Shown here: positions 1 to 30,636 of the stretch, piece after piece
How the letters are laid out: each line of letters begins with the position of its first letter
Position numbering within the stretch: the first letter of the stretch is position 1
Origin: a virus
Lineage: Duplodnaviria; Caudoviricetes
Strand: one strand, 5' to 3'
Length of the DNA stretch: 30,636 nt
IMG/VR virus record: IMGVR_UViG_3300032277_000051
Location: 1-30,636 of that record
Notes under the pieces: model-generated
The model's input: only the letters and a program-made list of their open reading frames with translations
The model's database searches: none
Told to the model about the DNA's origin: nothing
Translations under genes and position numbers: made by a program

Positions 1-192
1 CTCTGCCCATTTGTGACGATATTCTGATGCAACTGAATAATGTTTTGTTGATTGCTTTTGTAATTCAGATATCAACAGGATTGCCTCAATCAATGTCTGC
101 TGCTCATCCAAGTTCTCATTCTCACCTTTTGCTTTTATCCTCTCAAGAAGATGTTGCAACTTGACCTTTGTTGTAAGTATCTTGATATCCAT
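1..192 (-). CDS. Hypothetical protein, 3'-truncated by the window edge
   Basis: Manually translated open frame MDIKILTTKVKLQHLLERIKAKGENENLDEQQ... running off base 1; its ATG overlaps the TGA of the upstream gene (TGATG coupling at 190-194). Confidence 0.7.
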   Translation of the reverse strand, partial: MDIKILTTKVKLQHLLERIKAKGENENLDEQQTLIEAILLISELQKQSTKHYSVASEYRHKWAE

Positions 193-443
193 CAGAATGC
201 TTTTAACCCGGCTTTAATAAACATCTCTCTGTGAATAACTTTGTACTTCTGATTGATCAGTTTCTGATGCGTTACATTAAACCAATTGCCGAAATCATTA
301 AACAATCTCATCTTGTAATCAAACACCTCACATTGATTATCTGCATTCCAACTGATTGCTCTGTCAACAATCTCATAGGTCTTGCCCTGTATCAAGAAAA
401 TGCTATCCAGAGCAAAAGGTAATTTTAATCTAATATCGTTCAT
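192..443 (-). CDS. Hypothetical phage protein (83 aa)
   Basis: ORF co-oriented and tightly packed in the operon; no recognisable motif. Confidence 0.7.
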   Translation of the reverse strand: MNDIRLKLPFALDSIFLIQGKTYEIVDRAISWNADNQCEVFDYKMRLFNDFGNWFNVTHQKLINQKYKVIHREMFIKAGLKAF

Positions 444-452
444 GCTTTAAAT

Positions 453-1409
453 TTAATAAATCTTTTGGATAATCTTTTGAATGACCGCAACTGTTATTGA
501 GTTCCCTGCTTGTTTATAAAGTTGAGAATCTGAACAAACATCAGCAGCTTTAAAGAAAGCATCATCCGGAAAGTCTTGCAATCTCCAACACTCCAATGGT
601 GTTAACCTTCTGATTCTTTCTGATTCAATGAAATTATTGTATTCTCTTGAACCCTCTTTTGTATTTATGCAACTCGCAACTCCATCTCCTTTTGTTGGTT
701 TAAATTTATATCCAATATTATCACGTTCATTTACCTTGCTAAATCCCTCAATGATTTTATCAGATAAATAATATTTTGCATTCGGATTGTCTTGCAGCAT
801 ATCTCTCAATCTCAACTGCAACTGCTCTTTAATTGGAAAGCTGAACTCTCTGAAATCCTTGAACCCAACGATGAAGATTCTCTCTCTGTTCTGTGGTACT
901 CCGTAATCCTTTGTGTTGAGTACTTGAGCATAAACATGATAACCTAATCCATCATCAAACAAATCAATGCTTATCTGACCGTTTAATGTACCACCGCCAT
1001 TGGTTAGAATGTCTGTGATTGTTTGATATGTTCTGCCTTTATCGTGTGACAACAACCCTTTTACATTTTCTAAAATAAAGCATTTCGGTTGATTGATTCT
1101 AATGAACTCTGCAACATCAAAAAATAGTGTACCTCTTGCCTCATCAAATCCTTTGCGCTGACCTGCAATGCTGAATGACTGACAAGGAAACCCGGCAACA
1201 TACAAATCCAATTGCTCAACCTCTCTGTGGTCACGATTTGTAATATCATTATAGAATCTCTTTGGCTCATCGTGAATTACTGAATAAGATTGCCTTGCAT
1301 ACTTGTCAATCTCACAAGCAAATACTGATTCAAAATCAATTCCTAAATTTTTTAATGCCTGTTCTGGTGAACCAATTCCACTAAAATCTGTACCAACTTT
1401 TAATTTCAT
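453..1409 (-). CDS. DNA (cytosine-5)-methyltransferase
   Basis: C5-MTase motifs in order: DFSGIG (I), GFPCQSFS (IV, catalytic Cys), ENVKG (VI), PQNRERIF (VIII), RRLTPLEC..LQDFP (IX), YKQAGNS (X). Confidence 0.97.
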   Translation of the reverse strand: MKLKVGTDFSGIGSPEQALKNLGIDFESVFACEIDKYARQSYSVIHDEPKRFYNDITNRDHREVEQLDLYVAGFPCQSFSIAGQRKGFDEARGTLFFDVAEFIRINQPKCFILENVKGLLSHDKGRTYQTITDILTNGGGTLNGQISIDLFDDGLGYHVYAQVLNTKDYGVPQNRERIFIVGFKDFREFSFPIKEQLQLRLRDMLQDNPNAKYYLSDKIIEGFSKVNERDNIGYKFKPTKGDGVASCINTKEGSREYNNFIESERIRRLTPLECWRLQDFPDDAFFKAADVCSDSQLYKQAGNSITVAVIQKIIQKIY

Positions 1410-1426
1410 TTTGTTTTGTTTAATAA

Positions 1427-1478
1427 TTATAACACACTATAAAAACAACTACGCAATTTTTATACTACTGTTGGCAAC
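1427..1478. mobile_element. attC-like imperfect hairpin (short site)
   Basis: TATAAC-ACAC-TATAAAAA(1438-1445)-loop-TTTTTATA(1457-1464)-CTACT-GTTGGCAAC: AAC...GTT core ends enclosing an inner palindrome. Confidence 0.5.
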
Positions 1479-1483
1479 AATAA

Positions 1484-1810
1484 CTACAAATCTGCCAAAA
1501 CCTTTTTATTGTGTACTTGCTCACTTTGTTCTTTTAGATAATCTTCACAAAGTTTTTTTGCTCTTTCATTAAAATTCATTGTACCTGTTTTATAATGTTC
1601 AGAGCCACCACCATACATATATGATAATTTCATTGGGTTTATAGGATAGTTTTCTTCACCCCAAAAGCCTTCTGATATATCTATAAACAAAGTAGTATTC
1701 AACCAAAAGCAAAAAAACTTTTTCTGTAATCTTAAATTGTAGTGCTTAAAGGTTTTATCATATTTCACTTTCACCCTTAAATTATCTTGTGTTTTAATAA
1801 ATTTAGTCAT
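1484..1810 (-). CDS. Hypothetical cassette-borne protein (about 108 aa)
   Basis: AT-rich ORF; ATG at 1810 (MTKFIK...) preferred over the TTG at 1837, which lies inside the flanking repeat; bounded by 18-bp inverted repeats. Confidence 0.7.
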   Translation of the reverse strand: MTKFIKTQDNLRVKVKYDKTFKHYNLRLQKKFFCFWLNTTLFIDISEGFWGEENYPINPMKLSYMYGGGSEHYKTGTMNFNERAKKLCEDYLKEQSEQVHNKKVLADL

Positions 1811-1826
1811 TTCTAATATAGTTACA

Positions 1827-1926
1827 GTTGCCAACAATGTATAACAGTAATAAGCACAGGCAACGTTTGTGCTAAATTATGTGGTATAGTTATAGTGCTT
1901 ACTACGGTTATACAAGACCGTTAAAA
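1827..1926. mobile_element. attC-like imperfect hairpin (long site)
   Basis: GTTGCCAAC-AA-TGTATAACAGTAATAAGCAC(1838-1857)...GTGCTTACTACGGTTATACA(1895-1914)-AGACC-GTTAAAA; 18/20 inverted repeat between AAC and GTT cores. Confidence 0.65.
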
Positions 1927-2922
1927 AGGTGCATCATGCTCACCTCTGAATTTCTCTAACAATCCATTGTTCATAACCTGCATCTCTGTCTGGATTGGAA
2001 TCTGCTCATCATCTGTCAATGGCTCTGCATATTTCTTAACACCACCATTTAATATTTCAAAGTACTTGCCTTGCTTTATATCATAACTCAATGACGTTGT
2101 ACCTCTAATTCCTACAATAGCAGGTTTTGCTTTGTCAATTTTAATGTCAGAACTATGACTATCAAAATCTCTGTGAACAATCACAACAGACTTTGCATTG
2201 TTTCCCCATTCAGAACCACCTTTCAATTGATGCATATCTGGCATTATCACCTTTCCATCCTTGTCTTTCTTAGCAGTCTTTGGATGAATGATTGTGTGAA
2301 AATGTAATCCGGATGATTCAGCTAATTCATTCCTGTTACTTAGTGTTGCCTCAAGCCATTTATCTTCTCTTGAATATCCATCAGTATCGTGTTTCATGTA
2401 GTTCCAAGAATCAATAACTGCGCTGAATAACTCTAATTCATCCTTGTGTTTGACTGCATACTCCCAGAAATCTGTTGGAGTTACTTGTTTACTTCTGTTG
2501 TCTTGCTTTGGATTAAAGATTTTAAAGTAATGCAAGACCTCTGTCAGATGCCTATCAATGTCAGTTATCTCAATCCGATTCTCAATGACTTGCTTATTGC
2601 CTTCTGAATCATAATAGAACTCTTGAAATTGCTTTCCACTAAACTTGTGCAATAGTTTTGCAACAACCTCTGCATTACTACCTGCATCTGGCATATAGAT
2701 TAGATGCTTATGGTCATAGAACTCTGAACAGTTTTTCAATAACTCAAATAATAATTCTGTCTTACCACTACCGGGATAACCTGTCCAATCTGTACAACCA
2801 CCTTCTTTGATGTTGTAGTGAGATGCTAATCCTTTAAATCCACAATAGTAAACATTACCACCACCATTCTTGTAAAGGTGCAGCACCTCATCTCTGATAT
2901 CTGCTGCTTTAACTATCCCCAT
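1921..2922 (-). CDS. Replicative DNA helicase (SF4, DnaB/T7 gp4-like RecA fold)
   Basis: Walker A GYPGSGKT, Walker B AVIDSWN, IIHPK and LKGGSEW motifs; directly downstream of the initiator. Confidence 0.85.
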   Translation of the reverse strand: MGIVKAADIRDEVLHLYKNGGGNVYYCGFKGLASHYNIKEGGCTDWTGYPGSGKTELLFELLKNCSEFYDHKHLIYMPDAGSNAEVVAKLLHKFSGKQFQEFYYDSEGNKQVIENRIEITDIDRHLTEVLHYFKIFNPKQDNRSKQVTPTDFWEYAVKHKDELELFSAVIDSWNYMKHDTDGYSREDKWLEATLSNRNELAESSGLHFHTIIHPKTAKKDKDGKVIMPDMHQLKGGSEWGNNAKSVVIVHRDFDSHSSDIKIDKAKPAIVGIRGTTSLSYDIKQGKYFEILNGGVKKYAEPLTDDEQIPIQTEMQVMNNGLLEKFRGEHDAPF

Positions 2923-3590
2923 TTTCGTGCATCCTCTCTTAACTTCTTTCTGTGCGCCTCTTGTTTTTCATAGGCATCCATCTCATCTTCTTTCTTGTAT
3001 TGAATAGCATCCTTATCCCCAAACCATAACTCTGCACTATTTCTCCATACTTTCGATACTTCAAAACCTTTTTTATTTATCCAATTAAGAGAATTGTAAT
3101 AATAAAAGAACTTATCTGCGAACTCCTCAACATATCCTCTGGAATCAAAATACTGTCTGCACATTTCAATTGATGGTGAGTTGCTTTTATTAGTATCAGT
3201 TACAGTAACAGTATCAGTTACATTAACAGTATCAGTTACAGTAACAGTATCAGTTATTTTTGTTATAGCATTTTTAACATTGTTATCGTTTGTTATAACG
3301 GTGTTATCTTTTGTTATAGTCTTGTTATCCTTCCAACGTGACTGCATTCCCTTTTTACCTGCTTCACTTCGTTTCTGTTTCTGATGTTCCCAATCTTTCA
3401 AATCTCTTTTGAGTTGTCTTTTGATTGGCTCAAATGCAACAGATAGCAACACATCATCCACCTCTGGATTGTTGTCATTGGTGTAGTTAAGAATTAATTT
3501 GAATAGTTTACCTGCGACCTCATCCGGGAGTTGCTCAACCGTATGAATTAAATCACAGTAAAGTACAAATGACTTTTTATTTTCTGCCAT
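2913..3590 (-). CDS. Phage replication initiator (DUF6291-type N-terminus)
   Basis: N-terminus KKSFVLY...EQLPDEVAGKLFKLILNY, 'KRSEAGKKG' motif, central low-complexity T/V/D linker encoded by DNA repeats, position before the helicase. Confidence 0.8.
   Translation of the reverse strand: MAENKKSFVLYCDLIHTVEQLPDEVAGKLFKLILNYTNDNNPEVDDVLLSVAFEPIKRQLKRDLKDWEHQKQKRSEAGKKGMQSRWKDNKTITKDNTVITNDNNVKNAITKITDTVTVTDTVNVTDTVTVTDTNKSNSPSIEMCRQYFDSRGYVEEFADKFFYYYNSLNWINKKGFEVSKVWRNSAELWFGDKDAIQYKKEDEMDAYEKQEAHRKKLREDARKWG
3192..3328. repeat. Iteron-like repeats, candidate replication origin
   Basis: 18-bp AGTATCAGTTACA(G/T)TAAC at 3192, 3210 and 3228 plus a partial copy at 3246; then TGTTAT at 3261, 3281, 3291, 3302, 3312 and 3323. 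Confidence 0.75.
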
Positions 3591-3681
3591 TATTGTGTAT
3601 TTAAATATTGTGTATTAAAAAAAAGAATGTGGAAAGGAACACAATACAACCTATTACTGCGATGCCTCGCAAACCACATTA

Positions 3682-3712
3682 CAAAGATAATCATTCAATC
3701 AGATAACAACAA
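3682..3712 (-). promoter_or_regulatory. Bacteroidota sigmaA-type promoter for the initiator/helicase genes
   Basis: -7 element TATCTTTG (3689-3682) with TTG (3712-3710) 20 nt upstream. Confidence 0.65.
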
Positions 3713-4057
3713 TTTAACAGGCAACAAAATGCCTCTGCTTGTGTTATTATCACCACCGTTAACAATTCGCAATCCATCTGATTTGCATAACTGTTTTAAT
3801 TTAGATATATCAATCAACACTATCTGCTGATTAGACAACACAAAGCACCACCACTCTGCATGAGTTGTTGAGATGCCAGACAACTTGCCTCTGCTCTCAA
3901 ACTCAACAAATACATTCCCGGTTGCATTACCTTTGATTGCATGAAAATCAGTTTTAACTTCAATCTTACTCCCCTCTAAAATCAATATTTTAGCAATTAG
4001 ATTCTCGCCTTTGTTGCCTAATTTTAAGTCATGAGAGAAGTCATTACAGTACTTCAT
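3695..4057 (-). CDS. Putative PD-(D/E)XK-fold nuclease-like protein
   Basis: G..GE..IA helix, IEVKTD motif, and TGNVFVEFES.GK.SGISTT.AEWW segment typical of a small phage nuclease-like family. Confidence 0.55.
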   Translation of the reverse strand: MKYCNDFSHDLKLGNKGENLIAKILILEGSKIEVKTDFHAIKGNATGNVFVEFESRGKLSGISTTHAEWWCFVLSNQQIVLIDISKLKQLCKSDGLRIVNGGDNNTSRGILLPVKLLLSD

Positions 4058-4275
4058 GTCGCTGATTTATTTGATTGCCTATTAAACAACCTTCTAATTG
4101 CATAACTTCTGAAAATACTTGCTATCGTAAATACAATAGTAATGATTACATTTTGATTCAAATTAACTTCAATATCCAAAATTGGATAAATTATAATTTG
4201 AATAAAAAATGACATTGTAATGCCCACTATAGTATTAATAATGCTTTCTATTAAACTTTTTATTTTAGTCTGCAT
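4054..4275 (-). CDS. Small two-TM membrane protein (family often found next to phage methylases)
   Basis: MQTK.KSLIES..N..VG...N..IT..FT..S..RSY..RR.FN pattern, two hydrophobic helices; translationally coupled at both ends. Confidence 0.75.
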   Translation of the reverse strand: MQTKIKSLIESIINTIVGITMSFFIQIIIYPILDIEVNLNQNVIITIVFTIASIFRSYAIRRLFNRQSNKSAT

Positions 4276-6455
4276 CAGAATAGTTGTAGTACAGATTGCT
4301 TTTCATTAACACAATCTTTATGATTCTTTGCATTAATCTTGAAATAAGATTCTTTTAATTCAATTGATATGCTTTTTCTGTTCATTTTTAATGCTTGAAA
4401 ACCTTCTGAACCAACACCTCCAAATGGTGATAATACTGTTTCACCTTCATTAGAATATAAATGTATTATCCTTTCAATCGTATCTAATTGCAAAGGACAA
4501 ATATGCTTTTCATCATTTCCATCTCTGCCACTCCTGTATTGCAATGTGCGCTTATAATCCACATCCATCCATACAGGAGATGCGTATTTTTGCCATAAAT
4601 CAACAGGTAAATAATCTGCTTTGCTTTCATCTTCTGATTGATGAGTTATTGGAACTTCATTATCTCCTTCGTTTCTGAAAAATAAAATATAATCCGGAAT
4701 ACCAACTCTACTCATGCAGCTATCTTTTTTTATTGTTTTATGCAATAATCCTAATGCTTTAGTTCTCTGCATTTCAGTTACAGGATTCTTCCATATTGTA
4801 GTTTTCGCATGATAAATAAATCCCTCATTTGTAAACCAATCAATCAACATTCCAGAGAAGTCCCTCAATCCAATGAATCCCTCTTTGCCTTTTTGTATTG
4901 GTAAATCCATGCAATGAACTGCACATATTCTGCCTTTTTTCAAAGTTCTTTTTAGTTCTGGAATAAGATATTTAAAATGCTTTTCAAATTCTTTGTAATT
5001 AGACACATTGCCCATATCCTCTGCTTTATCAGAGTACACGTATAACTCTGCAAAAGGAGGAGAAAACAAAACTAAATCAGCACAATTATCTTTTAATCTT
5101 TTAGATTCTTGAACACAATCACCATTAATACAATGATAGTTTTCTGTTTTGATTTCTTTATTTTTTACAATTACATTTGACTTATTTAATTTATAATCTG
5201 TATTTGCTGAATAATTACTCATTTCTTTTATCATTGTTTTATGTTTTTGTTCTTTCTGTATTATTGTTTTCCTAACATTAATTTGGCTCTCTGGAACTAA
5301 TAAATGAACCTTCACCTTATTTAATTGTCCAAATCTATAACATCTCCTTACTGCTTGATAAAATGCTTCAAATTTAAAATCATAAGATGTAAATACCATA
5401 TTGCAACATTGCTGATAATTCATTCCAAATGATGCTATTGATGTTTTGGTTATTAAGTTTCTATATTCATTTTTTGCAAATCCATTTAAATGTTTAGACT
5501 TGTACTCTGGACTGTCTGAACCTTGAACATTTATGGAATCATCTAATACTTTTTTTAATTCATTCCCTTCATCATTTTTTAAAGTCCATATTATCCATTG
5601 CTCATTTGAGTTATTTACTAATTCAATTGTTTTATTAATCCTTGCTTTAAAACTCCTTTTTAAATCTTTGTGCAAATCAGTTGCGCTAACTGCAATATCA
5701 CCAAACAAGGACATTGTGTTGTTTTCAACAGGGATGATATGCTCAATGTATTCAATTTCTGGCAGGTTATATCCTTTAGAATCAAATCCTAATGTTTTTG
5801 GATTATCTAATGATATCGACCATGTACACACATATTTCCAAAAATCATCTTGAGCATGTTTTCTTAATCTCCATTTTGATGTTTCACCACCATCATGCAC
5901 AAAATACATCGCTAACATTTCTAAGTAACTCATTGCTCCTAAAAATTCGCTATGCTGCCCTAATTCCATATGGTCATTTGGAGATGGAGTTGCCGTACAC
6001 GCTAATTTATAAGGAGTTGATTCAAAAGTATTAATAATTAATCTGCTTAATTTGCCATCTCTGCCTTTTAGAATGCTGCTCTCATCAAGCACAACACCGG
6101 AATAAATACTGCAATCTATATTTTTCAATTGGTCATAGTTGGTTATATCGAAAGCATCTTGATTAATATTAAACTTTATAGATTCTAATTTAGTCTGATT
6201 AACAACTGCTAATGGAGCAAGAACTAATACCTTCTTTTTTGTTTTATTATATACTTGCTCACACCATGATAGCTGCATTAGTGTTTTGCCTAATCCACAA
6301 TCTGCAAATATTGCAAACCTGCCTTTTTTTAGTGCTATTTTGACTATATGTTTTTGAAAGTCAAAAAGACTACTGTTTAAATTATCTTCATCTATATCGA
6401 ATCCAGATGATATAAATTTCTTTTTCTTATTTTTTAAAAAATTATCGTATTTCAT
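4275..6455 (-). CDS. SNF2-like helicase fused to an amino (N4-C/N6-A) DNA methyltransferase
   Basis: N-half: DCGLGKT, LDESS, TATP, QAVRRCYRFGQ. C-half: FSPPF catalytic motif, HICPLQ and SPFGGVGS SAM-binding motif (beta-class order). Confidence 0.92.
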   Translation of the reverse strand: MKYDNFLKNKKKKFISSGFDIDEDNLNSSLFDFQKHIVKIALKKGRFAIFADCGLGKTLMQLSWCEQVYNKTKKKVLVLAPLAVVNQTKLESIKFNINQDAFDITNYDQLKNIDCSIYSGVVLDESSILKGRDGKLSRLIINTFESTPYKLACTATPSPNDHMELGQHSEFLGAMSYLEMLAMYFVHDGGETSKWRLRKHAQDDFWKYVCTWSISLDNPKTLGFDSKGYNLPEIEYIEHIIPVENNTMSLFGDIAVSATDLHKDLKRSFKARINKTIELVNNSNEQWIIWTLKNDEGNELKKVLDDSINVQGSDSPEYKSKHLNGFAKNEYRNLITKTSIASFGMNYQQCCNMVFTSYDFKFEAFYQAVRRCYRFGQLNKVKVHLLVPESQINVRKTIIQKEQKHKTMIKEMSNYSANTDYKLNKSNVIVKNKEIKTENYHCINGDCVQESKRLKDNCADLVLFSPPFAELYVYSDKAEDMGNVSNYKEFEKHFKYLIPELKRTLKKGRICAVHCMDLPIQKGKEGFIGLRDFSGMLIDWFTNEGFIYHAKTTIWKNPVTEMQRTKALGLLHKTIKKDSCMSRVGIPDYILFFRNEGDNEVPITHQSEDESKADYLPVDLWQKYASPVWMDVDYKRTLQYRSGRDGNDEKHICPLQLDTIERIIHLYSNEGETVLSPFGGVGSEGFQALKMNRKSISIELKESYFKINAKNHKDCVNEKQSVLQLF

Positions 6456-6468
6456 TTGTTTTGTTTTA

Positions 6469-6864
6469 TTATTTAATTGATTGCCTCTCCTGTTTCAAGT
6501 TGCTTATCTTAATGTTGAGATTCTGATTGATATTATTCAACTGCTCTAATAACATTTTGATACGTCTGTAATTACTCTCTGCTTGTTTCTCTTTTGAGTA
6601 TCTATCTGAATCAACATAAAACATCTCTCTGGCTTTGCCAATTGGCTCTGTTGTTTCACTCATATACTTGCCGAAATCAACCTTTCTTGCAACCTCTCTT
6701 GCACAATAAATTGAATGCAATTCTGCACAATGCTCTGCAAGATAATAACCATAAGCACCAATCTCTGTTTGTAATTCAATGAGTTGATTAATGTCGGTTG
6801 ATGCAGCTTTCACTAAATCAACCAACACCTCAACCCTTGAAATATCAATGAACAAATCCCTCAT
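6469..6864 (-). CDS. Hypothetical helical/coiled-coil protein
   Basis: 131-aa ORF coupled to the SSB-like gene; C-terminal heptad pattern. Confidence 0.75.
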   Translation of the reverse strand: MRDLFIDISRVEVLVDLVKAASTDINQLIELQTEIGAYGYYLAEHCAELHSIYCAREVARKVDFGKYMSETTEPIGKAREMFYVDSDRYSKEKQAESNYRRIKMLLEQLNNINQNLNIKISNLKQERQSIK

Positions 6865-7211
6865 CAGAAAGGTAAACCATCTGATGGCTCTGCTGAATCA
6901 ACAACAGGTGCATCTTGTTTCAACCCGGTGAACTGCTCAACGTCTGCTTTAAACACTTTCCATGCAGTTAGATTTACATAGTATTTATCTTTGTATTCAG
7001 AACCTCTGATGTTGAAATCAACCTCAACTGCATCACCTACTTTATTGTATTTAAGAAACTGCTCTGCTTTCTCTTTGACAATATCGAACTTCACATCTTG
7101 TGGATACTTCTCATTTGTTGTCAATATAAACTCCACTTTTTGGAATCCAGAATCAAACGTTATTAATTCGCCTATCTGCTTGATAGTACCTGTACATTTT
7201 AACTCACTCAT
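6864..7211 (-). CDS. DUF3127-family OB-fold protein, probable ssDNA-binding protein
   Basis: FQKVEF..T.EKYPQ.V.F...VGD.V.V.FNIRG.EY..KYY.NL.AWK plus acidic tail ending DGLPF. Confidence 0.85.
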   Translation of the reverse strand: MSELKCTGTIKQIGELITFDSGFQKVEFILTTNEKYPQDVKFDIVKEKAEQFLKYNKVGDAVEVDFNIRGSEYKDKYYVNLTAWKVFKADVEQFTGLKQDAPVVDSAEPSDGLPF

Positions 7212-7212
7212 T

Positions 7213-7950
7213 TTATTTGGTTTTATTTATTTGTAAATCATTTAATATGTTATCAATATAACCTCTGCACTCAATCACTCGCTGATTAATCTGCTCAATC
7301 ACTTCATCATCTCGCTTGATGTCAAACACTTTGATTCTGTGTTTATTATCAATGTTGTCGTAATTGTAATCTTTTGCAAATGAATTGTAACTATAATCCT
7401 CTGCAAATTCATCCTCTGCAAATTCGTCATAATCAATATCATCAGAGAATTTATAATCTCTCCTAATCAATGATTCTGGAGTATTCATCAAGGTGTAAAT
7501 CAACTTGTAATGCTTTGCTCCTGTGAGATTTAAATATCCTTGTGCTTGATAATAATAATCTTTGTTAGGCACATCATCACAGAACAAAGGAAAGGTTGAG
7601 AAATCCCATGAATTTTTTACATCAATAACCAAATCACTATCAGCAAATTTTAAATCCTCACCTTTGATAATTAAATCCGGTGTGCCTGTCATGTACTCAT
7701 CTGTGAAAAACATTTCATTCTTGACTAATCCTTTCATCCCCAAATACTGTGAGATAAATTTGATTGAATCATTCTCACACATATTGCCCTTGTCAAGATA
7801 CTTGGATTTTATACGCTTTCTCCTGTCGTATATTTTCTCCTTAATCCACAAGTCAAGATATGATTGTGTTGTCTTGCTCAACTCACCCTTCTTTCTTGAG
7901 TTAGTCATTATCTGCCCAATGGCAGAACATCTAATTTTAAATGGAATCAT
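7213..7950 (-). CDS. YqaJ/lambda-exonuclease-like recombination nuclease
   Basis: IRCSAIG, KGN.CE, GTPD, DVKNSW and YYYQAQGY motifs. Confidence 0.85.
   Translation of the reverse strand: MIPFKIRCSAIGQIMTNSRKKGELSKTTQSYLDLWIKEKIYDRRKRIKSKYLDKGNMCENDSIKFISQYLGMKGLVKNEMFFTDEYMTGTPDLIIKGEDLKFADSDLVIDVKNSWDFSTFPLFCDDVPNKDYYYQAQGYLNLTGAKHYKLIYTLMNTPESLIRRDYKFSDDIDYDEFAEDEFAEDYSYNSFAKDYNYDNIDNKHRIKVFDIKRDDEVIEQINQRVIECRGYIDNILNDLQINKTK
7396..7425. repeat. Perfect 15-bp in-frame tandem duplication
   Basis: ATCCTCTGCAAATTC twice, encoding EFAED-EFAED in the exonuclease. Confidence 0.9.
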
Positions 7951-8333
7951 TTGCTGCCTCCTCTCTTGAAATCATCTGCTTCATCTTCACCAAATACTTG
8001 CAAGGAGTAGAATCCTGTAAGTTTCAATACTGCTCTGCTCATGGCTCTCTTTTCTGCCATAGCAACCGGATAACTGTTTGATGTGTTTGATGGTGAGGCC
8101 TCGCCAAATGTTTCAATACTTACATCATCCATCTTTGCGAATGCTTGAATGATAATGTGTTTTGTATCTTCTGAATTGAATTGCAGTTTGTAGTTGATTT
8201 CAATACCTGCTGCTGCTTGAATTTTATCAATGCCAGACCTTGTGATTATTGTATAAAATTTATGCTTAAAATAATCATCTGTTGTTAGGCTGTACTTTTG
8301 ATACAACGCATTTAATTTTACTGGATTTGTCAT
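7947..8333 (-). CDS. Putative ssDNA-annealing protein (Rad52/Erf-like fold)
   Basis: TFGEA...YPVAMAEKRAMSRAVLKLTG...EDEADDF motif; adjacent to the exonuclease and SSB genes. Confidence 0.6.
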   Translation of the reverse strand: MTNPVKLNALYQKYSLTTDDYFKHKFYTIITRSGIDKIQAAAGIEINYKLQFNSEDTKHIIIQAFAKMDDVSIETFGEASPSNTSNSYPVAMAEKRAMSRAVLKLTGFYSLQVFGEDEADDFKRGGSK

Positions 8334-8344
8334 GTTGTTTTGTT

Positions 8345-8599
8345 TTAGATTAAATTTAATTCGTCTGTAAAATAGTCTAACGTAGATTGATAGACTGATT
8401 CATCAATCAGCTTTAACTGATAACCACTATCACTCCGAAAATAAGAGGAGATGTGAAATGTGTTAATGATTGATACTTCTTTCCGGGATAGGTTGATTTC
8501 AACACCCTTGCTTGTGGATTTTAGTTTTACAATGCAGGTGATTGTATCTTCAAATACTGCTTCAAAATATGCAGGGTACTTTAGTTCTGTAATACTCAT
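8345..8599 (-). CDS. Hypothetical protein (84 aa)
   Basis: ORF with A-rich leader and an upstream promoter motif. Confidence 0.7.
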   Translation of the reverse strand: MSITELKYPAYFEAVFEDTITCIVKLKSTSKGVEINLSRKEVSIINTFHISSYFRSDSGYQLKLIDESVYQSTLDYFTDELNLI

Positions 8600-8622
8600 C
8601 GGTTGTTTTGTTTTTAGTTATT

Positions 8623-8630
8623 CAAATATA
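8623..8630 (-). promoter_or_regulatory. Bacteroidota -7 promoter element TATATTTG
   Basis: Exact TAnnTTTG match in the intergenic gap upstream of the recombination genes; -33 element not obvious. Confidence 0.55.
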
Positions 8631-8641
8631 AAAATAAATTG

Positions 8642-9034
8642 TTAATAAATAGATAGTTCTGCAATCAAATCTGCATCTCTTTTGTTCTCTCTTTTGCGTT
8701 TCTCAATTCTTTGTTGAGCCATTACAATCTTGAGATTGATATCATCCAACTCCATCCTTCTCACAATAGCAATGTAATCCTCTCTCACTTTTTTGTTGTT
8801 GATACTGAATTGGTTTTCAATGACCTTTGCTGAATGCACAACACTTGAATGGTCACGGTTAATCAAATCTCCTGTTGGCTTACATTTGTGGTAATGTCTG
8901 ACCTTTGCCAGATAGCAATACATTTGTCTCACCTCAATCAACTCTGATAATCTGCTCTTGCTCTTTACATCTTCAATGTCTTGCTCATAGAATGCGCAGC
9001 ACTCTCTCAAAATAATATTTAAATCTAACTTCAT
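8642..9034 (-). CDS. DnaA C-terminal-domain-like HTH protein
   Basis: SKSR..ELIEVRQMYCYLA...GDLINRDHSSVVHS matches the DnaA domain IV signature (R.HSTV.H). Confidence 0.8.
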   Translation of the reverse strand: MKLDLNIILRECCAFYEQDIEDVKSKSRLSELIEVRQMYCYLAKVRHYHKCKPTGDLINRDHSSVVHSAKVIENQFSINNKKVREDYIAIVRRMELDDINLKIVMAQQRIEKRKRENKRDADLIAELSIY

Positions 9035-9417
9035 TTTGTTTTTATTTGTTTTAGTTTATTAATGTAATTCTTATCTGTTGCATAACCTCTGTCAGTTAAA
9101 AACTGATAGTAGTCACCGCCTTTGTAATGTCGTTTCTGCCATCTCTGATAATAAGCAATGGAATCTTGCCATGAATCAAAAATCAAGTACTCACCTTTGT
9201 ACCGGAAACCAAATAAATTATGTCGATGTTTGCATGAGTAACTTGATAGCCATCCTGTTTCCAGAATAATCTGCTGCAATACAATCTCCTTGTGTTGTAT
9301 CTGTGACGCATTTAGATGCGTTTTAACGGACTTAATTGATTGCGCTGATAGTTCACCTATAACGCACAAAATAAAGATGATTAAAAACAACAAATATATT
9401 TTAGTCTTTTCGTTCAT
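9031..9417 (-). CDS. GH73-like glucosaminidase with N-terminal signal/TM segment
   Basis: Q.ILETGW, HNLFG and GYATDKNY motifs; hydrophobic N-terminus. Confidence 0.85.
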   Translation of the reverse strand: MNEKTKIYLLFLIIFILCVIGELSAQSIKSVKTHLNASQIQHKEIVLQQIILETGWLSSYSCKHRHNLFGFRYKGEYLIFDSWQDSIAYYQRWQKRHYKGGDYYQFLTDRGYATDKNYINKLKQIKTK

Positions 9418-9420
9418 TTC

Positions 9421-9615
9421 TTAGTTCTTTAAATCAATGTCATCCAAGTCATAACCTTTAAAAGATTGCCAATTCTCTCTGCTTAATGTCCAACTGTTTT
9501 GATATCCTTTGCTGAATAGCATTTCAATACTGTAATCTCTAATCCTCAAATCTTGCCTCAACAAGAAGTATGCACACGCCCGGCACAACTCCTTATCCTC
9601 TTTTATCTCTGACAT
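9421..9615 (-). CDS. Hypothetical protein (about 64 aa)
   Basis: Start reassigned to ATG at 9615 (MSEIKEDK) because the longer TTG start overlaps the upstream membrane ORF. Confidence 0.6.
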   Translation of the reverse strand: MSEIKEDKELCRACAYFLLRQDLRIRDYSIEMLFSKGYQNSWTLSRENWQSFKGYDLDDIDLKN

Positions 9616-9748
9616 CAAATAAAGGTAATAAGATAACGCCAACAACACCCACCACAATTAATGCAGCAGGTATTGATTTTAGGTTGATTGTTAAGCAGAT
9701 GAGCAATGATAAGAATGCTGATGCTGATAGCCATTTAAATGTATTCAT
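9593..9748 (-). CDS. Small two-TM membrane protein (51 aa, absent from the ORF track)
   Basis: MNTFKWLSASAFLSLLICLTINLKSIPAALIVVGVVGVILLPLFDVRDKRG; ATGA overlap with the upstream stop; fills the operon gap. Confidence 0.7.
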   Translation of the reverse strand: MNTFKWLSASAFLSLLICLTINLKSIPAALIVVGVVGVILLPLFDVRDKRG

Positions 9749-9936
9749 CCTTTCAGTTTTATTAGTTGTAGTCTTACTTTAAGCCAATAAGACGAGGAGA
9801 GCATATTGCCATCGTACTCTTTTAAAAATGGAATGTAAATAATTAATTTTTCTGCACATATTATTGCATGGTCAATGTTGCCATCAAATTGCAACAACAA
9901 GTCTTTCGCTGATAGTTCTGGATTCATAATTACCAA
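9745..9936 (-). CDS. Hypothetical protein (about 60 aa)
   Basis: Packed ORF; A..CAE.LI...YW..V pattern reminiscent of small Bacteroidota phage proteins; exact start uncertain. Confidence 0.65.
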   Translation of the reverse strand: MVIMNPELSAKDLLLQFDGNIDHAIICAEKLIIYIPFLKEYDGNMLSSSYWLKVRLQLIKLKG

Positions 9937-10190
9937 ATATTAATGTTTACAACTGCTGAAATTGATGGTGTATCTGTACCACATGATGAGCAAATGCCAA
10001 CTGCGTACTGTATCATTGAATCACCATCAACACTATTTGCGTTGTATTTGAGTAATGACGTTTGACCGCAATCACATTGGCATGATGAATTACTCCAGAC
10101 ACCATCTTTAAATTTATTATCTGATTCAAATGAATCAATGATAATCTGCTTTGCTTGTTCTTGAGTTTGTACTGCTTGATAAATTTTCAT
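9930..10190 (-). CDS. Hypothetical early protein with CxC/CxxC motifs
   Basis: CQCDCG and CSSCG suggest metal binding; strong A-rich leader. Confidence 0.7.
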   Translation of the reverse strand: MKIYQAVQTQEQAKQIIIDSFESDNKFKDGVWSNSSCQCDCGQTSLLKYNANSVDGDSMIQYAVGICSSCGTDTPSISAVVNINIW

Positions 10191-10470
10191 TTTGTTTTAG
10201 TTTTTAATGTGAATGAGAATGAATTTTTTTAACAAGAAAACAATCTTCCCACCAGTTTCCATTTTCTACTTTATGGGGTTGGTTTACGGTTACTATTTCT
10301 ATCGTTTTACTTCCTATGGCTTCGGACAATTCTCTACCTTTTAAATCAGTATTAAAAAAGAATTGCAACCATGATTCAACAACATTTCTACCTAATGAAT
10401 GAGATTGATTTGTAAATATCAAATTGATATTAAAAAATTTTTGTGTTTTCATTTTGTTTTAGTTTTTAAT
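10184..10470 (-). repeat. 25-bp direct repeat covering the leader and start of the first two early genes
   Basis: TTTTCATTTTGTTTTAGTTTTTAAT at 10184-10208 and 10446-10470 (mRNA sense ATTAAAAACTAAAACAAAATGAAAA). Confidence 0.9.
10204..10452 (-). CDS. Hypothetical protein, first gene of the early operon
   Basis: 82-aa ORF after the divergent AT-rich intergenic region; bracketed by the 25-bp repeat. Confidence 0.7.
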   Translation of the reverse strand: MKTQKFFNINLIFTNQSHSLGRNVVESWLQFFFNTDLKGRELSEAIGSKTIEIVTVNQPHKVENGNWWEDCFLVKKIHSHSH

Positions 10471-10569
10471 TATGACGCAATATATATAATTAACATCAAA
10501 CCGCAAAAACTATTTTTATTGTTTATAACAAATAATTATTAATTATGAGTTACAACGTATATTTAAAGG

Positions 10570-10857
10570 ATGAGGAGAGCGGCCAGAATTGATGCTAATC
10601 AGCGAATCATTGTAAAGGTATTGAGATTGATGGGATATTCTGTTGCAATTACATCAGCAGTTGGCAAAGGATTCCCGGATATCGTTGTAGGTACAGGTAA
10701 AAAGAATTTTCTATTTGAGATTAAAGATGGTAATAAGTACGCATCTCAACAAAAGCTGACAGTTGCAGAGCAAGAATTTTGCGACAATTGGAAAGGTCAG
10801 TATCATGTAATCACCTGTCTTGATGATGCTATCAAAATAATCAACTCAACAGATTAA
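10570..10857 (+). CDS. VRR-NUC domain nuclease (resolvase-like)
   Basis: R.DANQ..IV..LR..G.SV, GFPDIVVG, FEIKDG, KLT..EQ.F...W motifs. Confidence 0.85.
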   Translation: MRRAARIDANQRIIVKVLRLMGYSVAITSAVGKGFPDIVVGTGKKNFLFEIKDGNKYASQQKLTVAEQEFCDNWKGQYHVITCLDDAIKIINSTD

Positions 10858-11071
10858 TCTCATCCCAGAACTCGGAATCAATTTTCTTAATCTCACCGTT
10901 TAACCGTTTCATTTCAGCAGTAAATACTTTCAACTCTTGTGCAGTAATATCAGTTGCATCAATCATTGGAGTAAGGTTGTGCATCTTTTTTAATCTCATA
11001 TCAATCCTTGCCCGGATTGCTTCATTCGTATAGTACCTTGAACGATATGCGTTGTCTTTAGTTCTCATCAT
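10841..11071 (-). CDS. Hypothetical protein (about 76 aa)
   Basis: ORF coupled to the exonuclease stop; last gene of the late run. Confidence 0.65.
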   Translation of the reverse strand: MMRTKDNAYRSRYYTNEAIRARIDMRLKKMHNLTPMIDATDITAQELKVFTAEMKRLNGEIKKIDSEFWDEINLLS

Positions 11072-11844
11072 TTGATTCCATTTAACATTTTGTAATTTAA
11101 TAAATCTTGATAAACTTTGCCACTAACTGTGTAAAGAGTTTTGCAATCTCTGCACATCAAATTGAATCTCTGTACTCCTGTGGTTGTTGTATATCTTTTG
11201 CTTAATCCAACATTATGAGATGCGCACTCTGGGCAGCTGCATTTGCTATGACCTGCAAGTACACCGTAATGAGTTTTGTTTTTGGTTATCTTGTTTAGTT
11301 TCTCAAATACTTTCTCCAGAATCACAACATCATTATCACAGTACTCAATCATCTTTAACAATGCAGACCTATCATTGTCAAGGCACACATCTTTCCACAA
11401 ATCAAAACCACCTGTATCTGTCTTTGAGCCAACACCAAAGTATTGTGCAATGTAGTCTAATTTGTTGCTATTCATATATAGGCAACTCTTTGCGAGTTTC
11501 AAAGTATCAACCGTTCTGTAATTCACTTGAGTTTCAATGCCATGATACAAGCATCTTGTCTTAATCCATTTCAAATCAAACCTGTCACCGTTATGAGCAA
11601 CCATCTCATCAGCTTTGTTCATCTCCTTAACAAACTTCTTGAGCAGTTTCTTATCACATTGCCTACGCCCCCAATCAACATGATGCACATCAGTTTCGCC
11701 TTCCCATTTCCAACTGACGCAAATGATTTGACGTTCTTTAATTATCTGATTAGGTCTGATTGTTTTATTCCATCCGCAACTAAAATCTGCTATTGTATTG
11801 AATGACGTTTCTATGTCATAAAATAACCGTTTACGATTTATCAT
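11068..11844 (-). CDS. RNase H-like (DnaQ/DEDD) 3'-5' exonuclease with C-terminal zinc ribbon
   Basis: YDIETS, AHNGDRFD, NKLDY, YC.NDV; CPEC...CRDC. Likely start ATG at 11844 (MINRKR). Confidence 0.88.
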   Translation of the reverse strand: MINRKRLFYDIETSFNTIADFSCGWNKTIRPNQIIKERQIICVSWKWEGETDVHHVDWGRRQCDKKLLKKFVKEMNKADEMVAHNGDRFDLKWIKTRCLYHGIETQVNYRTVDTLKLAKSCLYMNSNKLDYIAQYFGVGSKTDTGGFDLWKDVCLDNDRSALLKMIEYCDNDVVILEKVFEKLNKITKNKTHYGVLAGHSKCSCPECASHNVGLSKRYTTTTGVQRFNLMCRDCKTLYTVSGKVYQDLLNYKMLNGIK

Positions 11845-12301
11845 ATTTTTCCTTGTGATACTTCTCAATTGTCCTTGCTCCAAAATATGCACCGTTCACC
11901 GCTAATGCTAATACCTCAAAAACTGTTATATAGATTGAATCTATTGAAACACCAAGAGCATCCATTACCACCAAGATTGTAAGCAGTATCCAAGTGTAGG
12001 CAAGTACAACCGGGCGAATAAGTTTAGGCAATTTTAAATCTTGCTGATTGTCTGACTTCCATCTCGCACTAATTTCAGCTTGTTCAACTTGCTCAATCTC
12101 TAATAACTTGTATGCAAATTCCTTATCATATTCGTGCAACGTATCATCATTATCTAACAGATTTTTGGCAATACCAAGCACACCATTATCCGGTAATACA
12201 TCACCAATCACATCAAGAATCTTTGGTGCTTTGTCTTTTAAGAAAATACCAATTGATGTATCTTTGAATTTCTTTCTGGCTCTCCTGTCTTTTCGGCTCA
12301 T
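11831..12301 (-). CDS. Putative holin (3TM/GTA-holin-like)
   Basis: RW.SD...K.IRP.VL, two TM helices and AYFGART.EK; adjacent to the endolysin. Confidence 0.75.
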   Translation of the reverse strand: MSRKDRRARKKFKDTSIGIFLKDKAPKILDVIGDVLPDNGVLGIAKNLLDNDDTLHEYDKEFAYKLLEIEQVEQAEISARWKSDNQQDLKLPKLIRPVVLAYTWILLTILVVMDALGVSIDSIYITVFEVLALAVNGAYFGARTIEKYHKEKYDKS

Positions 12302-12732
12302 GGATTCACAATTTTAAACTCCTCAAGACCTGTCAATCTGCAATCAAGATGCAACCATGTTGGTGTGTGTTCAATGTTTTCAATGGTTGATAATCCAATA
12401 CCAAAGTATTTATCTTGATTGTGCAATATGAAATCATATACTTCTTTAATACTCATCCCTGCGAACTTGCAATCAATGGCTCTGCCATATTTATGCTGCG
12501 AGTACTTTGCACCAATCTTAGAGCCTTGAGTACGCAACCCGGATGATTTATATTGCCCACCTGTCATGTAGTTGTTAATGGTTATCGGCACACCTAAATC
12601 ATCTCTCAACTCTTGTGCGACTGTAATGATTCTGTGGTCAATAAACCACAAAGCATTTGCACCGAACTTGTTGTGATAATCTGGATGCACAAACTCATCC
12701 AAATGAAAGTTATCTGTAATCCTGTATCTCAT
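12298..12732 (-). CDS. Endolysin, peptidase M15 family
   Basis: NFHLDEF, SGLR, SQHKYGRAID and WLHLD zinc-peptidase motifs. Confidence 0.88.
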   Translation of the reverse strand: MRYRITDNFHLDEFVHPDYHNKFGANALWFIDHRIITVAQELRDDLGVPITINNYMTGGQYKSSGLRTQGSKIGAKYSQHKYGRAIDCKFAGMSIKEVYDFILHNQDKYFGIGLSTIENIEHTPTWLHLDCRLTGLEEFKIVNP

Positions 12733-12929
12733 CCAAACATTGATTTAATAAATGTCGATATGCTAACGGCAGCAGTACCAATCACACCCCATTTAAACTT
12801 ATTCAAGTCTTTAACATCCTTTTCAACATTGGTTAATCTTCTGCCTTTATCTTCCAACTTCTGCTCAACAACTGCCAGAGATGTTTTCATCTCAATCTGA
12901 TTATCAAGTATCTTGTCTAACTTATCCAT
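12729..12929 (-). CDS. Small coiled-coil + C-terminal TM protein (XhlA-like lysis accessory)
   Basis: Coiled coil followed by KWGVIGTAAVSISTFI; directly upstream of the endolysin. Confidence 0.6.
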   Translation of the reverse strand: MDKLDKILDNQIEMKTSLAVVEQKLEDKGRRLTNVEKDVKDLNKFKWGVIGTAAVSISTFIKSMFG

Positions 12930-13423
12930 TATGCTTTAGGGATTACACAAGCATTGAGATTAATTGCTTGTCTGATTGTAATGTCAAACACCCATCCAAC
13001 AAGATTATCATCAAACCGTTCAGTAAATGATGTGCCTGTTGATGTGCCTTGATTATAAATTCTTACTGCATTAGTTTTAAATGATGGCTCAATTTGTAAG
13101 TAAGCTAAAAAGTCTTGATAGATTAATAATGTATTTGACTTGATATTATTCTCAATAGTTTCCTCGCCATCTTTATCAAACTCAATCCCGGCAACAACTA
13201 TCTGGAATGAGTAATCAAGTTCACCCGGAGAGAATGTTGCACCATTATCAGCAACCCAAAACACCGGATAATTACGGTAATCAAATTCACCTGCTTTTGT
13301 TTTCTCAACCAACTCCCAGAAATCACCATTGCCAAAGTAGTTAATCTCATAATGAGCATCAGCAAATTCTTGAAAGATGGTAATCATCTGCAAGTAAGTA
13401 ATATGTTTAGTCTTTATTGCCAT
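12929..13423 (-). CDS. Putative tail terminator/completion protein
   Basis: 164 aa; YP....FTERFDD...GW......C.IP pattern; follows the head-tail adaptor. Confidence 0.55.
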   Translation of the reverse strand: MAIKTKHITYLQMITIFQEFADAHYEINYFGNGDFWELVEKTKAGEFDYRNYPVFWVADNGATFSPGELDYSFQIVVAGIEFDKDGEETIENNIKSNTLLIYQDFLAYLQIEPSFKTNAVRIYNQGTSTGTSFTERFDDNLVGWVFDITIRQAINLNACVIPKA

Positions 13424-13514
13424 ATCTCTTTTTGAAATAGTTTAATAACTCCTTCTCTGATTTACCCCATTTCCACTTTTTTTGCTTAGGAGTTGCTTTC
13501 CCAATATCGTGCAT
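13407..13514 (-). CDS. Small basic protein (35 aa, absent from the ORF track)
   Basis: MHDIGKATPKQKKWKWGKSEKELLNYFKKRYGNKD; overlaps both neighbours and fills the gap. Confidence 0.5.
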   Translation of the reverse strand: MHDIGKATPKQKKWKWGKSEKELLNYFKKRYGNKD

Positions 13515-14046
13515 CTTTTTTACCATAATACTTTTTAGCTTGTCCTAAATATAACCCTGTCCTTGCAGCAGATTTCAATGGAGATACCTCACCGCCTTCA
13601 TCATTAGTACAGTACTCCGGGAATAATGATGTATTGCAGGTCAAGTAGTCAACCATCTTCATACCGTAAAAGTCTGCTTTGCGTTGTGCTTTCTCCATTA
13701 AGAAATTCAATTCTTGAAATGATACTGTTTGACTGTTCTCACTATTCTTGGTTGATGTACCTTTGTTTCTGATTTTATAGTTATTCATGTAGATGATGTC
13801 ATGTTCTGTCCACTTAACCAAAGTATTCACAACATAATCATTCATTAATGTCAAGTAATCACCTGTTAATGTACCACCAATTATCTTAGTCTTTAATGCC
13901 TCATACAATCGTGTGCCTAATAATGGCTCAATGTACATTGCTTGAGCATCTTGTATTGCAGCAGTCAGCACCTTTGCACCTACATTATCAGATACAACCG
14001 TGTTGCTTTTAAAGTAGTCTTCCGTAATAAATAATACCTTTGCCAT
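13486..14046 (-). CDS. Head-tail adaptor (DUF6712-like)
   Basis: LFITE...I..AQ..YI.P.LGT.LY..L pattern; TAATG coupling to the portal stop fixes the start at 14046. Confidence 0.7.
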   Translation of the reverse strand: MAKVLFITEDYFKSNTVVSDNVGAKVLTAAIQDAQAMYIEPLLGTRLYEALKTKIIGGTLTGDYLTLMNDYVVNTLVKWTEHDIIYMNNYKIRNKGTSTKNSENSQTVSFQELNFLMEKAQRKADFYGMKMVDYLTCNTSLFPEYCTNDEGGEVSPLKSAARTGLYLGQAKKYYGKKDARYWESNS

Positions 14047-16073
14047 TATTGTTGTTTTTTTCTTATGATAGTCTGCTGAAAAATATGTCTGCACCACGGG
14101 GTGATTCTGCCGGTTGTAGGATTATTGTAATATCCACCTCTGGATGTAAACACATCTAATCCTTGCCCATTGCTCAAACCGTTAATCTCTTGCCTTGAAT
14201 ACAGTTTACGTTGTGCCATCATTGAGATACAGAAATTTCTTGACCTACCTTTTAATGCAGGTGCATCAGAACGTAGAGCATATCTGTATGCAATTGATAA
14301 CTGACTTTTCGCAATCTCTGCAACCGTATCCTCACCATCTTTTGTGACTTGTCTTTCAACCAATCCATTTGCATCTGTTACAATGTTTAATGCACCTGCC
14401 TCTTGCAGCTTTAACAATGAATCATTAACAACATCATCCGGGAGTTTCAATGCCCTTGACAGGTCTTTAATTGATGCGTTAGGATTGTTCTGCACTTGCT
14501 CAAGGATTGCCATGTCTGTTGCTGACAGATTAGGTATTGCAGCGAACTTATGCAACTGCTTTTGTGCATTATCATCCTCAATTAGAAAATCCTCAATGCT
14601 TGTGCATTTTAATTCCTTTACAGATAGAATCTCATAATCTGATTCGTCAACTCCACAACTTTCAAAATGAGATAATATAGTTGATTCAATCTCATCTTCA
14701 TTTGCAAATTCACTTGTGGTTGTTGTTGTAGTTCGCTTGACCTCTCCAACATCTGGCAATCCAACCAATGCTCTTATCTCTGCAACAGACATATTGTCAA
14801 GTACCTTCGTTGCAACCAATGGTGATATCATTCCAATTGCCTCTGCAACAGGATTTGCACCCCCCTCAATTACATCAAACCCCATCATCTCACGTATCTC
14901 CTCTTGAGTAAGATTAGCAATCATTGTTGCAGTATCTAATTGCGCACCAATTGGCTCTAATGGTTTTATCTCTAATATTCTTGGAATACCATTCACAGAG
15001 ATAATTGAGTTGAATACAACCTCTTGCTGCTCTTGCTTTGGAGTTGCGTACCTTGATTGATAAGCAGCTTGTGCAATTCGCATCTCATCAGCATTGTTGC
15101 TCAATCCGTTCTGCCCTTCTTTCCATCCAAACAATATTGGATTGATAACCCGGTGAGCAACAAGTAATGTACTGTCAATTCGTTTCTCTAATACTTGATA
15201 CATATCAGATATGTTGCTTGGTGTGATTGGTTGAACCTCAACACTCCTGTCTTTGCTATCAGAGAAATTGAGCAAGAACTTACCTGCATTATCAGTACCG
15301 CTAAATTTATCCTCAATCATTCGTTCCAACTCCTCGGCTTCCTCATCTGTTGGGATGCCGTTGTTGAAACTCAACATCATGGTAGGTGTGAACCCGGATT
15401 GAATAGCAGACAAATCAAATTGAGCCAATTCAAAATCTGCTTCAATCATTGGGACTGCCGGTAGGTAAGTTGGCAAAGGATAAACTGTTTTTGAGTTTGA
15501 ATTGTCAACTGCTAAAATCTGCTTACCACCTTTCTCATTTACATTAAATGCCGGAATCATCTCGTAATCATCATTGCCCTCTGGCTTTCTATTACTCCAA
15601 TCCTCTGTAATATAGAACATGGATTTGTCTGCATTAGTTCTTACATATCTAAAATCAATGTAATTAACCTCTGCAATTTGCGTGTTGTCCTTACTCCAAA
15701 TCAATTCAAGATAATAACCACCATACAGAACATCATCAAAATTAATCTGTCTTGAAAGTTTGTTTAATGTTTCATCTGGATTCGGTGATGCAATGAACAA
15801 TTTTGCTTGTGCTATTGATTGATTAGTCACATTCGCTGATTGGTCAACACTCCATCCTCTGCCATTAATGAAATCAACCTTACCATCAACTAATGCACGA
15901 TGCTTTGCACTTCGATTATAAAGGTCAAGTAAGTACTGTGGATAGTTGTTTCTGTAATCCCTTTCCGTACCAAAGCAGATGTATTCTTTGTTTCTCTCCT
16001 CTTTGATTGTTGGCGGCTTTGCATCTGCAAAATTTAATGAGATTATATTATATTTTTGTTTTAACTTATCCAT
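14046..16073 (-). CDS. Portal protein with C-terminal extension
   Basis: YP.YL.DLYN.S.KH.A....K..FI.G.G, YPLP.Y, F.GTDNAGK, AHRV..P.LFG portal motifs; extra ~300 aa with a wHTH-like and a CRH motif. Confidence 0.88.
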   Translation of the reverse strand: MDKLKQKYNIISLNFADAKPPTIKEERNKEYICFGTERDYRNNYPQYLLDLYNRSAKHRALVDGKVDFINGRGWSVDQSANVTNQSIAQAKLFIASPNPDETLNKLSRQINFDDVLYGGYYLELIWSKDNTQIAEVNYIDFRYVRTNADKSMFYITEDWSNRKPEGNDDYEMIPAFNVNEKGGKQILAVDNSNSKTVYPLPTYLPAVPMIEADFELAQFDLSAIQSGFTPTMMLSFNNGIPTDEEAEELERMIEDKFSGTDNAGKFLLNFSDSKDRSVEVQPITPSNISDMYQVLEKRIDSTLLVAHRVINPILFGWKEGQNGLSNNADEMRIAQAAYQSRYATPKQEQQEVVFNSIISVNGIPRILEIKPLEPIGAQLDTATMIANLTQEEIREMMGFDVIEGGANPVAEAIGMISPLVATKVLDNMSVAEIRALVGLPDVGEVKRTTTTTTSEFANEDEIESTILSHFESCGVDESDYEILSVKELKCTSIEDFLIEDDNAQKQLHKFAAIPNLSATDMAILEQVQNNPNASIKDLSRALKLPDDVVNDSLLKLQEAGALNIVTDANGLVERQVTKDGEDTVAEIAKSQLSIAYRYALRSDAPALKGRSRNFCISMMAQRKLYSRQEINGLSNGQGLDVFTSRGGYYNNPTTGRITPWCRHIFQQTIIRKKQQ

Positions 16074-16075
16074 TT

Positions 16076-16819
16076 TTAAATTCCATATTTTGTACTAAAA
16101 AAATTGTGCAGTTGTGTTAATTCTGTTGGCGTAACTTCTGCCCATTTTATAAAAATTGATGCAATATATCCATCAAAATACTGACCGCCAGAAAATCCTT
16201 TACCTAACCACATTCGACTAAAACTATTTGAGCCTACGTCTGTATCAGCATTGAATACGATTTGAGTACCGTTCTTGTAAAAATTCCCTATCGTACCACT
16301 TTCTAACATTGTCAGATATTGCCAGTCAGCCGTAACAGTACCCCAAAAAATTTGTTTAGTAACACCGCTTAAATCTCTTTCAAAGAATTGATAATCACCC
16401 GTAGCCATTCCTCTAAAATTTCTATAAAAAGGAAAATTAGATGTTGCTTCAGTAAACACCCAAGGCGCACCTGCGTTTACAACTACATTAGGTTTCATCA
16501 CAAAAATGATTGTTGCTGGTGTATCGGGCAAAGGTATTCCAGTAGCTAAGGTATTATTTTCTAAAAAGTCAGATGCGAACAGTACTCCGGGATAACCGTT
16601 AATTTGGTTAGTTTTATACTGTGGTCTAAAACCAGAAGCAGATTGAGCAAATGTATGATTGCTATCTTTTAACACCGCAATATTTTGCCCATCTGTTGGC
16701 GGAGTTGTTTCCGCAATATCAGTAAATAATCCACCCTCTGAATCCCAATAAAATTCTGGATTCAAATCAATAGGATTGAATGTAACATCAGCAGAGTAAT
16801 ATGTAAACCGTTTACTCAT
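16076..16819 (-). CDS. Concanavalin A/LamG-like virion accessory protein
   Basis: Beta-rich; P.Y.TN.ING.PGV.F, FYKNG, LG.....YFDG.IA.......T.TE..QL......KYGI pattern. Confidence 0.65.
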   Translation of the reverse strand: MSKRFTYYSADVTFNPIDLNPEFYWDSEGGLFTDIAETTPPTDGQNIAVLKDSNHTFAQSASGFRPQYKTNQINGYPGVLFASDFLENNTLATGIPLPDTPATIIFVMKPNVVVNAGAPWVFTEATSNFPFYRNFRGMATGDYQFFERDLSGVTKQIFWGTVTADWQYLTMLESGTIGNFYKNGTQIVFNADTDVGSNSFSRMWLGKGFSGGQYFDGYIASIFIKWAEVTPTELTQLHNFFSTKYGI

Positions 16820-17670
16820 TAGAATGTACCTGTAAGTTTATAGTTTCCTGTTGCCGTTGCAACCGTTCTTTTAACGTCTAAAGTATCTGATGCAGACAAC
16901 ACCAATGGACTGCTAAATACTGCGTATGCACCACCGTTTACGCTTAGTGTGATTGTGCCACTTGCACCATCGTCCGAAATGCTTGTAAATGTCCCGGCAG
17001 TATCTGAATCAATAATCAACTGTGGCATATCTGCAATTGTAGCTGCAAACAATCCTTTTAAAAATACATCATTTGTTGATGGAGTTGCAACTATGTTTGT
17101 ATTAGCAGGTGTTGGAATAACAGAACCATCTGAATCTGTGAATGAGATATCTGGTGCAGTATATGTTGTTGCTTTTGGAATGACTTGCACAAAGCTTGAA
17201 TCACTATTCTGATACGTAGCATCTGTTGATGGAGGAGTTGGCACAATGCCCTCACTATCAAAAACACTCCAAAATGCTACTTGTGGTGTTGGAGTATCAT
17301 AGAATGTATATGTAGTTGCCTCTCTGTCACCATCAATTAAGCACCTTGATTTACCACTTTCTAACAAGATAACACCTGCATCATTTGGTGATAAGTTCGT
17401 TGTGCTTGTCTGCTCGTAAATGTTGTAGGTAAAATAGCCAACCGGCTCTAACAATATCTCTGCATTTAGATTGTTAGGAGTTGCCGTTTCTGTAATCGTG
17501 AACTCATTGTATCTTGATGGATAAGCAGATGTATCTGCTGCAATGCAAGTTGTAGATATCAGAGATTGGTCACTAATCATCTCAATCAAGTAAGTTGGAC
17601 TTGCCAGAGTACTCAATTCAGCTAATGATGTTCTGATTACGTTTATGCTATCTTTCCGAAATATCAGCAT
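16819..17670 (-). CDS. Virion structural protein (head-closure-like N-terminus plus extension)
   Basis: RYN.F.ITE...G...Y.IYEQ.S.TNL.P...LE.GK N-domain; Thr/Ser-rich C-terminal part; structural context. Confidence 0.55.
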   Translation of the reverse strand: MLIFRKDSINVIRTSLAELSTLASPTYLIEMISDQSLISTTCIAADTSAYPSRYNEFTITETATPNNLNAEILLEPVGYFTYNIYEQTSTTNLSPNDAGVILLESGKSRCLIDGDREATTYTFYDTPTPQVAFWSVFDSEGIVPTPPSTDATYQNSDSSFVQVIPKATTYTAPDISFTDSDGSVIPTPANTNIVATPSTNDVFLKGLFAATIADMPQLIIDSDTAGTFTSISDDGASGTITLSVNGGAYAVFSSPLVLSASDTLDVKRTVATATGNYKLTGTF

Positions 17671-17833
17671 CCTTGCCCTCTACTTTGTCAGCTTTTTTCT
17701 TTGATTTCTTTTTTTCAAAAACATCGAATCCGTATGCTTTTGCTATCTTGATAAATGCAGGTGAATCTTCAACAAAGAACTTGCTACCCTTGTGAATTAT
17801 TGTACTGCCAATTAAATCCTTTCTAATCTTCAT
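17648..17833 (-). CDS. Small basic protein (61 aa)
   Basis: Directly follows a late-promoter motif; Lys-rich tail. Confidence 0.7.
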   Translation of the reverse strand: MKIRKDLIGSTIIHKGSKFFVEDSPAFIKIAKAYGFDVFEKKKSKKKADKVEGKDADISER

Positions 17834-17837
17834 GTGT

Positions 17838-17866
17838 TATAATATAAAGTTTCTGGAATTTGTCAA
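17838..17866 (-). promoter_or_regulatory. Late promoter motif, copy 1
   Basis: TTGACA-N14-TATATTATA-ACAC-ATG. Confidence 0.75.
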
Positions 17867-17870
17867 AAAC

Positions 17871-17897
17871 AAAAAAAGGAGTACAATTATGCACTCC
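17871..17897 (-). terminator. Rho-independent terminator after the tail tube gene
   Basis: GGAGTGCA-TAAT-TGTACTCC followed by T7. Confidence 0.85.
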
Positions 17898-17923
17898 CCT
17901 CTTTGATGAACGATGGAAAAAAA

Positions 17924-18448
17924 TTAAGCTATTGTCAAACCTGCAATAACTGCTGCATCTACTTGGTAACAGTCATGGCTGCTCTTTGCAAGTAGGTTTA
18001 TACTGTACTGATTGGCATCCCCAAATGCAGTACCGGATGAACTTGTATTCGTTCCTGTCTTGTGTGCGCCTCTCTCATCACCGATAAAGAAATAGTTTCC
18101 TTCAACAGTTTCAACGATTGCACACAATCTCTGGATTGCAAGTAGATGTAATTCAGCACTTTTTGCTGATTCCATTTTGTTTAAAGTAAACGACAAATTC
18201 ACATCATAAAACAATGAGTTGTTCTGTACGTTTTTATTTTCAGTTGATTCAAGCAATCCCGTTTCCTCTTGCAGATTGTAGGCATACCACGTTGATGGTG
18301 AGCCTGTATCTGTTATTGCAGAAATGAGATAAGATGCTTGTGTTACAGATACCAATTCTGTATATGGTAAAAGGAGAACCCGAACTAATCCGCCACTTGG
18401 CGCACTACAATCATATGCGGAAAATCCTTGCGTTAGAGCACATGGCAT
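17924..18448 (-). CDS. Major tail (tube) protein
   Basis: C.LT.G...C....GG, N.SLFY...L...L, IVE...G.Y...G...G, SGTAFGD.N.Y pattern; follows the capsid gene. Confidence 0.7.
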   Translation of the reverse strand: MPCALTQGFSAYDCSAPSGGLVRVLLLPYTELVSVTQASYLISAITDTGSPSTWYAYNLQEETGLLESTENKNVQNNSLFYDVNLSFTLNKMESAKSAELHLLAIQRLCAIVETVEGNYFFIGDERGAHKTGTNTSSSGTAFGDANQYSINLLAKSSHDCYQVDAAVIAGLTIA

Positions 18449-18472
18449 AACTATTTGATTTTTAGAGCATTA

Positions 18473-18491
18473 GGAGAGCATTGCGCCCTCC
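18473..18491 (-). terminator. GC-rich hairpin after the capsid gene (weak terminator or stabiliser)
   Basis: GGAGGGC-GCAAT-GCTCTCC without a good U-tract. Confidence 0.45.
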
Positions 18492-18515
18492 CGTTGCAGT
18501 TTATAATTTAATTAA

Positions 18516-19451
18516 TTAAGGTACTAATGAAAATTCTGTTGCCTCTGCCGGATAAGAAAATTGCGTACCGCGTTTGAAACTTGACGAACTGCGAACTACT
18601 CTGTCATCCTGTGAATACCACATTTCAAGACCATCAGAATCGCTCATTGCATCCATTCCAATAAACATATTAGATGCTCTTGCAGCAATGATTCTGTCAG
18701 TACCTGTTAATCCTACACTTGCACATATTTTCATGTTAGAGCCGGGGAGAACCATCTCTCCTGTTCTTGCTGCATCATCAGAAACATAATGAAAGAAATT
18801 GTTGTCAGTAATGTTAACAATCAATTTCCTGTATGTATCCCAACCGCAAAAAGCAATCAAATCATCTTCATTTAATAATGCCTCTGGAATTGATTCATAT
18901 ACTCCTTGAAATACATCAAGAGCATTGGCATTTGTGATTCCTGTTGCAACTGTGATTGCTCCCGGATTACCATCAACTGCTACACCACTATCATCAAGAA
19001 CTTTTAAGAAACCATCATAAAAGGAATTGTTACCAACACCTGCTGCAATGTTACCTTGCCAATCTGCCACTTCTAAAGCATTCTGCAATCTCTCCATTTT
19101 AATTGCAACGTATTGTGCAGGTATGTCAGCTTCTGTGTAATCAGAACCTGCTGACAATAACAACTGTGTCCACTTTGCTTCAAGGTCTTTTGGACATAAT
19201 GATTCTTGAATCTTAATATCTGTTACAGTTATATTTCTCTGGGTGAATGTTGTTGCTCCAGATGCGTTGAATGCACAATCATCATCTTGAAATACAACAG
19301 TTGAATCAAACAACTGCAATGCAGCACTTGATTTAATACCCGGTTGAATTGTTACTTTTGTTGCAGTAACACCTTGTGCTACGGCAGGCAATAACAAATC
19401 TGTGCTTGATTGGTCTATGTAGTCGACCAGACTGCTTACTACGAAACTCAT
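18516..19451 (-). CDS. Major capsid protein
   Basis: 311 aa downstream of protease and scaffold; C.F...G...TQR.I.V.......LCPKDL, W.G......DGF.K motifs. Confidence 0.85.
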   Translation of the reverse strand: MSFVVSSLVDYIDQSSTDLLLPAVAQGVTATKVTIQPGIKSSAALQLFDSTVVFQDDDCAFNASGATTFTQRNITVTDIKIQESLCPKDLEAKWTQLLLSAGSDYTEADIPAQYVAIKMERLQNALEVADWQGNIAAGVGNNSFYDGFLKVLDDSGVAVDGNPGAITVATGITNANALDVFQGVYESIPEALLNEDDLIAFCGWDTYRKLIVNITDNNFFHYVSDDAARTGEMVLPGSNMKICASVGLTGTDRIIAARASNMFIGMDAMSDSDGLEMWYSQDDRVVRSSSSFKRGTQFSYPAEATEFSLVP

Positions 19452-19452
19452 A

Positions 19453-20100
19453 TTATTTTATTTTTCTTAGGTTTTTTATTTTATTTAATTTTTGCTCAAA
19501 CGACAATTCATCTTTTTTGAATGCGTCTAATCTTCTTTTTTTGGTTGGCTCAACTGATGGCTCTTTTGCAAACTCCTCAAGAGTAGAAATTACTTTCTTT
19601 TCAAACTCCTCATTTTTAGTAATTGCATCAACAATTTTTGATTCCAATTCTGCAAACTTTCTCTCAACTTCTGTCCGTTCAATCACAGTCTTTGGAGTTG
19701 GTGCAGTTGCAGTTGGCTCTGCTGATTCCATTTCTTCTTCAACCTCAACTTCTTCAGCAACTTCTTCAGCAACTTCTTCTTCTTCTGTTGCTATGATTTC
19801 AGTAATCACACCACCAACTGTGATAATCTTTTCACCACTTGCCAATGTATGCTCTGCATCTTCTGCCAGGACAATTCCATCTTCTGTCATTACAGATACT
19901 GATGCGCCCAATTCAATTGCAGGCTCAACATTAATTATTGTGCCATCTTCAAGTTGTGCATCAACAAACTTTGATTCCGTTGATTCTGTTGGCTCTGTTG
20001 ATTCTGTTGTTTCAACAACCTCCTCAACCGTTTCATTGAAAGCAATTTTCTTTAATGCCTCAATGTTATTTTTTAGATTCTCTCTAATATTCATTTTCAT
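19453..20100 (-). CDS. Capsid scaffolding protein
   Basis: Highly acidic; L.DGT.I...GAS V...DAEH.L..G..I...GG.I motif; between protease and capsid. Confidence 0.7.
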   Translation of the reverse strand: MKMNIRENLKNNIEALKKIAFNETVEEVVETTESTEPTESTESKFVDAQLEDGTIINVEPAIELGASVSVMTEDGIVLAEDAEHTLASGEKIITVGGVITEIIATEEEEVAEEVAEEVEVEEEMESAEPTATAPTPKTVIERTEVERKFAELESKIVDAITKNEEFEKKVISTLEEFAKEPSVEPTKKRRLDAFKKDELSFEQKLNKIKNLRKIK

Positions 20101-20114
20101 GATTCTTTATGTGT

Positions 20115-20143
20115 TAAAATATAATTAAAATTCACTCTGTCAA
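20115..20143 (-). promoter_or_regulatory. Late promoter motif, copy 2
   Basis: TTGACA-N14-TATATTTTA-ACACA upstream of scaffold/capsid. Confidence 0.75.
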
Positions 20144-20145
20144 AT

Positions 20146-20718
20146 TTAGCCATTGATAGCATCAATCGCTGCGTCGATTATCTGTTCATCAGTTGGCATT
20201 GCATCAGCTTTAGCAAACATTCCCTCAACCGAGAAACCACGATAAGTACCTTGCTTGATGTCATTCCATAACTCATCATTATCAACTCTCATTGATACAA
20301 ACCAACTGCCATCTGGAGCATCCTTAAATCCATCGGGTGCATTGATGCCTCTGTCTTTATCTATAATCAAAGATTCAAAAAGATAAACATCACTCACCTC
20401 TGATTCATGCATCAAGTTAATCTCTGCATTCAAACCCTGCTTCATGAACTTGTTTACTATCTTCTCAATAGTTGGTTTGCGAAATACAACATAATGCTCA
20501 CCATCTTGTTGGTCATATCTGTAAATCGGCAAATCTGAAACCATACAATATCCGGATGCAATTCGCTTATCTTCATCAGCAACCTTAAATGCTAATGGCT
20601 CTGATTGTTTGAACTTGTGAAAATCTCTTTCAATTGCCGGTGCATCCACGATTGCAATCATTGAAACTCCAGAATCATCTTCATCATCAATAACCAATTC
20701 AAATACTTTCTTATCCAT
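20146..20718 (-). CDS. Prohead serine protease (XkdF/S78-like)
   Basis: IAIVD.PAIE.DF, NLMH, GSW, GFSVEG catalytic-Ser motif. Confidence 0.88.
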   Translation of the reverse strand: MDKKVFELVIDDEDDSGVSMIAIVDAPAIERDFHKFKQSEPLAFKVADEDKRIASGYCMVSDLPIYRYDQQDGEHYVVFRKPTIEKIVNKFMKQGLNAEINLMHESEVSDVYLFESLIIDKDRGINAPDGFKDAPDGSWFVSMRVDNDELWNDIKQGTYRGFSVEGMFAKADAMPTDEQIIDAAIDAING

Positions 20719-20723
20719 ATCTA

Positions 20724-20752
20724 TAAAATATAATTCAATTAATAACTGTCAA
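20724..20752 (-). promoter_or_regulatory. Late promoter motif, copy 3
   Basis: TTGACA-N14-TATATTTTA-TAGAT-ATG. Confidence 0.75.
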
Positions 20753-20754
20753 TT

Positions 20755-22875
20755 TTAAAATGTTGCTGATTCAGTAACTGCTGCAACTGTGTTCTGTGTG
20801 TTGGTGATATCCGTTTCAACAACAACTACTTGAGTTACATTCTGTTGTTCTTGGTCAATCAATGATGCAGTATTGCTGATGTTGTTTATTGGCACACCAC
20901 CTGCACCTGCTGATGCACCACCACCACCTGCCGAACCAATTGAACCACTTGCACCACCACCAAATTGTGCAGACTTAATCTTTGATATTTGTGCAGCAGT
21001 TGTTGCAGCTAATGATGCAATCTGTACAACTTTAAAAACCGTTCCAAACGGGTCTGGTATTGTTGATGGAGTTGATAAGATACTTACAACACCTTGTGCA
21101 GCACTAATCAACGCTTGTGCAATCTGTATCTTTTTACTTCTCTCAAATGCTTTACGCTCCAATTCTGTTCGTCTGGCATCACCTTCTTTTAATCCTTTAA
21201 TCTGATTAGCAAGTACAACATCATTCAATGCCATTAAACCATCAGCAGCAGTTGTTGCAGCATCTAATCCTTTGTTGATATTATCAATTCTTTCTTGCTC
21301 TGCTTTTGCCCTGTCCTCTGCTGCTTTTTTTTCTTGAGCAGTAATCTTATCTTGCTTTTCTTTCTCTCTTTTTAATTTATCTGCTGCTTGTTTATTTTCA
21401 ATATCTACAATTTCTTTTGCTCTTGCCTCCTCTAAAATCTTTGTATCTTCTCCGTACTTTTTAGCTTGTTCAATTAGATTGAAATATTTATCTTTTACTG
21501 CTTGTATTTGTTGTTCCTCAGATGTTTTAAAACTGTCTTGATATTGATTTTCTGCATCTTCTTTTGCTTGTAGAAACGCATTTAACTCTGCCTGTTCTGC
21601 TTGTAATTGTTTTGACTTATTTGCAACTCTCTTTTTTTCTTCTTCTTCTGCTTTGTTTTTAGTAGATGTTTCTGTTTTCGTTTTATCTGTTACATCTGCA
21701 ATGACTGCACCCTCATCTTCTTTTGCTGCAATCTTATCCTCTGTTGCTTTAGTTAGCGAATCAATGATTGCAATCTCTTTCTCTGCTGCATCAATGGCAT
21801 CTTGTTGCTTTTGATTTGCCACTTCTCTTGCAGTTGCACCACCTTGTAATGCACCTGTGATATCACCTAACTTTTGTAAGAATGTATCTGATTGGTTATT
21901 CTGTATTCTTGTCTGCTCAATCTCTGCAACTGCTTTGGCTCTGAATGCCTCTGCTCTTAATGCCTCTAATGCTTCTGCTTCTGCCTTTAATCTTAATAAA
22001 TCAATATTCTTTTGTAGAGCAATATTAATGTCCTCAATACTTGTTTTCTCTGCATCAATATTAGATAACAACTCCGGGTACTTATCTTGGAATTTCTTGA
22101 CCTCTTTGCGTTTCTGCTCTCTGGATAGTGTTTCATCTTGCAAGGTCTTGCTCAACTTATCAGCAGCAGACAACTCATCATTAATTGATTCAATTCCTTT
22201 TGATTGTGCCTCATTTGACAACTGTTGTTCTCTTGTTGTCTTACCTAATGCAATTGCTAACTTGTCAAAATTGGCAACCAACAAACCAACACCTACAACT
22301 AATGCACCTATTCCTGTTGCAACAATTGCAGTCTTTAATGCTTTAAAACCTATGGTTGTAGTATTCACAGAACCTGCAAATAGTTTCTGGACAGTTGCAG
22401 CAGTTGCAGTTGCTTTGGCATTTAGTTCTTGAAATACCGCCTGTGCTTTAGTTGCAATTGATAGCTTTCTCATAGCAATTACACCATTGGCTAAATCTCT
22501 CAATCCGGTTGTCAATGCTAATGCACCTGCTACTTTAGCTAATGTCTTTTCAAGCTGCTCTGATTCTGCACCGAACAACGCTGCTGCACCTTCTGCCACC
22601 GCAAATCCACCTGCGATGCCGACAATTGCATCACTCCCGGCAGTCAACTTTTGCTCAAAGTCTAATGCCTCAAACTGCAACTCAACATCTTTAATTGATG
22701 ATTGTGCTTTCTGTAAATCTCTGTTAAGTTCATTGAAACGCTTTGAGCCTATTGGCTCACTCTCAATCAGTTGTTTTAACTTCTCAACTCTCTCCTCAAG
22801 ACCGCCTATTGAGTTTTCAGCTTTGCCTGTTCCCTCAATATCAACTTTAAATACTATGTTCTTTTGTACTGCCAT
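20755..22875 (-). CDS. Tape measure-like protein
   Basis: 706 aa Ala-rich helical protein; KALKTAIVATGIGALVVGVGLLVANFD hydrophobic segment; long coiled coils. Confidence 0.8.
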   Translation of the reverse strand: MAVQKNIVFKVDIEGTGKAENSIGGLEERVEKLKQLIESEPIGSKRFNELNRDLQKAQSSIKDVELQFEALDFEQKLTAGSDAIVGIAGGFAVAEGAAALFGAESEQLEKTLAKVAGALALTTGLRDLANGVIAMRKLSIATKAQAVFQELNAKATATAATVQKLFAGSVNTTTIGFKALKTAIVATGIGALVVGVGLLVANFDKLAIALGKTTREQQLSNEAQSKGIESINDELSAADKLSKTLQDETLSREQKRKEVKKFQDKYPELLSNIDAEKTSIEDINIALQKNIDLLRLKAEAEALEALRAEAFRAKAVAEIEQTRIQNNQSDTFLQKLGDITGALQGGATAREVANQKQQDAIDAAEKEIAIIDSLTKATEDKIAAKEDEGAVIADVTDKTKTETSTKNKAEEEEKKRVANKSKQLQAEQAELNAFLQAKEDAENQYQDSFKTSEEQQIQAVKDKYFNLIEQAKKYGEDTKILEEARAKEIVDIENKQAADKLKREKEKQDKITAQEKKAAEDRAKAEQERIDNINKGLDAATTAADGLMALNDVVLANQIKGLKEGDARRTELERKAFERSKKIQIAQALISAAQGVVSILSTPSTIPDPFGTVFKVVQIASLAATTAAQISKIKSAQFGGGASGSIGSAGGGGASAGAGGVPINNISNTASLIDQEQQNVTQVVVVETDITNTQNTVAAVTESATF

Positions 22876-24617
22876 TATTCTCTAATTAATACTTGCCAAT
22901 CAGTCACTCTCATGTTGTCGTTAGATGACGTATTTTCAACATAAATTTCTATATAATCATTTTGCACCATCAACACCCCGTAAACCAAGCTGATTGCACT
23001 ATTCTTTTGAGCATCAACCAATGTTTGAGAACCTGCCAACTGCACACCGTTCTTGTAAAAGTAGAACACATAATCATCAGAACCGCCACCTTGCTTGTCG
23101 TAACTGACTGATGCGTGTAAACTCACGTAAGCTTGTTTAGTTCCTGTATAAGTACAACGACCTGCAGTACTGACTGTGTATCTTACTGCTGCTTGTAATA
23201 CTGCACCACCACCTGTATTGACAACAGATGGTGTGTTGACAGTTAATGATGTGTTTGTTGTGTTTCCGTTTAATGTCATTACCACACCGCTTGTACTGTT
23301 GAGCAATCCTTGATTTGATTTTACATCATAAGTCAAGCACTCTGTATTGCTATAACCGCCTGTCAATGGCTCTGGAAAGAACTTGAACCCGGTTGTTAGA
23401 TTCACATCAACAAAAGTATTTGAGGAGATTGTTGCAAATCCTGTTGTACTTAATGGATTTATTTTGATGCCATTCTGACTGATTTGTGGATGCAGAATAC
23501 AACCACTCATCTGGAACGCACCACAACCAACACCTGCACCATTTGGCAGTATCTCAATCATTGATGCAGTTGCATAACCGCCCGGAGTTGGCAATGTAGA
23601 TTCGTCAAACCATCTGATAAACTCACATGATGAAATCTCAAGTTTAGATGTGTTTAAAACTTTGATTCCGAAATTAGGTGCTTTAATGTAGAAGAATAAT
23701 GTATTTTGAATATCTACTAAATCAAATCCCTCAATACTTGCCACATCATAGCAACCTCTAAATTGACAGTTTATAATAGTCAGTATCTTATCTCTACCTG
23801 CATTGAAAGCTGCACCATCATAGTTGTCTGCTTCAATCACAACAGAACCTGTATTGTTTGCACTCAAGTAAATTCCTGTTAAATCAAAATCAACATCTGT
23901 GATTGTGAGCATTGTTGTTGCTGCTGCACCATCCCAGATTAATCCATCTTTGTTCCTATCAAATCCAATGATGGCAGAGCCACTATTTGTCACAAGTCTT
24001 GGAGTTGATAATGTAATCAATCCTCTGATAAAATAAGTTGTGTTAGCTGCCAATGTTGTTGGCAAGTCTGATGCTTGTACCACCTCAACAAAATTAGTAC
24101 CATTAGCAAAAGGAGTAAATACAGGTTTCGGAAAGGTTGTAATAACCCAATTAGAACCATCATACATTATCTCAATTGTATCATCCTCTGCATACAAATA
24201 CGCATACTGATTGCCATCAATTGTTTTTGCACCTGCGTTGATTATTACAATGTTATTGCTCACAAGTTTCTTAAATGTAAACTTCATTCCGGGATAATAA
24301 TCCGCTTCATTAAACGACAGTACAAATGTTATATTGTTGCTTGTTGTATCTGCCAAATAATATTCTGTTGTAGCGATTGTGTTGTTGTTTGCTGCATCAG
24401 TTAACACAACTTGATTGCCAGAATAACTATGATTGAATCTCTTGATATTGCCATCAATCACAATAGTGTTGCTCTCATCAACTGTCTGATTATCTCCAAC
24501 AATTACAACATTCTCAACTGTACCAAATACTTGGTTACTGTTGCCTACAACAAGAATCCTATCTGCTGATGAATCAACAAAATTATCTTTACCAATAACT
24601 TTAATTCGTTTGCTCAT
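22875..24617 (-). CDS. Tail fibre/receptor-binding protein with probable beta-helix
   Basis: Asn/Thr/Gly-rich; G.K.T.KK...N.V.I....TIDG module, I.NCQF/ISSCEF/ISSNTF repeats, C-terminal beta-sandwich. Confidence 0.65.
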   Translation of the reverse strand: MSKRIKVIGKDNFVDSSADRILVVGNSNQVFGTVENVVIVGDNQTVDESNTIVIDGNIKRFNHSYSGNQVVLTDAANNNTIATTEYYLADTTSNNITFVLSFNEADYYPGMKFTFKKLVSNNIVIINAGAKTIDGNQYAYLYAEDDTIEIMYDGSNWVITTFPKPVFTPFANGTNFVEVVQASDLPTTLAANTTYFIRGLITLSTPRLVTNSGSAIIGFDRNKDGLIWDGAAATTMLTITDVDFDLTGIYLSANNTGSVVIEADNYDGAAFNAGRDKILTIINCQFRGCYDVASIEGFDLVDIQNTLFFYIKAPNFGIKVLNTSKLEISSCEFIRWFDESTLPTPGGYATASMIEILPNGAGVGCGAFQMSGCILHPQISQNGIKINPLSTTGFATISSNTFVDVNLTTGFKFFPEPLTGGYSNTECLTYDVKSNQGLLNSTSGVVMTLNGNTTNTSLTVNTPSVVNTGGGAVLQAAVRYTVSTAGRCTYTGTKQAYVSLHASVSYDKQGGGSDDYVFYFYKNGVQLAGSQTLVDAQKNSAISLVYGVLMVQNDYIEIYVENTSSNDNMRVTDWQVLIRE

Positions 24618-26986
24618 CTTGTATTGTTGTCTTTAAATTGTTGGTCTAATGATGGCAATGGCTCACTATCAACTCCACCTGTCACAGAACCTGCACCACC
24701 ATTTATAACAAAAGGCACATCTACAAAATCAACAATGTCTGCCAACTTTATAAATACACATTTTGTCAATTGCCTATCAACAGGATTGTAATCAATTACC
24801 TGCTGCAATCTGTAATAACTGCCATTGAAATAGTATTGTTTCTTGAATGACAATTCATTGATATCAACTGCATTTAAGTTAAAGTAAGCAGTTACAATCT
24901 TACTATTCTCATTGCTTATCTCATTGATGTAATTGAAATAATAACGATTCACAAGACCTGCAATTGTACCGTTGACCGTTGCAAAGTTGCCACTATAATA
25001 AACCTCTTTAGTCAATCCAAAATTCAAATCAATTGTAGGGTTGTAAGCATCATCAAGATGCCCGGCATAAGGATAATCTACTCTTGTAAAATCAGCAACA
25101 ACTGTGCTTGTGTGCAGCCAACTGTTATTCGTTGGCTTTAATCCACCGTAGTATAAAATCCTAATATTTGAATCCATCTGCACCTTGTTGTTTGCACTAT
25201 CAGTTTTAAATATCTCTGGATATATTCTATCATTATCGAAATCCCCTATCAATGGAGTTGGAGAAAATGATAATTCAACCTTCTTAGTTCCTTTCAAAAA
25301 TTCATTATCCAATATGATTCTCCGATATCCATATACCTCATCATACGTATCCTCATAAAGAGCATTGTAGTAGTCTTTATCAGCTTTGTAACTAAATTCA
25401 AAATCTCTAAACTTTAATGCACCTAATGGCTCAATCAAGATATCATTCAATGTATCTAACTTGCCACTCCAATCAACCACATCTGTTGTATAGAAATCAT
25501 CTCTCGGCTCAATGTCTAATACTTTAGGATTCTCTCTCTGTGGTTGTATATAAAGATTGTGCATGTTGATAATGCTCTTGAGAAATTCACGTTGCTTAAT
25601 CTTCTTTGGAATGACTGTATTTAAATCAATACTGTTGCCCTCAATCAAATTTGAACTCACAGGGATAACTCTCAAATCTGCTGCATTGATGTTTAAATCA
25701 AATGTGCCGTTATAATTAGTTGTTGGTGTAGTTGCATCTTGAAATAAGAATCCTGTATATGGCACACCGGGAATAGCAAGAGTTTCAAAACGCAACAACA
25801 ATGTGACTGTATCACCTGCATTTAATTGATAGCCGTTTCTGTGAACAATACTAACAGATGCAGGGTTAAAAGTTCCCGGAAAATAATTGGCATCTGGTGG
25901 AGTTGGATTGATTGCCGTTGTATAAGAATTTGTAAAGGGATTTGTTGCGTTTATATTTATATAAGTTGAGTTGATGGTAGTTGTGCCGTTTATCCTAATA
26001 AACAATGTTGCTCTTATTTGTCGCATTGCATTGACTGAAACACCTGCAACAGATGGTGTAAATACTGCATTATAGTTTGCCTCTCCAAGAATGTTGTATA
26101 ATCCCGATTGCGCAATTGTAATTGTTGTTGATGCCGGTGGTATTCCAGATTGACCTAAGTTATCTTGTACTGCATTATCAAATGATATGTCATACAATTG
26201 AAATCCAAACGGCACACCCGTTGTTAGTGTTTGCAGAGTTGCAGTATTTATAATACATTTTCTATCCTCAATCTGTTGTGTTGTTGGCTTTAGGTTATTA
26301 CTCGCAGGGATAATCAGACTCTTGAAATAAGTTGAATCAAAGAATGTTGAATTATAAGTATAACCTGCTGATTCAAATATCTTGTCAAGATAAGTCTTTG
26401 CGTAAATAGCAGGTAGAAAATTCTCAACACTCCACTCTGTTTCTGTTTCATCATATCCATAATCAATCATTGGATATACATATCCATTGCCTAATGCAAA
26501 AGGTACAGGTACACCACCCTCAATGATTGATGTTGCCCAACTATCTTGCTCATTTCTCAATGTCCAATCATGATTAAATGTACTGATGTCTAATTCATTT
26601 AATAATGCCTCACCGATGTCATTAAACAGGTTTGCATTTCTGCCAAAGATATTAACCTCATAACTGATACAACCATCTTTGATATTGACCTTTTTGAGTT
26701 GTAAATACCCATCAATTAACTCAACTGAATTAACTGCATAACTCGCACTCACTCTTATGTTAGGATTGAATGATGCAGATGAATGAGTTAAATCAATATT
26801 GACATTGTAGATGTGTGAGAATAGTTTGTTAATCTTTTCGCTGCCCGGTAAGTTGATTGTCTTGGAATAATCTGCTTTCCTGTTTTCTGGCTCTGCAATG
26901 TCAGCAATCAAGAAATTGAGAGCAACTGCAACACCATCAGATAACTCAACTATATTATTATCAATAAATAACTCTTGCCTGTCCAT
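24614..26986 (-). CDS. Large tail/baseplate protein
   Basis: YSKTI.LPG...N..F N-terminus, YVYP.IDYG, F.KSI..M.NLY...IEP..DFY motifs typical of siphovirus tail-tip proteins. Confidence 0.7.
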   Translation of the reverse strand: MDRQELFIDNNIVELSDGVAVALNFLIADIAEPENRKADYSKTINLPGSEKINKLFSHIYNVNIDLTHSSASFNPNIRVSASYAVNSVELIDGYLQLKKVNIKDGCISYEVNIFGRNANLFNDIGEALLNELDISTFNHDWTLRNEQDSWATSIIEGGVPVPFALGNGYVYPMIDYGYDETETEWSVENFLPAIYAKTYLDKIFESAGYTYNSTFFDSTYFKSLIIPASNNLKPTTQQIEDRKCIINTATLQTLTTGVPFGFQLYDISFDNAVQDNLGQSGIPPASTTITIAQSGLYNILGEANYNAVFTPSVAGVSVNAMRQIRATLFIRINGTTTINSTYININATNPFTNSYTTAINPTPPDANYFPGTFNPASVSIVHRNGYQLNAGDTVTLLLRFETLAIPGVPYTGFLFQDATTPTTNYNGTFDLNINAADLRVIPVSSNLIEGNSIDLNTVIPKKIKQREFLKSIINMHNLYIQPQRENPKVLDIEPRDDFYTTDVVDWSGKLDTLNDILIEPLGALKFRDFEFSYKADKDYYNALYEDTYDEVYGYRRIILDNEFLKGTKKVELSFSPTPLIGDFDNDRIYPEIFKTDSANNKVQMDSNIRILYYGGLKPTNNSWLHTSTVVADFTRVDYPYAGHLDDAYNPTIDLNFGLTKEVYYSGNFATVNGTIAGLVNRYYFNYINEISNENSKIVTAYFNLNAVDINELSFKKQYYFNGSYYRLQQVIDYNPVDRQLTKCVFIKLADIVDFVDVPFVINGGAGSVTGGVDSEPLPSLDQQFKDNNTR

Positions 26987-28182
26987 TAAAATTGTTGTCT
27001 ATCAGAATCAATTGCATAACTGAAATCAATCTCTAAATTGAATAACTCATCCCTATCCTCGTATTTCACATCATAACTTGACTGCTGAATGTTAACCGCA
27101 TTGAATGCACCATCAATCTCCAAGTAAATATCTTGAGAGGACAACATATCTTTCAACCATTCTGATTGCTCACCTGTAATCCAATTGCTTGTCAGCTTTG
27201 TGATGCGTTTCTCTTTAACCCAATAATCAAGATTCTGTCTGTCACGTTTTGAGTACCTAACAACACCGGGTACAGTTACCACATCTGGAACTTGTTTCAT
27301 CTGTTGCCTTTGAACCTCATATCTGTCCTTTGATGATAACTCAAAATCAAAATAATCATAACCGCCTAATCGATTTAACCAATGTACTCTGATAGGATTG
27401 TTGCAAGTATCAACAATGTTGTATGTGAATACTTCTGTCGTTCCTGTTGATAGTGTCGCCTCAACTGTATATGATGTTACCGCCGGAATTATAGGAGGCA
27501 GCAAAGGTGTACCTACATAGTTGGCAGGTGCAATGTCATTTATCGAATCAACTCCACTTGCAAAAATATAATAGTTAGTAGCAAGTAATGCAGTTGTTAC
27601 TTGATACGTTTGGAATAGCACGCCGCTTATGTATGTCTTGATTGTTAGGTCTGTTAATGTAGTACCCACATCAAGCATCAAATGCAATGCACCGCCACCT
27701 GCAAGAATTGTTGATTGTGTTCTTGGTGCATCTGTTAAGAACTTTGAATCAAGGTATGTTGATGGATTGAAATCAACAAAATCTGTATAACTCAACGCAC
27801 CATTAAATACATAGCTTGTGGCATTGGCAAGATTAGGGTATTGAGTTAATACGCCAAGACCGTTCTCATATTCCTCACCAACTTGAATCTCATACTCGGT
27901 GAACGATTCATTGCCATCAATGATGCCTTGTGTGAATGTTTCAATATACAGATTCTGTGATACGTAATTTCTTAATATCTTAGATACATCAACCACTAAC
28001 AAATCATTGCCTGTTGTTGGCTCTGCTTTAATCTTGTATCTATAAACTTGTACTGCATTGATAAAGATATCAACCAAATATTTAAACTGTGGTTGTGCAT
28101 CATTAGTTGATGAACCTGTCCAGATAACATTATTATTTACAGGTACGAAATCAGATGGTGTATTAATTATTGTTATTGCCAT
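26986..28182 (-). CDS. Tail structural protein (distal-tail-like)
   Basis: WLNRLGG.DYF.F and L.S.WI.....WL..ML.S..IY motifs; precedes the large tail gene. Confidence 0.6.
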   Translation of the reverse strand: MAITIINTPSDFVPVNNNVIWTGSSTNDAQPQFKYLVDIFINAVQVYRYKIKAEPTTGNDLLVVDVSKILRNYVSQNLYIETFTQGIIDGNESFTEYEIQVGEEYENGLGVLTQYPNLANATSYVFNGALSYTDFVDFNPSTYLDSKFLTDAPRTQSTILAGGGALHLMLDVGTTLTDLTIKTYISGVLFQTYQVTTALLATNYYIFASGVDSINDIAPANYVGTPLLPPIIPAVTSYTVEATLSTGTTEVFTYNIVDTCNNPIRVHWLNRLGGYDYFDFELSSKDRYEVQRQQMKQVPDVVTVPGVVRYSKRDRQNLDYWVKEKRITKLTSNWITGEQSEWLKDMLSSQDIYLEIDGAFNAVNIQQSSYDVKYEDRDELFNLEIDFSYAIDSDRQQF

Positions 28183-28715
28183 TATTCTTCTAATTGATTT
28201 GCAATGTCTTGCAGTAATGTTTCTGCTATCTCCTCATTCAATTCATTGATTGCCTGTTCTGTTAACACATCAGATGCAAAGAATGTCGGTTTAGTTCCTT
28301 TCCTAAAGATGCCCTCTCTGATGTTTAATGCAGAGAAATAATCACTCCCCTTTGCAGGTAGTTTAGTTTTAACCCATCTTAATATATCACTCAATGGAGG
28401 TTTTTTATTATCGTACTTGAATGGTGATGTTGCATTTTGATTAGGCATTGCATTGTTAGTAATGTCTGAATTACCACCAACACCTCGCACCCCCTCATCA
28501 ACAAATGCCCAATAATCTTTGGCAATGATTAACCCGGAGATGATACCACCTTTCTCATCAACTGAATCATTAAAGTTTGCAGCTAATGATTGGCGTAATG
28601 CACCACTATTATCACTCCTCTCTTGTGCCAACTTCTGCTGCATACGTCTTATGCGAACATTAATCCACAGTTGCAGTCTTGCAGTTGTTAACGGATATTT
28701 ATCTTGTTGTGCCAA
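28182..28715 (-). CDS. Putative tail completion/neck protein (HK97 gp10-like)
   Basis: SG.L..SL, Y..FVDEGV.G, PP...I..WV, I.R.G.KPT.F motifs. Confidence 0.6.
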   Translation of the reverse strand: MAQQDKYPLTTARLQLWINVRIRRMQQKLAQERSDNSGALRQSLAANFNDSVDEKGGIISGLIIAKDYWAFVDEGVRGVGGNSDITNNAMPNQNATSPFKYDNKKPPLSDILRWVKTKLPAKGSDYFSALNIREGIFRKGTKPTFFASDVLTEQAINELNEEIAETLLQDIANQLEE

Positions 28716-28991
28716 TTATCTACGTGCTTTCATTTCATTCATTTGTCTAATCTTCTCAATGTGTTCCTCTTTATCTTTGTAATACAACAACAGATTTAAG
28801 AACTCAAGCAATTTCATCTCATAATAAAACTGCCATGTTTCCGGTCTGCTATTGCTCATGTTATCTAATGTCACATACCATCCCCATTGTTCAAATCCTT
28901 TGCCACTTCCTGTAAGATTGCCTCTGCTTTTGTTAGTTGGTTGTTGCCATAATCGTTCATACTTTTTGTTAATTCTGCCCAAAGATTCCAA
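28716..28991 (-). CDS. Tail assembly chaperone, -1 frameshift extension (gpT-like)
   Basis: Frame entered at a T9 run inside the upstream gene; F..WGWY.....L...L.Y.K motif. Confidence 0.65.
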   Translation of the reverse strand: MESLGRINKKYERLWQQPTNKSRGNLTGSGKGFEQWGWYVTLDNMSNSRPETWQFYYEMKLLEFLNLLLYYKDKEEHIEKIRQMNEMKARR

Positions 28992-29509
28992 AAAAAAAGA
29001 GCAATTGGATAAGCATATCTGATGCTCATCTTTGTCCTAATTGCCTCGCTAACCTCTGCAAATAACTCACCGTTGTACTTTCCTTTCTTCCATCCAAATG
29101 CTTTCTTCTCATCTCTAATGACGACACACGTTAGTATCTTGTGCAAGTTCTGAATGATAAGAAAATCAGAGTTGTTACACTCTTTCAAGAAATGCATCAA
29201 ATCCATATACTGACCGCCTGTCATTTTGTGGATATCCGTTTCAATGTGATAACGAACTCCATCAATCTTGAATGTATCTGGCATCTCTTTCAGCTTATCA
29301 AACTCATTCAAGAAACTCAAATGCTTATTCAACCGTTTATAATCCTCAATGCTAATCTTCTTGATATCATCCAATGGTTGTCCAGATAACACCGATAGTA
29401 ATGCAGGTACACGTTCTATCAATGTCGCATCAGATGAAAGCACCGGGTACAACTCTGCAAAGTTTCCAACCGTTACTGCATCCCAATCTTTTGGTATGTT
29501 AATGTTCAT
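28871..29509 (-). CDS. Tail assembly chaperone (gpG-like)
   Basis: IP..W..VT.G, MT.GQY.DL and A.FF motifs; contains the slippery CTT TTT TTT TGG. Confidence 0.65.
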   Translation of the reverse strand: MNINIPKDWDAVTVGNFAELYPVLSSDATLIERVPALLSVLSGQPLDDIKKISIEDYKRLNKHLSFLNEFDKLKEMPDTFKIDGVRYHIETDIHKMTGGQYMDLMHFLKECNNSDFLIIQNLHKILTCVVIRDEKKAFGWKKGKYNGELFAEVSEAIRTKMSIRYAYPIALFFWNLWAELTKSMNDYGNNQLTKAEAILQEVAKDLNNGDGM

Positions 29510-29513
29510 ACTG

Positions 29514-29542
29514 TATAATATAATTTATTTACAAGTTGTCAC
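29514..29542 (-). promoter_or_regulatory. Late promoter motif, copy 4
   Basis: GTGACA-N14-TATATTATA-CAGT-ATG. Confidence 0.7.
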
Positions 29543-29599
29543 GCAACATGAATAATAAGAATTCCTATTAGTTTTAAGGGTGAATAAAAGGTGTAACAT

Positions 29600-29633
29600 A
29601 AAAAAAGGAGCAGCAGAATCAACTGCATACCCC
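29600..29633 (-). terminator. Rho-independent terminator
   Basis: GGGGTATGCAG-TTGATT-CTGCTGCTCC followed by T7. Confidence 0.75.
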
Positions 29634-29678
29634 TCTTTAAAAACTAAAACAAAACAAACCTTTAACCAAAGTTTGATA
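29600..29678 (-). ncRNA. Candidate ~80-nt small RNA antisense to early-gene leaders
   Basis: Lies between a TATCTTTG -7 element (29689-29682) and a terminator; no ORF; carries TTTGTTTTGTTTTAGTTTTTAA. Confidence 0.5.
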
Positions 29679-29694
29679 TCACAAAGATAATCAA

Positions 29695-30636
29695 TTATCT
29701 TACTTTGTACACTCCCTTATTGTTTAATGCCAATTCATTTAAAGCAACATATCTGATTGCATCCAGACAATGATTAAACATATCAACCGGCTTTCCTGTT
29801 GGTCTGTCATTCTTATCCATTGCCCACTTGTAATTCTTAAACTCCTTAATCAAGTTGTGAGAATCCTCTGTGACAAATATATCAAACCGCTTCAAGATAT
29901 CAATGCCATTATTGATACTGTCCTTTCCTTTCTTTGCCGGAAAGATATTCATACCCATCCGATACATCTCCTCAATTGACTTTGGCTCTGCTGAATCAAA
30001 AATGAATTTATCTCTGATGTCTATACCTTTGCTTTTAATTTCTTGTACAATATCTCTATTCGTGCAGCCAACCCTGTAAAGCACTTCTCTAAGATATAGC
30101 TGATTCCCTTTACACCATACCCCGATAATACTTGTAGGGTCAACAGAATAACCATAATCACCACCAAAGGCAACAAAATTACACCCACTATCGATGCTAC
30201 TACATAACTCATAATTTTCATATACTCTCCCTTTTATAACACCGTACTCACCTAATCCATAAATCTGCCAGAATGCCTTATCAGTTTTCTCCAACAATTC
30301 AATCTCTTGCACCAATGATTGTGGTAAGTATGTGTTGTGTTTATAATTAGAAACAATGACGTTAACATCACGTTCCTGTTGCTTTCTCTTTTGCTCTAAT
30401 TCAGTATTAATCCATACATCTTCATCATCCGGATTGAAATCTAAATAAATCTTATTCTCTGTTCGTATCAATAACTGAAAGAACTCCTTTCTATAATTCA
30501 ACTCATTTGCTTCATTACAATACAATATGTTTTGCTTTGAGCCTCTCAGCTTTTGCTCATCGTCTGCACCAATGAACTGCACAACCCTCTTGTCAAATGA
30601 GTATGTCTTTTTAGTCTTGTTATGCTCAACTTGATT
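29695..30636 (-). CDS. Terminase large subunit (PBSX/Terminase_3-like), 5'-truncated
   Basis: KLRG, NEANE (Walker B), DFNP, YGLGEYG, DYGYS.DP, DSAEP, NHCLDAIRY; frame open to the window end. Confidence 0.95.
   Translation of the reverse strand, partial: NQVEHNKTKKTYSFDKRVVQFIGADDEQKLRGSKQNILYCNEANELNYRKEFFQLLIRTENKIYLDFNPDDEDVWINTELEQKRKQQERDVNVIVSNYKHNTYLPQSLVQEIELLEKTDKAFWQIYGLGEYGVIKGRVYENYELCSSIDSGCNFVAFGGDYGYSVDPTSIIGVWCKGNQLYLREVLYRVGCTNRDIVQEIKSKGIDIRDKFIFDSAEPKSIEEMYRMGMNIFPAKKGKDSINNGIDILKRFDIFVTEDSHNLIKEFKNYKWAMDKNDRPTGKPVDMFNHCLDAIRYVALNELALNNKGVYKVR

What the first reader, a model, noticed from the sequence alone, without database searches (positions are those of the whole stretch)
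1427..1926. Integron-style gene cassette in a phage operon: two attC-like hairpins with swapped core sites
Seen: the AT-rich orphan ORF 1484-1810 sits between two imperfect hairpins, each bounded by AAC...GTT with inner TATA-containing arms. The inner cores complement each other: TGTTGGCAAC.. 1469-1486 versus 1819-1836 is a 16/18 inverted repeat. The outer cores also complement each other (minus strand TTTTAAC versus GTTATAA, 6/7). Within each hairpin the current partner cores share little beyond GTT/AAC. The helicase stop codon forms the TAAC of one core. Established: integron cassettes recombine at G^TT of folded single-stranded attC sites and leave exactly this swapped-core pattern. Inference: the phage carries an attC-like landing site between helicase and methyltransferase and has gained a gene through a tyrosine recombinase acting in trans, since none is in the window. 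This would be a cassette-exchange system in a Bacteroidota phage.
Basis: partly seen in the sequence, partly recalled or inferred. Interest (0 to 1): 0.85.

Follow-up and report, generated by a model that had tools for sequence, protein, structure and literature searches.

The report
Back-to-front swappable gene cassette in phage
A marine phage has a gene slot that relatives carry empty or filled with different small genes at exactly the same three letters; the slot uses the hairpin sites found in gene arrays of Flavobacteria chromosomes but holds its gene the opposite way round, and it is likely loaded by a host enzyme that is not a standard integron integrase.

Summary
Observation confirmed and strengthened. 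Window 1471-1920 (450 bp: one hairpin plus a 108-aa gene) is a precise insert. Relatives show the same junction empty (L003, L011, L096), holding another gene (L006) or the end of a third (L097), or without any hairpin (L001, L005, L009); every change falls inside the GTT/AAC triplet. The unit is hairpin-then-gene, the reverse of a classical cassette: 12 of 12 gene-filled phage cassettes are flipped, 9 of 9 in two host arrays are classical. The site family occurs in 63 of 101 genomes of the Olleya family (control 0), in arrays beside a 388-453-aa tyrosine recombinase that lacks the IntI insertion. The phage record (92% complete) has no tyrosine recombinase. It works like an integron cassette but fails membership tests for IntI and gene orientation. 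Enzyme, circle and strand are inferred. Cargo function is unknown. One phage site of this family was published as an attC (Qi 2023) and failed with IntI1. The scan has noted this system many times on other DNA; this case adds a matched empty/filled series.

The parts
1427..1472 (+). Resident hairpin site: core TTATAAC (AAC 1431-1433), stem 1438-1445 / 1457-1464, GTT 1470-1472. Stays in place when cargo changes; sits where attI would be.
   Evidence: Kept in window, L003, L006, L011, L096, L097, L098; absent in L001, L005, L009
1471..1920 (+). Mobile unit, 450 bp (ends can slide within the shared GTT: 1470-1919 to 1473-1922)
   Evidence: Window without this stretch matches L096 at 142 of 147 nt around the junction, all 5 differences on the helicase side
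1470..1486 (+). Left end of the cassette (core GTTGGCA plus extension), overlapping the cargo stop codon
   Evidence: 9 bp perfect, then 6 more after 2 mismatches, complementary to 1819-1835
1484..1810 (-). Cargo gene, 108 aa, family of unknown function; predicted antiparallel beta-sheet with a long C-terminal helix; an in-frame TTG at 1837 could add 9 residues
   Evidence: pLDDT 94; no significant fold match
1819..1835 (+). Inverse core of the cassette (ends TGCCAAC)
1833..1922 (+). Cassette hairpin (attC-like): AAC, 2 unpaired nt, 20-bp stem 1838-1857 / 1895-1914, 5 unpaired nt, GTT 1920-1922. Travels with the gene and lies upstream of it.
   Evidence: (I1, 90%); ends 20 of 20 and 19 of 20 nt identical to a Flavobacteriaceae chromosomal site (L070/L091); near copy before another gene in phage locus L026
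1921..2922 (-). Replicative helicase-like gene (333 aa); its stop codon forms TAA of the outer core
   Evidence: PHROG 5482 E 7.8e-56, primase/helicase PHROGs 18375 and 239
453..1409 (-). C5 cytosine methyltransferase gene downstream of the resident hairpin; variable among relatives but not itself bounded by a partner core
   Evidence: PF00145 E 6.9e-73; absent in L003, L009, L011; no TTATAAC partner downstream in the window

Best explanation
The 450-bp stretch is a gene cassette that is present, absent or replaced at one exact GTT junction among close relatives of this phage, and it was likely inserted as a circle by a host tyrosine recombinase of the non-IntI type that heads arrays of the same hairpin sites in Flavobacteriaceae-type chromosomes. 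Shown: the unit is hairpin + gene + inverse core; the crossover lies within GTT 1470-1472 / 1920-1922, on the long-spacer side of the hairpin, as in host arrays; the gene points opposite to host cassette genes and in line with the phage operon. Inferred: on excision the two ends join into one long hairpin; the enzyme recombines the folded single strand, which by analogy with attC bottom strands would be the phage coding strand; the resident hairpin (or the GTTAA at the helicase stop) is the docking point; the cargo is read from the phage operon. The cargo most likely serves in phage-host conflict, as do the methyltransferases in other cassettes of this family, but nothing here shows its function.
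For: Empty alleles L003, L011, L096 (L002 fits but is cut after 5 nt); other cargo L006 (59 aa, own hairpin); third cargo end L097. Joined ends fold at -24.2 kcal/mol against -12.1 in place; 0 of 300 mononucleotide shuffles reach it. Two other phages (L034, L051) share one cassette whose homology starts at the AAC of the upstream hairpin and ends 2 nt past the downstream AAC. Polarity: 12 of 17 phage cassettes have an ORF filling at least 60%, all 12 opposite; 9 of 11 rows in host arrays L087 and L088, all 9 classical. Exact site pattern hits 13 genomes, 11 Bacteroidota and 2 Treponema-type; a looser pattern hits 63 of 101 family genomes, reversed control 0. Host arrays lie beside 388-453-aa recombinases scoring 193-226 bits against the 265 cut-off of TIGR02249; alignment to IntI4 skips its residues 189-241 over 9 query residues. 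Such a recombinase is in 61 of the same 101 genomes, 46 of 63 with sites and 15 of 38 without (Fisher p 0.0015, genomes not independent), and 19 of 20 with five or more sites. No PF00589 match in the phage (92% complete), in 0 of 5 relatives, and in 9 of 10 other cassette-bearing phage records, two of them complete. P12002L_attC1, a site of this shape (L076 30009-30055), did not recombine with IntI1 (PMC9892861).
Against: No circle, no joint and no empty allele was seen in the four runs laid (contigs only). The enzyme was never tested. About 8% of the phage genome is missing and the host is unknown. The host enzyme lacks the I2 helix that IntI needs to dock extrahelical bases (PMC7790495 passages), so single-strand recombination by it is unexplained. 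Flipped polarity is not limited to virus records: five cassettes on two short MAG contigs (L065, L066) are flipped. Other variable genes of this phage group (methyltransferases, a 300-aa gene in L011) are exchanged without a partner core or detected cassette chain. RNAalifold found no consensus structure on 16 aligned sites. Direction (gain or loss) is not fixed by the data.
Confidence: 0.65

Rival explanations
1. Same cassette logic, but the enzyme is phage-encoded: a Xer-like recombinase from a co-infecting phage or prophage, or one in the unsequenced part of this genome. Flipped cassettes would then be a phage-only pool with their own enzyme.
For: Flipped polarity is uniform in phages (12 of 12); the cargo family was not found in 301 genomes of the host class (no positive control); earlier AI notes of this scan describe phages with their own recombinase (unchecked here).
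Against: No PF00589 match in this record, 5 relatives, or 9 of 10 other cassette phages including two complete ones; the one hit is a 413-aa frame in a provirus about 20 kb from the motif. The window hairpin ends are nearly identical to a host site.
Confidence: 0.2
2. No dedicated recombinase acts here now: the alleles arose elsewhere or long ago and are shuffled by homologous recombination between phages, with empty sites made by replication slippage at the hairpins.
For: Flanks are 90-93% identical among relatives, enough for allele exchange; other genes in the region vary without hairpins; loss of folded attC sites by slippage is described (bioRxiv 2022.09.11.507474 passage) and could explain L001, L005 and L009.
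Against: Three different cargo ends and three empty alleles share one 3-nt boundary, too short for homologous recombination; each cargo's two ends complement each other for 9-10 bp.
Confidence: 0.08
3. It is an ordinary CALIN: classical attC sites processed by a true IntI of some host.
For: Invariant AAC/GTT, swapped cores, crossover in GTT; HattCI called a P12002L site of this shape an attC (PMC9892861).
Against: 0 of 5 host genomes with these sites have a TIGR02249 match over cut-off; the gene is reversed; no bulge in the first 8 bp of the stem; P12002L_attC1 failed with IntI1.
Confidence: 0.05
4. The hairpins are terminators or other regulatory RNA structures and the core pattern is chance.
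For: In-place folding is only modestly better than shuffles.
Against: 0 terminator-like sites in 1200-2200; no Rfam match near a gathering score; exact empty and alternative alleles.
Confidence: 0.02

Closest known systems
Integron gene cassettes and attC sites (IntI1, Vibrio IntIA/IntI4)
   Same: Single-gene unit bounded by GTT...AAC, swapped cores in place, hairpin completed on circularisation, crossover inside GTT, arrays beside a tyrosine recombinase in the hosts.
   Different: Gene is reversed so the hairpin precedes it; cores complement for 9-10 bp rather than 7 and fit RYYYAAC/GTTRRRY (recalled consensus, R' form also quoted in PMC9892861) only in part; 2-versus-5 unpaired bases next to the R box and no bulge in the first stem; the linked enzyme lacks the I2 insertion.
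Phage CALINs of Qi et al. 2023 (PMC9892861), especially Polaribacter phage P12002L
   Same: attC-like sites in a virulent Bacteroidota phage with no integrase, near methyltransferase genes; attC1 has the same shape and its neighbouring genes lie on the opposite strand.
   Different: In the parts read, the paper treats them as ordinary attC sites, proposes off-target or illegitimate recombination for their arrival, and shows no empty/filled series, no reversed-polarity rule and no non-IntI enzyme.
attG off-target insertion (bioRxiv 2022.09.11.507474)
   Same: A cassette can enter a GWT site outside an integron; the helicase-end GTTAA fits GWT, which may be how the slot was founded.
   Different: attG is a hairpin-free double-stranded target of IntI; here a resident hairpin is kept in all empty alleles and the slot has been reused.

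Membership tests
Integron | intI gene in cis | tested here: not met
   No PF00589 match at E 0.1 in the 92%-complete record; 0 of 5 relatives
Integron | Recombinase with the IntI-specific I2 insertion | tested here: not met
   Array-linked host enzymes are below the TIGR02249 cut-off; about 44 residues missing against IntI4, 2a3v. Applies to the host candidate; its link to the phage is inferred.
Integron | attI site with Pc promoter driving the cassette | tested here: inconclusive
   The resident hairpin sits in the attI position, but the cargo reads from the other side; sigma-70 scan gives 10 sites against 5.3 expected, no TAnnTTTG (recalled Bacteroidota motif) in 1380-1960
Integron cassette / attC | Invariant AAC and GTT triplets with self-complementary cassette ends | tested here: met
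Integron cassette / attC | Crossover within GTT | tested here: met
   Empty alleles L003, L011, L096 and cargo swap L006; resolution is the 3-nt triplet, not the G^TT bond
Integron cassette / attC | Imperfect hairpin joining R and L boxes | tested here: met
   88.8% of cells paired and 4 pairs with two-sided changes in 16 sites, but those sites were chosen by pattern or pairing, so this is not independent
Integron cassette / attC | Extrahelical bases in the L box that set the strand | tested here: inconclusive
   No bulge in the first 8 bp of either stem in predicted folds; asymmetry lies in the spacer instead
Integron cassette / attC | Gene runs from the GTT core towards its attC | tested here: not met
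   Reversed in the window and in 12 of 12 gene-filled phage cassettes
Integron cassette / attC | Score with the IntegronFinder or HattCI attC model | not testable with these tools
   Models not available; Rfam gave nothing
Integron cassette / attC | Recombination of a folded single strand, circular intermediate | not testable with these tools
   Needs a bench assay; no joint seen in contigs
CALIN | At least two attC sites close together and no integrase | tested here: inconclusive
   Two hairpin sites about 360 bp apart and no recombinase, but they are variant sites not scored with the attC model
Intrinsic terminator | GC-rich stem followed by a T run | tested here: not met
   0 found in 1200-2200

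The most novel reading that the evidence does not exclude
Bacteroidota run a second, common integron-like system whose recombinase handles hairpin sites without the I2 helix, and their phages borrow it while keeping a separate gene pool by building cassettes back to front: a host cassette (for example a defence gene) entering a phage slot would land antisense and stay silent, a phage cassette entering a host array would likewise be silent, so one enzyme serves both sides of the arms race.
Probability: 0.35. Interest if true: 0.85.

Novelty: new variant of a known kind. Interest (0 to 1): 0.62.

Why it matters
IntegronFinder 2.0 reports almost no complete integrons in Bacteroidetes (PMC9024848 passages), yet this site family is in 63 of 101 genomes sampled from one family, with a linked non-IntI recombinase. 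If the enzyme moves this cassette, it is a second solution to hairpin-site recombination, and lytic phages without an integrase can gain and swap genes at a fixed slot. This locus gives a ready test set: matched empty, filled and alternative alleles, and a phage site nearly identical at its ends to a host site.

Tried and rejected
Rfam: nothing at E 1 in the window, four chance hits far below gathering scores in 1380-1960. Annotated phage collection, distant blastn of 1420-1930: only short chance matches. Contexts for the cargo's homologues: three viral scans found none, two more could not be run because the alignments lacked a conserved stretch, and 0 of 301 host-class genomes matched, so I could not show this same cargo in another place. 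Cargo function: no Pfam or PHROG family; Atlas hits under 0.8; first model poor (pLDDT 56), second good (94) but Foldseek E 0.23 (PDB) and 0.04 (viral) at best and VIA best Z 5.6, rmsd 3.5, 67 residues, an AcrIF structure; Ocr at E 0.53. None is accepted. The idea that the resident hairpin opens a large multi-gene cassette was rejected: no partner core downstream in the window, and the TTATAAC hits in L006 and L011 lie inside coding genes. The classical reading (gene followed by its own attC, 1431-1472) was rejected because empty alleles keep that hairpin and lose the other. Reads: four runs laid, three hold contigs of the filled allele, none shows a joint; contigs cannot show absence. Of 46 viral loci with the 16-nt motif I judged 13 by eye to be real sites; the other 33 looked like chance matches in genes and were left out. 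RNAalifold gave no consensus. No earlier finding on look-alike DNA.

Full report
Setting. The window is a 30.6-kb virus record, 92% complete by the tool's estimate, with nearly all genes on the minus strand. The finding lies between a helicase-like gene (1921-2922) and a C5 methyltransferase (453-1409). The best-holding runs are marine, seawater and microbial-mat metagenomes. The host is not known; Bacteroidota is inferred from the site family below.

Observation. Every stated feature is there. On the plus strand the order is TTATAAC, short hairpin, GTTGGCA (1470), reversed 108-aa gene, TGCCAAC, long hairpin, GTTAAAA (1920). The hairpins fold weakly in place. A finder for hairpin-core-core-hairpin chains reported this one chain in the whole window and one chain in 1 of 20 shuffles of window 1-6000.

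Relatives decide it. The helicase search gave 12 loci, 10 of them at 96-99% identity, 8 of which reach the stop codon. L003 and L011 join the stop directly to the short hairpin; L002 does the same for the 5 nt it has left; L006 carries a different hairpin and a 59-aa gene and then the same short hairpin; L001, L005 and L009 have no hairpin; L004 is cut. A metagenome scan for the short hairpin gave 4 contigs: L096 is the empty form of the window allele (142 of 147 nt), L097 shows the end of a third cargo, L098 is cut, L099 is the window itself. So the insert is 450 bp, its ends lie within the shared GTT, and the hairpin that moves is the one upstream of the gene. Joining its ends gives a hairpin of -24.2 kcal/mol against -12.1 in place. 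Contigs of three of four runs laid carry the filled allele; none shows a joint.

The family in phages. A 16-nt motif from the long hairpin hit 46 viral loci; 13 looked like real sites by eye. L026 has a near copy of the window hairpin before another gene. L034 and L051 share one cassette with different neighbours, homology running from the upstream AAC to the downstream AAC, which confirms the unit independently. Among 17 chains found in 15 phage loci, 12 have an ORF filling at least 60%, all opposite to the site polarity. Cores usually pair for exactly 10 bp (12 of 17).

The family in hosts. The exact site pattern hit 13 genomes, 11 Bacteroidota and 2 Treponema-type. A looser pattern hit 63 of 101 genomes of the Olleya family, reversed control 0. 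In 20-kb stretches, G001 and G002 show arrays beside a tyrosine recombinase; 9 of 11 chains there are gene-filled, all in the classical sense; the other four stretches gave sites but no chain at that setting. In the shorter host loci 5 rows were classical (one a duplicate) and 5 flipped, the flipped ones on two short MAG contigs. The window hairpin's ends match a chromosomal site at 20 of 20 and 19 of 20 nt. The first G001 cassette starts at a GTT just after the recombinase, so host and phage cross over on the same side of the hairpin; only the gene is turned. The four recombinases scanned score below the integron-integrase cut-off, the one aligned lacks about 44 residues where IntI4 has its insertion, and no genome of five had a match over cut-off. 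Homologues are in 61 of the 101 genomes and co-occur with sites (46/17/15/23, p 0.0015, kinship not corrected; 19 of 20 genomes with five or more sites).

Enzyme source. No PF00589 match in this record, in 5 relatives (23-71% complete), or in 9 of 10 other cassette-bearing phage records, two complete. A host enzyme in trans is the simplest reading; a helper phage is the main rival.

Mechanism, with status. Shown: precise boundaries, reuse of the slot, shared site family, reversed gene. Inferred: circular intermediate, folded single strand (the coding strand, by analogy with the bottom-strand form listed for P12002L_attC1 in the supplement of PMC9892861), enzyme identity, expression from the phage operon, and gain rather than loss. 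How an enzyme without I2 would avoid the second strand exchange is open. The cargo folds confidently as a beta-sheet with a long helix but matches nothing known.

Literature. Qi et al. 2023 (PMC9892861; parts 1-4 of 7 and part 1 of 2 of the supplement read) report 17 phage CALINs, including Polaribacter phage P12002L; its attC1 has this shape, sits opposite to neighbouring methyltransferase genes and was the one site of six that failed with IntI1. Passages only were seen of PMC9024848, PMC7790495, PMC8618304, bioRxiv 2024.07.02.601686 (70) and 2022.09.11.507474 (72). Eight searches (listings seen) showed no paper describing a non-IntI cassette system in Bacteroidota or reversed phage cassettes; the library lacks most subscription journals and preprint supplements were not seen. 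Earlier AI notes of this scan describe the same system on other DNA; they are not independent support, and some were later marked as partly fallen.

Verdict. Real, works like an integron cassette, not a member of the integron family by enzyme or orientation. New variant of a known kind; interest 0.62.

Noticed in passing
L020, L028, L031, L045 at the 16-nt motif: Near-empty cassettes of 29-30 bp from GTTGGCA to TGCCAAC with no gene between the cores; in some the gene seems to lie before the GTT, inside the hairpin loop.
   Followed up: no
window 1470-1486 and 1810-1835; L019, L026, L034, L051, L056, L058: Unrelated cargo genes share a near-identical frame at both ends, with the stop codon inside the inverse-core extension, which hints that new cassettes are made by replacing the gene inside an old frame. 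All three cargos at the window junction end in TGCCAAC.
   Followed up: partly
L065, L066: Flipped cassette arrays on short contigs of a Bacteroidales and a Treponemataceae MAG; L071 (Algoriphagus) has an almost identical hairpin. They may be misbinned phage DNA or real exceptions.
   Followed up: no
L092:10380-10520: Behind the G005 recombinase the first GTT is preceded by a short hairpin without an AAC core, a possible docking site.
   Followed up: no
L087:9510-15603: Host array cassettes whose first residues suggest restriction-modification genes, some two-gene cassettes; not scanned against families.
   Followed up: no
L006:3125-4005; L011:709-1611; L097:104-1155: Further strain-specific insertions downstream (a second methyltransferase-like gene, a 300-aa gene, an altered methyltransferase region) with no cassette chain detected in L006.
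   Followed up: partly
window 3192-3256: 18-bp tandem repeat (3.6 copies) coding a VTVTDT-like linker in the DUF6291 replication protein.
   Followed up: no
window 4275-6455: 726-aa fusion of an SNF2-like helicase and an N6/N4 methyltransferase.
   Followed up: no

Follow-up and report, generated by a model that had tools for sequence, protein, structure and literature searches.

A conserved structured RNA unit behind terL carries an exposed core complementary to early start regions in a probable Flavobacteria phage

Results and Discussion

Immediately behind the gene for the terminase large subunit (terL), a 30,636-bp phage sequence (the window, meaning the whole stretch of DNA that was analyzed) carries an ORF-less stretch that runs from a putative promoter to a terminator and whose conserved, exposed seed is the complement of several start regions. 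There is good support for a conserved, structured RNA unit with an exposed core that complements early start regions of the phage itself, and the unit is a real, conserved and non-random feature. We consider it reasonably probable that this unit is a multi-target antisense RNA that would damp early translation. Coordinates of the unit, its neighbors and the leaders that it matches are given in Table 1.

Phage and gene layout

The window is the entire record G000 (92% complete), and its genes are nearly all encoded by the minus strand. Early genes form a block (10452 to 192) with methylases, helicase-like genes, an SSB of DUF3127 and an exonuclease, and a late block (29509 to ∼10841) encodes tail, tape measure, head protease, portal, endolysin and holin. 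Among cultured records, the portal matched Nonlabens phage P12024 only and the SSB matched Flavobacteriia phages only; these matches point to a host within the Flavobacteriia, and the phage probably infects Flavobacteria-type bacteria. A prophage search of genome contigs returned a best relative with 59% TerL identity and none higher, and so pointed to no host. No tyrosine integrase was detected in records G000 to G004 (60 to 97% complete), and no antirepressor or repressor was detected among 45 ORFs scanned against Pfam and PHROGs. Neither database gave a match for gene 7947-8333, for which the label “annealase” used in a preliminary description of this DNA was not confirmed. The portal protein (gene 14046-16073) has a C-terminal extension with an AsnC-type helix-turn-helix (residues 517 to 560).

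Table 1. Positions of the RNA unit, neighboring elements and matched early leaders in the window
Feature	Position	Strand	Basis or remark
C5 methylase 453-1409, target leader	1410..1421	−	12 nt
SNF2-helicase/N6-N4 methylase fusion 4275-6455, target leader	6455..6468	−	14 nt
Gene 7947-8333 (ahead of exonuclease gene), target leader	8335..8348	−	14 nt
Gene 8345-8599 (own TATATTTG box), target leader	8603..8614	−	12 nt
DnaA-C-type HTH gene 8642-9034, target leader	9045..9057	−	13 nt
Gene 9930-10190, target leader 2	10190..10207	−	18-nt exact match, includes A of AUG
First early gene 10204-10452, target leader 1	10452..10469	−	18-nt exact match, includes A of AUG
Late-type promoter motif (TGACA, 13 nt, TTATATT) before gene 28871-29509	29517..29541	−	Motif; putative function
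Predicted ∼78-nt non-coding RNA (5′ hairpin, single-stranded core, terminator)	29600..29677	−	Fold
Intrinsic terminator hairpin and U7 tail	29600..29638	−	Terminator scan and folding
U/G-rich core (seed)	29637..29659	−	Leader match
5′ hairpin, 8 bp	29655..29675	−	Fold; replaced by unrelated hairpins in other lineages
Bacteroidota housekeeping -7 box TATCTTTG	29682..29689	−	Motif; putative promoter activity
Terminase large subunit (terL), 3′ part	29695..30582	−	Pfam Terminase_3 and Terminase_3C, PHROGs terminase; 5′ end removed by contig end

Architecture and predicted fold of the unit

Read along the minus strand, the terL stop is followed after 5 nt by the -7 box, a hairpin, the unpaired core, the terminator and U7. 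A minus-strand unit of ∼80 nt bounded by a -7 box and an intrinsic terminator had been claimed beforehand, and both boundaries were recovered, the box as TATCTTTG at 29689-29682 and the terminator by scan and by folding. With the spacing given in PMC6847099 (excerpt), the RNA is predicted to start at A 29677. The ∼78-nt RNA folds at −24.5 kcal/mol (z = −5.16; equaled by 0 of 200 shuffles), and 16 nt of it (29639-29654), coinciding with the 18-nt leader match, are predicted to be unpaired with a probability of 0.92 for the RNA alone and 0.71 when terL sequence is placed in front. Three minus-strand terminators of ≤−10 kcal/mol were found in the window; that of the unit is the strongest, the site after 17924-18448 excepted, and the other two lack a U/G core. 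The core is present in G000 as one copy, its other matches being the two 18-nt leaders only. The -33 TTTG element is absent from the putative promoter of the unit; in promoters of F. johnsoniae this element is weak (PMC6847099, excerpt). No Rfam match at gathering score was obtained for the window or for contigs L013, L017 and L147, with the FopS model possibly outside the models searched, and a scan of 29000-30636 gave only a chance U6 match (E = 0.79) elsewhere in that stretch.

A separate element, a ∼50-nt insert with a near-perfect palindrome, lies between the terminator and the late promoter (29545-29595). It is shared by the window and a more distant lineage (L015, L016 and L017, with a perfect AATAAGAATTCTTATT in L015 and L017) and is absent from the closest relatives (L004 to L010 and L012 to L014). 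This insert is possibly an operator or a packaging-related site.

Complementarity between the core and early start regions

Matches of at least 12 nt to the core (range, 12 to 18 nt) were found in 7 of 17 early start regions, the 17 being those with a clear ATG (three more early ORFs, whose starts are uncertain, are not counted); among 18 late start regions the best match was 7 nt, in agreement with the earlier statement that late genes lack the leader. Coordinates and match lengths previously reported for six early genes (18, 18, 14, 14, 12 and 12 nt) all held, and the count of “at least six” was extended by an overlooked seventh leader of 13 nt (9057-9045, gene 8642-9034). Beginning at 29637, the plus strand shares 18 identical nt with the minus-strand leaders at 10469-10452 and 10207-10190. 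These two leaders are also the two best duplex sites genome-wide, each with a predicted 22-bp duplex over the AUG that includes G-U pairs (−20.9 kcal/mol).

The sequence is of low complexity. Against composition-matched shuffles the proposed complementarity nonetheless stood, as 0 of 2000 reached the summed match and 0 of 2000 reached the summed duplex energy. Because the core had been chosen after the fact, all 1671 U-rich minus-strand 23-mers were ranked, and the core took rank 1 (152 vs 122 for the next). Ten of the 17 early genes lack this leader, so that any silencing of the early regulon would reach only part of it or act indirectly. The idea of one sRNA set against that regulon is supported in part, as a conserved, structured unit with an exposed complementary core.

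Conservation of the unit among relatives

Of 80 terL loci in viral contigs, 78 extend past the stop codon; the unit was carried by 15/15 of those with 68 to 98% TerL identity (one cut off after the core) and, as judged by eye, by 0/63 of those at ≤57%. Metagenome loci gave the same picture, with the unit in 4/4 at 74 to 97% TerL identity and in 0/69 at 53 to 63% (73 of 80 loci inspected, leaving out four duplicates and three truncated loci). Conservation of the proposed sRNA in relatives is thereby borne out for every locus examined with TerL at least 68% identical.

The 18 complete loci represent 12 distinct unit versions, and the -7 box together with a 5′ hairpin is kept in 18/18. Thirteen of the boxes are full TAnnTTTG and five are TAnnTTTA, with variation at the two free positions; the final G of this box is near-invariant in TAnnTTTG -7 boxes. 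All nine versions that were folded had z scores of −4.0 to −5.6 (0 of 200 shuffles each). The unit is conserved by replacement of hairpin sequences: 5′ hairpins and terminator loops vary by lineage, and the U/G core stays. Automated alignments of two subsets, with 17 and 22 pairs, contained no compensatory change on both sides of a pair (RNAalifold).

Some individual contigs showed features of their own. The two ends of record G001 overlap across the RNA unit with a few differing letters, suggesting a circular record that is probably a mix of strains. In L012, TerL is 76% identical to that of the window, the unit 93% and the downstream gene 97%; L012, like L429 and L430, thereby marks the terL end as a recombination junction. 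Eight of the 69 distant loci (L453, L456, L457, L464, L475, L477, L479 and L482) carry other promoter-terminator units right after terL, some of them in tandem, and with a terminator in common, from which it appears that the post-terL site collects more than one kind of small RNA unit. These other units showed no match to their own leaders (26 to 196 of 200 shuffles did as well, self-overlap in L456 aside).

Joint change of core and leaders

Early leaders differ by lineage in the whole records G001 to G004. The core of G002 has an 18-nt exact match to a leader of its own genome, in front of a gene that differs from the window's best target. Across six lineages, three of which were chosen after their match was seen, the exact-match fit on the own-lineage diagonal (seed and genome effects removed) was reached by 2 to 6 of 720 permutations, and the fit by energy by 15 to 63 of 720. 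No own-lineage preference was seen for G001 and P12024S, and G004, whose core has an extra U that gives a bulge against its own first leader, adds little. In a set of 26 dereplicated core-plus-terminator loci from partial contigs, own-leader preference is weak (mean rank, 0.40; 4/26 below 0.1). The tendency of cores to fit the leaders of their own lineage best may thus reflect joint change, with support by exact match and a weak signal both by energy and in the 26 loci.

The same 26 loci bear on another explanation, namely that the unit is a mere 3′ end of the terL message (a terminator plus a U-rich tract), or an RNA that binds a protein through its U-rich stretch, and that the leader match simply follows from leaders being A-rich and 3′ ends U-rich. 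Consistent with this, 18/26 loci are no more than ∼30 nt away from a stop codon, -7 boxes are confined to 3/26, their own-leader preference is weak, and the window unit itself begins 5 nt past the terL stop without a -33 element. Against this, the other two minus-strand terminators of the window lack the core, and so do host terminators; a search for core plus terminator in 151 Flavobacteriales genomes gave 10 matches vs 15 control matches, and a general host terminator feature was rejected on these counts. The first rank of the core as an early-leader complement among the U-rich windows, and the retention of the -7 box and 5′ hairpin at all 18 complete loci, likewise argue against it. Origin from a 3′ end is in any case compatible with pairing in trans. 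We regard a plain message end or a protein-binding RNA with a by-product leader match as unlikely.

Similar units in other phages

The same four-part anatomy was found after the lysis genes of an unrelated phage (L147 and L151; GC 0.45, other gene order), where the unit sits just ahead of an early promoter and its core matches the phage's own early leader over 12 nt. A promoter-core-U-tract pattern run over viral contigs returned 89 stretches, of which four fold below −15 kcal/mol; these four are two of the window's clade plus L147 and L151, and the remaining stretches look like chance and were rejected as real units.

Seven cultured phages were examined, and cores of the window type are limited to P12024S and to Cellulophaga phage phi10:1, which infects Cellulophaga baltica. 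None was found in morran9-1, V156 and BK687P2, and phages 11b and 1/32 have weak or different cores only. Across the seven, 10/43 terminators have upstream 30-mers that beat at least 95% of shuffles, under a null that is lenient. In phi10:1 a near-identical core lies between the major capsid stop and a terminator (core region L390:34012-34070); in the first 50 kb of this 53.7-kb genome it matches 6/77 non-structural and 0/20 structural starts over at least 11 nt (10/2000 shuffles). In P12024S, the core after gp03 matches the gp24 leader by 13 nt. Two further sets of units were noted. On the minus strand of phi10:1, at ∼19975-20045, there is a separate U/G-rich unit with its own promoter and terminator, and free-standing units that combine a -7 box and a U-rich seed at the 5′ end occur in P12024S (L306:10190-10245), L205, L254 and L265, those of the last three containing CAT in a layout closer to FopS.

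The leader in host genomes

The pattern AAACAAAACAA-N0-5-ATG occurs four times in the 30.6-kb window and 80 times in 26 Flavobacteriaceae genomes (∼90 Mb, or ∼0.9 per Mb) vs 39 reversed-pattern controls; the 80 occurrences amount to ∼3 host targets per genome in a set that may not include the phage's own host. Core matches of at least 12 nt were found in 0/279 host ORFs (400 kb from three Flavobacteriales genomes, again possibly without the phage's own host). The A-rich initiation signal of Bacteroidota consists of A-3, A-6, A-12 and A-13 (PMC6847099, excerpt), and the preliminary description had taken this signal to be the target. As the leader is rare in hosts, it is better viewed as an address that is enriched in phage and uses the A-rich signal as its base than as the signal itself. 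Its rarity and the 0/279 ORFs also led us to reject, as the main role, both host shut-off and a generic initiation signal of the host.

A real RNA might still be aimed mainly elsewhere, either at related phages with the leader, which it would exclude from co-infection, or at a few host genes, which it would silence. The window core does match leaders of phi10:1 and G001 by 13 to 14 nt, some host genes do have the leader (the excess over reversed controls above), and c4 RNA mediates heteroimmunity between P1 and P7 (PMC12197685, excerpt). Yet the best matches (18 nt, within a 22-bp duplex) lie in genes of the phage itself, cores tend to fit best within their own lineage, host targets are few or, at 12 nt, none in the ORFs searched, and the absent integrase suggests no long resident state, which together make a main target in other genomes quite improbable. 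Finally, a function of the repeat at the DNA level (in recombination, or as an operator bound by a phage protein, for example the DnaA-C-type HTH product) or its origin as a relic of a lost plus-strand gene leader is very improbable, for although DNA sites function in either orientation and the region is a mosaic junction (as in L012) near which several contigs end, the leader motif abuts the start codon even in mid-operon genes without a promoter box, the inverse copy is predicted to be single-stranded between two conserved hairpins, and a plus-strand ATG after the motif, already stated to be missing at this locus, is absent both in the window and in 17/18 related loci, on which ground the relic was rejected.

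Late transcription and a proposed mode of action

The motif TGACA-N12-19-TT(A/T)(T/C)ATT precedes four structural-region genes on the minus strand (29541, 20751, 20142 and 17865), and the genes right behind it have short leaders without the address. In G001 to G004 the motif also occurs a few genes ahead of terS, with no terminator of ≤−10 kcal/mol between it and the RNA unit; it is therefore likely that the terS-terL message is a late one, with the core at its end. A like layout, with no separate gene, is seen in the cultured phages phi10:1 and P12024S. An ORF of G001 near the motif and upstream of terS (L173:3005-3577) has a weak match to sigma-70 region 2 (E = 0.0097, below the cut-off). 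The motif itself resembles the E. coli sigma-70 consensus (TTGACA ... TATATT), which to our knowledge is not used by Bacteroidota polymerase.

Judged by sequence features only, the unit has a host-type promoter, a single-stranded seed and an intrinsic terminator. Under the antisense reading, the host-type -7 box would drive a stable ∼78-nt RNA. Because transcription of terL would terminate in the unit too, a late message could supply the RNA with its 3′ end, and this late terS-terL message, together with genome copy number, would add to the supply. Directly before the start codon of seven early genes stands a leader of the AAAC(U/A)AAACAAA type, with which the predicted unpaired U/G core would pair, and pairing would likely keep ribosomes from loading on the first early genes as well as several internal ones. 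Since the duplex would cover about −17 to +4, the zone of A-3, A-6, A-12 and A-13, we infer repression rather than activation; and since one core mirrors seven early start regions, one RNA would likely turn them down together. Early expression might in this way be turned down as infection proceeds, as an early-to-late switch or as copy-number feedback in a phage without an integrase. The TAnnTTTA boxes at 5/18 loci, the missing -33 element, the modest covariation, the low complexity of the sequence, the ten early genes that lack the leader, and the missing unit or core in phages with 53 to 63% TerL identity and in morran9-1, V156 and BK687P2 count against the antisense reading.

Comparison with known antisense RNAs

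Blocking of start regions by sRNA pairing has been shown in Bacteroidota for FopS (PMC11697453, excerpt). FopS and GibS of Bacteroides are ∼65 to 80 nt long, one FopS member is derived from a 3′ UTR and one copy lies in a phage; as in the window unit, a host -7 promoter and a single-stranded seed before an intrinsic terminator are combined with pairing to many start regions, the last being a prediction in our case (PMC11697453, excerpt). The FopS seed lies at the 5′ end of the RNA and contains the complement of the AUG and following codons, whereas the window core is internal, behind a 5′ hairpin, differs in sequence from the FopS consensus R1/R1′ and covers mainly the leader (PMC11697453, excerpt). 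Moreover, FopS is multicopy and directed at host glycan-uptake operons, in contrast to a single-copy, phage-encoded unit with its own early genes as predicted targets (PMC11697453, excerpt). In its predicted working the unit is like FopS or c4, yet it belongs to neither.

The c4 RNA has a tRNA-like fold and is processed by RNase P, and the window unit gave no Rfam C4 match. Like c4 of P1 and P7, a phage RNA that acts in trans near the ribosome-binding site of the phage's own mRNA through exposed pairing regions, the unit is predicted to pair in trans at start regions of its own genome; c4 targets a single antirepressor mRNA in a temperate phage, whereas the window unit would address seven scattered leaders in a phage without an integrase (PMC12197685, excerpt). 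The sar RNA of P22, OOP of lambda and aQ are likewise phage antisense RNAs that tune developmental timing, but they overlap a single target on the opposite strand, whereas the window unit lies ∼19 to 28 kb from its several targets (PMC12197685, excerpt). Each of c4, sar, OOP and aQ thus has one target gene (PMC12197685, excerpt). In the open-access literature, as represented by excerpts, we found no account of a Bacteroidota phage RNA directed at a leader that early genes have in common.

Implications

Two aspects are new: a late-type promoter ahead of terS in relatives that would also drive the core, and a near-identical core behind the capsid gene of cultured phi10:1, in which the proposal is testable. 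More tentatively, many Bacteroidota phages might switch from early to late by RNA alone, with a phage-specific address before early starts and its mirror either in a separate small gene or before late terminators (those of terminase, capsid or tail messages); late transcription would then itself stop early translation, and address and mirror would co-evolve within each lineage; we hold this generalization to be possible rather than probable. If the antisense reading of the window unit is true, one RNA that addresses the phage's own gene class through a common leader would be a protein-free timing switch, and such a switch would suit a phylum whose ribosomes read upstream adenines and not a Shine-Dalgarno sequence.
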